Virus record (IMG/VR): IMGVR_UViG_3300033121_001723
Location: 11,954 to 75,953 of that record
Source: a virus
Taxonomy: Duplodnaviria > Caudoviricetes
Direction: 5' to 3' (one strand)
Length of the DNA stretch: 64,000 bases
The notes beneath the pieces were generated by a model, which had not been told where the DNA came from, made no database searches, and saw only the letters and a list, made by a program, of their open reading frames with translations. The number at the start of each line of letters is the position of its first letter. The first letter of the stretch is position 1. Shown here piece by piece: positions 1 through 64,000 of the stretch. Both the position numbers and the translations under genes were made by a program.

Positions 1-43
1 TACACCGTTTCTGGTCCCGGACGACAAACCGGTCCGGACGGAT

Positions 44-76
44 AAAAACCAAGGGCGGACCCACGGCCGCCCTTGG
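44..76 (-). terminator. Intrinsic terminator after ORF 110..1825
   Basis: 10-bp stem CCAAGGGCGG/CCGCCCTTGG preceded by AAAAA on +, i.e. a U-tract on -. Confidence 0.65.
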
Positions 77-109
77 AAACATTCTCAAAAAGCAGCAGAT
101 TTCCGCAGA

Positions 110-1825
110 CTACTTGTCGTCGGTTTTCGCGGCTTCCTTCTTGGCATCCTGGTCGTCCAGGTAGGCCACAAACTCCTTCAAGTCGGCCGTCCGCTGCTCG
201 ATCTCGGCGATGACCCGTCGCGGCTTGTTGGCGATCTTGCCCAGCTCCGCCAGTTCACGCTCTTCGTCGGCGATCATAAGCGCCACAGCCCCGGTGCTGA
301 GACCCTCGACAGATTTGCCGTTGATGGTGTAATTGGCTTGCAGTTTGAGTCCCATGTTCGTCGATACTTTCTCTTCTGTTGTCTGGACTTCAGCCCCCTG
401 ACACACGTCAGAGGTTTCACTGTTGTCCGGTTCATGCATCAATGCTGTGTACAGCACCTTGGCGATCCCGCAGCAGATCGCATTTCGCTCTGTTGCCTCT
501 GGTATCAAGTTACCTAGAGGCAGGTTGAAATGTGCCAAATCGGACTGCCGGAGGAGCCAGTCTCGGATTCCTTGTAGCGTATCGTTTTCCGGTGGGTTTC
601 GCCTCAGCTCCGACCACCAACGATGCAGAGTGGAGAACTGGTAACCGGTGACCGGTCCAACCGTGTTGTCTATCGCCCACGTCGGTTCATGCGGCCACGA
701 CAATCCGGCCCGGTGTGTATGCTTGGCGAAAACCCATCGTGTCAACGCCTCAGCCCCTAGCACCGCATCCAATCCGTTGAAGATCGTGTTAACCCGGATG
801 TAGCGGGCGGCGGCCAGGTAGATCGCCTCTTCGGAGGTCAACCTCTGGGTGAAATCCCGCGGCATACTGGCGACGAACCGTTCCAGATGTGACTCCATAA
901 CCTCCGGCTGTTGGGTCACATACTTGCACGGAATAATCAGCGTCAATGCGACCAATCGGTGGTAAATCGCCTGTGTCACAAGAGTATCGTCAGTACACCA
1001 CTGCCGATTCCACAGCTTGCCGACGTACTCAAACCGATACCAAGCCCGGATCTTATCCAGCCACTCGCGACGGTTCTGGAAATGGTTTTGTCCGTGCCCC
1101 AAAATAAACTCGTTGGCGAGCTCGTCTGGCGTCCGATCTTGGCCTCTCCGAGCCACCGCTGGCTTTTCGATAACTCCTCCTTTCTCTGGTTTTTTGTCGT
1201 AGACCATCTGCAGGAAATCCACGATCTCCTTACCCGCCAAATATCTGCTGCCGGCCACGACCACCGACTGGCTTTCAATCGCCCCTGTCACCACTGCGGC
1301 AAGCCGCCCCTGCTCCAATTCCTCCAGCAGTGCCGGACTCTTCAAAACCTTGTCTACGGCGTTCAGCAAGTGCGTAGGATCTCTAAAGCCTCTTGTGCGG
1401 CCGTCGTAATGCATCCAACGGTAGGCGAGCCGGCCGATGAATATCCGTTGATACTCCAGTCCGTTGCGGGACAGGAGTTCCGCGGTTTTCGCAAACACCT
1501 TACGGAAGCTGTCATTGCTCCAGTCCTCCGTGACATTCGCCGCCTTTCGTAGAATCTGGAACAACCGCTCCACAGCGGTTGGAGACGCCCACTCGTAGCT
1601 TGCCGGAGAAAATCCGGTAGCGGCCTCTGGGGAACCTTCATGAACCCGATACCGTTGGTAATCCGCCAACAGGGCCTTCAGACAGGTATACTCCCGAACC
1701 GGTAACGAGGACCAGCCCATCTCCCGTTGGACGGCCGCAACACTGGCGGGAAAATCACAATCCGGCCTCAGCATAAGCTCGACGGCGCCACGCCGTACGA
1801 TCTCTTTCAAATACTCAAGTAGCAT
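110..1825 (-). CDS. Hypothetical protein (571 aa) with a C-terminal ~60-aa helical module shared with the upstream gene
   Basis: Long ORF, GGAGGAG RBS before ATG; C-terminus YTINGKSV...EEREL...KPRRV...YLDD. Confidence 0.75.
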   Translation of the reverse strand: MLLEYLKEIVRRGAVELMLRPDCDFPASVAAVQREMGWSSLPVREYTCLKALLADYQRYRVHEGSPEAATGFSPASYEWASPTAVERLFQILRKAANVTEDWSNDSFRKVFAKTAELLSRNGLEYQRIFIGRLAYRWMHYDGRTRGFRDPTHLLNAVDKVLKSPALLEELEQGRLAAVVTGAIESQSVVVAGSRYLAGKEIVDFLQMVYDKKPEKGGVIEKPAVARRGQDRTPDELANEFILGHGQNHFQNRREWLDKIRAWYRFEYVGKLWNRQWCTDDTLVTQAIYHRLVALTLIIPCKYVTQQPEVMESHLERFVASMPRDFTQRLTSEEAIYLAAARYIRVNTIFNGLDAVLGAEALTRWVFAKHTHRAGLSWPHEPTWAIDNTVGPVTGYQFSTLHRWWSELRRNPPENDTLQGIRDWLLRQSDLAHFNLPLGNLIPEATERNAICCGIAKVLYTALMHEPDNSETSDVCQGAEVQTTEEKVSTNMGLKLQANYTINGKSVEGLSTGAVALMIADEERELAELGKIANKPRRVIAEIEQRTADLKEFVAYLDDQDAKKEAAKTDDK

Positions 1826-1860
1826 CGTTCAGACTCCTCCAAACCTCTCGGGGACTGGAA

Positions 1861-2781
1861 CTACTCGGAGGCTGTCTGCGGACCTTCGTCCATGTCGTCC
1901 AGGATCTTGACCAGCCGATCCAAAGTCGCCTGCCGTTTGGCAATATCGGCCTTAACCCGCTTCGGCCGTGCCTTGAGCTTGGCCAACGCCTCCAGAGCCT
2001 CCTCTTCGCTCCGGATCAGCTCCGTAATCTGTTCGTTCGTCAACTCACGGACGTCCGTGCCATTGACATAGGTGATGGTCTCGATCGTGATTCCATTCGG
2101 TTTCGCTTGCCCCATGGTCTGTTGTGGCTCCTCTGAATTGAGCAGATTCTCGCTGAAATCCGCAAACTTGTGAACATCTTTGGTACGCTCAGGGACACGC
2201 TCCCAGAGCTCTCCGGCAACTGCCTTGATCTCTTCATCGGTAGGCTCAGGCACCAGACAACTTAGATTGTGCTTGACCATCCTCAGGGCCCCGTCGGTTG
2301 ACCTGAAGGCTGTGTGCCAGTTCTTGTCGATGGCCGTGATTTCAATGGCCGCACACTTAACCCACTCAGAACCGGCCTTCGGCTTCCGGTGCTTATATCG
2401 GTTCTCCTGTAGAAACTTATTCAAGAACCGGCCTTTGAGCTCATCCCCTCGCCGGACCTTGGCAAGCTCCTCCTCGGAGATGTAATCCCTGTAGTGCTGC
2501 ATCACAGCCCAGGCAATCCCCGGACACTCGCAGTCCCAGAACTGGGACCAAGCCGACACATCGCCGACAGTGGGTTGTGTGCTACCGCGAATTCCGATAC
2601 CGGGTCTCCAACCGATATTGAGACCGCACACCCGCTTGCCGTGCTTGTACACAGCTCCACGGATATCCATGCAGCGGTGATCCATCACACACTGGTAGAA
2701 TTCGTGATCGTTGACGAGCTCCACCGCCCGCATCTCACACCACTCGTCGAACTCTCGCTGCCCCGTGTAGGGCGTATTCAT
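1861..2781 (-). CDS. Hypothetical protein with the same C-terminal module
   Basis: GGAGG RBS before ATG at 2781 (MNTPYT); C-terminus TYVNGTDV...EEEAL...RPKRV...ILDD. Confidence 0.75.
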   Translation of the reverse strand: MNTPYTGQREFDEWCEMRAVELVNDHEFYQCVMDHRCMDIRGAVYKHGKRVCGLNIGWRPGIGIRGSTQPTVGDVSAWSQFWDCECPGIAWAVMQHYRDYISEEELAKVRRGDELKGRFLNKFLQENRYKHRKPKAGSEWVKCAAIEITAIDKNWHTAFRSTDGALRMVKHNLSCLVPEPTDEEIKAVAGELWERVPERTKDVHKFADFSENLLNSEEPQQTMGQAKPNGITIETITYVNGTDVRELTNEQITELIRSEEEALEALAKLKARPKRVKADIAKRQATLDRLVKILDDMDEGPQTASE

Positions 2782-2805
2782 CTGTTGTCTGCCTCCTCTC
2801 TCCTG

Positions 2806-2819
2806 AATTTCCGGAAATT
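2806..2819. promoter_or_regulatory. Palindromic site AATTTCCGGAAATT (copy 1)
   Basis: Perfect 14-bp palindrome between stop 2825 and the RBS of the gene starting at 2781. Confidence 0.7.
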
Positions 2820-2824
2820 GACCG

Positions 2825-3163
2825 TCAGAACCATCTGAACAGTCTGACATACCACGGACATTGACTGTCCGCATCTACCCGGGCATTCATTTGGAGGTGG
2901 TCCCAGACCACTCGTTCAATATGCCGTACGGCGACCGAAACCCGGTGCACCTCCCACGGCTCGCTTGCCACCTGCGACGCAAAGTCTGACAGACTCTGGC
3001 TGCCCCCCTCTGCAAAATAGCCTTCGATCAACTTGATCATCTGGCCCATCGCCACCTCATCGGTTGGATCTTCGCTCAGTTCGACGAGGAGGTCGCGGGC
3101 AAGCAACTTAGGGTCAATCCTATAGTCGCGACTCCCCTCACGAAACGACAGGCTTCCCACCAT
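2825..3163 (-). CDS. Hypothetical protein
   Basis: ORF in the operon run; start placed at ATG 3163 after GAGAGAG. Confidence 0.55.
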   Translation of the reverse strand: MVGSLSFREGSRDYRIDPKLLARDLLVELSEDPTDEVAMGQMIKLIEGYFAEGGSQSLSDFASQVASEPWEVHRVSVAVRHIERVVWDHLQMNARVDADSQCPWYVRLFRWF

Positions 3164-4655
3164 CTCTCTCGGTCTCCCAGAAATAACGTTCTGCCACTTT
3201 GAAACAGCGGAACTGGAATGCCGCACCGCTGTCCCCCTCGCCTGCCTGTACCGTCTGCTCCACGACGTCTTGCGGAAGGCCCAGCAGAATTCTCTGGGCT
3301 ATTTTTCGCCGCCCTTGCTCTGGCGGCGAGTTCAGTTCGACGACCTTGTCGATCCGTCCAGGTCTGGTGACATACGACCCGTCTGGCAACTTACGCATCA
3401 GGGCTTCATCCAGCTGCTCGGGCTTGTTTGAGGTCACGAAGACGCAGACCCCAGCCGAGGCGGAAATCCCGTCCAGGCTGTTCAGCAAACATTCGTAGCC
3501 TAAAACCACACCCTCGCGGGGCTTGTCGCCTGAAAACACCCGGTCGAGATCCTCCAACACTGCTACACAGGGGGCGTGACCATCCAGCATACGCGACCAC
3601 TCCCGGGCCAGCTCTGCATTTGTCAAACTGGCCAAGTCGTAGAGGAACACCGGCAGTCCCAACCCAGCAGCCATGGCCCGGATTACAGACGTCTTGCCAT
3701 TTCCTGGCGGACCTACCAGTCCGTAGCCCCGTTTCCACGGTACTCCGCGAGCAGTAAACCAGCTGCGGCCTGTTTTCCAGTGGGTCAATTCTTGGAATAT
3801 CTCCAAGACCTCGTCCGACACCCAAAGGTCCTCCAACCGGCTACCTAGAGACAACCCGCGTCTGATGTCGTTACTGGACAGCATACATGGAGTATCTCCA
3901 GCCTCTTCGAACGGGGTTGACCCACTGGTATCTAGCTCTAACGCCGCCCCGGTGGCCTGCGCCTGCATAGCAGCTGCTACCTGAGTAGCCGGACTGTCGT
4001 CTGACGGCTCTCCAGGTCTCAGGACTCGCGACTTCGAACTGACATAGGATTGAGCCGTACCGGTGATAGGGCGTACGAAAAACCTGTTGTATTCGGCCGC
4101 ACTGGCGTACCACTGAGTCCGGGTCCGGACCATGTCAGTCAACACATGATCCGGAGACAACAACCAACGAAATGTCACCAGAACGGTGTTCACGCTGTTG
4201 TTGTCGTTGATGTTGTTGCCGGCGCTGTTGACTGACTTTGTAAAGATGTTGTTGCCGGCGCTGTTGACTGACTTTGTAAACCAGACAGGCTTCCATCCAT
4301 GCACCAACCATAGAGATTGTAGAGGGATCAGCCGGTATAGAAACGGAATGTATCCGCCACCTTGATCTTCGTGGTAGGCCGCCCAGCTCCGTTCGCGAGT
4401 CAAGCACTCCTGAGTGGCCAACCTGTGCGTGGTGCCGTATTGAACGTTGTTGACGTGCACCATTCTTCCGTTAGCTTTCAGCCATCGGTAGACTTGCCAC
4501 GCGTATACATCCGTACCGAACGTGTCGATCCGGATGATCACCAGGGATTCGATGTACCGCCAGAATCCGAGCACCGCGTTTCTGGCGGCGTAGAACACAG
4601 TACTGACCGCCGCCAAGCCTGCCAGTACCCAAGCCCCATGTTCGTCCAAGTCCAT
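3138..4655 (-). CDS. BCS1-like AAA+ ATPase with N-terminal membrane anchor
   Basis: N-terminal hydrophobic helix; PWKRGYGLVGPPGNGKTS (Walker A), AVLEDLD (Walker B), FVTSN, RPGRID (SRH). Confidence 0.8.
   Translation of the reverse strand: MDLDEHGAWVLAGLAAVSTVFYAARNAVLGFWRYIESLVIIRIDTFGTDVYAWQVYRWLKANGRMVHVNNVQYGTTHRLATQECLTRERSWAAYHEDQGGGYIPFLYRLIPLQSLWLVHGWKPVWFTKSVNSAGNNIFTKSVNSAGNNINDNNSVNTVLVTFRWLLSPDHVLTDMVRTRTQWYASAAEYNRFFVRPITGTAQSYVSSKSRVLRPGEPSDDSPATQVAAAMQAQATGAALELDTSGSTPFEEAGDTPCMLSSNDIRRGLSLGSRLEDLWVSDEVLEIFQELTHWKTGRSWFTARGVPWKRGYGLVGPPGNGKTSVIRAMAAGLGLPVFLYDLASLTNAELAREWSRMLDGHAPCVAVLEDLDRVFSGDKPREGVVLGYECLLNSLDGISASAGVCVFVTSNKPEQLDEALMRKLPDGSYVTRPGRIDKVVELNSPPEQGRRKIAQRILLGLPQDVVEQTVQAGEGDSGAAFQFRCFKVAERYFWETERDGGKPVVS
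4209..4280. repeat. Perfect 36-bp tandem duplication inside the AAA gene
   Basis: GATGTTGTTGCCGGCGCTGTTGACTGACTTTGTAAA x2; encodes FTKSVNSAGNNI twice. Confidence 0.95.
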
Positions 4656-4664
4656 CCCTTTCGT

Positions 4665-5084
4665 TCAGACTACAACACTTTCTTTCACAGCGTCGGCATC
4701 AGAGGGCTCGTTATACAGTTCGGTGTATATCTCCCGGGCTCTCGCCCAGACCGGATGCCCTCCCTCCAAATCCGACGTCACAATAATCTTGTCCTTGAGG
4801 ACCTTGTCTGCCAGCAGCAACGCCGTGCAGACACACAGCTCCATGATCTCGCCGCGAGCTTTGAAGTGCTCCTTGACCGCCGTGCTCGATCGCGGTATCC
4901 GAAATGGCTCCTCTGTCAGCGCTCCGGTGTCGCTGAACGTCAGAACGTCCCTGAGCCGCACGTACTCCAACTTAACACAGTCGCAGCGGGCCCAGTCGAC
5001 TATCTTCAGAATCTTGCTTCCCAGCTCTTCCCACTCGGCCCTGCTCGGCTTTCTGACGACGGTCCAATAGTGTGTAAATCCCAT
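4665..5084 (-). CDS. Hypothetical protein (MGFTHYW N-terminus)
   Basis: GGGGGAG RBS; TGATG overlap with the upstream gene. Confidence 0.7.
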   Translation of the reverse strand: MGFTHYWTVVRKPSRAEWEELGSKILKIVDWARCDCVKLEYVRLRDVLTFSDTGALTEEPFRIPRSSTAVKEHFKARGEIMELCVCTALLLADKVLKDKIIVTSDLEGGHPVWARAREIYTELYNEPSDADAVKESVVV

Positions 5085-5443
5085 CAGCACTCCCCCAAGA
5101 ACAGATTCCTATGCCCGGCAAATACGCTCGGTTCGTAATGTTTCGGCCTCCTGACCCCGAGCCCTATCAGCAGCAGAACCCGGAGTACATATGCCTCGTG
5201 TATCAACGGCCACCGGTCAGCGTGGTTGTCATCTCGGGTCGCATGAATAAACGCCAGCTGGACGACCTTCCAGTCCTCCGCCTCCCGGGCCAGCCAGGCG
5301 TCGATGGCGGCGTTGGTGTCCGCCTTGTCCATCAGAGCCTTGTGCACCGGTGCCTTCTCGTAGAACTCCAGCAAGGCCTGCCTGACCTTCTTGAAGTCTT
5401 TCATCGCTTCCGGAGACGGAACCCACTTTTCTTTTTTAACCAT
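5084..5443 (-). CDS. Hypothetical protein
   Basis: TGATG-coupled at both ends; start 5443 (MVKKEK). Confidence 0.6.
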   Translation of the reverse strand: MVKKEKWVPSPEAMKDFKKVRQALLEFYEKAPVHKALMDKADTNAAIDAWLAREAEDWKVVQLAFIHATRDDNHADRWPLIHEAYVLRVLLLIGLGVRRPKHYEPSVFAGHRNLFLGEC

Positions 5444-6021
5444 CAGTACAGGTCTCCCGGTTTTCCCACATAAATCAGGTCTGGCACTTCGTACACGAAT
5501 ACTCCGTCCAGATCCACCGGTTCGCTCGCATTGCCCATGAGGGTCGCGGATTCCCACCCAGGACTATTCTCTTCCTCCAGCTGGTACTCGCAGTACCGCT
5601 CAGGAGGGATTACCAGCTGGTCGGCCGCCGCATCACACTCGTCGATCAACGTCTCGATATGGTCATCCCCGTAGGCCTCGACGACGTAGTGATCCCCGCT
5701 CGGAAGCAACACGACTTTCGCTTCGCCACTACATGCCCCCGGGTTGACCACAACAGTCTCCGTATACCTCACCCCGTTCAAGGTGTAATGGGCCGTTACC
5801 GGAAAGACTTGGGTGACAAACGCCTCCCAATACCCCGGCGGAACAGCCAGCCCGTGGGAATCCATGTCATTGACATGGCCCCACTGTGCGGCTGACTGCC
5901 TCTCCTCCTCGGAAAACTCCGTCGCATCAGTTGCGGAGTCCACCCATCCGCGTTCAACGTTCCAGCACTGAGTGGACTCGGTGTCCGGGTGGTGCAGGAT
6001 GTAGGTGCGAATCTCGGCCAC
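5443..6021 (-). CDS. Hypothetical acidic protein
   Basis: ORF abutting both neighbours. Confidence 0.65.
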   Translation of the reverse strand: MAEIRTYILHHPDTESTQCWNVERGWVDSATDATEFSEEERQSAAQWGHVNDMDSHGLAVPPGYWEAFVTQVFPVTAHYTLNGVRYTETVVVNPGACSGEAKVVLLPSGDHYVVEAYGDDHIETLIDECDAAADQLVIPPERYCEYQLEEENSPGWESATLMGNASEPVDLDGVFVYEVPDLIYVGKPGDLY

Positions 6022-7185
6022 TTACTCTGCCTTGGCCGTCGCCACCTTACCGAACTTCGCCAAGGCTGCGTCAGCCTTGGCAACAGAATCCAGATTTCGC
6101 AGCGCACGCTTGGAGACCTTTCGACCCTCCGACTGCATGATCTGCGGGAAATAGCTCAGACAACAATACGCGAACCGTGAAATCGCCTTGGAGGCGTTGT
6201 GGTAGTCCTCGTAGAACTCCGGGCTGTGGACGTGAGTTTCCGAGTCTGGTGCTCCGTGAATGTACTCATGCAGTAGCAGGGCCCCCACATTGCCGAATCC
6301 TTGCACGTTGAATGGCTGCTTCATCAACCACTCCCGGGCAATGGCAATCCAAGAACAACCATTCGTCCAGCCTGCTAGAGACAGACTGCTGCCGATCATG
6401 TACTGCCGCTCCTTGCACGCCACATCCGAGAACTGCTTGACGATACTCACGATTTCGTGACCGCACTTTTCCATCAGCCGCAACCATACCAGCTCGTTGG
6501 GGCAGTAATCCTTAACAGCCAGCAGTTTGTGGTCACTCCGAAGTGCCTTGGCCAAGTCCTCAAACTGGGCAATGGTAAACTTGGCGTAATGCGGTAAATC
6601 GCACTTCACCACCAGTTCTTCCAAGCTGTCGACTCCGAAGTCTGACAGTACAGACTCGCACAGAACTTGGGCTATACCATCCTGCTGCAGTTTATCCCCA
6701 ATCGGATCTCGTGCCTTGCACCATGTGATGGTTCTGCCGGTGGTGAACACGACGTTCGGAGTCGTACATTTTCCATTCACCAGTTCCAAGACCTTCAACC
6801 GGCAGAAATCCCACCATTTCATTTCTCCGGTTACAAACTGGGCGATCAGCCGAGAACGCTCGCCGTCTGTGAGCTGTCCGCGGCCCATCCGAAATGTCCC
6901 GTAGACTTTACCTTCCTCGGGTGTGTGCGGAGCTCCGAAGACTTCGAACAACCGCCGTACCTCGTCTGCCGACATGCCCTTGCCATTGTCGACGACTTCC
7001 AGATCAGTCTCCGACAAGGCAATCCGGCACTCCGTAGCCTTGGCGTCCACGGCATTCATAACCCCTTCGAGGATAGCCTTGGCCAGGGTACCGGCCTGTC
7101 GCTTGATCGTATCGATCAGCAGTTTTTCGTTCATCTGAAATCGACGATCTTCGACGACTGGTTTCTGTGTTTTCGCTCTACTCAT
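6022..7185 (-). CDS. GHKL (HATPase_c)-like N-terminal domain fused to a C-terminal HExxH domain; possibly internally deleted
   Basis: ILEGVMNAVDA (N box), VVDNGKGMS (G1 box), GTFRMGRGQL; C-terminal LLHEYIH...HVHSPEFY. Confidence 0.65.
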   Translation of the reverse strand: MSRAKTQKPVVEDRRFQMNEKLLIDTIKRQAGTLAKAILEGVMNAVDAKATECRIALSETDLEVVDNGKGMSADEVRRLFEVFGAPHTPEEGKVYGTFRMGRGQLTDGERSRLIAQFVTGEMKWWDFCRLKVLELVNGKCTTPNVVFTTGRTITWCKARDPIGDKLQQDGIAQVLCESVLSDFGVDSLEELVVKCDLPHYAKFTIAQFEDLAKALRSDHKLLAVKDYCPNELVWLRLMEKCGHEIVSIVKQFSDVACKERQYMIGSSLSLAGWTNGCSWIAIAREWLMKQPFNVQGFGNVGALLLHEYIHGAPDSETHVHSPEFYEDYHNASKAISRFAYCCLSYFPQIMQSEGRKVSKRALRNLDSVAKADAALAKFGKVATAKAE

Positions 7186-7612
7186 CAGACGCTGTCCTTT
7201 TGTGTTCTTTAATGACTTCACCGTTTTGCATCAGCACGACAAACTCGCCACTAGCCCGGCCTTTGCCAGACTTGGACTGCCTAACATAGGTACGGAAGGC
7301 CTCTTCTGCCGTTTCGATACTGTCGTCGTCGTAGACTGTGCCGACATTGCCGACGATCACCTGTATCGCAGGCGGACCGCCATCCTCTATCTGCCATACC
7401 ACTCGCTTGCCGAAGTCACCCACAGACCCTGGCAGGTCTGTCGCCGCATAGGCCAGCTCTACCAAAGCCGGAAGCGCAGCTACCTTGCGCACCAAGTCCA
7501 ACATTACCGAATCGCTCAAATCGCTGTTCTTTGGGATCAGGCATATGGCTTTGCCTCCAGCTACTTCCAAGCAGGCATAACAGTCTTCTCGCTCTTCCAC
7601 AATCCAGCCCAT
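7178..7612 (-). CDS. Hypothetical protein
   Basis: GGAGGTG RBS before ATG 7612 (MGWIVEE); the upstream part of the track ORF is probably non-coding. Confidence 0.65.
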   Translation of the reverse strand: MGWIVEEREDCYACLEVAGGKAICLIPKNSDLSDSVMLDLVRKVAALPALVELAYAATDLPGSVGDFGKRVVWQIEDGGPPAIQVIVGNVGTVYDDDSIETAEEAFRTYVRQSKSGKGRASGEFVVLMQNGEVIKEHKRTASDE

Positions 7613-7629
7613 TCTAACACCTCCAAGGA

Positions 7630-7959
7630 CTATACGACCATTTCCACCAGCTTCAGCAGCTCCAGTAGGATCTCGTGCATGGCTTCTGAAACGAGAGCCT
7701 TGAAACTGAAGACCCGGTACTCCGGACCGCCCGGAGAATTCACCATAGCCTCCATCTGATCGATTCCTGTGTCGGCCAAATCTTCCCGGCCGAGTATCCT
7801 GAACAGCGTCTTGCGAAGCTGCCGCCGCAGGATGGAGATCTTCTGGGCCGGCAGTAACCCAAACTGGAGCCGTATCCGCTCGTCTTCGGTGAAGAGGTCG
7901 TACAGCCCAGCCGCCAGCGCCGCTGTATCCAGAGTGATCGGAAGCACTGTCAATTGCAT
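7630..7959 (-). CDS. Hypothetical protein
   Basis: Start placed at ATG 7959 (MQLTVL), AAGGT upstream. Confidence 0.5.
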   Translation of the reverse strand: MQLTVLPITLDTAALAAGLYDLFTEDERIRLQFGLLPAQKISILRRQLRKTLFRILGREDLADTGIDQMEAMVNSPGGPEYRVFSFKALVSEAMHEILLELLKLVEMVV

Positions 7960-8010
7960 ACGGATGACCTTCGTATTCCGGGTAATTAACGCCCCCGGCA
8001 GCCTGTCTGT

Positions 8011-8026
8011 GAATTTCCGGAAATTC
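8011..8026. promoter_or_regulatory. Palindromic site GAATTTCCGGAAATTC (copy 2)
   Basis: Perfect 16-bp palindrome ~50 bp upstream of the 7959 start. Confidence 0.7.
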
Positions 8027-8108
8027 AACCGCCTGCGCGCGCTTGTACTCAGCAGCAAACAACTGTACGTCGAGTTTGGATACATGACGCAACACGTTTA
8101 ACCAGTCG

Positions 8109-8138
8109 AAGTTAAGTAAATAATGCGACTGTTTTCAA
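8109..8138 (-). promoter_or_regulatory. Candidate sigma70-type promoter
   Basis: TTGAAA-N18-TAACTT on - in an AT-rich intergenic region. Confidence 0.35.
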
Positions 8139-8246
8139 ATCGAGCTATTGGCTCGTATCCGGACGGCCGACCAATCCAGGCCTCCGCCTCTGTCTGACTA
8201 CGTAAACTGCGTTCTATGAACAGTTTGCGTATTTTAATCCTCAACG

Positions 8247-8300
8247 AAAAAACCCTGAAATCCGACACCCGCTACGCGGGGTAAGAAATCAGGGCTTTTT
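8247..8300. terminator. Probable bidirectional terminator
   Basis: AAAAAA-CCCTGA...ACCCGC/GCGGGGT...TCAGGG-CTTTTT nested stem flanked by A and T tracts. Confidence 0.55.
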
Positions 8301-8320
8301 CTGTGACAAATAATCGCAAC

Positions 8321-8614
8321 TCAGTCTGTCAGCACCAAGTTGCTGCGGCGACAGTCCAGCCGGTTTTTGTTCTTGAATCCGACCCGTCTGGGAGCCTTGT
8401 CCGTACCCCGCAGCCGCTTGGCAACCTCTCGATGGAACCACATCAGACGCCTGTACTTTCCGTTTTTAGAACTCCGTGTTGGTCGGCAATACGCATATCC
8501 GAACTCGTGCTGGTACCAGATGTACTGCCCGAGGTCTGCGTCTTGTTTGGAAAACAGGATCTCCGATCCGGCAGTCGTGTACAGACGTTGAGCCACGCTG
8601 GTGCCCCCTCTCAA
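8321..8614 (-). CDS. HNH_3-like protein with degenerate active site
   Basis: WFHREV...VGFKNKNRLDCRRSNL matches the (M/L)HR...VDHxNxNxLDNRxxNL pattern with DH replaced by GF. Confidence 0.55.
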   Translation of the reverse strand: MRGGTSVAQRLYTTAGSEILFSKQDADLGQYIWYQHEFGYAYCRPTRSSKNGKYRRLMWFHREVAKRLRGTDKAPRRVGFKNKNRLDCRRSNLVLTD

Positions 8615-8632
8615 AGCAGCCTCGAAGCAGGC

Positions 8633-9145
8633 CTAGATGTCCTGCAGACAGATGTCGGGAATGATCCCGAGTAAAGCCATCTGAGCTGCCGTCAGCTCAA
8701 ATACGACCTCCGGATTCCGAATGATCTCGTGCTGCATTGCCGTCTGGTGCACCACGATAGCCCGCCGTTTACAGGCAAGCTGGTAGACCAGCGAGACATT
8801 CTCGGCCAGCTGTTCCAGATCGTCGTAGTCCCTGAATTGGCCATCCGAGTGCAAACTGACAATACCGAACGCCGTCGTGACCCCCTGCGACAACGCAACA
8901 AGGTCGTCATTGTCGGGGGCCGCCTCGGCAATTTCCATATCCAGCAGTTTCCGCCAAGACGCGGCCGACTTCCTCAACTTGTCGCACGCAGCTTCTAGTC
9001 TGAGTTTGTTGGCCTCCAGCGCCTTGTCCAAGAAGGGGCTAAGCTCACTGCCCGTGTAAGAGTACCGCATCCCACCGGTAACTTTCATCTGTTCAATCCG
9101 ACCTACCCGCTCTTGCGGGAATGAGAGATAACTGACCTCGGCCAT
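8633..9145 (-). CDS. Hypothetical helical protein translationally coupled to the tubulin gene
   Basis: TGATG overlap at 9143-9147. Confidence 0.65.
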   Translation of the reverse strand: MAEVSYLSFPQERVGRIEQMKVTGGMRYSYTGSELSPFLDKALEANKLRLEAACDKLRKSAASWRKLLDMEIAEAAPDNDDLVALSQGVTTAFGIVSLHSDGQFRDYDDLEQLAENVSLVYQLACKRRAIVVHQTAMQHEIIRNPEVVFELTAAQMALLGIIPDICLQDI

Positions 9146-10197
9146 CAATCTCGCCAATACGGACACGCCATGTGTCCAAATCCAAACAGCGCCGTCATAC
9201 CAGGTTTGTCCTGACGGTACACACCACGGAAGACAGTCGTACCGGGTTTGACGAGGCGGCCGACCGTCGAGAATGCCTGATCCAGTGTCTCCGCAGAAAC
9301 CGTGTCGTAGGCGTCAGGCCCGCACATGAACACCAAGCCAGCTGTCATGGCCGTGTTGATCGGCAATGGAGCCAGTAGCGACTGCTCGACCGCCTTCCGG
9401 ATACGGTCCGACACGGCAACACCGGACGCCCAGTCAGTAATGACCTGTGTCCCAAACACGACATTTCCGATCAGAAGCCGTTTGAAATCGGCAGCGTCGA
9501 ACGAAGTGTGCTCCGCCGGAGTCGCTGCCAGGCAATTGAAGGCATGGAACAGCTTCGACAAAGCACTGTTTCCAGTCGCATATTCGAGCGAAGCTGACGG
9601 TCGGTACAGATTGACGATCCGGTCGTTATCCAGCCACAGTATGGAGGAAATACCGACCGCATCGACCGTGGCCAAAGCCTCGGCTGCGTTCTGCTGCGGC
9701 AACGTCCCTTCCGTCAGCTTGGGCCACGCCAGTACGGCACTCACCCGTTCGTCACCGGGCGAGATCCCCATGGTGTGGTAACAGAGATTGGCAATGACCG
9801 GAAACATCCCAGCCCCTGACCCACCGCCCAGACCGCAGCACAGAAACACCCGGTCTGGATTCGTAGCCAGCACATCATGCAGAAAGGCCCGGATGTCCTC
9901 CGCCCGTTTCGAGGCTGTGGCTTTGGCGACAGCCAAGTCCTTACCGGCCCCGCCGCTATCCAGACACAACTTGTTGGCGTCGGGAATCTTCAGACTGGCC
10001 AAATCTATCGCTGCGGTGTTGATGGCAAACACCTTACGATAGCCCAACCTGTAGAAGGCCTCTGCAATACGTCCGCCACCTTGGCCGAGGCCGATGAACA
10101 CACAGGAGAGTGCCACCGGGCCGTTTGGGAACTCGTCAGTCCATTTGTCGCCACCGCTCGGCTGCGGCTCTATTGGCAACGGAAGGTCCAGATCCAT
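9145..10197 (-). CDS. FtsZ/tubulin-family GTPase (TubZ/PhuZ/CetZ-like)
   Basis: FIGLGQGGGRIA (T1), AINTA, GGAGKD, GLGGGSGAG (tubulin signature), LDND; the start is uncertain (ATG 10197 has a weak RBS). Confidence 0.9.
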   Translation of the reverse strand: MDLDLPLPIEPQPSGGDKWTDEFPNGPVALSCVFIGLGQGGGRIAEAFYRLGYRKVFAINTAAIDLASLKIPDANKLCLDSGGAGKDLAVAKATASKRAEDIRAFLHDVLATNPDRVFLCCGLGGGSGAGMFPVIANLCYHTMGISPGDERVSAVLAWPKLTEGTLPQQNAAEALATVDAVGISSILWLDNDRIVNLYRPSASLEYATGNSALSKLFHAFNCLAATPAEHTSFDAADFKRLLIGNVVFGTQVITDWASGVAVSDRIRKAVEQSLLAPLPINTAMTAGLVFMCGPDAYDTVSAETLDQAFSTVGRLVKPGTTVFRGVYRQDKPGMTALFGFGHMACPYWRD

Positions 10198-10255
10198 GTC
10201 GTCGTCGCTTTCTACCGCAGATACTGCGGCTGAAACGGAAAGGTAACAGCCCGCC

Positions 10256-10594
10256 TTACTCGGCAGGAGCTGCTTCCGGCTGGGGAGACACCTTAGTGTC
10301 GACTGCTTCCCCGCTCGGAACTGATTCTTGTGATTTTGGGTCAGGTGTCGCCGGTTCGGCAGCTTTGGTGGGTCCGCCAAGAGTGTCCGGCGCAGGAGGC
10401 GTGGGTCCGCCGTCAGCTGCTTGCGGTTGATCTTGAGAGGGTCCACTGACGCCGCCGACCACGACTCCTTCATCCACCGTAAGTGCTGCTGGCTGGATAG
10501 CAGCCGGAGGAGGAGATGTATCACCTGCGTCCGGAACGCCCGGAATGAAGGTGGTTCGTTGATGACGAAATTCAGCCTCTGACAGTTCTGACAT
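10256..10594 (-). CDS. Pro/Ala/acidic low-complexity protein (112 aa)
   Basis: GGAG RBS before ATG 10594; lies between portal and tubulin. Confidence 0.6.
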   Translation of the reverse strand: MSELSEAEFRHQRTTFIPGVPDAGDTSPPPAAIQPAALTVDEGVVVGGVSGPSQDQPQAADGGPTPPAPDTLGGPTKAAEPATPDPKSQESVPSGEAVDTKVSPQPEAAPAE

Positions 10595-10671
10595 GCTTGG
10601 GCTCCGTTAAAGTTTGTGACAAACCACTCGCCGCAGCATATCGTGATTGTGACAAAATTCAACCGAGTAGC

Positions 10672-12513
10672 CTACTGGGCTCCCTGTTGTTGCAGCAATT
10701 GAGCCCCGCCCTGCATCCGTGCGTCGTAGCGGATCTTCTCCAAGGCGTCCAGCACGACTCGGCCAAGCACAGGATTTTGGGATTTGATGGCCGTGATCTG
10801 CCGCTTGCGGCTGGTCTCGTCCATGGTGAGCAACTGCTGTGCGATCGAGTTGCCTGTCGCCATGTATTCTTCTGGCGTTTTTGGGTTACCCAGCTGGAAG
10901 CTCTGCGTAGGATCTGCTCCGGCCGCCGCAGGAGCTCCGCCACCACCACCAGGCTGGCCTCCTGGAGCCGCTCCTGGTTGTTGCAGCAGTGACGAGGCGG
11001 TGATAGCCCCCTGCGACGATACCTGCTGAGCCGCAGCCTGCTGATCGGCCTCTTCTTGGGCTTTGTTGGCAAGCTCGTTGGTGATCTGGGTCTCTTCGTT
11101 CTTCCGGCGTTGTTCCTCTTCCCAATCGATGCCGAGCGCTCGCAGGGCGGTCGTCTGGGAAATCTGCTGATTGAGACCCAGCTGCAGCTGTGTAGTCTGC
11201 CGTTGGATATCGTCAGCATGTGTCGGCTTATCGAGTGTCAGCTTGACCGGTTGCCACTGCCTACGGGACGAGATGACCTTCGCATAAAAAGCCAACAGGT
11301 CGATCAGCTGATCGCGGAAGTGAGTATGATGGGACTCGAAGATCCGCAGAGCCGGGATAGCCCCTTGAGCCGTCAGTGTCCCCTTGTACAGCTCGATCGG
11401 GCAGCCGATGGAGTTGAACAGCACATCATAGCCTTGGTCCAGCAAGTCTTTCGGAGTGAAGGCAGTCGCGTCGCCTCCAAGGGCTTGGTATTTGATCGGG
11501 AACGGGAGCACGTTCCAGCGTGTCGGATCGTTGCGTCGGGCGCGGACCATGCTATTCACGCGGGCTGCAAACGTGCTGAGCCCGAGTTTGTAACTGGGCT
11601 CACTCTCAATCGGACCGCCTGTGATCTCCGGCGTAATTACCCGGAATGGCACCACGTAGTCCAGCGCCAAGGCCTCGTTGTACTTGTGCAACATCTGTAC
11701 GTAGTACGCCACCCCGAAATTCGTCAAGGCCTTGCTGATCCCCCAGCCGCGATTGATCTGGCCGGCCAGCCGCTTCTCCTTCATGTGGTAGACGAAGCCG
11801 TCTTCAAACTCCAACCACTTGGACTCCTTGACCGCTTGGATGATCTCCCAGTTGGCTGTCTCCAAGACGCACATGTCGCCACGCCGGATCTGGTCCCGGT
11901 AATCGGCAGGAATTTTCCAGACGTAAGAGCACCGTTCTGTCAGTGGGTCGAAGATTATCTCGATCTCATACGGATTCCACCGCTTGAGGATCAAACCGCT
12001 CCCCTCAGACGATCGCCGATCGCGAGGCACCCACGGGCCTCGCTTGGTACAGCGGGGGCATCGCATGTTGAACTCGAAGTTCGACCACTGGTAGCTGAAC
12101 ACAGACCGCTGCTGTTTGATTGTCGACAGCGGCCGCTCAAGCCCGCACTGAGGGCAGGCCAAGTACCGCTTGATCGGAATCAACCCTGACCCGAAGTAAT
12201 TGCCGTAGAAAAAGAAGTCCAAGGACGCTTCGATCAAGTGGCTCTTGATGTTCAGCTCTTCGTAAAGATAGTCCCGGTAACGTTTTTTCTCCTTACGGTC
12301 ATCACCTTCGACAGAAACTTCCGTGATGAAGTATGCGATGATTCGCTCAATACCGGAACGGTAGACGCCCATCCGCTCGAAGATGCGTTCGCACCAGCGG
12401 AGGGCGTCAACCATCGTAGACGGCATCGTAAGTGCCGAGATATCGCAGAACGGGTCTGGCAAGCCTTCAGCTCCGCGGGACCCGCCCGCCATCATCGCAC
12501 CGATTTGGGACAT
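10672..12513 (-). CDS. Probable portal protein with a CxxC...CxxC insertion and Q/G/A-rich tail
   Basis: 613 aa; DFFFYGNYF and SIGCPIELYKG resemble portal motifs; CPQC and CPRC pairs. Confidence 0.6.
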   Translation of the reverse strand: MSQIGAMMAGGSRGAEGLPDPFCDISALTMPSTMVDALRWCERIFERMGVYRSGIERIIAYFITEVSVEGDDRKEKKRYRDYLYEELNIKSHLIEASLDFFFYGNYFGSGLIPIKRYLACPQCGLERPLSTIKQQRSVFSYQWSNFEFNMRCPRCTKRGPWVPRDRRSSEGSGLILKRWNPYEIEIIFDPLTERCSYVWKIPADYRDQIRRGDMCVLETANWEIIQAVKESKWLEFEDGFVYHMKEKRLAGQINRGWGISKALTNFGVAYYVQMLHKYNEALALDYVVPFRVITPEITGGPIESEPSYKLGLSTFAARVNSMVRARRNDPTRWNVLPFPIKYQALGGDATAFTPKDLLDQGYDVLFNSIGCPIELYKGTLTAQGAIPALRIFESHHTHFRDQLIDLLAFYAKVISSRRQWQPVKLTLDKPTHADDIQRQTTQLQLGLNQQISQTTALRALGIDWEEEQRRKNEETQITNELANKAQEEADQQAAAQQVSSQGAITASSLLQQPGAAPGGQPGGGGGAPAAAGADPTQSFQLGNPKTPEEYMATGNSIAQQLLTMDETSRKRQITAIKSQNPVLGRVVLDALEKIRYDARMQGGAQLLQQQGAQ

Positions 12514-12547
12514 CCGTGTCGCTTCCGGTTAGTACTTCAATCCGAGA

Positions 12548-13246
12548 TCACAGAGTGACCTTATTCAAAATTTCCGCAACCTTGAACCGCACGCCAAGAT
12601 AATCGAATTTGACCTCGTTGGCTACCACAAGGTAGACAACCGGACTGCCGGCAATCTGCATTGCCACTTGGTCGCCCTTAGGTAGATCCTCCGGAAACCA
12701 CGGCTCCTCTTTGTCCAATGGATGCACGAAGATCATCCACTTTCCGAAAATACACACGTCGCCAAATCCGGCCAAGACGTCTTGGGACTCGGTCGGTGTC
12801 CCGACAGCAAACGTCACCCAGACCAACCCTGGGTCCTCTGCAACCTGCGGTGGTGTGGGTTCTGGGGCCGCCTGAAACAAGCCGAGCAGAGACGGGTTCC
12901 CGGCGGATTTCTGCAACTGAGGTGCTGTCCGCTGGACCGCAGGAAACGGTGTCGCAGATTGGGCCGGTTGCGGCTGATTGAACATAGGCGTCTCTCCAGG
13001 CATGGTGGTCGGTGCAGTCTGCTCGGCGGCAACGGTAATCATGTCTATGACCTGATACTTGCCATTCGAATTGTCGATCAGTGGGATGTTCGGGTCCGGC
13101 ACGCGCCGTAACTCCGTGTGTGCCGGGATATTTTGTCGCTCGTGTGTTGTCGCCGCATGTACGGCACCGAGCGGTCTGTTGACCGGGACTTGAAAACCTG
13201 TCAACCCGGGATCTATTCCCGGAGGAGTTGTTACCGGTCTGGCCAT
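12548..13246 (-). CDS. Hypothetical protein with Pro-rich N-terminal half
   Basis: First ORF after the 13269-13303 terminator; GGGATAGG upstream. Confidence 0.7.
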   Translation of the reverse strand: MARPVTTPPGIDPGLTGFQVPVNRPLGAVHAATTHERQNIPAHTELRRVPDPNIPLIDNSNGKYQVIDMITVAAEQTAPTTMPGETPMFNQPQPAQSATPFPAVQRTAPQLQKSAGNPSLLGLFQAAPEPTPPQVAEDPGLVWVTFAVGTPTESQDVLAGFGDVCIFGKWMIFVHPLDKEEPWFPEDLPKGDQVAMQIAGSPVVYLVVANEVKFDYLGVRFKVAEILNKVTL

Positions 13247-13268
13247 GTCCTATCCCTGATAAATAGCT

Positions 13269-13303
13269 AAAAAAAATGAAAGTTCCGGGGTTGCCCCCGG
13301 AAC
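13269..13303 (-). terminator. Intrinsic terminator
   Basis: On -: GTTCCGGGG-GCAA-CCCCGGAAC followed by TTTCATTTTTTTT; a second long stem lies at 13333-13366. Confidence 0.8.
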
Positions 13304-13369
13304 CGGAAGCCTCTGCGTTAAGGCTTCACAAGACAAACCCGGCCGACTCGATGAGTCGGCGGGTTGTCC

Positions 13370-13383
13370 AATTTCCGGAAATT
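13370..13383. promoter_or_regulatory. Palindromic site AATTTCCGGAAATT (copy 3)
   Basis: Perfect palindrome touching the stop codon at 13383. Confidence 0.7.
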
Positions 13384-13634
13384 CAGCTTACCGGGTCTGC
13401 CTCGCGCTGAAGCTTACCCCAGTACTCCGCCGGAACTAAGAAAAACAACCTACTGTTAACTGGCGTCCCCGTCAATGTATACGGCTGGCACAGAACAGTA
13501 CCATCTTCCGGATTCTTCCAGACGGCCAGGGCGCCCTGACCGTCTGGAATTGGCCGAGAGTTTGGAAATATACTGAAACCCGGGTCAACTTGCGTCGACA
13601 GGTGCTCCAGCTGTTGAAACGTCAATCTGACCAT
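13383..13634 (-). CDS. Hypothetical protein
   Basis: 83-aa ORF in the operon run. Confidence 0.5.
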   Translation of the reverse strand: MVRLTFQQLEHLSTQVDPGFSIFPNSRPIPDGQGALAVWKNPEDGTVLCQPYTLTGTPVNSRLFFLVPAEYWGKLQREADPVS

Positions 13635-14997
13635 GGACAGCCTCCAAGTAGGTTTGGGCGGCCTCGGGAGTCCCGTGCTTGGCCAGCAGATTCAGTACCC
13701 CGACAGCATGTTCCGGCCCGCCATTAGCCGCCAACATCTGTGCTGCCGTCGCCGCATTGAACTCTCCGCAAGCTTTTGCCGCGGCCTCGGCGGCCTCCAG
13801 CACGGCGTGGGCCCGTGCTGCAGGAACTTTCGAGGGGTCCATGACACCGTACTTGGCCTCCCACCGTCTCCGCAAACCTCCGAAGTTTGCGAATGACGTC
13901 GGACTCTTGACCTGCAAGTCCGCAAACTTGCAAACCACCCAGTTCTGGACTACCGGCATGCCGCTCAGTTGGACCGGACCGCCATCCAAGCTGCTGAGGA
14001 TGTCCTCGTTGGTCGCATATGCCGCCAACCCGCCCAGCAATGCCTTGCCAGTCGCTAAGGCCCGGTTGCGCTCCGGAGTTCCAAACTCGCCCACTGGCCG
14101 TTCTAGATGGCAACGCATCCGAACTTCCTGACTGATGTCCGGTCCTTCGGCACCCAACAACAGTGAGACGTCCTCGAACACATTGACCGGGACATGGCCT
14201 TCCCGGACCAGCGGACGGCACAGTTCGAGAGGTATGCGTGCATACATACCGCACTTGCTGGTCTGCTGCGCGTCGTTCCAGACAAGATCCTCGGCAACAG
14301 CCTGCGGGGTTTCCGTGGTCAACCGAAAAATCGGATTACCCTCTTGAACCTCGCCACCCATCTGGAACAGAGCCTGTCCTTGCGTTGGGAGAACCATGTC
14401 GTAGGTTTCCCCGGACTCGGTCTGGATGCAATACCACGTCCACTCGGGCTGTCCTTCGGCCACCCAACTGCGAATAACACGGCCGGAAATCGGGACGATC
14501 AAACTTCGCATGTTGATGTTGTTCGCCATTCCACGACGCAGCGTACCGGCCTGATTGGCCAGCGCCTGCGTTCTGACACGCTCCCGTAGCGTGTCCACCG
14601 GAAACTCGACCAAGACCTCAGGCAGTGTCACGTCGCTGGCGGCCATCTCGGCCCCGGCGGCCATTTGCTGCAGCATCCGCTTCGCCATAAACAGAACAGA
14701 TTCACCCCGAGGAGCCTCGCCCGTCTGACCGTTCAGATCGTGCACGAAGTCATTCCGTTGTTTTCCGCCGATCACCACTTCTGCCGAACGGGCGTCGAAC
14801 TCCGCCCGATACCCTCGCAGCTGGATCTTGCCGGAAAAATCGACTTGGATTGCAATGTACTTCAGGCCACCCAACGGCACCACGCCGTTCTCGAAAGCCC
14901 CTGTCGCACTGTTTCGCCACAGTGTGTAGGCCACCGAGCCTTCAGCCAACCGCAAATCCATTGCCGACACTTCTGCTACAAATTTCGAGAAATTCAT
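13585..14997 (-). CDS. Hypothetical protein containing a possible sandwich-barrel hybrid motif (RNAP beta-prime-like)
   Basis: IVPISGRV...IQTESGETYDMVLPTQGQALFQMGGEVQEGNPIF resembles SBHM repeats. Confidence 0.6.
   Translation of the reverse strand: MNFSKFVAEVSAMDLRLAEGSVAYTLWRNSATGAFENGVVPLGGLKYIAIQVDFSGKIQLRGYRAEFDARSAEVVIGGKQRNDFVHDLNGQTGEAPRGESVLFMAKRMLQQMAAGAEMAASDVTLPEVLVEFPVDTLRERVRTQALANQAGTLRRGMANNINMRSLIVPISGRVIRSWVAEGQPEWTWYCIQTESGETYDMVLPTQGQALFQMGGEVQEGNPIFRLTTETPQAVAEDLVWNDAQQTSKCGMYARIPLELCRPLVREGHVPVNVFEDVSLLLGAEGPDISQEVRMRCHLERPVGEFGTPERNRALATGKALLGGLAAYATNEDILSSLDGGPVQLSGMPVVQNWVVCKFADLQVKSPTSFANFGGLRRRWEAKYGVMDPSKVPAARAHAVLEAAEAAAKACGEFNAATAAQMLAANGGPEHAVGVLNLLAKHGTPEAAQTYLEAVHGQIDVSTAGAPVDAS
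14981..14994. promoter_or_regulatory. Palindromic site AATTTCGAGAAATT (copy 4, variant centre)
   Basis: Matches AATTTC-NN-GAAATT; lies over codons 2-6 of the gene starting at 14997. Confidence 0.5.
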
Positions 14998-15100
14998 CGA
15001 AGCTACCCTTTATCAAGCGTTACACAGGTCGGCCCGGCAAGCACCGTCTGGTGCTACAATTTCCAGTCCAACCTTACACCGCCGCAAACGGATCACAAAC

Positions 15101-15130
15101 AAAAAGGCCGACTGGTTTTCCAGTCGGCCT
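15101..15130 (-). terminator. Intrinsic terminator
   Basis: On -: AGGCCGACTGG-AAAA-CCAGTCGGCCT then TTTTG. Confidence 0.85.
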
Positions 15131-15289
15131 CACCTCCTCACAAACTCCAGCACGGTCCTCTGTCGACACAGCAGCTCAGAACTTCATGGCACACCTCCCG
15201 TTGGTCGTTAAACCGCAAGAACCTACCGAACAGCTAAGCACGTCCGAGTAGTTATGACGCGTATCCGCGTATAATTTAGACGAACCGGA

Positions 15290-15808
15290 TCAGATACTGA
15301 AGTCTTCCTCTTTCGACAGCTTCCAAGATTTGACGATCTCTTGGGCTTGTGCCACCAACTTGGGAGTAAACAGCTGCCCGTCCGTGATGCCGTCTTTCAG
15401 CTCGCTCAGGTACCTGGCGTCCATAAGCTTTTCGGCTTCAACAGCCGACTCGTGGTCCAAGCGGCCCAGATCGCGCTCCACCTCACTGAACTCCACGACA
15501 TACTCGTCCATCGGACCTGCGGCCGTGATCGCAGACTCGGACTGGACGAGCGGCAATCGCCGCCCATGGAACAACAGGGCGTGCGTTCCAGACCGTCGTA
15601 GTAGCCGGCACAGTGTCAGAGCCTTTTCCAACTCGACCAGCCTGTAGGCTTCGACGGAGAGGCTTCGAGGAGATGTACCGACAACCCAGTAGGCCGGAAG
15701 TTGTCTTGCGACTTCCTTGTCCAGCAGTTTCCGCGGCACCGCTGCGTCCACACTAGTCGGTACGAATTTGTACGGCTCGAAGTCGCTAAGATTGGTGAGA
15801 TTCAGCAT
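15290..15808 (-). CDS. Hypothetical protein
   Basis: GGAG RBS before ATG 15808 (MLNLTN). Confidence 0.65.
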   Translation of the reverse strand: MLNLTNLSDFEPYKFVPTSVDAAVPRKLLDKEVARQLPAYWVVGTSPRSLSVEAYRLVELEKALTLCRLLRRSGTHALLFHGRRLPLVQSESAITAAGPMDEYVVEFSEVERDLGRLDHESAVEAEKLMDARYLSELKDGITDGQLFTPKLVAQAQEIVKSWKLSKEEDFSI

Positions 15809-16079
15809 CGCCGACTTCTCCTGGCTCGCCCGGACCCTTGTCGAAGTCTGCAACTCCCCCGCAGTCGAGATTGTTGGCTCCGACACGACCGGTCTGGGAA
15901 TTTACAGTACAATTCGCCCGGGACTCGTTGCCCTTCGCCCCAGACACCAGCACACTGACCACAGTTAGCTCTTTGGCTTTTTTCGGGATGACCTTGGGAA
16001 GGACGATGACTTTGCGAGCCGCCTCGTCGAAGGTGACATCGGCCTCGAACTCCCCCGGCAAATACAATTCAATCTGCAT
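15786..16079 (-). CDS. Hypothetical protein
   Basis: GGGAG upstream of ATG 16079 (MQIELY). Confidence 0.55.
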   Translation of the reverse strand: MQIELYLPGEFEADVTFDEAARKVIVLPKVIPKKAKELTVVSVLVSGAKGNESRANCTVNSQTGRVGANNLDCGGVADFDKGPGEPGEVGDAESHQS

Positions 16080-16641
16080 GTCTGGCTCCCAGTACGACCG
16101 GTGTCGCTGCACCCGGGTCTCTGATAACTCCGACACGAACCTCACGGTGAGATCCGCGTAATGTCAACACTTGAACAACCGCCTGCCACGACTCTGGCAG
16201 CACAGCTGATTGACCTAACAGTAGCCTGTCTGGAACGCACGCCTCTGTCCATCCACACTCGATCACGTTGGCCAACGGATCATCCGTCACTTGCGGTCCT
16301 GCTCGAAACAGGCAGCTGCCAAACATATCCCGCACGGTGGGCCACTGCTCTTTGGATACCCAAAGCAGTGCGTGGTTCCAGTGTGCGGCAAACCCGGAAA
16401 AAAACGGCTCCCGAATCACCAGAACTTGAACATCGATATCGGGCCTTCTCGCCAGAAAATCGACCAGCGGGTCGGCTGGCTGCGGCAGGTAGGTATGGCA
16501 ACTGGCGTGCGTGAACCACACGCCAGTTGCCGCTAACGTCTGCAGAGTATCCGTCGCAGAGTAGCTCAATGGACGCAAGACACCCTTGGCAACCTTGTCG
16601 GAGCCGGTGGTGCCTTCCTTCACTGGTGTCCATTGCTCCAC
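16069..16641 (-). CDS. Hypothetical protein
   Basis: 190-aa ORF in the operon run. Confidence 0.65.
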   Translation of the reverse strand: MEQWTPVKEGTTGSDKVAKGVLRPLSYSATDTLQTLAATGVWFTHASCHTYLPQPADPLVDFLARRPDIDVQVLVIREPFFSGFAAHWNHALLWVSKEQWPTVRDMFGSCLFRAGPQVTDDPLANVIECGWTEACVPDRLLLGQSAVLPESWQAVVQVLTLRGSHREVRVGVIRDPGAATPVVLGARHAD

Positions 16642-16652
16642 GACATCAACCC

Positions 16653-17264
16653 TTAGATCAGCCCAACCTTCTCAGCCAGGTACTGCCCGGTATAGGCGAA
16701 CTCTTTGGCATTTGCCGGAGTCTTGGAGACGCTTGGCAGCCCTTCGTAGTCACCGAAGAACTCCATGAGCGACCCCAGCCCAAACCCGTTCTGGAGATTC
16801 GCGGGAACAGCGTGGTCCGGGGTAGACAAGTTTCTTTCCGGGACCACGTCGCCATACACGTCAAGCAAACCCGGCGTATCATGCCAGAACCTTACCGGAA
16901 GGCTGATAGACTCGTGCCAAGCCATGGCCGCTAGCGACCGAAATAAGGCGCGAATGTTGATCCCCACAAACAGGTGCTCAGCCTGCACCGGCCCGGGCGG
17001 CATGCCATGGAACTCTCCCAGGTCACAGATCTCCGCCAGAACGGACTCCAGCGGATACTGCGGAAAACTGACTTCCTCGCCGTCAGAGAGCATCACCAAC
17101 TCTGAGACCTTCCCCACGAACGGGGCCAAGGTCTCGAACTCACGCAGCTCCTGAATCCGCGACGCTATCGACTCCGGTTTCGTGTACGACTTCCCCGGCT
17201 GCGGCGTCCACAGCTCCGGTCTCCACCCCACCCCCGTCCACCCGATCACTGTCACTCGACTCAT
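16653..17264 (-). CDS. PolB-type 3'-5' exonuclease-like fold lacking the catalytic acidic residues
   Basis: GKSYTKPESIASRI, LAPFVGKV, FVGINI, LLDVY and LGSLMEFFG follow the order of this family's motifs; DxE/D/D are absent. Confidence 0.45.
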   Translation of the reverse strand: MSRVTVIGWTGVGWRPELWTPQPGKSYTKPESIASRIQELREFETLAPFVGKVSELVMLSDGEEVSFPQYPLESVLAEICDLGEFHGMPPGPVQAEHLFVGINIRALFRSLAAMAWHESISLPVRFWHDTPGLLDVYGDVVPERNLSTPDHAVPANLQNGFGLGSLMEFFGDYEGLPSVSKTPANAKEFAYTGQYLAEKVGLI

Positions 17265-17700
17265 TGTCTTCTGCTTTCTTTGCCTCGGCCGCAGCGGCGT
17301 CCTTGGCGGCCAGTTCCTTTGCGTCCTGCTCCAGCAGCCGGACGGCAGTAATGCCGAACGTCTCCAGTTGCACGCGCACTTCCTCCAAGCTGAACGGGGT
17401 CAATGCCCTCGCCCGAGAGGCTTGGACCAAATAGTCGACCACCTGCGGCACATGTTCAGGAGGTACCGAATCGTTGGCGAGTCGTTCCAGCCTGTGGCGT
17501 GCCGCATAGTAGATCTGCCAGCCCAGAGTTGCCAGCACGACCAAAACATTGGCCGACTTGCACTCCCGCATAAAGACGACAGGATCGAACACATCCTGTC
17601 CATCCACCAGTTTGACCGTCGGAACACCTTCCGGTACCGCGACGTCACTGCCCTCCGGGATCTCCGGTGTCTGTACCGGCTCCACTTGTGCCTCCTCCAT
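17140..17700 (-). CDS. Hypothetical acidic protein
   Basis: AGGAGCAGAAG before ATG; overlaps the next gene by ~125 nt. Confidence 0.6.
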   Translation of the reverse strand: MEEAQVEPVQTPEIPEGSDVAVPEGVPTVKLVDGQDVFDPVVFMRECKSANVLVVLATLGWQIYYAARHRLERLANDSVPPEHVPQVVDYLVQASRARALTPFSLEEVRVQLETFGITAVRLLEQDAKELAAKDAAAAEAKKAEDNESSDSDRVDGGGVETGAVDAAAGEVVHETGVDSVADSGAA

Positions 17701-18460
17701 CTTCTGCTCCTTGCCTTCTCGCAGGACTCTCTAACTCACGCCGTAGATCCTCGCTGGCAACGCGACTGAGATCGATCGGTAGCGTATCAAACTGCACCCC
17801 GGCTGCATACAACTCCAGCCCCTGTACCAGAATCCAAGCGGCGTCTGCCACATTGTCCACGCCGGAAGATTCATAGCCTTCGACCGCGAAGTCTGTTCCG
17901 AAATACTCATTGCAGGCAAGGATCATATCCTCCTTACTGCAATTTCCGTGGCCGGACGCCCGGCGTTTAATCTCGCCGATCGACAAGCCGCAACAGGGTA
18001 CTCCGTTTCGCTCGGCGTATAGATTGACCGTGGCTTTGAAACCACCGATCAACTCGGCCGTCGAGTACGTTCTGGCCATGACCTGTCCGATGGTTGTCTT
18101 GTTGATGGGGCCGCTCGGCGTGAACCGCACCTGTTCATAGAAGATGATTGACGGACGCAGTTCTTCCAAGGCCTTTATCAACCGTACGAACCGGATGGCT
18201 CCCGACTCGTACTGGGCTGCGGACAGATCCAACTGCCCTAAAAATATCGGAGATAGACTCTCGCGATTGATCGGACCGTGCGGATCGAATTCCGCAAAAG
18301 CCAGCCCGGTATTCGTGGCTAAGTCCAGGGCTACAGCCCGTGGCCTTGTCACGCTCCGTGGGTAGGCGGCCAGTTGGCGGACATCCCGGATAACAGGGGC
18401 TTGGGTACCCCCGCGGCTGGACACGGACACAGCAGACGTCTTACGAGCTCTCTTCGGCAT
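17645..18460 (-). CDS. ruvC: RuvC-like Holliday junction resolvase
   Basis: ALDLATNTG, IFYEQV, EIKRRASGHGNCSKEDM, DNVADA. Confidence 0.8.
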   Translation of the reverse strand: MPKRARKTSAVSVSSRGGTQAPVIRDVRQLAAYPRSVTRPRAVALDLATNTGLAFAEFDPHGPINRESLSPIFLGQLDLSAAQYESGAIRFVRLIKALEELRPSIIFYEQVRFTPSGPINKTTIGQVMARTYSTAELIGGFKATVNLYAERNGVPCCGLSIGEIKRRASGHGNCSKEDMILACNEYFGTDFAVEGYESSGVDNVADAAWILVQGLELYAAGVQFDTLPIDLSRVASEDLRRELESPARRQGAEDGGGTSGAGTDTGDPGGQ

Positions 18461-18461
18461 C

Positions 18462-19157
18462 TTAACCCATCAATTCTCTGTAGGACTCGACCAAGTGGTA
18501 AGTCAGTCGGCAGTCGTCGCCTGCGTCGTGGGAGGCTGCCGGGTCCAAGCCTGATTTCCTCCACAGGTCGTAGGTATCGGCACAGTAACCGTCCAGCTTC
18601 CAATACACCCCGGTGGCGCGTACCTCCAGGGACCTTCGACACCATTCGGCCAGCAGCTCGTCACGCTGCGGTGTCATCAGCAACTGCCGACCTTTGGCGA
18701 TCGCCCCGGAGTCAAACACCAGATCCGCCGGATACACCGGCACGATTCCAAACAATTCTTGGGTGTGCTTGGCAATCTTAGGCATATCGAACTGCTGGAC
18801 GTTGTGTCCAGTCAGCCCATAGTTGTTTCGCTCCAGAGCCTGCAACTTGTCCAAGAACACCCGAAATACTTCCTGCGGCGGTCGCCCGTGCTGCAAGATG
18901 TGCGCCATCCGGACTTTGTAGACCGCCCCTTTCTTCGCCATCGAGGCTGTCGTAGCCTCGATACGGCCACGCAACCACTCTTCGGTGATGCCGTTGTAGC
19001 CGATCCAGTTGACATAAACCGAATCGACATCGATCAGTTTGGTGCCCTGCACTAAGGCCTGACCCAACTGTACGATCACATCGTCCGGTGTAAACCCTGT
19101 GGTTTCGACATCGGTGATGCCGTAGTTGACCGGCAACTCTCCGAACTGCCGGCGCAT
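18462..19157 (-). CDS. DEDDh 3'-5' exonuclease (DnaQ-like)
   Basis: TDVETTG (ExoI), GHNVQQFD (ExoII), HDAGDD (ExoIII); start approximate. Confidence 0.85.
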   Translation of the reverse strand: MRRQFGELPVNYGITDVETTGFTPDDVIVQLGQALVQGTKLIDVDSVYVNWIGYNGITEEWLRGRIEATTASMAKKGAVYKVRMAHILQHGRPPQEVFRVFLDKLQALERNNYGLTGHNVQQFDMPKIAKHTQELFGIVPVYPADLVFDSGAIAKGRQLLMTPQRDELLAEWCRRSLEVRATGVYWKLDGYCADTYDLWRKSGLDPAASHDAGDDCRLTYHLVESYRELMG

Positions 19158-19203
19158 CGCCAACCACCACTCCCGCTCCAGGTCTGACAAGATCAACTCG
19201 TTT

Positions 19204-19704
19204 CTAGCTGGTCTTGGCCAGCAACTTGTCGGCAAAGGCTCCCGCCATATCCACCAGAGCCGCCACGCTCCGTGCCTGCGGTGGCTCACCACCCATCGGC
19301 GTAATGTCCTGCATCGCCGAATAGATCGCTCCGAGCATCACCTCGCCCAGCCTAGACATCAAGGCTGCGCGAATGCCTATAGGAATCTCCCGCAGCAATC
19401 CGGCCTCTTCGGCCGCCGTCTTGATGCAGTTCTGGTCCCCCTTGAACGACGAATTGAGGAACCGGGCCAAGGCCATGACCCCGTCAGCCAGATGCCGGCG
19501 GCACTCGTCTTCCGAGACACCCTCCATCAACATCCTGTAATACTCGTCCGGATGTGGCACCGTGTCGAAGTGTGAAGCCACCTTGCGCAGCAGCTCCGGA
19601 CCGATGACGGAGATGTCACGCTCCGGATGATACCAACGCTTATCTCCACCGTCGGGTCTTGCCCCGATCGGTGTCGGTGCTCGCAGCACTGATTCGTCTA
19701 ACAT
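19204..19704 (-). CDS. Hypothetical protein
   Basis: 166-aa ORF, AAGG upstream. Confidence 0.65.
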   Translation of the reverse strand: MLDESVLRAPTPIGARPDGGDKRWYHPERDISVIGPELLRKVASHFDTVPHPDEYYRMLMEGVSEDECRRHLADGVMALARFLNSSFKGDQNCIKTAAEEAGLLREIPIGIRAALMSRLGEVMLGAIYSAMQDITPMGGEPPQARSVAALVDMAGAFADKLLAKTS

Positions 19705-19770
19705 GCAACCCGCCCTTCATCTTGCTTAGGTTTTTGGGAATTTCACCGCCAAACCGGTTCCCGCCCAGGA

Positions 19771-20436
19771 CTATACCAAGGCTCTCCCGCGGAGCCAACT
19801 CAGCAGCATCTGCGACCAGCCCTCCATCTCGTCTCGTCGGGACTCCAGCTCGCCGACAGTTCCCCAGCCTACTTCCGTCAACTCGTCTGATGGTGTCACT
19901 ACCTTACCGACAGCCGATACTTCATAGACGACACCGAAGTGTACCGATGCGACCTCCGTATCATCGTGATTGATCATGGCCAGAGGTATCGCCGACGGAA
20001 GCTCTGGGGCAAAGTTTACCTCCTCCAGGACCTCCCGATGGGCGGCACACCGGACGACGTCCGACAAGCTGCCGACATCCCCTTGAGAGTCAGCAGGCAA
20101 ATCCGAATAGTCCACGTGCCCACCGATCCCGATTGACACCTTTCCGTGCAACCTGGTTTCAGCGGTGCTCCCTGGACGACGGTAGAAGAAATATTCTGTT
20201 TCTCCCGTTTGTGCCCGCTCGCGGGCTAGCAGACAGTACGGTATCGGCTGCTTCCACGCCGGGTCCTTCTCGACAGTGTCCCGTTCCTTGAACGTCAGAG
20301 GCTGCCGCCTCAACCACTCCTCACCGGCCCAATAGCCGACTAATCCCGGCACCACCCCGTAAAATGGGACAACCTGCCCCCTGCTCACCACCAGAATTTT
20401 TCCCAAGACACACTCCTCAACCGCAACGAATTTCAT
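19771..20436 (-). CDS. Predicted NUDIX phosphoesterase (YmaB/COG4112-like)
   Basis: EKDPAWKQPIPY, ETRLHGKVSIGIGGHVD, REVLEEV, INHDD...VHFGVV. Confidence 0.8.
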   Translation of the reverse strand: MKFVAVEECVLGKILVVSRGQVVPFYGVVPGLVGYWAGEEWLRRQPLTFKERDTVEKDPAWKQPIPYCLLARERAQTGETEYFFYRRPGSTAETRLHGKVSIGIGGHVDYSDLPADSQGDVGSLSDVVRCAAHREVLEEVNFAPELPSAIPLAMINHDDTEVASVHFGVVYEVSAVGKVVTPSDELTEVGWGTVGELESRRDEMEGWSQMLLSWLRGRALV

Positions 20437-20477
20437 TCCGACATAAAAATCCGGCCGTCCGGATACAAACGACACAC

Positions 20478-21488
20478 CTAGCTCTGCTGTGCGTCCTCGA
20501 TGCTGAAGCCAAGCCGGCGTAACTTTTCGACGAGTTCGTCGCGTTCCCGGCACCGGGCACCTTGCCACTCCGGAGGGCAGGCGGTAAGTAGCCGATTCAT
20601 GGTGACCGTAGCGATGTTCGGCAGCTTTCGGACAACCTCGATGTCCAAGGCACTCAGTCGCATCGCCTTCAGCTCGTAGTGCTCAAACGCTTGGTAAGAG
20701 CACGGAAACAGATGCTTGATGATCTTTTCCCCGAACGTCGTGGCATACTCCCGGATCTCTTTCTGGGCGTGGGAATCCATCCGCAGCCCGAGGAAATGGA
20801 AGATGTTTCGCAGATCTGCCGTCCACCACAACTTGGTGTAAGTCGACAAAGGGAGGTCCTTTCTCGCCTGTTCTTTCGCGACCCCCAGCTGCAGCCTGCG
20901 GTCGTAGACCTGCCGAGCTTTCTGCTGCAGCTCACGCTCTTCCAGGGACAACAGCTTACCAGGCGTAGAAATGTCCTCGTTGCAGGTCATCGTGAAACTG
21001 CCGTCAGGTGATGCCACGCGGTTCTGTTCCGAGTCGTAGGTCCAACCTTCCGGCCAAGCGGTCAGCGATCCTCCGCTGCCTTGCCGGTTGGTTGTCGATT
21101 GCGTCCTCCAAGCGTCTTCCGGAGTCGTATCGGCGACATCGATCGCCGGACTGTACCGTGTCGAATACTCGTTGATGGACGCCATGCGATGCCTTACAAA
21201 TTGTCTGTGCGCGTCCATAGGAATCATCACTTCGATCGCGACTTGGGCGAACTCTGACGGAGTTCCATGCCGGTGGCGCATCAAATATCGCATCAGGATT
21301 TCGTCGGCCTCTGCTCCCTTGGGTTGCAGGTCGCTGGTTGTTCGGGCGGCCTGCAGAACAGCTGCGTCCCCACCCATCGCATCCTGCAGCATAATGTACC
21401 CGGCAGACAGCAGTGGGAACTTTACCCCCACCAGCTCTTCCACCCGCTGCCTGAACTCCGCCCGTGTCAGTACTTTCTCAAAAGCCAT
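20478..21488 (-). CDS. thyX: Flavin-dependent thymidylate synthase
   Basis: RHRHGTPSE, RHRMASINEYS (RHRX7S), ARKDLP, LRMDSHAQKEIR. Confidence 0.95.
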   Translation of the reverse strand: MAFEKVLTRAEFRQRVEELVGVKFPLLSAGYIMLQDAMGGDAAVLQAARTTSDLQPKGAEADEILMRYLMRHRHGTPSEFAQVAIEVMIPMDAHRQFVRHRMASINEYSTRYSPAIDVADTTPEDAWRTQSTTNRQGSGGSLTAWPEGWTYDSEQNRVASPDGSFTMTCNEDISTPGKLLSLEERELQQKARQVYDRRLQLGVAKEQARKDLPLSTYTKLWWTADLRNIFHFLGLRMDSHAQKEIREYATTFGEKIIKHLFPCSYQAFEHYELKAMRLSALDIEVVRKLPNIATVTMNRLLTACPPEWQGARCRERDELVEKLRRLGFSIEDAQQS

Positions 21489-21489
21489 A

Positions 21490-22344
21490 TCACACTTTCT
21501 TCATTGCTTCCCGGCGATGACAGACATAACACATGCCCATCCCACACTCCGGGTCAAACCACGATTTCGTACCACAAACCACACAATCGCCAGAGATATA
21601 CGTGTCCCTGTGAACACCACCGAGGCATTCCACGTAGCCCACCGGGCAGGCATGACATTCGTGCCGGTATCGCCTCGGGCAGTCGACACCCTGCCGGAAA
21701 CGCAACTTCAAAATTGCCAGATTGTAGTCCTGTAGACTCGCCGGACACCGGACTTCGAAGAAGCCTGGTCGACCGTTACGGGCGAACTCCGGTTCCAGTT
21801 TCCCGTACAGACGCAGCCCCGTCATCTCCTCTGATCGCTGCATAGAGCGTCCGCCGCGGCCGTTGGTAAAACCCAGCTCACGGCCTATGACAGACAAGGC
21901 CCGCCTGACAAACAGCTTTGTCACCAACATCGGACAGGCTGACCCAGCCAGCACACGGAACTGCACCGAGCATTGCGGCTCTCCTCGAAACTCGGCGGCA
22001 GGAAACACCCGCATGACCTGCATCGGAACCCACTCAACAGTTCCTGGGTATACCCAAGCCAGAACAGGCTTATTCTTTTTCAGCTTGTCGGTGTTTCCAG
22101 CAAGCCTCCAAGCCAAGTCATGCAGAAACTGCAATTCCAGTTTGACACCGACATGCTGTCGCAGCGTCTCGAACAACGCCGGCGTTGGTAACGAAGGTTG
22201 CAGTTTCTGGATATCCTCCAGCACCGCTGCCAAAGTGCCGGCGTCCAGCTCCAGTCCGGCGTATTTGAACTTAAACTCGTGATACAGCTTATCACGGACC
22301 TTCAGGATCGTTCCGAGCGAATACCTCGGCAGACTGGCGTTCAT
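21490..22344 (-). CDS. Hypothetical protein with Cys-rich C-terminus
   Basis: CP...CHAC...C...H and CVVC...C...CYVC. Confidence 0.7.
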   Translation of the reverse strand: MNASLPRYSLGTILKVRDKLYHEFKFKYAGLELDAGTLAAVLEDIQKLQPSLPTPALFETLRQHVGVKLELQFLHDLAWRLAGNTDKLKKNKPVLAWVYPGTVEWVPMQVMRVFPAAEFRGEPQCSVQFRVLAGSACPMLVTKLFVRRALSVIGRELGFTNGRGGRSMQRSEEMTGLRLYGKLEPEFARNGRPGFFEVRCPASLQDYNLAILKLRFRQGVDCPRRYRHECHACPVGYVECLGGVHRDTYISGDCVVCGTKSWFDPECGMGMCYVCHRREAMKKV

Positions 22345-22709
22345 GATTCCAAGATCAACAATAGCCCCAGATACTCGCCAATCGGATCTTTTCCGGAGGC
22401 CACGATATTTAACTCCAGGATCTTGGAGTCCTTCGGAATGGCGTGACCCGCCTGTAACAACTGCTCGGCAATGAACAACCTCTCGTAAACCGGATCGTTA
22501 CATACCAGCTTCAGTATCGGGACCCTTGCAGCATCCCCTGCGATCGAGCAAAGTGCCCACTGGTACCTGCCGTCTGCCCATGTCAACGCATACGGCGATC
22601 CGGTACTACCAATCTTCAAGGCGACGCTGTTGTGTCCCTCCGCGACCAGCTTGTCATGGTCGATCAAATGGATTTTTCTGTTCACAATTCCCTTTCTTGC
22701 AGTAGCCAA
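22341..22709 (-). CDS. Hypothetical protein
   Basis: ATGA coupling to the next gene. Confidence 0.65.
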   Translation of the reverse strand: MATARKGIVNRKIHLIDHDKLVAEGHNSVALKIGSTGSPYALTWADGRYQWALCSIAGDAARVPILKLVCNDPVYERLFIAEQLLQAGHAIPKDSKILELNIVASGKDPIGEYLGLLLILES

Positions 22710-23435
22710 CTATGCCGACCACCCTGTACCCAGCGGAGGTTCGGATAAGCCCCGCCGCTTGGACGCACTTTCCCGCCCGTCCGCGTCCGCATTGATATGC
22801 ACACCCGTTCGGAAATGTTTCTGAGTCAGCCCCAGCTGCTTTAGACACACCCCCAACATCACGTCCCCGCCATTGTGCGACAAGGCCGGCCATGGCCACC
22901 CTGTTTCAGCCAACACCGTTCGACGAGCCGCCCACCAACCGCCTGTGATAAATGAAGGCTGGTCTTCGACCGGCTGGCCTCTATACCACGGCTGCTGCTC
23001 AATCCATTGCCGCTGCCCGTTCCTCCAGGCTCTCAACCTGTACATACTTCCAATCATATCGGCAGACTGCAGCTCGTTTGCCACAGTTGACAGCCAGGTT
23101 CCCGGCTCCTTGGTCACCTCCGGGTCCAAATACGAGTCGTCGTCAAACCACATGACGACAGTTCCAACAGGCCCTACGTCAAGCAATTCCCGCATACGCC
23201 TGTACTTAGGTGTGTTGGGGCCGTCGATCAACGTAAACCGCTCCTGCCATCGCTCGTGAAGTGGCTCCAAGAGCTGCCATGTCGCCTCACACGTGACACT
23301 GTTGAAGGCTATTCGGAGCTCGCACCGCTCCGTCGGTAGATTATGAAGCGACTGCAGACAGCGGCGATGAAGGTAGTGATACTCATCGCCGCCGTACAGC
23401 AGTGCACAAACCGTAAACTCCGGCAGGCCATCCAT
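22710..23435 (-). CDS. GT-A fold glycosyltransferase
   Basis: FTVCALLYG, ELRIAFN, VMWFDDDSY (DxD-like), FITGGWWAAR, GGDVMLG. Confidence 0.7.
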   Translation of the reverse strand: MDGLPEFTVCALLYGGDEYHYLHRRCLQSLHNLPTERCELRIAFNSVTCEATWQLLEPLHERWQERFTLIDGPNTPKYRRMRELLDVGPVGTVVMWFDDDSYLDPEVTKEPGTWLSTVANELQSADMIGSMYRLRAWRNGQRQWIEQQPWYRGQPVEDQPSFITGGWWAARRTVLAETGWPWPALSHNGGDVMLGVCLKQLGLTQKHFRTGVHINADADGRESASKRRGLSEPPLGTGWSA

Positions 23436-23469
23436 GGCTCATTATCCGATTAGAGCGTACCGCCGCGAC

Positions 23470-24294
23470 TCAGGCGGCTTCCCCGGCCTCGTCTCCGGGC
23501 TCTGCGTCCTGCAGGATACCCTTCTTCTTCAGAACAGTGTCCGTACGCTTCAAGGCCTTCTTGGCCAGTTCGAGCTGCTTCTTGCAGGCGTCAACAGCTG
23601 CTGCGCCGGCATCCACCAGCTTCAGCAGATTTGCCCGGGTCTTCAGTGTCACCGAGTCTGGTGGTGACTCCGAGAACTGCTCGAACATCGGCTCCCAAAC
23701 TTGGGTTGCCCGACGCACCATTTCCGACAAAGTCGATGAAGCATTCAGTGCTCCGTCGTCCATGTTCTTCGGCATGGCCATCGGCCGTCCCGCGTTCGGG
23801 TTCTTGTTCCCGGTCTCTTCGACCAAGTAGGCATGTAGTTCCTTCGGACTCCAGTGGTTGACCAGGGCCAACCGCTGCCACTTGGCTCGCTCCTTCTTGT
23901 CTGCAACCGTCAGCAGGACAAACACGTGACTGAGGTTCAGCTTGCGGCCGAACTTCGTTTCCGCCTGCTTGAGCTGCTCGTACTCCTTGTCGGTGTACTT
24001 CTCGACAAACGCCAGCCGTTTGTACAGCATATCCGGGTTTTCGCCCAAGGCTTCCGCCAAGGCAACAACCGACCCCTTGTTGAAATGTTCGGTGTCTCGC
24101 GTCAGATCTTGAATCAGCCGCCCTTGGGCTCGGGCGATATCCAAGACGTTCTGGATCGCTTCCCCTTCGAGTTCACACCATTGCTTGTACGTCGGCACCA
24201 ACTCTTTCGGGAGATTATCCCGAGCCTCGATCAATTTCGTGTTTGGCTGTAGTGTCGCCAATGCCGTTACCGTCATGTCTCGCCTTTCTATCAC
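23470..24294 (-). CDS. Helical DNA-binding-like protein (DUF1016 N-terminal/ParB-like pattern)
   Basis: LNLSHVFVLLTVADKKERAKWQRLALVNHWSPKEL resembles LSWSH...LL...D...R.FY...A....WS.REL. Confidence 0.45.
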   Translation of the reverse strand: MIERRDMTVTALATLQPNTKLIEARDNLPKELVPTYKQWCELEGEAIQNVLDIARAQGRLIQDLTRDTEHFNKGSVVALAEALGENPDMLYKRLAFVEKYTDKEYEQLKQAETKFGRKLNLSHVFVLLTVADKKERAKWQRLALVNHWSPKELHAYLVEETGNKNPNAGRPMAMPKNMDDGALNASSTLSEMVRRATQVWEPMFEQFSESPPDSVTLKTRANLLKLVDAGAAAVDACKKQLELAKKALKRTDTVLKKKGILQDAEPGDEAGEAA

Positions 24295-25385
24295 CGTAGA
24301 AATACCTGGAAAGCCACGCTCTCCAGTAGTTCGCGTAGCCGCTGCGACCGCCCGCTGGCGTATCCAATCAGCGACTTAAACAGATCCAATTCTGTCCTTT
24401 CGAGTATTTCCGAGACGTGTGGTGCCCGGCCCAGCTCAGTCCTGGGCAGGAACAGGCTTCCCACAGTCGCCTCGGCAATCTCCGCAGGTACGTTAGCCAT
24501 TCTCAACGTCTGAATCCACCGTCTGCGCTCCTGCGCAAGATACATTTCGTCAGGTTCATCGAACAGCATGGTATCCGCCAGCTCGGCGAGACTGTCTGCA
24601 ATGTCCAGCGGATCTGGCCTAAGGACTCCGACCAGCAGCTGCCGCAGCTTGATCGTAAACCGAGACCCTGTCCGCCGCTGCCGCTGCCGGAATCGAGACG
24701 GAGCCTGCAGACAGGCGCTGCCGTCTGTCATCCTCTGGTACAACAGATAGGCGCGAATCGCGTCATCACCGGCCTCGTCGATGCAGAACGCGTAACCCTG
24801 CCGATAGGGTCCGTCCACCGTGGCGATATCTTCAGACTTCAAGTACCGCAGAAATAACCGGCGGCCAACCAAGCTGGCTCCGGCAAATTCCACGTCATCG
24901 GCGGCATCGCAAATGATGCTCTCCACCAGTTCCATGAAGCTCGACGCTTCAAGGTAGTGGGTTTTCGGTCCAAGAAACCCGTCTATTCGGCGAGCCTTGG
25001 CATCGACCACCATCTGGTAATTGGACAGCAGCGGTCCAAACCGTAGAGCGGCCACTTCATTGAAAATGTTGCAAGCCGAAGTACGGCTAAAAAACTCTGC
25101 CGAAGTGTCAGTGGGTCGAGCGTCTCCAGCGATGTTCTGGACAACCTTCGACAATCCGGGGGCCAGCAGCTTGCAGACGCGTGTAAACGCATAGGATGAG
25201 TACCGCAGCCCGGAGGCTGTGGCCAATGTTCTCGGCTCAAGCCGGACGGACCTTATCGACTCCGGTGACGTAACCTGTGTGTTTCCATTCATTCTGGCTA
25301 GTTCTTCCGCCAGGTTCTCTCGCCCGGCTTTCCCTTCCGGGAAGTCCCAGACGTTCGGCATGTCACACAAGGTTACTGCAGCCAT
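24291..25385 (-). CDS. DUF932-like protein (divergent)
   Basis: YAFTRVCKLL, RIDGFLGPKTHYLE, GRRLFLRYL, QGYAFCIDEAG...YQRMTDG follow the DUF932 motif order. Confidence 0.45.
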   Translation of the reverse strand: MAAVTLCDMPNVWDFPEGKAGRENLAEELARMNGNTQVTSPESIRSVRLEPRTLATASGLRYSSYAFTRVCKLLAPGLSKVVQNIAGDARPTDTSAEFFSRTSACNIFNEVAALRFGPLLSNYQMVVDAKARRIDGFLGPKTHYLEASSFMELVESIICDAADDVEFAGASLVGRRLFLRYLKSEDIATVDGPYRQGYAFCIDEAGDDAIRAYLLYQRMTDGSACLQAPSRFRQRQRRTGSRFTIKLRQLLVGVLRPDPLDIADSLAELADTMLFDEPDEMYLAQERRRWIQTLRMANVPAEIAEATVGSLFLPRTELGRAPHVSEILERTELDLFKSLIGYASGRSQRLRELLESVAFQVFLR

Positions 25386-25433
25386 AAGTCAACCACCAAT
25401 CCGCGGATTATAACAAAACCTCCGCGACGGTTC

Positions 25434-25979
25434 TCATTCCTGCGGCATCGTAGCCGCAACACCTGCAATCAGAGAGTCCAGAGACTCCAAGTAATAGACC
25501 CTGGGCGGGTTGAATTTACCAGTGACCATGGTGAACTTACCGAATCCTTTTCGACGATCCAGCGTTTCCTCCAGATGCGTCCAGTTGTGTAACACAGCCT
25601 CCGTCGCATGAGGCCACGGCATCACCATGCCAATACAAGACTTGGTTTCATCCCACCCGAGATGCTCGATCTCTTCGAGATAGCATCGAAACATGTGCAA
25701 CGAAAACAGGTCGCCGCATAACAGCTGGTTCACCCCCACCTCCGCCAAGTAGGGCACATTCTTCGTGAACAGCTTTAACGGGAAATCCGGCAGGGCTTTT
25801 TTGAGCAACCCTAGATGGATGGGAGACTTGTCGTCAGCCGCCCGCTTGAGCTCAGGAATTGAAATCCGCGGGGCCAGCTTACTCAAGATCCTGCATGTCA
25901 CAACTGACTCGTGCCGGATACGGGATGCCTCGACTTCAGCCGCATCCAACCTGCTGACAATCTCGTCTCGTCGGGACAT
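25434..25979 (-). CDS. Hypothetical protein
   Basis: Start at ATG 25979 (MSRRDE), directly after the palindrome. Confidence 0.65.
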   Translation of the reverse strand: MSRRDEIVSRLDAAEVEASRIRHESVVTCRILSKLAPRISIPELKRAADDKSPIHLGLLKKALPDFPLKLFTKNVPYLAEVGVNQLLCGDLFSLHMFRCYLEEIEHLGWDETKSCIGMVMPWPHATEAVLHNWTHLEETLDRRKGFGKFTMVTGKFNPPRVYYLESLDSLIAGVAATMPQE

Positions 25980-25983
25980 TTTG

Positions 25984-25997
25984 AATTTCCGGAAATT
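25984..25997. promoter_or_regulatory. Palindromic site AATTTCCGGAAATT (copy 5)
   Basis: Fills the 22-nt gap between the recA stop and the next ATG. Confidence 0.75.
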
Positions 25998-26001
25998 GAA
26001 C

Positions 26002-27354
26002 TCAGCTGTCTTCGGCGTCGTCCAAGTTACTGAGACGACACCCACGAGGATACGGGGCTGGCTGCGGAACATCGAGAATAGGAATCTCTCCTCGCCACAG
26101 CTTCCCGAGGTCGCCATTTACTGGCAATATCGGCCGGCGTTCGATAGCCAGTAGCTTATACAGCTCCGGCAGCAGGTGCGGGTGGTCGTACTCCAGGATC
26201 TCTCCGGCCTCGCTGTAAGACACCGGCGACGACTCCGGAATGCCGAGAGCTCTGGACCACACCGTCTGGGCCTTGCACTTGTGCAAATCCACGATCTTGG
26301 AGAGGTTTTTGAACAGCGTCTTCTTCCCGTCTGTGACGTCGAACGTCAGCAGCAAATCGATCGTGCTGGCGTGCCAGTCCCAGAGGAATAGTTGTTCCAG
26401 CTCACCGGTAACAGGGTTCGGCTGGTAACCCCACCTTGCCCTTGCCACGATCTTCCTGTGGGTCGGACCCAGGGAGTTTTTTGAGCACGACATGGCAATG
26501 TTCATACCGCCGCTGTTGTCCGCACCCTCTTTGAGATTCGATAGCCGTTTCATCTCGATGGCCACGGTCTTGGCGAATCCGATCTCTGCCCCACCCTTGT
26601 GGGTGATCTTGGTCACCCCGGGCATCCGGTCGACCTGCACTTCATTACTGTGCTGAATCAGCAGACACAAGTACGGAGCTCGTCCGATACGCCCGGTAAT
26701 GTGTGTGACCCAGTCGCTGTTCAACAAAGCCATAGACGCGTAACCGCGAGCCCCGGCACCACCCTTTTCCTTCAGAAACTTTTCCCGCTCCTCCTGCGGC
26801 TTAGCGGCAGCCACTGAGTCGACAATGCCCACACCAAGCACGTCCATCACACCATCTTTACCGGGTGTTAACCCGTCCACGTCCATCGACACGGCTCCCT
26901 GCCATTGCTGCTGAGATTCGCAATCGACTCGGCTGATGTACTTCAGCAGCTCCGGATCTTGCCGGTAGATCGCCCTGCGTAAGCCTGGCGAGTCCTTCTG
27001 CTCGACATCGTAATATCGGGCGTACCCACCGTATGTCACGATCCAGCGGGAGATCTCGAACGCCATGGCTGTCTTGCAGCTACCAAACAAGCCAGCCACG
27101 GTCAGTACCCGGCTGAGAGGCATCGCCTCGTTGTGGAACAGCCATCGCAGACAGAGACTTGGCAGGGCAATGCCTCCGCAACGGAGCTCCGCTTGCTCTT
27201 GGTTCAGTATCGCGTCACCCCCAAACAGATGATTGATCTGCCGGTTAGCCGCGGCCTGCAGTGCGTCTCTACGGGCGCTGCGTCCTTCCGGCCCTCCGTG
27301 GGCTTGGGCTTTCATGCCGGCCGTCTTCGGAGAAACGGCCTTTTTCTTAGCCAT
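26002..27354 (-). CDS. recA: RecA/UvsX-like recombinase
   Basis: GLFGSCKT (Walker A variant), YYDVEQK, GIVDSVAA (Walker B), LIQH, HKGGAEIGF, SKNSLGP. Confidence 0.85.
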   Translation of the reverse strand: MAKKKAVSPKTAGMKAQAHGGPEGRSARRDALQAAANRQINHLFGGDAILNQEQAELRCGGIALPSLCLRWLFHNEAMPLSRVLTVAGLFGSCKTAMAFEISRWIVTYGGYARYYDVEQKDSPGLRRAIYRQDPELLKYISRVDCESQQQWQGAVSMDVDGLTPGKDGVMDVLGVGIVDSVAAAKPQEEREKFLKEKGGAGARGYASMALLNSDWVTHITGRIGRAPYLCLLIQHSNEVQVDRMPGVTKITHKGGAEIGFAKTVAIEMKRLSNLKEGADNSGGMNIAMSCSKNSLGPTHRKIVARARWGYQPNPVTGELEQLFLWDWHASTIDLLLTFDVTDGKKTLFKNLSKIVDLHKCKAQTVWSRALGIPESSPVSYSEAGEILEYDHPHLLPELYKLLAIERRPILPVNGDLGKLWRGEIPILDVPQPAPYPRGCRLSNLDDAEDS

Positions 27355-27395
27355 TCTCGTTTTTCCCTTCTAAACTCGAAAACCGTAGTACGGAC

Positions 27396-27428
27396 AAGAA
27401 AGCAGCCCCCGAGAACCTCGGGGGCTGC
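27396..27428 (-). terminator. Intrinsic terminator between the ssb-like gene and recA
   Basis: 12-bp stem GCAGCCCCCGAG/CTCGGGGGCTGC followed on - by TTTCTTG. Confidence 0.75.
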
Positions 27429-27443
27429 GGTTACAGGCTCAGA

Positions 27444-29090
27444 CTACTGCCCGAGGAAACTACGTGCGGACGCCAAGGCGGCCGCATTCGGATCGTACGG
27501 TGCGGGCTGCTGCTGCATCGGAGGCTGCATCGGCTGCGGGGCGTACCCGGGCGGGTACTGACCGGGCTGCTGCTGTTGATAACCCCCTTGCTGCGGCGGC
27601 TGCTGCTGCTGCGGCTGCGGCTGCTGCTGCGGCTGCTGCGGCGCCGGAGCGTTAAACACAGACCCGGCCGCTTGGACAACCGGATCTTGCGGAACACGCC
27701 GCATCGCCGGATCGGCATTCACGTCTGTCCCGAGGCCCAAGTTAGCCCAAGGATTTACCCCTGGCTGCGGCGGAGCCGAAGGAGTCGGCTGTGCCACCGG
27801 TGCGGCTGTCCCGGCCAGCGGGGGAACACCAGGATACTGACCCTGTGCCGGAGGAGGCTGGTAGCCCTGTGGTGGGTACGGCCCCTGAGCCGGAGGCTGG
27901 TAGCCCTGTGGCACGTACTGGCCTTGAGCTGGGTACTGACCCTGCGGAGAGTACTGAACCGGAGGCTGGTACCCCTGCGGAGGATACTGTCCTTGCGGTG
28001 GGTACTGGGCCTGAGATCCGGCCATCGGCACAGAAACACGAGCCCGAACGATCTTGAGCACGTCGCCTGTCAACCAATCTGGATGGTCTTGGAATGCGTA
28101 TTCGATCGCATTTCCAGGGAACACCCGCGTCAGCAACAGCACCTGCTCTTCGACACTCGGGAAGTGCAACAACTCTCGCCAAGTCTTGCTGCGGGCCCGC
28201 ATCGCAGCCTCCGCACCAGAGGCTTTGACAAAGTTGGCCGGCCACTGCCCATACATCGGCTCGATTCGAATATCGTAGCCGATTTCCTTGTCCTTCGACC
28301 CTCCGCCGCTTCCGTTGCCGGTTGCGTCAAAAGAGATCGGACCCGACGGGGCCGCTTGGGCTTGAGCCAAAGCACCCCCAGCCTGACAGAATCGGATGAA
28401 GCGTCCGGTTTCATACGAAATCGGATCACCATACCGCATGTAGGTCTCCAAGTCGTTGGGGTTGGTCGCCGCTGGATTTACCTCGTTCAGCATGGCGACC
28501 AGCTTACGACCAGTCCCACCTTTCAGCTGCAGAATGTGCAACTTGTGATCGGCACCCATCCCCCGAGGCGGGTTGAGGTACTTCTCGTTTTTGCACTCCA
28601 GCAACAGACCCTGCATGAAGTGGTAGTTGTCCGGCCTGGCCAGCTGTGTTCCCTTGGGCGAACTCTTCAGCCAGTTGTGCCAAGACTGATCCAACGCCTG
28701 ACTGGCCTTACAGGCCTGCTCGATAGCGTTGTACAGGACGTACGGCGGGCAATTCGACATGTCGAAGCCCTCGTCAGCCGCCGGGTCATACAGCAAGAAC
28801 GTTGTGAAACCGTTGACACCCCCGCTGAAGGCCGGGTAGGCCACAAGCCACTGTCCAAACTGGTCCGGCTCCCAAGCCTCATGCCCCTCGCCGGCTTCCC
28901 GGTAAGGAGAGAATGTGCCATCCTCGTGCCTGACTGGCAACGGACGGAACGTGGTGATTGTGTTGCCCCAGCTGGGACGCCACAGAGACGCTGCGACACC
29001 AGGCTTCAGCAGTTTGCTGTCGCCAGAATTGAAATTTGTGGCTCCGTGATCTGCGAAACGGTAGCCACGCCGCGGTGCGGGTGCGTTCAT
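27444..29090 (-). CDS. Putative single-stranded DNA-binding protein with a ~190-aa P/Q/Y/G-rich tail
   Basis: Lies between polA and recA; N-terminal TTFRPLP resembles phage SSB starts; low-complexity tail. Confidence 0.55.
   Translation of the reverse strand: MNAPAPRRGYRFADHGATNFNSGDSKLLKPGVAASLWRPSWGNTITTFRPLPVRHEDGTFSPYREAGEGHEAWEPDQFGQWLVAYPAFSGGVNGFTTFLLYDPAADEGFDMSNCPPYVLYNAIEQACKASQALDQSWHNWLKSSPKGTQLARPDNYHFMQGLLLECKNEKYLNPPRGMGADHKLHILQLKGGTGRKLVAMLNEVNPAATNPNDLETYMRYGDPISYETGRFIRFCQAGGALAQAQAAPSGPISFDATGNGSGGGSKDKEIGYDIRIEPMYGQWPANFVKASGAEAAMRARSKTWRELLHFPSVEEQVLLLTRVFPGNAIEYAFQDHPDWLTGDVLKIVRARVSVPMAGSQAQYPPQGQYPPQGYQPPVQYSPQGQYPAQGQYVPQGYQPPAQGPYPPQGYQPPPAQGQYPGVPPLAGTAAPVAQPTPSAPPQPGVNPWANLGLGTDVNADPAMRRVPQDPVVQAAGSVFNAPAPQQPQQQPQPQQQQPPQQGGYQQQQPGQYPPGYAPQPMQPPMQQQPAPYDPNAAALASARSFLGQ
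27831..28012 (-). repeat. Coding degenerate tandem repeats (QGQYPP / QGYQPP)
   Basis: About ten imperfect 18-21 nt units. Confidence 0.85.
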
Positions 29091-29207
29091 CGACTTCCTA
29101 TCTTCAAAAAACTTCGGAAACTCTTACCGCGACGACATTGCCGCGATAATCAGATTGTCACAATCGCAAGCACTAAACGCAAGCGACCTGACCCACTTCC
29201 GTAACAC

Positions 29208-32200
29208 CTACGCGACAGCCAGTTTGTGCAGCAAATCTATAACTGTGCCATCATTTTTCGGATCTTCCAGCAGCTGCGTAATCTTCGGATGGTCTGCACC
29301 CATCTTGGCTTCACAGACATCATCGATCGACTCACCGGCTCTGTAACCGATCTCGCGACTACCCTGCAGGTGGTACGGTTCCAGCAGTGGCAGCCGGTGC
29401 CCATCAAAATCGCAGGGCCAGATATCGACCCCGTTGAACATACACTCCGGGAATACGGTCCGGTAAACCTCTGGAACATGTTCGTACGGAACCGCCAACC
29501 GGATGGCGTCGTGGATCTGCAGCGAGAACTTGAACAGGTTCGGGTTTCCCCGTCGTTCCCGGTACTCGTACATATTTCCAAGTGCTGTCCAGACAGAGTC
29601 GGCAACTAGGTTCTGAATTCGAAAATTCTTCGCTTGGCGTTCCTGATCTGACCGCACTTTTTCGTCGTCGGTCCATGGAAACCGCCTGCGGCGTCCAAAC
29701 ACACCACACAGGTGCCCGGGCTCGTACACCCGTTTCACACACTCGTCCAGCTGCTCCTTGACCGCTGGATACCGCTCAAAATAGTAATCGATGATCGCCT
29801 GAGCTTCTGCCTCGGTACATGGTGTCCCTTCCGCCAGGCAGGCCATCGCAATCGCTTGGGCACTGATCCCGTACGGAGTTCCGAACACTACACCCTTGGC
29901 AGCGGTACGCAAGGACGACTTGTTGAGCTTCTTCAAGGCTTTCTTCGTAGGCTCACACTGCAGCTTGAACGCACGAACCGCCATCATCGAATGGATGTCT
30001 TGGTACTCCGGATGATTTTCCGGAAGCAGATTTCGCCGTACGTCGTCCATCCCCTGCGGGTCCTGAGACAACCACATGATCCCGGCAATTTCCGCACCGG
30101 TATAATCCGACTCCATGAACACGTGACCGGCCGGAGGGATGAATATCGACTTCACCGACACCGTGTACAACGGCTCAGGGAACAGCCGGATGTAGCTACC
30201 GCGGTGAACAGGCCCTTCGCTTGACTCTTCCAAGTAGCCCATGATTAACCGGTAGTTGTCTTCACGCCGCGAACTGATCGCCTGCAGGTTCGGCTTCGAC
30301 ATCGAGCCGCGGCCTGTTTCCTTATCCTGCCGCTGTCGCCCATGCACACGGCCGTCGGAACTCAAATAGGACAGAAGTCCCTTTTCGTAGACGAACTCCC
30401 CGTCTTCGTCGACTTGGTAATCCCCGGTGTTCTTATCGATGTCTGGTCGTCGCAACGTTGTGGTCAACATCTGTCCTAAGAAGCGAGTGTCTCGCAACTG
30501 TGAGGCCACAAGGCTCCGTTCGGACAGGATTCCCAGCACCGTCTTGTCTGTCGACGGTGAAAACGAATCTTCCAGTCCGTCAGCTTCGATACGCGACCAG
30601 AGTTTCTTTCTCTTACCTGTCGTCAGCACAGGTTTCAGGTTCTGACTGACAGCCCCTTCCGGCAGCAGATATATCCATTGCTGCTCGGCAAATGACCCGT
30701 TCGGCGGGTTCTCCTTGTGGTACTTGTTGATCTTGGTGTTTGCCGCTTTCCACTGCTGGAAAACCTTTTTCATTTCCTTCGGCACGTAGTCCTTGTGTGG
30801 CTTACCGACATCGTCCGGCATGTAAGGCATCAACTGGGCTTCCAGTTCTTGCCGTTCTGCGTCAAACGGTGTCGGCCGCATGGCCAGGATTCTTTTGGCC
30901 CCTTCGGCAGGCGTCTCACCGTCCAGCAGCCGAAACGACGGATAACCAGGTGGTGCCATTTTCTTGGCGAACTTGTCTCCAAACAGCATCGCCCGACACT
31001 GACTATCGGACGCCGGGTTGAACGTAGGCCAATTCAGCTGCACCCGCAGGTCCGCAATTAGCTGATTCCTGACAAAGGTGAACTTGGTGGCCAACTCGGC
31101 GATGCGGACAGGATCTGGTACTACCCCCTCCATCTCCATCTCTAGGACCGCCAATGATGCCCTATGATTCCTCCAGTACGGCTCGCGGCAGTCGTGTCCG
31201 TTGCTGTCCTTCTCGACGATCTTCGAGAGCGTGTCGCATATTCTCCATGTCACGTCGGCGTCGTAACAGTTCGAGACAAACCCCGCCTTTGTCAGAAAAT
31301 TTCCGGCCCCTTCTACTGTTAAACAGTACCGCACCCCGAGTCCCCGCCGAACCTGGGCTGCCTGGTCTAAGGCTACGACTTCCAGCACTTCCTCGCAGAA
31401 GTAGTCCGCTCCGTGCCGGATTTCGTAAGGCTTCCGGCTGGGCTTCAACATCTTATAGCTCATCGCCGGATGACCATACCGTTCCACTAGGTTTTGCAAC
31501 CCTTGGAAGGCGGCACCGACAAACTGTATAAACCGTCCCGGTGTATTGTAGGTCACGCCTGGTCCGAGCCGTGCCGACAGCCAGTCCAAAACCAGCACCT
31601 GCTCCTCGGCGTCTATTACCGCCGCGATTCTCGCACTCGGCGACTGTCGCTCGCACCCGACGAGGGTTCCGTCATCTTGGTACCATACCGCCAGCCCGAT
31701 ATCACCCAGGTTGGCTAACACCTCCTTCGTGATCCGTAGTTTCCGGTGCCCGTGCTCGGCCTCCGGCTTGGTTGGGAATCTGTCCGCCAAGTATCTGAAA
31801 TACTTCCCATACGGAGTTTCGTACCGACGCTGCCGGCTCCTGACCCTAAGCTTCGGCTTGTGTGTCGAAAAACATGCGGCCTTCCAGTCCGCATATTCCG
31901 CCACGGCGTTACGTTGTCCGAACCCGAATCCAACAGACTTGCCGTTCTGGTGCTGCAGCCCTCCGTCTCCTAGCAAGCAGGCCAGGAAAACACTCAGCTG
32001 ATCGCTAGAAAACTCAAGCTCGTCTGTTCGAATACGGTCTCCAGGCTGGAGCCGGTCGATCCGGCACTTGCCCCGTTGCGTCAAAATCTTGTGATCCGGA
32101 GTGAACACCGGACCCATTAAACCGTGCCGGCCCTGTGGCGTAGTTGCAGTACGTAACCGTACCCAATTTTTTTGCCCGACGTCGTTCCTGTGCCAGCCGA

Positions 32201-33785
32201 CAACTGAGGCGTCGATAACGTCGCCGCAGGGCCCGTAGGCCTTTACTTGGCCGCCGTACTTCTCTTTAACCAACACGTCTATGGCCCGCCACGAGCCGTC
32301 AGACAATTGCACCAAGCTGCCTTTCTGCAGGCAGGCGTAGCTGTAGAACTCGGGTTCGTCCCAGTCTCCAAACCCTTCGAGCTCGTCCTCCTCCAGTCCG
32401 TTCTTTAGACAATAGGCTTTCTTCCAGCGTTCCAACTTCACTTCATACGGCGGGGCCGTGGTGTACTTCGACCGTAATGCTTCCAGGCCGAACGGACCGG
32501 TCTCATTGACGGCGTGCTCCATCAAGTTGGTTTCCCAGCCTGATCCCGGCTTGAACACGTCTGCCGGAGCCGGTCCCGGCTTGTAATACGGCCGCAGATC
32601 AATGCCGGCCTTCAGCAGGAACCACGGAGTATCCGACCGAAGAAAGTGCCCGCCGATCCGGGCTCCCGGCTGCGTAACTAACCGGGAAATCTGCCGGTAT
32701 GCCGCCTCCGGACTCGGAGTAAAGGCAGGCTGACCGCCCGGGTGGGTCAACTTGACACAGACCGCAAACTTGGCTTTGTGGCTGAACTGGATGGTTCGCA
32801 AGTACGAACCCGGGTCCCACGGGTTTCGACCATGCCACTCGGCATCAAGGGCTCTGACCAGGGACGATGGATTTGGATCAGCCAGAATCTCGTCGACAAT
32901 CTGTGCCAGCTCTGCCTCGTTGTCGACGACACGGTGGTCCACGTCTGTCTCGTCTCCTCCGATGTCGTCGCCGCACAGCAGTCGCCAGAACAGTGCTAAT
33001 CCGCTGTTCAGTTCTCCCGCCATCTCGGGTTTGTTGTAGACCTGAGCAGGATGCAGGACGGCCATGACTTGGGCTGTGCCAAACTCATTCTCGCCGATCT
33101 GGTAGGTGAACTGCTCGACTCGGCCTCGCATGGCCTTCAGCGTCAGTCCTGTCAGCTCACGACAGGTGTCCGCCCCGAGACACAGGATGTACTTGGGCCG
33201 GACCAGTCTGAGTTCTTGGTGCAGTAGCGGAGCACAGTCCTCGATCAGCGTTGTAGACATCTTGGAGGCATTCTGATCGGGCGGTCGAAACCGTACGAGA
33301 TTTGTCAGATACCAAGATTCTCTGGCAGTCTCGTCGATTCCGAGCTGTCCGCAGGTTCTCCAGAACAACTCGCTGGTAGGACCTTGAAAATTCAATCCCT
33401 GCTCTTCTTCTTCGGCCCCCGGGTGTTTCCCGATAACCATCACAGGGCACGGGTGGATCTCCCCGGGTGTCCAGTTATACCTGTGTCCCCGCAGAAACTT
33501 ACAGGACACGTTTTTGTTACCCACCGGTATCGGTAAGGCAAAATCGTCGCTGTACAAGGCTTGAAAATGGAGCAGGGATAGCAGCGGACCCGGCTTCACC
33601 AAACGCCGGCTTCTCCCGACCCCATCGTACGTCGACACGTCTCCCAGCTGCTCGGCGTGTGCCGCAAAATGCGGGCCTGGTAAAGGCATTCCTGCGGACT
33701 CCAGGGGGTAGAACGGAGCCCCGGGCACATCTAAAACGCCTGTCGTCAACAACTGCCGGTAGACCGTCTCATCCAATGGATACAA
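29208..33785 (-). CDS. polA: Family A DNA polymerase with N-terminal family-4 UDG-like domain, 3'-5' exonuclease and an intein
   Basis: GKHPG/TNLVRFRPP/LHPA (UDG-like); DAEW, GHFLRSD, YA^CYDAD (exo); SDYTGAE (motif A), RTAAKGVVFGTPYG (motif B), IHDA (motif C); GGAGGTG RBS, TTG start. Confidence 0.92.
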   Translation of the reverse strand: MYPLDETVYRQLLTTGVLDVPGAPFYPLESAGMPLPGPHFAAHAEQLGDVSTYDGVGRSRRLVKPGPLLSLLHFQALYSDDFALPIPVGNKNVSCKFLRGHRYNWTPGEIHPCPVMVIGKHPGAEEEEQGLNFQGPTSELFWRTCGQLGIDETARESWYLTNLVRFRPPDQNASKMSTTLIEDCAPLLHQELRLVRPKYILCLGADTCRELTGLTLKAMRGRVEQFTYQIGENEFGTAQVMAVLHPAQVYNKPEMAGELNSGLALFWRLLCGDDIGGDETDVDHRVVDNEAELAQIVDEILADPNPSSLVRALDAEWHGRNPWDPGSYLRTIQFSHKAKFAVCVKLTHPGGQPAFTPSPEAAYRQISRLVTQPGARIGGHFLRSDTPWFLLKAGIDLRPYYKPGPAPADVFKPGSGWETNLMEHAVNETGPFGLEALRSKYTTAPPYEVKLERWKKAYCLKNGLEEDELEGFGDWDEPEFYSYACLQKGSLVQLSDGSWRAIDVLVKEKYGGQVKAYGPCGDVIDASVVGWHRNDVGQKNWVRLRTATTPQGRHGLMGPVFTPDHKILTQRGKCRIDRLQPGDRIRTDELEFSSDQLSVFLACLLGDGGLQHQNGKSVGFGFGQRNAVAEYADWKAACFSTHKPKLRVRSRQRRYETPYGKYFRYLADRFPTKPEAEHGHRKLRITKEVLANLGDIGLAVWYQDDGTLVGCERQSPSARIAAVIDAEEQVLVLDWLSARLGPGVTYNTPGRFIQFVGAAFQGLQNLVERYGHPAMSYKMLKPSRKPYEIRHGADYFCEEVLEVVALDQAAQVRRGLGVRYCLTVEGAGNFLTKAGFVSNCYDADVTWRICDTLSKIVEKDSNGHDCREPYWRNHRASLAVLEMEMEGVVPDPVRIAELATKFTFVRNQLIADLRVQLNWPTFNPASDSQCRAMLFGDKFAKKMAPPGYPSFRLLDGETPAEGAKRILAMRPTPFDAERQELEAQLMPYMPDDVGKPHKDYVPKEMKKVFQQWKAANTKINKYHKENPPNGSFAEQQWIYLLPEGAVSQNLKPVLTTGKRKKLWSRIEADGLEDSFSPSTDKTVLGILSERSLVASQLRDTRFLGQMLTTTLRRPDIDKNTGDYQVDEDGEFVYEKGLLSYLSSDGRVHGRQRQDKETGRGSMSKPNLQAISSRREDNYRLIMGYLEESSEGPVHRGSYIRLFPEPLYTVSVKSIFIPPAGHVFMESDYTGAEIAGIMWLSQDPQGMDDVRRNLLPENHPEYQDIHSMMAVRAFKLQCEPTKKALKKLNKSSLRTAAKGVVFGTPYGISAQAIAMACLAEGTPCTEAEAQAIIDYYFERYPAVKEQLDECVKRVYEPGHLCGVFGRRRRFPWTDDEKVRSDQERQAKNFRIQNLVADSVWTALGNMYEYRERRGNPNLFKFSLQIHDAIRLAVPYEHVPEVYRTVFPECMFNGVDIWPCDFDGHRLPLLEPYHLQGSREIGYRAGESIDDVCEAKMGADHPKITQLLEDPKNDGTVIDLLHKLAVA
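31269..32333 (-). mobile_element. Intein (355 aa) with LAGLIDADG homing endonuclease
   Basis: Starts CLQKGSLVQL, ends YCLTVEGAGNFLTKAGFVSN, +1 Cys; FLACLLGDG and LAVWYQDDG motifs; removal restores YACYDADVT. Confidence 0.92.
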
Positions 33786-33796
33786 GCAACACCTCC

Positions 33797-33810
33797 AATT
33801 TCCAGAAATT
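33797..33810. promoter_or_regulatory. Palindromic site AATTTCCAGAAATT (copy 6)
   Basis: Directly abuts the GGAGGTG RBS of polA. Confidence 0.75.
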
Positions 33811-33864
33811 GACCCGACTCGCCCCTACCCCCGGTTATCACGACTCCGGGTAGTCTGTTCAGTG

Positions 33865-34540
33865 TCACTGGCCCCACTGTTGGGCCATCGCCGCAGCAAT
33901 CCCACGATAGGTCAAAGACCGTATCGCTCCACGGTCTTTTGTTGGAGGCAGCTTATTTTGACCACTGTCGGTCTGATTTGACCACCGCTCCACGAGTTTT
34001 CCTGTTCGCGGATCTTTGACAATCCGCCCTTGAATTCTCTTGGTCGGCTGCAAACAGGGCACCCCGTTTAACCACAGGGCGGTGCCCTTACTGGCGTCTT
34101 CTCCGAAATCATACGGCTGCACGATCTGGTCTGGAGGCCTCCATTCCGTGGATAACACCCCCGTCGGGTTCTCGATCACCGTTTTCGGTATGCCGCAGTC
34201 CCCGGAGTCTGTAGACAAACTCCAGTGCCTGCTCCCTTGCCTCCCGTCTGACAGACCCGGTCAGTGTCCCAGGCTTCACCTTTTGGTGATAACCCACTCC
34301 GGGATACCGCTCGAAGTCCGGGTCCTTGTAGGCCCACTCCGCTGAACACGTCAGATACGTACACGTCGGGTGGAATATCCCCAAATCCCAATCCCGGTCC
34401 AATACCGTCAAGACGTCAACTTGCAAATGCTGCCCTCCTGTGGGGCAGGGCAGCAGATCGCAAGACCACGCGTCGTGCCCGAGTTTTGCAAACTCGTCTC
34501 GAACACGACCTGAACATTCACAACCCACTAGAACTCGCAT
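33865..34540 (-). pseudogene. Frameshifted small DNA-cytosine-methyltransferase-like gene
   Basis: MRVLVGCECSG...HPTCTYL in one frame and IENP...QPYDFG...KGTALWL...RSLTYRGIAAAMAQQWG in another; one extra base in the C4 run at 34200-34203. Confidence 0.75.
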
Positions 34541-34546
34541 CGGCGT

Positions 34547-35686
34547 TCACTCTGTGTCCCGCAATGCCCGGCGGATAATGGACTGGCCCGGTGTGGTCTG
34601 TTTCAGACTGTTGACCGGCTCGTTCCACCCCCGTTCGACCAAAGCCTTGGTTATCAAACTCCACAACGCGTCCGGCTGATAATCGTCCGGTTTAACACCG
34701 TCCGGCATCCGGATAATGATTGAATGGTTTGGGGCGCATGCCTGCAGCATGCGTACCGCTTGAGCTGCTTTGTCTCGCCCCGACTGCGGGTTAACCCGCC
34801 AGGTATCGCCGTCTAGCAGACTCACCACAAATCCCTCGCGGGACAACTCCGACAACAGCTCCGCTTGCGGACTACTGATACTCGACCCGAAACACGATAC
34901 GAATTGAGGTCCGAAAGTCCACGTCGTTGTCACACCCTCGACCAAGCAGACAATCTTGTATTTCTTGGCTGCGTCGAAGTTGTACAGGTATTCAGACTTT
35001 GAAAACTGATTGGAATTGTAGTACTTCTGGACCCTGAACCGTTTCCAGTCCAAATCACCAACGTACCGGCCCTGCCAGCCCACGCAGATCCCGTTCGAAT
35101 ACACAGGTATAACAATCCGACCCTGCATCGCCGGATACTGTTCTGCCGCCTCTTCGCAATAGCCGACAGAGTACTTGTCCGACAGCTCACGAATGTTGTA
35201 CCCACGAATCCCCAGGTACTGGACAGCTGGGTGTGTCAAAGGCAGGTCGCCGATCGGAATCACGGCCCCCGGTGGATCGACAGCTCCCGCCACTCTGGTG
35301 GACTGTTTTACACCTTTTCTGATATTCGACACGCACCGGATCTGGTGTGGCATCGCCCCGTAAATCTCGTAGTCGAGCTGGGCCGTTCTCCCGGGGTTTC
35401 TCTGGTAGCAATACTCATTGTTGCAATGCAACAAGTTTTTGTGGCGGCTCTTGGCCTCCGGGTCCCACATCCCCCACAGATAACTCACCCAAAGCCTGCG
35501 TCTCGTGTCGCCGCACCATGGGCAATTAACCCGGTAGTACTCGCCGCCTCTGTACTTTACTTGGGGGCCAGACAGCGTTAATTCCGGGTACGGAACAGCC
35601 TCGATGCCAGCGTTGGCTACTTGCACGTCTCCGAACCGTTGCAACAGCCGTCCGTACAACAGCTCGTTTAACGGTCGACCTATCAT
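34547..35686 (-). CDS. DnaG-type DNA primase
   Basis: CPWCGD...HCNNEYC zinc finger; GRIVIPV, VGWQGR, KYYN; TOPRIM LVEG and LLDGD. Confidence 0.88.
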   Translation of the reverse strand: MIGRPLNELLYGRLLQRFGDVQVANAGIEAVPYPELTLSGPQVKYRGGEYYRVNCPWCGDTRRRLWVSYLWGMWDPEAKSRHKNLLHCNNEYCYQRNPGRTAQLDYEIYGAMPHQIRCVSNIRKGVKQSTRVAGAVDPPGAVIPIGDLPLTHPAVQYLGIRGYNIRELSDKYSVGYCEEAAEQYPAMQGRIVIPVYSNGICVGWQGRYVGDLDWKRFRVQKYYNSNQFSKSEYLYNFDAAKKYKIVCLVEGVTTTWTFGPQFVSCFGSSISSPQAELLSELSREGFVVSLLDGDTWRVNPQSGRDKAAQAVRMLQACAPNHSIIIRMPDGVKPDDYQPDALWSLITKALVERGWNEPVNSLKQTTPGQSIIRRALRDTE

Positions 35687-35714
35687 TTTTACCCCCTCTC
35701 ACATCACTTGGAGG

Positions 35715-37382
35715 TTAAAGAGTCACAACCACAGCAGGCTGCTGCAACACCGCCGCCAGAGAACCTTCACTGGCTTCCGTGTCATACTGTTCATCGTCTC
35801 CCGACTGCACTTGATTGAGGTGGCTGGCCAACTCGATCCGTCGCCGGTTGTAGTTGATGGCGAACTTCTTGCCGCCGTCTTCCATGCGAGCCATGGCCCC
35901 GTTGATATAGAGGATCTTCGGCTCCGGTAGTCCGGCCGACCGCCGGGTTTTGCTGAAGTTCAGCAGAGTACAGCTGCTGCCTTTGTCCTTGGTGCCTAGG
36001 CAGGCGCAGTAAGTCAGGGGTGCCGCGAACGCCGAACTCTCAGCAGCCTGCGTATGACTTGTCACACGCGTTGGATCTCCCTTATTCCCTTCATTGTTCA
36101 ACTGGTGGAGCAGCCACACCGGTGTGTTGAATTTACCGGCCACGATCAGCCGGCAACGATCCACATAGCTGGCAACCGCATGTCGCTTATGCTTGGTCTC
36201 GTCCAAGCTCTCTTTGGCCAGCCAGCGATTCACCGCCAACAGGACATAATCTATGATCACATTGGCAACCCCGGGGTTACCACGTCGCTGCTGATCCAGT
36301 TCGATCAGTGCGGCCACTTCCTCGATAAACCCGTCACCGGTACGGCTCTCCCGTGTGACCCCTGACAGATCGATAATCTGGATGATGTCCCGAAGTAGGG
36401 TTTGCTGCCCCATCAGTCTCTCATACTCGCCTGCCTGTACGGTACTTTGAGCATCAGTACCGAACCTGTCGGCATGGATCGCCCGTTCGTAAGGTTGGTA
36501 GTCACCTCTCAGACATGATGACAACTGCTCTGCGGGCTTGGATACCTCTGCCAAACGTCGCGTCAGAATGCTGGCGGCATTAGCCCGCAGCAAAATCTGG
36601 ATATCAGACAGCGGCTGCTCGTATGTCACCACATACACAATCTTGAACGGCGTTAGCGGCTGTCCGGCAGATTTTTGAGCGTCCCTTTTCGCCAGTTGAA
36701 CCCGGCCACTGCCGACAGCCAATGTCACAGCCATAGTCGTCTTACCGACACCCATCGGACCCAACAGCCCGTTGACGTCACCCGGCGCTGCCCCGCCTTC
36801 CATGAAGACATCGAAGAACGGGACTCCCGTGCTTTCAACAAACCTCTGGACAGACTGCTCTGTCCAGTTGTCGGGCAGTGCAGACTGCACCGGGAACTTG
36901 TCGACCTGCAGGATGTGCTGGTATCTCGCCGAAGCCTCAGCCAGCAACTCCGGCAGTTCTGGTGTGTTTCCATTGGCCAGCGACGCAGCCAGCGGAGCGT
37001 ACACGTAACGTTCCCGGAGAAACTGCCTCACGTACTCGCGAGTTATGCCGATCTCCAGCTCGGCCACCTTGACCCCATAGAACGCATAGACAAGGAGCCC
37101 AGGCCGCTCCCCCTCTGCCAGCAGTTCGAACAGGAGTTGCTCCGGAAATCCGGTAAGCTCTGAGGCGGTCTTCATGACCGTATCCGCGATGCTGGAGAAT
37201 GTCAGAGACCCGTACCGGTTGAACACATCCAGAGCGGACTTCCAAAGCAGCGCGTAGTGCTGCTCGTCTGGCAACTGGAAATGCTCAACACGGAGTAACC
37301 CGGCGGCCTCTTGGAACGCCGCCGGAGTGCGCAGCAACCGCACCAGCATCGCTTCAATCATGGCGGATGTGAACTGCGTCAT
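35715..37382 (-). CDS. DnaB-like replicative helicase
   Basis: GPMGVGKT, VTYEQ, IIDYV, LHQLN, KTRR. Confidence 0.85.
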   Translation of the reverse strand: MTQFTSAMIEAMLVRLLRTPAAFQEAAGLLRVEHFQLPDEQHYALLWKSALDVFNRYGSLTFSSIADTVMKTASELTGFPEQLLFELLAEGERPGLLVYAFYGVKVAELEIGITREYVRQFLRERYVYAPLAASLANGNTPELPELLAEASARYQHILQVDKFPVQSALPDNWTEQSVQRFVESTGVPFFDVFMEGGAAPGDVNGLLGPMGVGKTTMAVTLAVGSGRVQLAKRDAQKSAGQPLTPFKIVYVVTYEQPLSDIQILLRANAASILTRRLAEVSKPAEQLSSCLRGDYQPYERAIHADRFGTDAQSTVQAGEYERLMGQQTLLRDIIQIIDLSGVTRESRTGDGFIEEVAALIELDQQRRGNPGVANVIIDYVLLAVNRWLAKESLDETKHKRHAVASYVDRCRLIVAGKFNTPVWLLHQLNNEGNKGDPTRVTSHTQAAESSAFAAPLTYCACLGTKDKGSSCTLLNFSKTRRSAGLPEPKILYINGAMARMEDGGKKFAINYNRRRIELASHLNQVQSGDDEQYDTEASEGSLAAVLQQPAVVVTL

Positions 37383-38095
37383 TTGTGTCCCTTGTGGTTA
37401 CGGTAGGCATACAGTTGTTCCATAGTGGCCTCCCTCAGTTTCTGTGGGATTTTGCTACCCCACAACCTGTCGTACAAATCCCTTTTCAGCAGGTATTCCG
37501 TCACGGCCGCTGGAAGCAGCTTATCGGCCAGATCGCTTATCCCGGTCTGCACGGCCAGGCAGTACCGGAACAGGATCGTCAGCACCGATCTTCGGTCGGC
37601 TACCAGCTCCCGGTAAATCTGGGTCTGGCTCTGGTAAGCCGGATTCCGTGTCAACGTAGAAAACTGCGTGTTGGCGTAGTCCGACTGCATCCGCAGCGAC
37701 GCTGCCAGCACTTCTTCAGAGCTCGGCGAGTTGTAATACTTGGCGAGGTTCGCCTGAGATAACGCGCCGCGAGGCTCCGGAGGTCGGACACCCGGCCATG
37801 ACTCCAGAAACAAATCGATCAGCCTGAGCGGGTCTATTCCGCTAGCCGACAAGGCCGCAAACTCCGGCCAGATCGGATTGTGTCGACGCCCATGGGATGT
37901 CGTTCCCCCATCCCAACTTTTCCGGAAAGCCGCCACCTCGGCTAACGCATCCGAATCTGTTCCATTACGGGCGTTGAGCATATTGGACACCGAATTGACC
38001 CAATACTCCCGGATTTGCAGCTCCCACGGAGTCGGCTCCGGTATTACTTGGGCCTTGTTTGCCAACGCCCGTCGGAGCTTCGGATTGTTACTCAT
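37379..38095 (-). CDS. Hypothetical protein in the replication operon
   Basis: AAGGGG upstream of ATG 38095; ATGA-coupled to the helicase. Confidence 0.65.
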   Translation of the reverse strand: MSNNPKLRRALANKAQVIPEPTPWELQIREYWVNSVSNMLNARNGTDSDALAEVAAFRKSWDGGTTSHGRRHNPIWPEFAALSASGIDPLRLIDLFLESWPGVRPPEPRGALSQANLAKYYNSPSSEEVLAASLRMQSDYANTQFSTLTRNPAYQSQTQIYRELVADRRSVLTILFRYCLAVQTGISDLADKLLPAAVTEYLLKRDLYDRLWGSKIPQKLREATMEQLYAYRNHKGHK

Positions 38096-38108
38096 TCCTG
38101 GGACCCCT

Positions 38109-39605
38109 TTACAGTCGTACTGGCTGCCGCACCTGCGTCCAGCCCTTTTTCTTATACCTACGAAATCGGGCTGCGGACTTCGCAGCAAACCTCTTATCGA
38201 AGTAATCCCAACAGTCGTACACGATCCCGATCGCCTTCCCAGACGCCTCGTGAGTTCGCACCACCCGGCCTGGGGCTTGATCGTCCGCTGTCTCACTATC
38301 TCCAGCGGCACCACGGATCAGAACCGCTAGCTGCTCGAAGGAGACCCCCGTACTCCACACGTCGGTCGCGATCACGTGCCGCAGTGTCCCCTCTTCAAAC
38401 TCTTGCCGCATCCGCTCGCGGTCGGCCGGCTTTAACGCTTTGTACCCTTCAGGGAGCGTCCCTTCGGCTACAAACTCGTCAAATCGGGCGTCTTCTGAAT
38501 TACCGTAGCACAATGAGTAACCAGGAAGCAGCTGATGCAGCCGTACGGCATGCTCGATGGTGTCCACCAAGATCAATACCTGTTCATCGCCGTGTGCCAA
38601 GGCAGCATTGGCGATGATGGTGTTGCGGACGGTGTTGTTCCACAAACCGTGCTTCTTGACGTAGGTGTCATTGCTGTAACCGGCCGCCGGATTGATGTCC
38701 AGCTGCACATTGAGCCACCGGACCTCGACCGGCACCACCAGCCCGTTGGCTGTCCCCTCTTGCCAGCTCAGGTAGAAAATTTGAGGCCCGAACATGTACT
38801 CCAGCCGAATACTGGTCCCGTCCTTACGCCCGTACGGCGTCGCGGTGAATGCGAAATTGCGAGAGTACACGAACGTCCTGAGAATCATCTCAGCGTCGGT
38901 GTCCGTGCATAACTCATGCGCCTCGTCGGCAAACATGAAATCGACGTCCGGATCGGCGTGCCGCAGCGATTTTGACACGTACACGGTAACCCGGCCGTAC
39001 TTTCGCTTGCCGTCCCCGACGAACCCCACTTGCGGAATAACACGGGTCAGACGCCTGAAAATGGTTTGAGCCACATCCCTGCGTCTGGTAACGACAGCAA
39101 ACTTGGCTGTCGGAAACAGGACGGCCAACCGACACAGCATCTCCGTCTTACCAAAAGCCGGAATGGCGTTGATCACACCGCCGAGAGCTTGGGCCACTAT
39201 GCCAACACACTCCCTTTGTCTGTACCGCCAGACGGTAAATCTGGCGTCGAGCCGCTCCCAATCGGGTACGTAGGCTTTAGGTCTAGTCTTGGCCGGAGAC
39301 AGGTCTTGATGGGTCAGGCTGTAACCACAACCCGCCGCGATTTGTGCCAATCTCGGCAGCATCCCCAACGATGTCTGTAACTCGCCTGTCGGCAACTTGT
39401 CGTATAGCCGTCGCGGTGTTATCTCCACATGCCGTCGTGTCCCGTCGGCCTGCAGCTGCTCCACGCCCCGCAGATGTTCAACATGATTGTACACCAGTGG
39501 TTTTGTCAGCATATCCCACAGATACTGCGGAATAGGCGACCCGTCGGCCATGCCGATAGCGATGAATATGCCGTGCCTGCGCACCAGCAGTTGCGGACCG
39601 CTCAT
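38109..39605 (-). CDS. Superfamily 2 helicase (UvsW-like)
   Basis: YRQ, AIPAFGKT, ADEAH, FTATP, ATDVWSTGV, QAPGRVVR. Confidence 0.9.
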   Translation of the reverse strand: MSGPQLLVRRHGIFIAIGMADGSPIPQYLWDMLTKPLVYNHVEHLRGVEQLQADGTRRHVEITPRRLYDKLPTGELQTSLGMLPRLAQIAAGCGYSLTHQDLSPAKTRPKAYVPDWERLDARFTVWRYRQRECVGIVAQALGGVINAIPAFGKTEMLCRLAVLFPTAKFAVVTRRRDVAQTIFRRLTRVIPQVGFVGDGKRKYGRVTVYVSKSLRHADPDVDFMFADEAHELCTDTDAEMILRTFVYSRNFAFTATPYGRKDGTSIRLEYMFGPQIFYLSWQEGTANGLVVPVEVRWLNVQLDINPAAGYSNDTYVKKHGLWNNTVRNTIIANAALAHGDEQVLILVDTIEHAVRLHQLLPGYSLCYGNSEDARFDEFVAEGTLPEGYKALKPADRERMRQEFEEGTLRHVIATDVWSTGVSFEQLAVLIRGAAGDSETADDQAPGRVVRTHEASGKAIGIVYDCWDYFDKRFAAKSAARFRRYKKKGWTQVRQPVRL

Positions 39606-39720
39606 GGCGACACCGCAACATTTAGCGTTTTTGCGTAGCTTGCGGATTGAAATCCGGACGGTACGCGAGTAGATTTACGAAACCGAGGCATCTCCACACT
39701 CCTTGCCTTGGATTGATATC

Positions 39721-39753
39721 GAACCCGGGGTGCCGGCGAAGCACCCCGGGTTC
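39721..39753. other. 13-bp perfect stem-loop (terminator-like or RNA-stabilising)
   Basis: GAACCCGGGGTGC-CGGCGAA-GCACCCCGGGTTC; the T-tract follows only on +. Confidence 0.7.
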
Positions 39754-39771
39754 TTTCATGGACCGACCAAC

Positions 39772-40020
39772 TTAACCAGTATGCGCTGGTTTTTCCAGTG
39801 TCGTCTTTCTGGCAAAACCTTGGGCGGCTGGCTTAGCCCCCTCCAAGGCCCGTTCTACCGCCAGGCACGGCTGACAAGCCCGTCCGGAACGTCCCGGTCC
39901 GATCTTGCAACCACAAGCCCTGCAATAACGTTGCGCGAATTGACTGGTTGGCACCGGTACTGGAAGGTTGTATGTATCCGCCAGCTTAGCCAGCTGTACC
40001 AACGCGGCGTTGACCAACAT
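39772..40020 (-). CDS. Small zinc-finger protein
   Basis: GGAG RBS; CRAC...CQPC. Confidence 0.6.
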   Translation of the reverse strand: MLVNAALVQLAKLADTYNLPVPVPTSQFAQRYCRACGCKIGPGRSGRACQPCLAVERALEGAKPAAQGFARKTTLEKPAHTG

Positions 40021-40033
40021 AATGACTCCTGAA

Positions 40034-40960
40034 CTACTGCGATTTGGTGAAGTCCCGAAAAGCTTGTTGCTCCTCCGGACGTACAAAAAACTGGTCTGGA
40101 CTGAACAATGGTCCATGGGCGCCTCCCTGCGTCAGCAGGTCGATCCACACGTCTCTCAGGTAACTTACCAAGATCTGTGACGAACGCACGGCCGCTACCG
40201 CCCGGCTTCTGGCGACATGACATCCGAATACACGAAACAGGAAATTCCGCGGGTCCCGCATATCGACCAGCCTCGCCTCCTCTGGAGTCTGCGGCATCCA
40301 GCACCAATAGACAGTCCAACAGCTGAAATGCCGCCCGGTCAATTGCCCGTCCAGGCACTCTGAAAACGTCTGCGGCCTCAAACCCAAGTACGCATACAGT
40401 GCCGCATGCCTGTCAGGCTTATCCCTGTTGATATACCAACGCGGATCGAGCACATTTCCTACAAACCGGCCAAACCATTCGGCAGAGATAGTCGGTACGA
40501 ACTGGGCCATTGACCACAGAGGGTGGGAATGCACCAAATCCAGCGGCACCGGTTTCTTCGCGTCCCGGGCGTAATCCGCCAGCTGATAGGAGACCACATC
40601 CGACGCTACAGACTTCCGCCACCCACCGAGGCTGGCGGGATAAGCCGGGGCACTGGCTAAAGCATGCAGGGTATCTTGGGTTCCAAACCCACCCGGGGCC
40701 AGTCTGGGAGACCCCAACTGTACTTGGATGTCCGGGTTGTATTTCGCATGCTGCAGTAAAGCCGACACAAGCGAAGCATTCTCATACCCGCCCGTAACCC
40801 GGATCACTCCGGTCAATTTAGCGGAGTCTATGTACTCCCAAACCTCCAGCCGTGTCCGAGAAGGAACACGGCCGCCAGAACGGCAAGTCCAAACTTGGCC
40901 TTCGTCATCCAGGTGCAAAAACAGAGGGTATTCATCGTCTTGGATTAAAGGTCTCGACAT
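40034..40960 (-). CDS. IS110/Nop-domain-related (Tas-like) protein
   Basis: HPLWSMAQFVPTIS...FVGNVLDPRWY...LYAYLGL resembles the IS110 C-terminal/Nop signature; C-terminal AAVRSSQILVSYLRDVW helix. Confidence 0.55.
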   Translation of the reverse strand: MSRPLIQDDEYPLFLHLDDEGQVWTCRSGGRVPSRTRLEVWEYIDSAKLTGVIRVTGGYENASLVSALLQHAKYNPDIQVQLGSPRLAPGGFGTQDTLHALASAPAYPASLGGWRKSVASDVVSYQLADYARDAKKPVPLDLVHSHPLWSMAQFVPTISAEWFGRFVGNVLDPRWYINRDKPDRHAALYAYLGLRPQTFSECLDGQLTGRHFSCWTVYWCWMPQTPEEARLVDMRDPRNFLFRVFGCHVARSRAVAAVRSSQILVSYLRDVWIDLLTQGGAHGPLFSPDQFFVRPEEQQAFRDFTKSQ

Positions 40961-43094
40961 GATCGACTAGGTGTCCCACGGCCTCGTGTGTGATCAGTAT
41001 GCACTGCAGGCTGCGGCTCTGGGACAACTGATGCAACTTACCCAACGCCAAGTCCAGACATCCGATGTTATCGGAGTCCAGATAAGCTGTTGGCTCGTCG
41101 AGGCATAGCATCCCCAGGTCCTTCGCGAAGCGTGCGTTGATTGCGATACGAAACGCCAAGGCCGTGATCACCCTCTGACCGCCGGACAACCGCACCAACG
41201 GTTGGTTCCGACCATCGAAAAAGTTCGCGCGGTAGCTCAGTCCGTCCTCCGATTGTAACCGAAATTCCGCATTAAACATGCTCAGAATATCGTTAGTGTC
41301 ATAAGCCAATGCGTCCAAGTACCTCTTGGCCGCCAAGCTTGGTAAATTGTCTCGATGCAGCACCGTCCTGATGCTATTCAACTTTTCCCGAATCTTTCGG
41401 GTCTTCTGGGCGCTGACCACAATGGCCATCGCACCGGCGAGTCGCAGGTTCACTGCTGCGATATCTGCTGTCAGCCGAACGACAGCCGCTTCTGCGACTG
41501 CCAACTCGGTTTTTGCTTTGCGCTTGGCCTCCAGAGACTGGAGTGCCGTAGCGTAGGCGGCCTCAGACGGGTTGGCTTGGATCTGCCGCAACAACTCCTC
41601 TTCCGCAGCCACCAGCTGGGCTTGTGTCGTATGTGCCGCAGCCAACTCCGGCTGCAGCACGTTGGACAAAGCTTGAACGTTATCTCGACCGGACCGCCAT
41701 GTCTGAATTGACGCAAGCAATGCGCTGGCAGCCTGCCAATCCGCCTCCGGTACGTCGAACACCGGTGGTGTCGCCATGTCGAAGTCGGCGAGGGCTTTCT
41801 TAGCGGCGTTGAGCGATGCGCGAGCTCTCAGCTCAGAGTCCGCGTAAGAAGTCGCCTTCAACTGATGAGCCTCCACGGCCGCAGCATACTTGCGATACGA
41901 GGCCAGTTGGGCCTCTAACCGCGGCTTATCGACCTTGGCTTGTCGCACCGAAGCCGCCAGCCCGTCGTCCGATTTACGTTTGCACGTCGGACATACCGTG
42001 GCCCCGTCCTCGAACGTCTTCAGCAGCCCGTCCGCTTCTGCTAACTTGATCGCGGTCTTTTCGATCTCGGCCCGCACATCCGTCACTTCCGCAGGTCCGG
42101 TCCAAGTTACCTCAAGCACAGGCGGCTTGCCCAGCCTTTCCAACTCGGCCTCCGCCCTGGTCAAGGCCTCTGCGAGCGGCGTCCTGCGGGCTGCGTAAGA
42201 TTGAGCTGACACCCGCTGACTCAGCCGCCCTTTGGACTCCTCCTCCCGCGACTCAGCGGCGGTAATCGCCTTGGACAACAGCTCGTACTGACTACGATAC
42301 CCCTCCAGTTTATTGGATAGCTCGACAATCCTGGCCGCACCCTGCAATTTACGGCTTTCGGCTTCCGGTCGTTTCGCCGCGGCTTCATTAGCCTTCCTGC
42401 GGCAGTCCAGCACCGCGGAATCTTCGTCCGGCTCCGACCAGTTCCGTAGATGTTCCAGCCGAGAAACTTTACCGGCCTCGACCGTCAAGGCCTCAACCAA
42501 GGCGGCCTTCTCGGCCTCGATCGAAGCTACGTCCGGTGGCGTGATCTCCGGAGTGGTTGCCAGCTTGGTGCCGATCACCGCCCAGCACTCCTCCGCCCGG
42601 CTCAGCCCGAACAGCTTCTGGAACGCCACAGCCCTGTCTGCCGGACGTGTCTTGGCCGAGAACGGAGCAAACAGCTCTTCCTGCCCGACAAACACGTAGT
42701 CCGACAGCACCTGCTGTGTCGTACCAAGTAGCGCCAAAACCCGCTCCGTGGTTTTGGTATCCCCCTTCACCGACTCGATCTCAACACCGGCGGCGTTGAA
42801 AAGCGTAATGCTTGTCTGACCTCCTTTGAGGTACCGCTTCACAACCGCCCTGAAATCCCCATGCAGGAACTCCACCTCGACCAGTGATTGTGTCGGGTTG
42901 TCTGCCAGCTGTGAAACGTTCTCGGCCTTGGTTCCATCTTCCAGCGACCCCACCAAGGCAAATGGGATGGCTTTCACCGCATTGGACTTCCCGGAGCCGT
43001 TAGGCCCCAGAAACGCCGTCACCCCCGGCGGCAACTTCATTACCCGGTCTTGGTGCTGGCACCAGTTCACCAATCGCACACTTGTCACTCGCAT
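40932..43094 (-). CDS. sbcC: SbcC/Rad50-like SMC ATPase
   Basis: GPNGSGKS, coiled coil with CPTC hook, LSGGQ, LDEPT, ITHE. Confidence 0.92.
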   Translation of the reverse strand: MRVTSVRLVNWCQHQDRVMKLPPGVTAFLGPNGSGKSNAVKAIPFALVGSLEDGTKAENVSQLADNPTQSLVEVEFLHGDFRAVVKRYLKGGQTSITLFNAAGVEIESVKGDTKTTERVLALLGTTQQVLSDYVFVGQEELFAPFSAKTRPADRAVAFQKLFGLSRAEECWAVIGTKLATTPEITPPDVASIEAEKAALVEALTVEAGKVSRLEHLRNWSEPDEDSAVLDCRRKANEAAAKRPEAESRKLQGAARIVELSNKLEGYRSQYELLSKAITAAESREEESKGRLSQRVSAQSYAARRTPLAEALTRAEAELERLGKPPVLEVTWTGPAEVTDVRAEIEKTAIKLAEADGLLKTFEDGATVCPTCKRKSDDGLAASVRQAKVDKPRLEAQLASYRKYAAAVEAHQLKATSYADSELRARASLNAAKKALADFDMATPPVFDVPEADWQAASALLASIQTWRSGRDNVQALSNVLQPELAAAHTTQAQLVAAEEELLRQIQANPSEAAYATALQSLEAKRKAKTELAVAEAAVVRLTADIAAVNLRLAGAMAIVVSAQKTRKIREKLNSIRTVLHRDNLPSLAAKRYLDALAYDTNDILSMFNAEFRLQSEDGLSYRANFFDGRNQPLVRLSGGQRVITALAFRIAINARFAKDLGMLCLDEPTAYLDSDNIGCLDLALGKLHQLSQSRSLQCILITHEAVGHLVDHVETFNPRR

Positions 43095-44205
43095 CGATCT
43101 CGGCTCCCCACCGTTGAACAATCTCATCTAACACCGTTGCCGGAGGCCTGGGAGACTCCAGCAGCTGTAACGTATCCGGCTTGATCGCCGAGTCGGATTC
43201 CACCAGGGCGTCCAGACAAGCCGACAACGTCGCATCTACGACCTTGGAGCTGTCGATCACCGTGTTGAACCGGATCAAATCTTCCTTAGACTCCTCCAGC
43301 AGTTTCAGCCACCAGTGGGCCTTTCCATCCAGTGCAGATGTAATCTTCCGGTACCCGTCTGCGAACTCGGCTGGGTACGAAACTTCACACAATGGCTTAC
43401 TGAGCTCTGGCGGCAGCTGTCCAATCGTCGCCAGATTCTCCACCAAGCTGACCAACTTATCCAGCTGGTCGGAAGAATCGATGCGGACCTTCAAGCACTG
43501 ACGGGTCTTGAGCCGCACTGACCTGTAAGACAATTGCCGCCGCCCCGAGGAATCCACACCACCGTCGAAGCAGTACCAGAACATCTTCTCTGGAGGCTCA
43601 GCCAGATTCCGCATGCTCATCGACCCTGCTGAAAACATCGTCACAGGGCCTCGTGACGTATCGTGGGTTGTCACTTGGTGTTGATGGTAGTCTCCGGTCA
43701 GGATGTACCTGGCGTAGGGGACGTCCCGTACCGAACACTCAGGGTTCGTCAGCGACCCCATGTGCTCTGACCAGACTTGGTGACACACCAAGATGTCTGT
43801 GTCATCAGGTATTTTTGCAAACTCGGACTGTACTTCAGCACCTGCCGTCCAGTCCAAGCCGTAAAACCGCATGCCTGCAATACCGAATGCCGCTTGATGA
43901 ACATGCGTCGGATGCGGATGCACGCTCATCCACGGAGGGTACCGGCGTTCGTGCTGCCCTTGCGTGAAAAACACAGGCAGTCCTGCCGCCTGCATTCTGT
44001 CCATCTGACGACACATACCCGCCACAGCCCCGGAATCAGGGCTCTCGCTGTCGAACAAGTCTCCGGCGGCGATCAACGGACAGCCGTTATCGATGCAGAA
44101 ATCGACCAGTTGCTGCAAACTGAACAATGAATCGCCTGTCAGCGTGACCCGGTGTTTCCAAGTCAGTGTCGACAGGTGCCAGTCAGACGAATGAACAAAC
44201 GTCAT
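43000..44205 (-). CDS. sbcD: SbcD/Mre11-like nuclease
   Basis: SDWH, AGDLFD, GQHE, CHQ, GDYH metallophosphoesterase motifs; adjacent to sbcC. Confidence 0.9.
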   Translation of the reverse strand: MTFVHSSDWHLSTLTWKHRVTLTGDSLFSLQQLVDFCIDNGCPLIAAGDLFDSESPDSGAVAGMCRQMDRMQAAGLPVFFTQGQHERRYPPWMSVHPHPTHVHQAAFGIAGMRFYGLDWTAGAEVQSEFAKIPDDTDILVCHQVWSEHMGSLTNPECSVRDVPYARYILTGDYHQHQVTTHDTSRGPVTMFSAGSMSMRNLAEPPEKMFWYCFDGGVDSSGRRQLSYRSVRLKTRQCLKVRIDSSDQLDKLVSLVENLATIGQLPPELSKPLCEVSYPAEFADGYRKITSALDGKAHWWLKLLEESKEDLIRFNTVIDSSKVVDATLSACLDALVESDSAIKPDTLQLLESPRPPATVLDEIVQRWGAEIDASDKCAIGELVPAPRPGNEVAAGGDGVSGA

Positions 44206-44828
44206 GTTGCCTCTTTTGGGTTCCAGTTGATGTTGTCTTGGCAGAACTTAACCGCAAACTCCTGGGCCTCCGTGGAGTTGTCTCGCACCGTGTTGGTAAC
44301 TGCCCCGGCGACCCGGGCCGTAACCGAGTAACCGGGTTCTCCGCCCGTCATCTTGCGGATATAGCCTATCCGCTCTCCGGACAACAGGATCTCGAATTCT
44401 TTGTTCTTTGCTGCCCCCAGCTTTTTGAAAGAGACTTCACAGTCCCGCTTCTCCAACGTATGGTAGCACTCCAGCTTTCCGGGAGGGATTACGGGATCGT
44501 CCGGCACATTACGCAGCTCGTCCTGAAACTTTCCGAGCTCTTCATCCCGGGACCGTTTGAAGCAGGAATTGGCGTAGCGAACCATCCCGACGCACATCTG
44601 CCCACTGTCTGAGATAGCGGCGGGTGTCTTACCATCTGCCTGCAGGGCTGCGATATCCATATGGCAGATCAACTCCCCTATGTCACCAACCCGACCCACC
44701 CCTTCGACAAGCGGTCCGTGCGCGGTGTCCAGCAGATTATTGACCGTTAACGGGCCAAGGTAGCCTCGCACCGCGCCTAATCGGAACGGGCACTCCGCGC
44801 ACATCTTTTTTCTCTTGAACGTCGGCAT
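44202..44828 (-). CDS. Hypothetical Cys-containing protein
   Basis: CAECPF...ICH...CVG. Confidence 0.65.
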   Translation of the reverse strand: MPTFKRKKMCAECPFRLGAVRGYLGPLTVNNLLDTAHGPLVEGVGRVGDIGELICHMDIAALQADGKTPAAISDSGQMCVGMVRYANSCFKRSRDEELGKFQDELRNVPDDPVIPPGKLECYHTLEKRDCEVSFKKLGAAKNKEFEILLSGERIGYIRKMTGGEPGYSVTARVAGAVTNTVRDNSTEAQEFAVKFCQDNINWNPKEAT

Positions 44829-44844
44829 ATGAACCTAGCTATTG

Positions 44845-44858
44845 AATTTCTGGAAATT
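44845..44858. promoter_or_regulatory. Palindromic site AATTTCTGGAAATT (copy 7)
   Basis: Centre of the 50-bp divergent intergenic gap between the replication operon and the GT cassette. Confidence 0.75.
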
Positions 44859-44878
44859 GACTGTGTACCATTACCGCG

Positions 44879-45571
44879 ATGGAAACACCTGCCGTTACCG
44901 CTGTTATGATTACCGGTAAAGACGAACGGAGAATACCGCTCGCTTTGGCCTCAGTGCGGTCATTCATGGGCCAAACCTACAAGAACAAGGAGCTCCTGAT
45001 CGTCACAGACGGGTTCTCCTTGTTGCCCCAGATCGCTAACGCGAAAAACATCCGAGAAGTCCGGGCCGAGCGGCAGACTCTCGGCGGGCTACGCAATGTC
45101 GCCTTGGATAATTGCGATAGCCCGTGGATCATCCAGTGGGATGACGACGATTGGTCTCACCCGGAGCGGATCGAAGCACAGATGTACTGGGCAGACGTAA
45201 TGACGGAAGCCCACGGGTCACCACGCCCTGTCACACTCGGTAAGCAAATCCGATACAGCTTTGAATTGAACAACGCTTACGTCTACTCTGACAACAGGTC
45301 TGGAATCCACGGGACAGTGCTGCACCCGCAGACCGACCTCCGCTACGAGACGATCGGAAAGCACGAAGACTCGCACTTTTTGGACAACTTCCCGGCAGTC
45401 TCAATCCTGACGTCACGGCCAGAACTCTACATCCGAATGCAACACTCGGCCAACACTTGGGACCTGCGGCACATCATGCGGCAGCACGCCAAAGGCCGGG
45501 ACCGCTGGGACTTGACACAACAGGACGCCGATTACCTCCGGCAGGTGCTAGCGGAGAATTACCCGACATGA
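44879..45571 (+). CDS. GT2-family glycosyltransferase
   Basis: SFMGQTYKNKELLIVTDG, LGGLRN, QWDDDDWSHPERIEAQ. Confidence 0.88.
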   Translation: METPAVTAVMITGKDERRIPLALASVRSFMGQTYKNKELLIVTDGFSLLPQIANAKNIREVRAERQTLGGLRNVALDNCDSPWIIQWDDDDWSHPERIEAQMYWADVMTEAHGSPRPVTLGKQIRYSFELNNAYVYSDNRSGIHGTVLHPQTDLRYETIGKHEDSHFLDNFPAVSILTSRPELYIRMQHSANTWDLRHIMRQHAKGRDRWDLTQQDADYLRQVLAENYPT

Positions 45572-46311
45572 ACCAAGATCTGGTCATCGGGATGAATGCC
45601 GCCCCGAGAAAAACAAGCTACCTGGCTGAAACTCTGCGTTCCATCCGCAGCCAGGTCGATGCCGACGTACACATCTTTTACGAGCCTGAAACCAAGCTCC
45701 CCAAGCCCCTGCCTGATTTCTGCCACTGCCATGGAAACCCTGAGAGGCTCGGCAACTTCTTCAACTGGATCAACATGGCCCGGTGGCTGCTGGATCACAC
45801 AACCTCCAAATGGATAATGACGGTCGAAGACGACGTCGTGTTTGCTAAAGACGCTATTCCGTTTGCACTTGAGATCTGTGCGGATTACGAACCAGACGAC
45901 TGTGGCTTCTTTTCACTTTACAAATCAGCCCGCTTCAACCACGCCTTTCGCGGCACTGACGGCCCGTTATTTCAGATACTGCCCAATGTGCAACCGTGGG
46001 GCTCTTGTGCTTGGCTGTTTCGCCGCGAATCCGTTGCCCCGATGCTCCGCCACCCCATAATCCGGGACTGGCGTGGCACAACTCCGGAGCGCGGCCTGCG
46101 TGACGACACGGTAGATGGTATCGATATCGTGGTGGCCGTGGCTTATCAAGCCATGAGCCGTAAGCTATTCTTGTTCTCTCCCAGCTTGGTTCAGCACATC
46201 GGTGCCGACTCAGCCGTAGGAAACAACCAAGGACTGACATTTGGCCGAACGGCCAACGACTTTAACCAGGATGCCCGACTATGGACGAAGCCCAAGCCCT
46301 CGCCGCAATGA
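45568..46311 (+). CDS. GT-A fold glycosyltransferase
   Basis: PRKTSYLAETLRSI, MTVEDDVVF, SLVQHIG; ATGA coupling. Confidence 0.8.
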   Translation: MNQDLVIGMNAAPRKTSYLAETLRSIRSQVDADVHIFYEPETKLPKPLPDFCHCHGNPERLGNFFNWINMARWLLDHTTSKWIMTVEDDVVFAKDAIPFALEICADYEPDDCGFFSLYKSARFNHAFRGTDGPLFQILPNVQPWGSCAWLFRRESVAPMLRHPIIRDWRGTTPERGLRDDTVDGIDIVVAVAYQAMSRKLFLFSPSLVQHIGADSAVGNNQGLTFGRTANDFNQDARLWTKPKPSPQ

Positions 46312-47243
46312 CACCGCCCGGGGCTCAGAAAAACACACCGTGGCTGAATGGAGTCATCCAGATCTGGATCACTCGGGCTTGCGACAAGTCCTGTTTCAAC
46401 TGTACCCAGGCCTCCAACTTCGGAGGCAATCCCGGAATGATTACTCCGGAAAACTTCGAGAAGGCGGTGATTAGCCTTAAAGACTACCACGGCGTCGTTG
46501 GCATGATCGGAGGCAACCCCTGTCTGCATCCGAAGTTTGAGCAGCTGTGTGATATCTTGGCACAGCACATCCCGTCTGTACGGCGTGGTTTATGGTCAAA
46601 TAACCCGCTTGACAAGGGGGCAATCTGCCGCCGGACGTTCAACCCGGCCTTTTCCAACCTGAACGTACACTTGGACGCCGACGCCTACGCCAGGTTCAAG
46701 AGAGATTGGCCTGAGTGCCAGCCGGTAGGGCTGACCACAGATTCTAAACATAGCCCGGTATGGGGGTCGATGCTCGACCTAACGGATCTGCCGGAAGAAG
46801 AGCGATGGCGCAGAATCTCCCAGTGCGACATCAACCACAACTGGTCGGGAATGTACGGGCAGTTCCGCGGCGAGCTCCGCTGGTGGTTCTGCGAGATCGC
46901 AGCCGCACAGGCGATGCTTCGCCAGCATCAGCCCGACTATCCGGACACCGGCCTCAAGCTGGACGGAGACTACGGAGGACGACAACCTTGGCAGCTCTCC
47001 ATGTCCGAATATGCAGACCAAGTCCGATGGCACTGCCAGCGGTGCTTGGTTCCGATGAAGGGGCTCGGCGAATTCGCCCAAGCGGGAGTCTCGGGCATCG
47101 AACAGTACACCCAAGAGTACGCAGGAGTCGTAAAGCCCAAAACACAGGGCCGATTGGTACAGCTGGTCACGACAGCTGCCGAACTACGTAAGGACGGTGT
47201 CGGACACGTTACCGACTACATCAAGAACGCCCAGACAAAGTGA
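46308..47243 (+). CDS. Radical SAM protein
   Basis: CDKSCFNC (CxxxCxxC), GGNPCLHP, LWSN; C-terminal CEIA and CQRC; ATGA coupling. Confidence 0.88.
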   Translation: MTPPGAQKNTPWLNGVIQIWITRACDKSCFNCTQASNFGGNPGMITPENFEKAVISLKDYHGVVGMIGGNPCLHPKFEQLCDILAQHIPSVRRGLWSNNPLDKGAICRRTFNPAFSNLNVHLDADAYARFKRDWPECQPVGLTTDSKHSPVWGSMLDLTDLPEEERWRRISQCDINHNWSGMYGQFRGELRWWFCEIAAAQAMLRQHQPDYPDTGLKLDGDYGGRQPWQLSMSEYADQVRWHCQRCLVPMKGLGEFAQAGVSGIEQYTQEYAGVVKPKTQGRLVQLVTTAAELRKDGVGHVTDYIKNAQTK

Positions 47244-47250
47244 CATACCG

Positions 47251-47997
47251 ATGAAGCTGTCTATCCTTATGCCGGCCCTGAGCAGCCGGAAATGGCAACC
47301 TCTGGCCGAGGAAATAAAGCGGCAGTGTGCCAGGCACAAACCTGGAGAAGCCCGCTTGGCGGTGCTCGAAGACGCTGGAGAGCTGTCCAGCGGCGTGAAA
47401 CGGCAAAAACTGATGGATTCGTCGACAGGTGAATACCTGTGCTTCATCGATGATGACGACGCGGTGGCTCCCGAGTACGTCGCCAACTTGCTGCATGGCT
47501 GTAACAAGAATCCGTCCGTGGTGTCGTTCAATTTGGATCTCAAGCACAAGAACAAGCTTGAGATCTGGAAATTCGGCATGTACCCAAACGACCGCCGACG
47601 GGGGAAAATGACCGTCAATCACCTCTGCCCTTGGCGAAGAGAGTTGGCCAGCCGGGTCGCTTGGTGCCCAGCTCTCGGCTACGCGGACGACCAGGTATGG
47701 CTGCAGCCGCTGGCCCACGCCGGGTTTCCGATCCATGAGCACCATATCGAGCGCGTACTCTACCACTACCAGTATTCCGATGCCGTCACCGCCAACCAGA
47801 CCTCCCCTCGCAAGCTGGCCGCCAAGGAGTACGTTGGCCGAGGCCTGCGGTGCTTCTTTTACGGTGAGGAGATCGTGATCGAAGTCGGTGGCACGCCTCG
47901 CCACGAAACGTCAGTTGTCGTCCGAGACCGGCACAATGTCGAACGCCGCATCCCGCTCGATGAACTGAAATGGTTCCACACGATTCGGATCGAATAA
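47251..47997 (+). CDS. GT2-family glycosyltransferase
   Basis: KLSILMPA, GVKRQKLM, GEYLCFIDDDDAV, YADDQVW. Confidence 0.88.
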   Translation: MKLSILMPALSSRKWQPLAEEIKRQCARHKPGEARLAVLEDAGELSSGVKRQKLMDSSTGEYLCFIDDDDAVAPEYVANLLHGCNKNPSVVSFNLDLKHKNKLEIWKFGMYPNDRRRGKMTVNHLCPWRRELASRVAWCPALGYADDQVWLQPLAHAGFPIHEHHIERVLYHYQYSDAVTANQTSPRKLAAKEYVGRGLRCFFYGEEIVIEVGGTPRHETSVVVRDRHNVERRIPLDELKWFHTIRIE

Positions 47998-48060
47998 CAT
48001 GGCGACCAGCGATCTCCGGACACCACGCCGCTGGACCGGCAAATAACCCACGGAGGGGTC

Positions 48061-48747
48061 ATGACAATCAAACATTTAACAGGCCTGACGGTCTGTGTCG
48101 ACTACACGATGTACCTTGAAACGGGCATCGCACGCTGGGCAGCAGGTTTGGACAAACTGATCGTCGTGACAACGCCCAGAGACTCCGAGACACGGGATCT
48201 GTGCCGGACTTGGGGGATCATCCCACACCTCACCGACGTATTTTACGCCAACGGCGCCCACTTCAACAAAGGGGCGGCGATGGCCGAAGCTTTCGATGCG
48301 TGTGGCGACAAGCCCGACTGGTTCCTGTTCTTTGACTCTGACATTGTGCCGCCCGCCGGCTGGCGCGATGCCATTAACGCAATGGCACTGCGGCCCACGG
48401 CGTTGCACGGCTGCAACCGTACCGAGGTTGACGGGCGTCCGATCAGGGACGCAGAGATCGCTGGATTCTTTCACTTGGCACACGTATCCGATCCGAATAT
48501 GCAAATCAAACCTGTCGTCGATACCCACTTCATCCACGCAGGAAACTACGACACAACATTCATGGAGCGATGGGCTCCTGCCGATCGCGTCCGCTTGCCA
48601 CTCTCCGTGGTACACGTTGGCGAGCCGCACGCAAACTGGTGCGGCATCGGCAACGCGGACAAGCTTCAAGAAATTGTCCAGCAACGCCGACGAGGCCGGA
48701 GCTGGAGAACCGAGACGATAACACCGGATCAGCCGTTGGACAACTGA
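48061..48747 (+). CDS. GT-A fold glycosyltransferase
   Basis: TVCVDY, FNKGAAM, LFFDSDIV, GFFHL, GNYDTTF, VVHVG. Confidence 0.8.
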   Translation: MTIKHLTGLTVCVDYTMYLETGIARWAAGLDKLIVVTTPRDSETRDLCRTWGIIPHLTDVFYANGAHFNKGAAMAEAFDACGDKPDWFLFFDSDIVPPAGWRDAINAMALRPTALHGCNRTEVDGRPIRDAEIAGFFHLAHVSDPNMQIKPVVDTHFIHAGNYDTTFMERWAPADRVRLPLSVVHVGEPHANWCGIGNADKLQEIVQQRRRGRSWRTETITPDQPLDN

Positions 48748-49394
48748 GCCGCCGCCAACCTCAATCCGTAGTGGTGCAGCTGCACCTGCATCGTTGGAAT
48801 GAACCCGTCGATGTTATCGTCGTCTGGAAACAGGATGTCTCCAAACTCGTCTACCAAAGCTTGCAGATCCTCCGGGCTGCCGCAAGCCTCGTCAATCTCC
48901 TCCAGTGTGAGGTTGTTGCCTAGCAGCTCTACCGTCACAGGCTTGCTCAGCCAGTGGCTCACAAAATTTTCATCCGAGAGTTCTTGTCTATCTTGGCCTC
49001 GCTGCTGTGCAATCACGGTGACACACCGGAAAAGCGCAGTCTCAGCGTGCCAGGTGTGTCCGACTGGCGACATTTCCGACGTCCCGGCTACTAACCGGTC
49101 CAAGAAATGCTCAAGGCTGCTGCCAGCCAGTTCCAGCAAGTCACTGTGGGACTTGAACTGGTACACGGCGTCCCCTTGATCTCCCGTCACGGTCAGCTCG
49201 TTGTCCACCATACAGTAGACCAAGCTGTCGATGCCGGAACCTGGTTTTCGCCAGTTGATGACATCTAGCTGGACGCCGGCCAACACCCCTTGCTCTCGCA
49301 CAGCTTTATGGTCTTTGAAAAACCGAGACATAAAGGCATCGGAGTAAAAACCCGCGTACCGGTTATACCACTTTTCGTCAGTGGCCCAGTTCAT
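48729..49394 (-). CDS. Hypothetical protein
   Basis: ATGA-coupled to tmk; FKDHKA...WRKPGS...TGDQGDAVY. Confidence 0.7.
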   Translation of the reverse strand: MNWATDEKWYNRYAGFYSDAFMSRFFKDHKAVREQGVLAGVQLDVINWRKPGSGIDSLVYCMVDNELTVTGDQGDAVYQFKSHSDLLELAGSSLEHFLDRLVAGTSEMSPVGHTWHAETALFRCVTVIAQQRGQDRQELSDENFVSHWLSKPVTVELLGNNLTLEEIDEACGSPEDLQALVDEFGDILFPDDDNIDGFIPTMQVQLHHYGLRLAAAQLSNG

Positions 49395-50065
49395 AACTGC
49401 GTCTCTTGTGTGACAGTCCTGTAAACGTAGTCGGATACGAGGTCCTTTGTATCCGTCTGAACGGTCTGGTAATCATGCACCGTTCGCCATGGCGACATAC
49501 AGCTGTCGCTGGCCATCCGTCGATAAACGTCAATCACGCGTTTCAGGTAGGGCTTAGCAGCCTCGTGGAGATCTTCCGCCTTGTCTGTGTAGGCCCGCTT
49601 CTGCTTCAACAGCACGCGAGCCGCGGCCAGCTCCGGTGGGACATCCAATAACAACTGCAGATCCGGAACAGGCATCGCGTTGACCGTGTACTCGACGTAC
49701 GTGATCCAGTTTCTCAACGCTTCCGCCTGCTCTGCCGGCACCTTGGCACATTGATGGGCGATGTTTGAACTCACGTACCTGTCGCACAAGACCACGTCGG
49801 AGGACGACAGGGCAGCCATCAGATCCGCCCGGGCAGCCACCCGGTCCATGGCGTAAATCAGCGACACCAAGTGCGGGTCGTTGGCATCTCCGAAATCGCC
49901 GTTCAGGTACTTCCCCACCATCTCCCCACACTTGGACTGTGTGTAGCGGGGAAATGAAAACACCGCGACCTTGTGTCCGGCGTCCTGTAACTTCTCGGCC
50001 AAGAGGGCCGTCTGTGTCCCCTTTCCGGAGCCGTCGACCCCCTCGATTGCGATAAAAACTGCCAA
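49391..50065 (-). CDS. tmk: Thymidylate kinase
   Basis: IAIEGVDGSGKGTQ, DRYVSSNIAHQ, PDLQLLLDVP; GGAGGAG RBS. Confidence 0.92.
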   Translation of the reverse strand: MAVFIAIEGVDGSGKGTQTALLAEKLQDAGHKVAVFSFPRYTQSKCGEMVGKYLNGDFGDANDPHLVSLIYAMDRVAARADLMAALSSSDVVLCDRYVSSNIAHQCAKVPAEQAEALRNWITYVEYTVNAMPVPDLQLLLDVPPELAAARVLLKQKRAYTDKAEDLHEAAKPYLKRVIDVYRRMASDSCMSPWRTVHDYQTVQTDTKDLVSDYVYRTVTQETQL

Positions 50066-50074
50066 TGCTCCTCC

Positions 50075-50088
50075 AATTTCTGGAAATT
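50075..50088. promoter_or_regulatory. Palindromic site AATTTCTGGAAATT (copy 8)
   Basis: Between stop 50092 and the GGAGGAG RBS of tmk, abutting the RBS. Confidence 0.75.
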
Positions 50089-50091
50089 GAC

Positions 50092-50991
50092 TTACCGATC
50101 CAAGAACCTGCGGACTTCTTCCCAGTTGTCCGCCACAGCCAGCAACTGCCTACGGCCCTCGTCCCGGGCCTCCTCGCGCTCCGCCCAGATCTCTGAATCG
50201 ATCAGCGGCTGCACCGCATCCGCAATAATTTCCCCCACGGTTGTCGGAGGTAGTGAATCCAACTCCCACGACTGTTCGCCATGGATCGCTTGATAGCCAG
50301 CAAACCTGGCGTCCGTAGTTTTCGCAGGGTTTGGTGGTGGGTTGTACGTCTCGATCTGGTCCATGTTCAGGGCCAGTCGAATCACCCGGATGTCCATACC
50401 GGAAAACAGCCGCAACCGCTCTTCGATATCCCGAGTCATATCGATACCACTGGGGTCGTGGTCCCCCAAGTGCAGGATCAAGGCCTCCTGCTCGAAACGG
50501 CGGTACCGGTTGTAGGCGGCCGCCCAAGTCTCCGAGTCACTCATGTAGCCTTTACAGGCCAAGTATGGCAGGTGCCACGGCTCGCAAGCCCTTGCTACCA
50601 CGCCTACCATAGCTTCCTTCTCGACCCACACCACGGGCCGGACATCCTGCCCTTCCCACCAGTCAACGTCGTACTGGTCCGCGACGGCCTGGATGATTTG
50701 GTGTGGTGAATCCCAAGCCGGCGGCCTGTGCTCGTTACGGGTCAGGTCACACATGTATGACCAGTCAATCAAACCGGCCCGCCGGCCATCTGAGATAATC
50801 GTCCCCAGCCGTTTGTAATCACGCTGGGTGTTCGGCAACCAGTCTCTGGATACGAAACCGTAGAACACGGATCGCAGCGTCACATCGGTGTAGCCGCCTC
50901 TGGCAAACTCTTCCAGGATTTCATTGGCCCGTTCGATAATTGTCAAGTGGTCGTCACTGAACTTCTTGTCGACATAACAAATCTTAGGCAT
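50092..50991 (-). CDS. Topoisomerase VI-A/Spo11-like (Mini-A-type) WH-TOPRIM protein
   Basis: TLRSVFY (catalytic Tyr motif), VWVEKE, GDHDPSG, ELDSL. Confidence 0.75.
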   Translation of the reverse strand: MPKICYVDKKFSDDHLTIIERANEILEEFARGGYTDVTLRSVFYGFVSRDWLPNTQRDYKRLGTIISDGRRAGLIDWSYMCDLTRNEHRPPAWDSPHQIIQAVADQYDVDWWEGQDVRPVVWVEKEAMVGVVARACEPWHLPYLACKGYMSDSETWAAAYNRYRRFEQEALILHLGDHDPSGIDMTRDIEERLRLFSGMDIRVIRLALNMDQIETYNPPPNPAKTTDARFAGYQAIHGEQSWELDSLPPTTVGEIIADAVQPLIDSEIWAEREEARDEGRRQLLAVADNWEEVRRFLDR

Positions 50992-51988
50992 CTGCTTCGG
51001 CTTTCCAGCGGAGGTTCTCCGCAATACCGCCGGACCGAGTCCAAACGGTCAAAGACCAAGACCCGGCCCACGGATCGTAGTCTCCTTGGGTATCGTATTC
51101 CTGCTTGCTGTCGGCGGCATCGTAGCCTCCGGCAATGTAGATTTCCATCACCTCTGGATACTTCTCCTCCACTTCCCGGATCAGATCATAGATCTCTTTG
51201 GTTGTCCGGTTCCAGGCGGGGCAGTCGGCCTCGACTCGGGGTCGACACTGGCCTTCCCGCCCTGAAGTTGCAAGACACGTACCCCGAGAAAAAATCATGG
51301 CTCGGCCAGACCCCTTGGCGTCCCTCCTGCCTTCGTCCCTTGCGGCAGCCACGGCCGCCCGCAAGGCCGTCCGATCTATTTTCAAAACAGGCTCTGTGCT
51401 TCGCTTCAGACCTCCGGCACCAGTGTCAGATTGAAGCATTTGCCGCAAGCCTTCCGCCGCCTCGGCCTTGGTACAACCTTGGGCCGACAGATCAGCTGCG
51501 AACTTTTTAGCCTCTGCTACAATGTCCGGCACAGCCGGCAATGTGACTCGGTCTGACTCCAAGGCCCGGTCCAGCAGAATTTCATGCGTAGCGTCCGAGC
51601 GGTTGATGTCCCCCCACACACGTAGCAACGGAGCCTCCGGCCTGTTTTCCAGCACCAGCACTTCGTCAAATCCTGTCGCCATGTCGGCTAAGCCGCAACC
51701 TTGAATACCGAGCGCCAGAGCACCGTCCTCCAGCAATCGCACGGTTACTTGCCGCTTCGGGCAGCCTGGCTCATGTCCGGGCAACCAGAGAGCAATTTTC
51801 TCCTTGGCTTCGCACAGAGCACCCAACAGCAAGTCAGCGGCAGTCTCTGTCTGCACCACTGCCACCAACTCTTCTGGGGGCCACTCCTCAGATGGACCGA
51901 CGTCATCTGCCTCCAATTGTCGATAGATCCCCCAACACTCGGTGCAATCGCCGAGTTCCTGATCCTGTTCTTTTCGATACCGGGCCAT
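50984..51988 (-). CDS. Hypothetical, probably mosaic protein
   Basis: 334-aa ORF, AAGG RBS. Confidence 0.65.
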   Translation of the reverse strand: MARYRKEQDQELGDCTECWGIYRQLEADDVGPSEEWPPEELVAVVQTETAADLLLGALCEAKEKIALWLPGHEPGCPKRQVTVRLLEDGALALGIQGCGLADMATGFDEVLVLENRPEAPLLRVWGDINRSDATHEILLDRALESDRVTLPAVPDIVAEAKKFAADLSAQGCTKAEAAEGLRQMLQSDTGAGGLKRSTEPVLKIDRTALRAAVAAARDEGRRDAKGSGRAMIFSRGTCLATSGREGQCRPRVEADCPAWNRTTKEIYDLIREVEEKYPEVMEIYIAGGYDAADSKQEYDTQGDYDPWAGSWSLTVWTRSGGIAENLRWKAEADA

Positions 51989-51990
51989 CC

Positions 51991-52305
51991 TTACTCCCTG
52001 TACACACTGGCGTAACTACCGGAGTCCCTTTTGATCCGGCCTGCAAACACGGCCGCCGCCTCAGTCAACTCCGTGTCATCAAAATACTCACCGCCGTCAA
52101 AACCTTGATGCCGCAGCTCGCCGTGGCCACCGCGGACAAACCGCTGCTGCCACACGACTAACTGGGAGTCTACCCAGGCCAGCACGACCCGAAAAATCGA
52201 CGAATGTGGCTGGTGGGTCACAGGACCAGCAGCCAAGATTTCGACACAACGGCCGCCGTCGACCACCGGGGACTCCATAAAAATAACCCTTGGATTGTTC
52301 ACCAA
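51991..52305 (-). CDS. Hypothetical protein
   Basis: AGGAG RBS. Confidence 0.6.
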   Translation of the reverse strand: MVNNPRVIFMESPVVDGGRCVEILAAGPVTHQPHSSIFRVVLAWVDSQLVVWQQRFVRGGHGELRHQGFDGGEYFDDTELTEAAAVFAGRIKRDSGSYASVYRE

Positions 52306-52310
52306 ATCTC

Positions 52311-52559
52311 CTACTTTTTGACAGGATACCGCTTAGGCTTCCATGGCCTCAGCGATGGGATTGCCTCGATTGCCTCCAAGAAATCTTGGGTGGCTAACAC
52401 TATCGGTACTACGTCAATACCGTCCTCTTGGCACTCGGGAAACCGGCCAAATGTTTGCAGGTACATACCTGTCACACGCAGCAGTAGATGCCTGTCCCGT
52501 CTAAGGGCGACCTCGGCGAGCTCGTCGAACAGAGTTGCCGCCAGGGTGTTTGCCGGCAT
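52311..52559 (-). CDS. Hypothetical protein
   Basis: AAGGAG RBS before ATG 52559 (MPANTL). Confidence 0.6.
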   Translation of the reverse strand: MPANTLAATLFDELAEVALRRDRHLLLRVTGMYLQTFGRFPECQEDGIDVVPIVLATQDFLEAIEAIPSLRPWKPKRYPVKK

Positions 52560-52722
52560 GTTCTTCTCCTTCATTGGTGCCCGCGACATCGTCTCTGACA
52601 ATGTTTACCGACCGTGGAGCCTCGATACCGACCCCCACTCTGCGGCCTCGGACACTTACGATCGTGATGACAACGTCTCCGATTGTGATTTTTTCGTTCA
52701 CCGTCCGTGTTAATACCAGCAT
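52501..52722 (-). CDS. csrA: Carbon storage regulator CsrA/RsmA family protein
   Basis: MLVLTRTVNEKITIG...VGVGIEAPRSVNIVRDD; the two RNA-binding Arg positions are retained. Confidence 0.88.
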   Translation of the reverse strand: MLVLTRTVNEKITIGDVVITIVSVRGRRVGVGIEAPRSVNIVRDDVAGTNEGEEHAGKHPGGNSVRRARRGRP

Positions 52723-52734
52723 CCTGTGCCCTTG

Positions 52735-54081
52735 TTAACCGTGCTTTCCTTCGCGTTCTCCCAAGCTGGTTGTGGACCAGCCTTCCAATTGCGGACAAAA
52801 CCGCACCGATCCCGCGAGGTTGGCTCCGGGTATGCTCTTTCCTTCGTATTCCGAGCCTTTGACTAGGACGTCAGGACAAAGCCCATTCACTTGCAAAAAT
52901 CTTTCGACGTCCCCGTCGAACGGGGCGACGTAAGCCTCCACTTCGGGATCGATCGCATAGGCGACGTCCAGCAGTCGGTACTCCAGCGGCCTGTACGGCC
53001 GTAATGAACCCTTGAGCTCTCGGACGGACTGGTCCGAATTCACCGCCACGACCAGTATCTGCCCAGGCTCGGTAACGCAGGAACTCAACAAACGGCGGTG
53101 CCCCGGATGCAGTAGATCAAAACATCCGTTTGTAAACACGACCTTATCGTTTACCGAGAAACCGGGCATAATCCGGCGGTCTTGCATCGCCCGGGTGTAG
53201 CGGATTTTGCTGTCCATCCATTCCGTAATCGTCACCGGAACTCCTCGCGGCCGTGAGACATAGGCGACGGCCGCTCCGATTGCCGCAGGCACAGCGAGCG
53301 ACAAACTAAAGCCCTCCGCCAGCCACCAAAGTAGCCCGGCAGAGAACATGTCTCCCGCACCGACGGCTTGCGGATCTTGCGACACGCGAGGCACCGGAAC
53401 ACTGACTGGTGGTAGATCCATACCGCCATACCAAACCGCGGCGTCGCTGTTTGTGATGACGACTGTACGGCCGGTCTCGGACACCAAGAACGACAAGATT
53501 TCCTTATCCGACAGATACGCCATGCCGCAGCCTTTCACTGCAGCCGCATTGGCGTCAGGCCGGTTGCAGACCAGCACGGCTCTCTGCGGTAGATTTTTCC
53601 AACGCGGAGACAGGGGATCTTTAACGTTGAGCACAACGGGGCCCTGCCACGTGTGCTGAATTAACCACGGCACACTATTCGTCAGTGAATAGTCGGAAAT
53701 GAGTACCCCGTCAGCAGTCTCGACATGCAGTGGGACATCGATACCGATCGGATCTTGGGGTGGATCAATATCCATTCGGCACAACGGATTATTGTCGTGG
53801 GAATAAAAATACCGGGACCGGACCGCAAACTCTCCGGTTATCCATTTGGTCCTCACACGCGACAACAGCCGGGCGAGCCGGCTGTTTGGATTGCCGACAG
53901 CTTTCAACGTAACGTCGGCTCCAAGATCGGCCAGCAGTTTGGCCGAATTTCCTGCCCCGCCGGGCCACAGGGCCCGGCTTTGCTCTTTGTACTTTGGGAC
54001 ACCGTGAACCGGGCAGAACCCAGACTGTTTCACGTAGATGTCCTCGTCTTCGATCACGTCGCCAAACACTACAATCTTCAT
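52735..54081 (-). CDS. hldE: Bifunctional HldE/RfaE-like sugar kinase / nucleotidyltransferase
   Basis: GDVIED, PGGAGN, ISDY, VGAGD (PfkB); FTNGCFDLLHPGH, VAVNSDQSV...KG..RP, LVKGSEY. Confidence 0.88.
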   Translation of the reverse strand: MKIVVFGDVIEDEDIYVKQSGFCPVHGVPKYKEQSRALWPGGAGNSAKLLADLGADVTLKAVGNPNSRLARLLSRVRTKWITGEFAVRSRYFYSHDNNPLCRMDIDPPQDPIGIDVPLHVETADGVLISDYSLTNSVPWLIQHTWQGPVVLNVKDPLSPRWKNLPQRAVLVCNRPDANAAAVKGCGMAYLSDKEILSFLVSETGRTVVITNSDAAVWYGGMDLPPVSVPVPRVSQDPQAVGAGDMFSAGLLWWLAEGFSLSLAVPAAIGAAVAYVSRPRGVPVTITEWMDSKIRYTRAMQDRRIMPGFSVNDKVVFTNGCFDLLHPGHRRLLSSCVTEPGQILVVAVNSDQSVRELKGSLRPYRPLEYRLLDVAYAIDPEVEAYVAPFDGDVERFLQVNGLCPDVLVKGSEYEGKSIPGANLAGSVRFCPQLEGWSTTSLGEREGKHG

Positions 54082-54087
54082 AGTCGA

Positions 54088-55653
54088 CTATTTCGCTTTC
54101 TTGGTGGCCCTCTTCACAGAGGCTTTCACCGGGCTGGACTTCGGCTTGGCCTTCGTTTCCGTCTTCGTTGACGGGTCGTGCAACTCGCACTTCAGTACGT
54201 ACGTCACACCACCGTGGGAGATTGTGCAGACGCTGGCCACAGACACCAGGTCCGCAAACTCCCCCTTTTCCAACGGAGTCTGCGTCGCCGCCACACAAAT
54301 CGTGTCTGCCGACCCCGGCGTGTATTCCTCCAGCCTGTGAGACAGGTAAGGCCGGGACCCCGCCACACCACCGGCCACGATATCCAGAATCCAGTCGATC
54401 CGGTTCCCGGTGAGGCCGGAGCCTGTGCAACCGCACGCCAATTGCATGACCAACTCGCCAGGCTCGTACCCGTCCACCGAGCCGTCGTCCGAGTTCATGA
54501 TGTCCAAGATCCGTTGCGCGGTCCCTGAACCGATATGCCATGTCGACTCTACCGGTGTGCCCGGAGCGGGCTCCAGGTATTGTGCGGCCACATTGCAGTA
54601 CCGGGACCCACTATCACACCAGAGATTGGCGTGCTTGCCTTCCACCGACTCGACAATCGCCAAGTGCGTGGCCGGCCCGTGCAGGTACTTGACCCGGGCT
54701 CCTGGCTTGAGCCACTCCGGAGCAGGGATAATCGGCGGACGGGCCTCCAGCGGCGGCAACTCCGGCTCTTGGGCAACCGGGGGCAATGACAACGGCTCCA
54801 CGGCCGGAGTGGAGGACGGTGCCTCCGCAGGGCTGGGCACAACGACAACCGGGGGAGCCTCGGCCCGGGATAGCTCCCCGGTCGGCAGGGGTGGCGACTG
54901 GACCATTGGCGGAGTTACCGCCAGCCCGGGAAAGGCCGGAACAGCAACCGACCCGGCAGCAGGCAACTGCACTACAGGAGCTCCGACGCCCAGCGTTACC
55001 GGCTGTTGCGGCCATGCGGGAGCCGTAAACACGGGAGGACCCGGCTGAACCGGAATTTGACCCATGTACTGGGGAGCCAGCTGCGGCTGATTGGGAAAGG
55101 CCGGCATCGCGTACGCAGGCGGATACTGCTGCGGAGGCTCTTGCATAACCGGCTGCGGCGGGAACGGCGGAGGGAGTGGCGCCACACCGGCAGGAGCTTG
55201 GGCGGGGCCGGGAGCCGCAACAGGAAGCTGTGCAGGAACCTGAACCGGCGCTTGAACGGGGAGCGGAGCTGGAGTAACCGCTTGGTCTCTGTCGAACACC
55301 CGAGAAAGAAACTGCTCCTCCTCCTTGCGCATATCTCGGGCCGCATTGGCCGTCGCAACAGAGTCCGTCAACTCCGTCAGAAATACCGAAAGACGCATGT
55401 CTGTACTGGTCTGCATCTGATCCAGGTAGATCGCCACCAACCCGATTTGCTTATCGAGCGGCAGCTGCATGACGTCCGCTGCTCGCAACAAGGCGGCCAC
55501 GTCTTCACGTAGCGTGCCGACGACCTCCCGCAGGTAGGTCTCAAAACTGCAGGTCAGATGCTTGCGCAACGACGAGTACGTCACAACAGCCGACAGCTGC
55601 AGGACGTGCGGAATACTTGCCGCCAACTTCAAAGTGTCTTGGATATGTGACAA
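54088..55653 (-). CDS. Hypothetical multidomain protein: helical N-terminus, ~190-aa Pro-rich linker, SH3/KOW-like domain, C-terminal domain
   Basis: Composition; LKPGARVKY...AIVESVEGKHANL. Confidence 0.7.
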   Translation of the reverse strand: MSHIQDTLKLAASIPHVLQLSAVVTYSSLRKHLTCSFETYLREVVGTLREDVAALLRAADVMQLPLDKQIGLVAIYLDQMQTSTDMRLSVFLTELTDSVATANAARDMRKEEEQFLSRVFDRDQAVTPAPLPVQAPVQVPAQLPVAAPGPAQAPAGVAPLPPPFPPQPVMQEPPQQYPPAYAMPAFPNQPQLAPQYMGQIPVQPGPPVFTAPAWPQQPVTLGVGAPVVQLPAAGSVAVPAFPGLAVTPPMVQSPPLPTGELSRAEAPPVVVVPSPAEAPSSTPAVEPLSLPPVAQEPELPPLEARPPIIPAPEWLKPGARVKYLHGPATHLAIVESVEGKHANLWCDSGSRYCNVAAQYLEPAPGTPVESTWHIGSGTAQRILDIMNSDDGSVDGYEPGELVMQLACGCTGSGLTGNRIDWILDIVAGGVAGSRPYLSHRLEEYTPGSADTICVAATQTPLEKGEFADLVSVASVCTISHGGVTYVLKCELHDPSTKTETKAKPKSSPVKASVKRATKKAK

Positions 55654-55672
55654 AACTGCTCCCTTCTCAGAT

Positions 55673-56443
55673 TTAGAACGGAAGGTCCTCGATCGAGACC
55701 CTCATCTTTTTCCAATCCCCGGCCAGCGAACGGCCACGGACTTGACGCATAAAAGCCATCGCGCAGGCCGCGGTGCGTGGATCACTCGTCAGCCACGCCC
55801 ACGGGTAGTACAGCACACTCGGCAACCTACGGAGAATCTCATCCGTTGGCAACTCTCCCGGGGTGATCAAAACCCGACGGAGCACCCACTGGCGGGTGTG
55901 CGGATACCAAATGTCAGGATCGGTGATTTCACCGGGTGGTATCGTGTTGGGTGTAATGAACTGCCACACCAGGCTGGACGGATAAGCCCTCAGCTCGGAC
56001 CTGCGCAGCCGGTAGTACCTACCCCACAGCGGCTTCAGATCCCGATAATCGTCCGTAACCTCCTCTTCGGTCTGAATATTCAGTGGTTCGCGGATGTCTT
56101 TTAGAAGCTTGATCAACGACCAAACCTCCCGCGCATAACAATTCGGGCAGCTCCACAGGTTTTTACAGTGTCGCGGGTACGCGACCCGGCCCAAGGCTGT
56201 AGTGCACGCCAGCAGATTATCCGCTGTAGTCTGGGTAAGTCCCCAGCCGAATTTTGTCACCGGGACTTCCCGGACATCAATCTCGCAGAGTTGTTGTACC
56301 TGAGACCGCCACAGCTTTCGCAGGGTTGCGGCCAAGGCTCCTGGATGCCGAAACCCACGCAGTTCAGGAGAGTCCAAGGCGAGGACTTTCTGCAACAACT
56401 CCGCGGTATGCCCTCGCCACCAGACGATCCTGGCTTTTGCCAT
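55673..56443 (-). CDS. Hypothetical zinc-finger protein, possibly a degenerate HUH Rep-like fold
   Basis: CKNLWSCPNC; WYPHTR. Confidence 0.6.
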   Translation of the reverse strand: MAKARIVWWRGHTAELLQKVLALDSPELRGFRHPGALAATLRKLWRSQVQQLCEIDVREVPVTKFGWGLTQTTADNLLACTTALGRVAYPRHCKNLWSCPNCYAREVWSLIKLLKDIREPLNIQTEEEVTDDYRDLKPLWGRYYRLRRSELRAYPSSLVWQFITPNTIPPGEITDPDIWYPHTRQWVLRRVLITPGELPTDEILRRLPSVLYYPWAWLTSDPRTAACAMAFMRQVRGRSLAGDWKKMRVSIEDLPF

Positions 56444-56487
56444 TTCCCAGCTTTCTCAACTTGAACACCGGTCTTGACGACCAAAAA

Positions 56488-56505
56488 TCAATTTCCGGAA
56501 ATTGA
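56488..56505. promoter_or_regulatory. Palindromic site TCAATTTCCGGAAATTGA (copy 9)
   Basis: Perfect 18-bp palindrome 3 nt after stop 56509. Confidence 0.8.
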
Positions 56506-56508
56506 CCC

Positions 56509-64000: not shown

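What the first reader, a model, noticed from the sequence alone, without database searches (positions are those of the whole stretch)
40034..40960. IS110/Nop-domain (Tas-like) protein embedded in the replication-recombination operon
Seen: HPLW...FVPTIS...FVGNVLDPRWY...LYAYLGL and a terminal AAVRSSQILVSYLRDVW helix. There is no clear IS110 DEDD or catalytic SG motif and no IS ends; the gene overlaps sbcC and has no flanking array. Established: this fold binds guide RNAs in IS110 bridge recombinases, TIGR-Tas systems and box C/D Nop proteins. Inference: a domesticated RNA-guided DNA-binding factor acting with SbcCD/UvsW/RecA, with a guide supplied in trans. Candidates in this window are the 57.4-kb array, the 60.45-kb structured region or the 39.6-39.77-kb gap.
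Basis: partly seen in the sequence, partly recalled or inferred. Interest (0 to 1): 0.72.

Follow-up and report, generated by a model that had tools for sequence, protein, structure and literature searches.

The report
Array-less TasR-like protein behind phage SbcCD
This phage gene encodes a stripped-down relative of the RNA-guided TIGR-Tas/IS110 proteins. It has no guide-RNA array, no dimerising coiled coil and no intact cutting site, yet it is a fixed gene between the SbcCD DNA-end nuclease and a helicase in a large group of uncultured big phages. The fold therefore seems to have been recruited into DNA replication and recombination.

Summary
The ORF at 40034-40960 (-) is real and carries the quoted motifs. 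With a 122-sequence alignment it folds at pLDDT 94.9. The best match among 48,161 PDB chains is TIGR-TasR (9MTY, Z 10.7, full length), followed by IS110-type recombinases (Z 8.1-8.4) and the TasH Nop domain (Z 8.2). 85 of 122 family members touch NCBIfam's TIGR-Tas model.

The protein fails several defining Tas/IS110 features:
- It has no coiled coil.
- The RuvC acidic residues are not conserved (canonical Glu is Asn in 91%).
- It has no IS110 serine.
- No array lies within 7-10 kb in about 100 loci, and none occurs anywhere in one complete relative genome.

The gene lies between SbcC and an SF2 helicase in 21/21 and 77/77 independently anchored phage loci.

None of the proposed trans guides holds up. 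The 57.4-kb array is absent from 17 other Tas-carrying phages.

Most likely it is a non-catalytic nucleic-acid-binding accessory of the SbcCD/helicase machinery. A cryptic guide RNA is not excluded. It probably belongs to the array-less "divergent tas clade" that Xu et al. (2026) left as an open question. This scan has met the same family on at least eight other phage genomes.

The parts
40034..40960 (-). Tas-like gene (308 aa): array-less, coiled-coil-less TasR-family homolog
   Evidence: ORF. AF2 model pLDDT 94.9. Best PDB fold match 9mty_B TasR, Z 10.7, 225 residues aligned over model 11-302. NF052498 hit at residues 141-194. Single copy in the record.
40610..40930 (-). N-terminal RuvC/RNase H-like domain (residues ~11-117) with a non-canonical pocket
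   Evidence: Matches RuvX/YqgF, poxvirus resolvase, RuvC and the RuvC domains of Cas12/TnpB at Z 5.4-7.1. Family residue frequencies: D18 59%, N61 91% (where I infer the canonical Glu to lie, from its place in the fold), H115 87% (Arg in this protein), D/E121 97%.
40040..40606 (-). C-terminal Nop/HhH-type domain (residues ~119-307)
   Evidence: TasH chains 21kl_A, 9w03_A and 9w04_A: Z 8.2-8.4, rmsd 3.4-3.6, 140-146 residues aligned. hhalign places family 146-206 on SpTasH 137-190. The helix runs to residue 307 of 308, so there is no C-terminal Y/H loop.
40436..40447 (-). DPRW motif (residues 172-175), the most conserved feature of the family
   Evidence: D 98%, P 100%, R 99%, W 93% in 122 sequences. 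It falls in a 7-residue insertion relative to SpTasH.
40373..40390 (-). YLGLRP motif (residues 191-196), aligned to the AYIGI segment of SpTasH; from my knowledge it resembles the GLxP motif that precedes the catalytic Ser in IS110 enzymes
   Evidence: G193 98%, L194 88%. Aligns to TasH 'WAYIGID'. No conserved Ser at 197-205.
40932..43127 (-). SbcC/Rad50-like ATPase, immediately upstream and overlapping the Tas-like start by 29 nt
   Evidence: Pfam SMC_N 1.3e-15, PHROG 77 1.7e-29. The SbcC stop to Tas start distance is -38 to +33 nt in 22 loci, and a 4-nt overlap in 8 of them.
43000..44205 (-). SbcD/Mre11-like phosphoesterase
   Evidence: Pfam Metallophos 5.4e-7, PHROG 100. Syntenic where the locus reaches far enough upstream (19 of the 21 Tas-anchored loci).
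39772..40020 (-). Small ORF (82 aa from the internal Met, CxxC...CxxC) occupying the slot that gene X fills in most relatives; unverified as a gene
   Evidence: ORF listing. No family.
39721..39753 (-). Perfect 14-bp GC hairpin with a 5-nt loop in the gap before the helicase; terminator- or stabiliser-like
   Evidence: Fold. Comparable 10-15-bp short-loop hairpins of unrelated sequence occur in most other loci.
38109..39605 (-). SF2 helicase (ResIII + Helicase_C), the invariable downstream partner
35715..37382 (-). DnaB-like replicative helicase, in the same module
   Evidence: PHROG 19 6.2e-16. Present in 20 of the 21 Tas-anchored loci; the remaining locus ends before that position.
34547..35686 (-). 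DNA primase, in the same module
   Evidence: PHROG 47 1.7e-26.

Best explanation
The gene encodes a highly diverged member of the TIGR-Tas (TasR-type) protein superfamily: a RuvC/RNase H-like N-domain followed by a Nop/helix-hairpin-helix C-domain. It has lost the central coiled coil, the canonical RuvC acidic residues and any guide-RNA array. It is a fixed, single-copy, operon-coupled core gene of the SbcD-SbcC-[Tas-like]-SF2 helicase-DnaB-primase block in a large lineage of uncultured phages; the four relatives rated complete are 194-226 kb. SHOWN: the fold, the remote sequence homology, the missing features and the invariant synteny. INFERRED: it acts as a non-catalytic nucleic-acid-binding accessory subunit. 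It would recognise a DNA, RNA:DNA or RNA structure through the conserved Arg/Trp-rich C-domain (DPRW, YLGLxP, FLxR, LRASQ...WL, terminal aromatic/His helix) and the remodelled RuvC pocket. It would work with SbcCD and the downstream helicase in end processing for recombination-dependent replication. It is not an array-programmed, sequence-reprogrammable effector.
For: Fold: 9mty_B TasR is the top hit of 48,161 chains (Z 10.7, 225 aa, full length). The only other Z>=8 hits are IS110 recombinases and TasH.
Sequence: 85/122 members hit NF052498 with best E 2e-9, against 2/122 for the IS110 models. hhalign maps the HhH+AYxGL core onto SpTasH. A family member sits in the seed alignment of Faure et al.'s TIGR HMM.
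Lost features: residues 119-145 (27 aa) stand where TasH has 64-136, and no helix exceeds 24 residues. D18 is conserved in only 59%, and the Glu position is Asn in 91%.
Core-gene behaviour: the gene lies between SbcC and the helicase in 21/21 Tas-anchored loci and 77/77 helicase-anchored loci. Junctions with SbcC are -38 to +33 nt. It is single copy.
No arrays: none within +-7-10 kb of about 100 loci, with a working positive control, and none genome-wide in complete G003. In five loci the gap between Tas and the helicase is 21 nt or less.
Against: No binding partner or substrate has been shown; the mechanism rests on synteny and fold. The canonical active-site positions are still conserved, though with other residues (N61 91%, H115 87%, D/E121 97%), so some chemistry or specific ligand binding at that pocket is possible. 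The C-domain is the RNA-holding domain in every characterised relative, and its strong conservation would also fit a retained RNA ligand. The array and embedded-RNA scans cannot see a single-copy or highly variable guide.
Confidence: 0.55

Rival explanations
1. It is still an RNA-guided DNA-binding protein, but the guide does not come from an array. The source could be a single-copy ncRNA elsewhere in the genome, an RNA embedded in coding sequence, or phage or host transcripts (for example R-loop or primer RNAs) that direct SbcCD or the helicase to particular sites.
For: All characterised relatives (TasA/H/R, IS110, Nop5) hold structured guide RNAs with this C-domain (PMC12045711). The C-domain is the best conserved part, including a terminal helix with a conserved aromatic/His residue (Y/F301, H/Y/F304); in PateTasR the terminal helix stacks on box C. 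Xu et al. leave 'an alternative guide RNA source' open for an array-less clade. 70% of relatives carry an adjacent gene X that other scan notes read as Cas7/RAMP-like.
Against: There is no coiled coil, which in TasR carries the guide-DNA duplex and makes the 2:1 dimer. There is no conserved non-coding space next to the gene, and in five loci the gap to the helicase is 21 nt or less. Synonymous variation is flat across the ORF in 23 related genes. No array occurs genome-wide in G003. There are no Rfam hits in the window. The window lacks gene X.
Confidence: 0.25
2. It is an active structure-specific nuclease that works with Mre11-Rad50 and a helicase. This would resemble NurA in the archaeal HerA-Mre11-Rad50-NurA operon (my knowledge), or a junction resolvase with a non-canonical active site.
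For: It has an RNase H/RuvC fold. This protein keeps D18, D19, E20 and D121. The pocket positions N61, H115 and D/E121 are conserved. The operon order nuclease-ATPase-RNase-H-fold-helicase recalls the archaeal end-resection operon.
Against: D18 is missing in 41% of members, and the second catalytic position is Asn rather than Glu in 91%. TasR uses four conserved acidic residues. This protein has Arg at 115 where the family has His. NurA did not appear among the listed fold matches, which is weak evidence.
Confidence: 0.12
3. It is a canonical TIGR-Tas-type defence or counter-defence effector that uses the 57.4-kb five-unit array in trans.
For: A real five-unit interspaced array exists 17 kb away. 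TIGR arrays can lie at flexible positions.
Against: The array model finds nothing in 17 other Tas-carrying records, including four complete genomes. There is no positional equivalent in G003 or G007. The units are a 49-nt conserved block plus one variable linker, not two short spacers flanked by box C/D motifs. The gene behaves as a core replication gene, not an accessory one.
Confidence: 0.03
4. It is a decaying or domesticated IS110-family transposase remnant with no function of its own.
For: Full-length fold similarity to IS621 and ISCro4 (Z 8.1-8.4). It shares the AYxGLxP-type motif.
Against: The family has hundreds of full-length members under purifying selection and invariant synteny. 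It has no DEDD set, no Ser, and no Pfam IS110 domains. It is closer to TasR than to IS110 by fold and by HMM.
Confidence: 0.02

Closest known systems
TIGR-TasR (TaTasR, PDB 9MTY; Faure et al. 2025, PMC12045711)
   Same: Two-domain architecture of an N-terminal RuvC-like domain plus a C-terminal Nop-type domain. It is the best structural match over the full length (Z 10.7). There is remote HMM similarity in the HhH/AYxGL core. It is phage-borne.
   Different: No central coiled coil, no TIGR array, RuvC acidic residues not conserved, far below the NCBIfam cut-off (14.7 against 100 bits), and a fixed core gene of a replication/recombination operon rather than a stand-alone locus.
Array-less 'divergent tas clade' of compact TasR proteins (Xu et al. 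2026, bioRxiv 10.64898/2026.09.09.750476)
   Same: Compact TasR-like proteins without the coiled-coil dimerisation domain and without a detectable array, encoded in densely packed viral genomes. This is very probably the same clade. A family member is in the seed alignment of the 2025 TIGR HMM.
   Different: Identity with their clade could not be verified because their node table is unpublished. The preprint's text, as held, never mentions SbcC; the invariant SbcCD-helicase context, the residue pattern of the RuvC pocket and the DPRW insertion were worked out here.
Catalytically dead stem-loop TasR (PateTasR, CsTasR) and TasA, RNA-guided transcriptional repressors (Xu et al. 2026)
   Same: Inactive RuvC scaffold retained, and a very short C-terminal tail without the Y/H tigRNA-processing loop.
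   Different: Those proteins have the coiled coil, form 2:1 dimers on a tigRNA and have stem-loop arrays. None of this is seen here.
IS110/IS1111 bridge-RNA recombinases (IS621, ISCro4; PDB 8WT6, 9T56)
   Same: RuvC-like plus Tnp/Nop-type two-domain fold (Z 8.1-8.4, about 230 residues aligned), with the AYxGLxP-type motif.
   Different: No DEDD set, no catalytic Ser, no Pfam DEDD_Tnp_IS110 or Transposase_20 signal, not mobile, single copy, and no adjacent non-coding RNA region.
Archaeal HerA-Mre11-Rad50-NurA end-resection operon (from my knowledge; not tested here)
   Same: At operon level, Mre11/Rad50 homologs are co-transcribed with an RNase-H-fold protein and a helicase.
   Different: NurA is an active nuclease of a different family and HerA is a hexameric FtsK-type ATPase. 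No fold match to NurA appeared among the listed hits.

Membership tests
TIGR-Tas (Tas proteins) | C-terminal Nop-type RNA-binding domain | tested here: met
   TasH chains Z 8.2-8.4, 140-146 residues, rmsd 3.4-3.6 over model 119-305. TasR Z 10.7 over the full length. 85/122 members hit NF052498 in this region. This concerns the fold only; RNA binding was not tested.
TIGR-Tas (Tas proteins) | [quoted passage not shown] | tested here: not met
   Only residues 119-145 lie between the RuvC-like domain and the HhH core, where TasH has residues 64-136. The longest helix in the pLDDT-94.9 model is 24 residues.
TIGR-Tas (Tas proteins) | Associated TIGR array (dual-repeat or stem-loop) near the gene | tested here: not met
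   No interspaced or tandem array within +-10 kb (22 loci) or +-7 kb (80 loci), with a working positive control. None genome-wide in complete G003. Stem-loop arrays without sequence repeats were assessed only through the lack of intergenic space.
TIGR-Tas (TasR subtype) | RuvC domain with conserved acidic catalytic residues (active TasR) | tested here: not met
   The RuvC fold is present, but D18 is 59%, the Glu position is Asn in 91%, and only D/E121 is conserved. Dead-RuvC TasRs are known.
TIGR-Tas (NCBIfam NF052498 equivalog) | Score at or above the curated cut-off (100 bits) | tested here: not met
   14.7 bits for this protein. The best family member reaches E 2e-9. Weak hits to this model also occur in 7 of 14 control genomes.
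TIGR-Tas (Tas proteins) | Binds a box C/D-type guide RNA and targets DNA through it | not testable with these tools
   Needs RIP-seq, EMSA or a structure.
TIGR-Tas (dual-repeat clade) | C-terminal Y/H loop for tigRNA processing | tested here: not met
   The terminal helix runs to residue 307 of 308. This is also absent from stem-loop Tas proteins.
IS110 family RNA-guided recombinases | DEDD RuvC catalytic set | tested here: not met
   Pfam DEDD_Tnp_IS110 hits 0/122.
IS110 family RNA-guided recombinases | Catalytic Ser (SG) downstream of the GLxP motif in the Tnp domain | tested here: not met
   Positions 197-205 are variable, and Ser at 200 occurs in only 14/122. Transposase_20 hits 2/122 weakly.
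IS110 family RNA-guided recombinases | Mobile element: variable insertion sites, multiple copies, adjacent bridge-RNA region | tested here: not met
   Same position in 98 of 98 loci. Single copy. The upstream gene overlaps or abuts it.
Box C/D Nop5/Nop56/58 | Nop domain fold match to Nop5-type proteins | tested here: inconclusive
   No Nop5, Nop56/58 or Prp31 chain was among the listed matches. The link rests on the literature.

The most novel reading that the evidence does not exclude
An array-less Tas protein has become a core replisome/recombination subunit. It would use RNA that is not array-encoded (transcripts, primers or R-loop RNA, perhaps held together with the frequently adjacent gene X product) to direct the phage SbcCD nuclease and SF2 helicase to specific DNA sites. 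That would be RNA-guided initiation or control of recombination-dependent replication in a whole lineage of large phages.
Probability: 0.15. Interest if true: 0.88.

Novelty: new variant of a known kind. Interest (0 to 1): 0.6.

Why it matters
TIGR-Tas systems were described only in 2025. The 2026 survey leaves open what an array-less, coiled-coil-less branch in viral genomes does. This gene most probably belongs to that branch, and the analysis gives that question a concrete handle. The protein is not a sporadic accessory gene. It is an invariant, operon-coupled partner of the phage Mre11-Rad50 homolog and a helicase in every one of about 100 loci examined. That points to a recruitment of an RNA-guided-system scaffold into DNA replication/recombination, and it suggests direct experiments: pull-downs with SbcCD, RIP-seq, and binding to DNA ends, hairpins and R-loops. 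If an RNA ligand is found, it would be a new mode of guide supply. If none is found, it documents how a guide-RNA-holding fold is repurposed as a protein-only DNA-metabolism factor.

Tried and rejected
- Pfam, PHROGs and PDB sequence searches gave nothing for the protein. INPHARED tblastn found no cultured-phage relative of it or of the helicase.
- The first AF2 run with 3 sequences was useless (pLDDT 44). The ESM Atlas was uninformative because its own model is poor. The BFVD fold search gave nothing.
Non-coding conservation among close relatives could therefore not be tested. The metagenome scan gave only 3 distant loci. The genome-contig scan found no cellular homolog, with narrow patterns.
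- The array core pattern has no other IMG/VR match.
- No fused or longer forms were found (weak evidence).
- G007's ~95-nt array was considered as an alternative guide source and rejected. It is 130 kb from the Tas gene, has a 40-mer plus (GCNNN)n architecture, and is not syntenic with the window's array.
- A possible displaced gene X at window 2825-3298 was rejected: hhalign probability 5% and no signature motifs aligned.
- Gene X as Cas7/RAMP could not be confirmed by sequence: 1/10 members with a Cmr6 hit at E 0.053; no Pfam, NCBIfam or PDB hits.
- The IMG/VR contig identifiers of six of my loci are not in the held (truncated) Faure supplements.
- Nop5-type chains did not appear in the fold lists. 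This is an absence only, not evidence against the superfamily link.

Full report
OBSERVATION. It overlaps the upstream sbcC ORF by 29 nt. The neighbours are as stated:
- SbcC (SMC_N/AAA_23, PHROG 77), SbcD (Metallophos, PHROG 100), an SF2 helicase (ResIII/Helicase_C, PHROG 16) and a DnaB-like helicase (PHROG 19).
- A primase and, further on, a UvsX-like recombinase.
The record is an IMG/VR virus fragment of 75,953 nt, estimated 37% complete.

WHAT THE PROTEIN IS. Pfam, PHROGs and PDB sequence searches find nothing. NCBIfam gives one weak hit, to NF052498 'TIGR-Tas system RNA-guided endonuclease' (14.7 bits against a cut-off of 100), on residues 141-194.

An exhaustive HMMER search shows a large family of about 300-aa proteins: 675 representative clusters at E<=0.001. 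Of 122 aligned members, 85 hit the same NCBIfam model (best E 2e-9), and no other family recurs. Pfam's IS110 domains hit 0 and 2 of 122. Weak hits to NF052498 also occur in control genomes, so this evidence counts only together with the fold.

With the 122-sequence alignment, AlphaFold2 gives pLDDT 94.9 and pTM 0.92. An all-against-48,161-chain structural search puts TIGR-TasR (9mty_B) first: Z 10.7, 225 residues aligned, spanning model residues 11-302. TasH follows on the C-terminal half (Z 8.4), then the IS110-type ISCro4 (Z 7.2). A second look gives TasR 10.7, ISCro4/IS621 8.1-8.4 over the full length and TasH 8.2; nothing else reaches Z 8.

The N-domain alone matches RuvX/YqgF, RuvC, poxvirus resolvase and the Cas12/TnpB RuvC domains. 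I identified SpTasH in NC_020844. hhalign then places family residues 146-206 on TasH 137-190, which is the helix-hairpin-helix plus 'AY(L/I)G(L/I)' core. The family's invariant DPRW motif falls in a 7-residue insertion.

WHAT IT LACKS.
(i) Coiled coil. All characterised Tas proteins dimerise through a central coiled coil (PMC13421893), and in TasR it also carries the guide-DNA duplex. Here only residues 119-145 separate the RuvC-like domain from the HhH core, where TasH has residues 64-136. No helix exceeds 24 residues.
(ii) RuvC catalysis. D18 is present in 59% of members. The position where I infer the canonical Glu to lie is Asn in 91%. Position 115 is His in 87% (Arg in this protein). Only D/E121 is conserved, at 97%. 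TasR uses four conserved acidic residues. The pocket is conserved but non-canonical.
(iii) IS110 serine. There is no conserved Ser after YLGLxP.
(iv) Y/H loop. The last helix ends at residue 307 of 308.
(v) Arrays. No interspaced or tandem array lies within +-10 kb in 22 loci or +-7 kb in 80 further loci, and the same scan recovers the window's own 57.4-kb array as a positive control. None was found anywhere in the complete 194-kb genome G003.

CONTEXT.
- In 21/21 IMG/VR loci found through the protein itself, the Tas-like gene lies between SbcC and the SF2 helicase, even at 24-34% identity. The wider order is SbcD-SbcC-Tas-like-(gap)-helicase-(orf311)-DnaB-like wherever the locus reaches far enough: SbcD in 19 loci, DnaB-like in 20, orf311 in 12.
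- I then anchored a search on the helicase alone, independent of the Tas gene. All 77 loci with at least 2.5 kb of upstream sequence carry the Tas-like gene between SbcC and the helicase.
- The distance from the SbcC stop to the Tas start is -38 to +33 nt, and is a 4-nt overlap in 8 of 22 loci.
- The gene is single copy.
- The four relatives that CheckV rates complete are 194-226 kb. No cultured phage in INPHARED has the protein or the helicase.
- This is the behaviour of a core replication/recombination gene, not of a sporadic defence or counter-defence locus.

THE SLOT AFTER TAS. In 55 of 79 loci a conserved 145-180-aa gene ('X') fills the interval before the helicase. In five loci Tas abuts or overlaps the helicase start, with a gap of 21 nt or less. 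X has no sequence relatives, apart from one faint Cmr6 hit in 1 of 10 members. The window lacks X. In its place are an 82-aa CxxC...CxxC ORF (39772-40020) and a perfect 14-bp hairpin (39721-39753).

THE PROPOSED TRANS GUIDES.
(a) The 57.4-kb array is real: five units with spacings of 59-72 nt. But a covariance model of its unit finds nothing in 17 other Tas-carrying records, four of them complete. Its flanking genes map to places in G003 and G007 that have no array. Its units are a 49-nt conserved block plus one variable linker, not two 8-12-nt spacers between box C/D motifs.
(b) The 39.6-39.77-kb gap contains one short-loop hairpin, with an overall z-score of -2.0. Unrelated hairpins of the same kind follow Tas or precede the helicase in most loci. 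That is terminator-like and leaves no room for guide segments.
(c) The 60.45-kb region is a divergent intergenic region with z -2.6.
(d) Xu et al. report guides embedded in coding sequence for some systems. I tested this through synonymous-site variation in 23 related Tas genes. It is flat at 0.50-0.68 throughout, dipping only where the ORF overlaps sbcC. This test has low power against variable guides.
(e) Rfam finds nothing in the window.

LITERATURE. Faure et al. 2025 define Tas proteins by the Nop domain plus TIGR arrays. Their Data S1, the seed alignment of the custom TIGR HMM, contains AF-A0A3M1VGY1, which has this family's motifs (ILDPRWF, YMGLLP, PENFLYR, LVRATQAFLAYLTRAWLD).

Xu et al. 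2026 describe 'one long branch' of compact TasR proteins without the coiled coil and without arrays in densely packed viral genomes. They call it an open question whether these use 'an alternative guide RNA source'. This family fits that description, but their node table is unpublished, so I could not confirm the identity. Xu et al. never mention SbcC, and Faure et al. mention neither SbcC nor Rad50. A library search found no paper linking Tas or Nop-domain proteins to SbcCD/Mre11-Rad50.

EARLIER SCAN NOTES. After my own tests I looked up earlier notes. At least eight other phage genomes in this scan carry the same kind of gene, and the follow-ups reached similar conclusions; they call gene X Cas7/RAMP-like. 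These are unchecked AI notes. I did not use them as evidence, and I could not verify the RAMP reading. Another note reads the 57.4-kb array as a tandem pseudoknot RNA array. I tested only its co-occurrence with the Tas gene.

INTERPRETATION.
- Shown: a diverged TasR-superfamily fold; loss of the coiled coil, the canonical catalytic residues and arrays; and invariant operon coupling to SbcCD and the helicase.
- Inferred: a non-catalytic nucleic-acid-binding accessory factor of the phage SbcCD/helicase machinery in recombination-dependent replication (about 0.55).
- Main rival: it still holds an RNA from a non-array source (about 0.25).
- Other rivals: an active NurA-like or resolvase-like nuclease (about 0.12); use of the 57.4-kb array (about 0.03); a dead IS110 remnant (about 0.02).

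LIMITS.
- Residue-level superposition on TasR/TasH RNA contacts was not possible with these tools.

Noticed in passing
L003:10976-11497, L006:10934-11455, L009:11080-11523 and 52 further loci (alignment A6); absent from the window: A conserved 145-180-aa gene 'X' lies directly after the Tas-like gene in 55 of 79 loci. Its motifs are RFN..CLG, MFLP.WW, RYAAKV.NRH, HEAF.PG, G.YKGISP and YGTFEV. It has no Pfam, PHROG, NCBIfam or PDB-sequence relative, apart from one faint Cmr6 hit. Other scan notes call it Cas7/RAMP-like. About 30% of loci, including this window, do without it.
   Followed up: partly
window 57398-57717: A five-unit interspaced array (49-nt conserved block plus a 10-23-nt linker). 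It is specific to this phage's close kin: absent from 17 other Tas-carrying records, with no positional equivalent in two complete relatives.
   Followed up: partly
G007 (IMGVR_UViG_3300018080_000104) 186,600-187,950; loci L050/L051: Fourteen tandem units of about 95 nt. Each is a conserved 40-mer (GATTATGTTCTGTTGGTCTTGGTAGTAAGTGTGCTTTGCT) followed by a variable tract with 5-nt periodicity, (GCNNN)n. It lies 130 kb from that phage's Tas-like gene. Unexplained.
   Followed up: partly
G007 381-693 (locus L042): A repeat of period 36 (12-nt sub-repeat GAGCCCGGCAT.) with 8.7 copies, next to the genome end of a record with direct terminal repeats.
   Followed up: no
window 39721-39753 (-) and 39772-40020 (-): A perfect 14-bp GC hairpin (5-nt loop, no U tract) and an 82-aa CxxC...CxxC ORF occupy the slot that gene X fills in relatives. 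The small ORF has no family and is unverified as a gene.
   Followed up: partly
window 4209-4280: An exact 36-nt tandem duplication (GATGTTGTTGCCGGCGCTGTTGACTGACTTTGTAAA x2, 100% identical).
   Followed up: no
window 43000-43127: The SbcD and SbcC ORFs as called overlap by 128 nt. SbcC probably starts at an internal Met (MRVTSVRL...), which would still leave an overlap of about 95 nt.
   Followed up: no
window 37379-38314 (-): orf311 lies between the SF2 helicase and the DnaB-like helicase. It has no family but is conserved at the same position in 12 of the 21 Tas-anchored loci.
   Followed up: no
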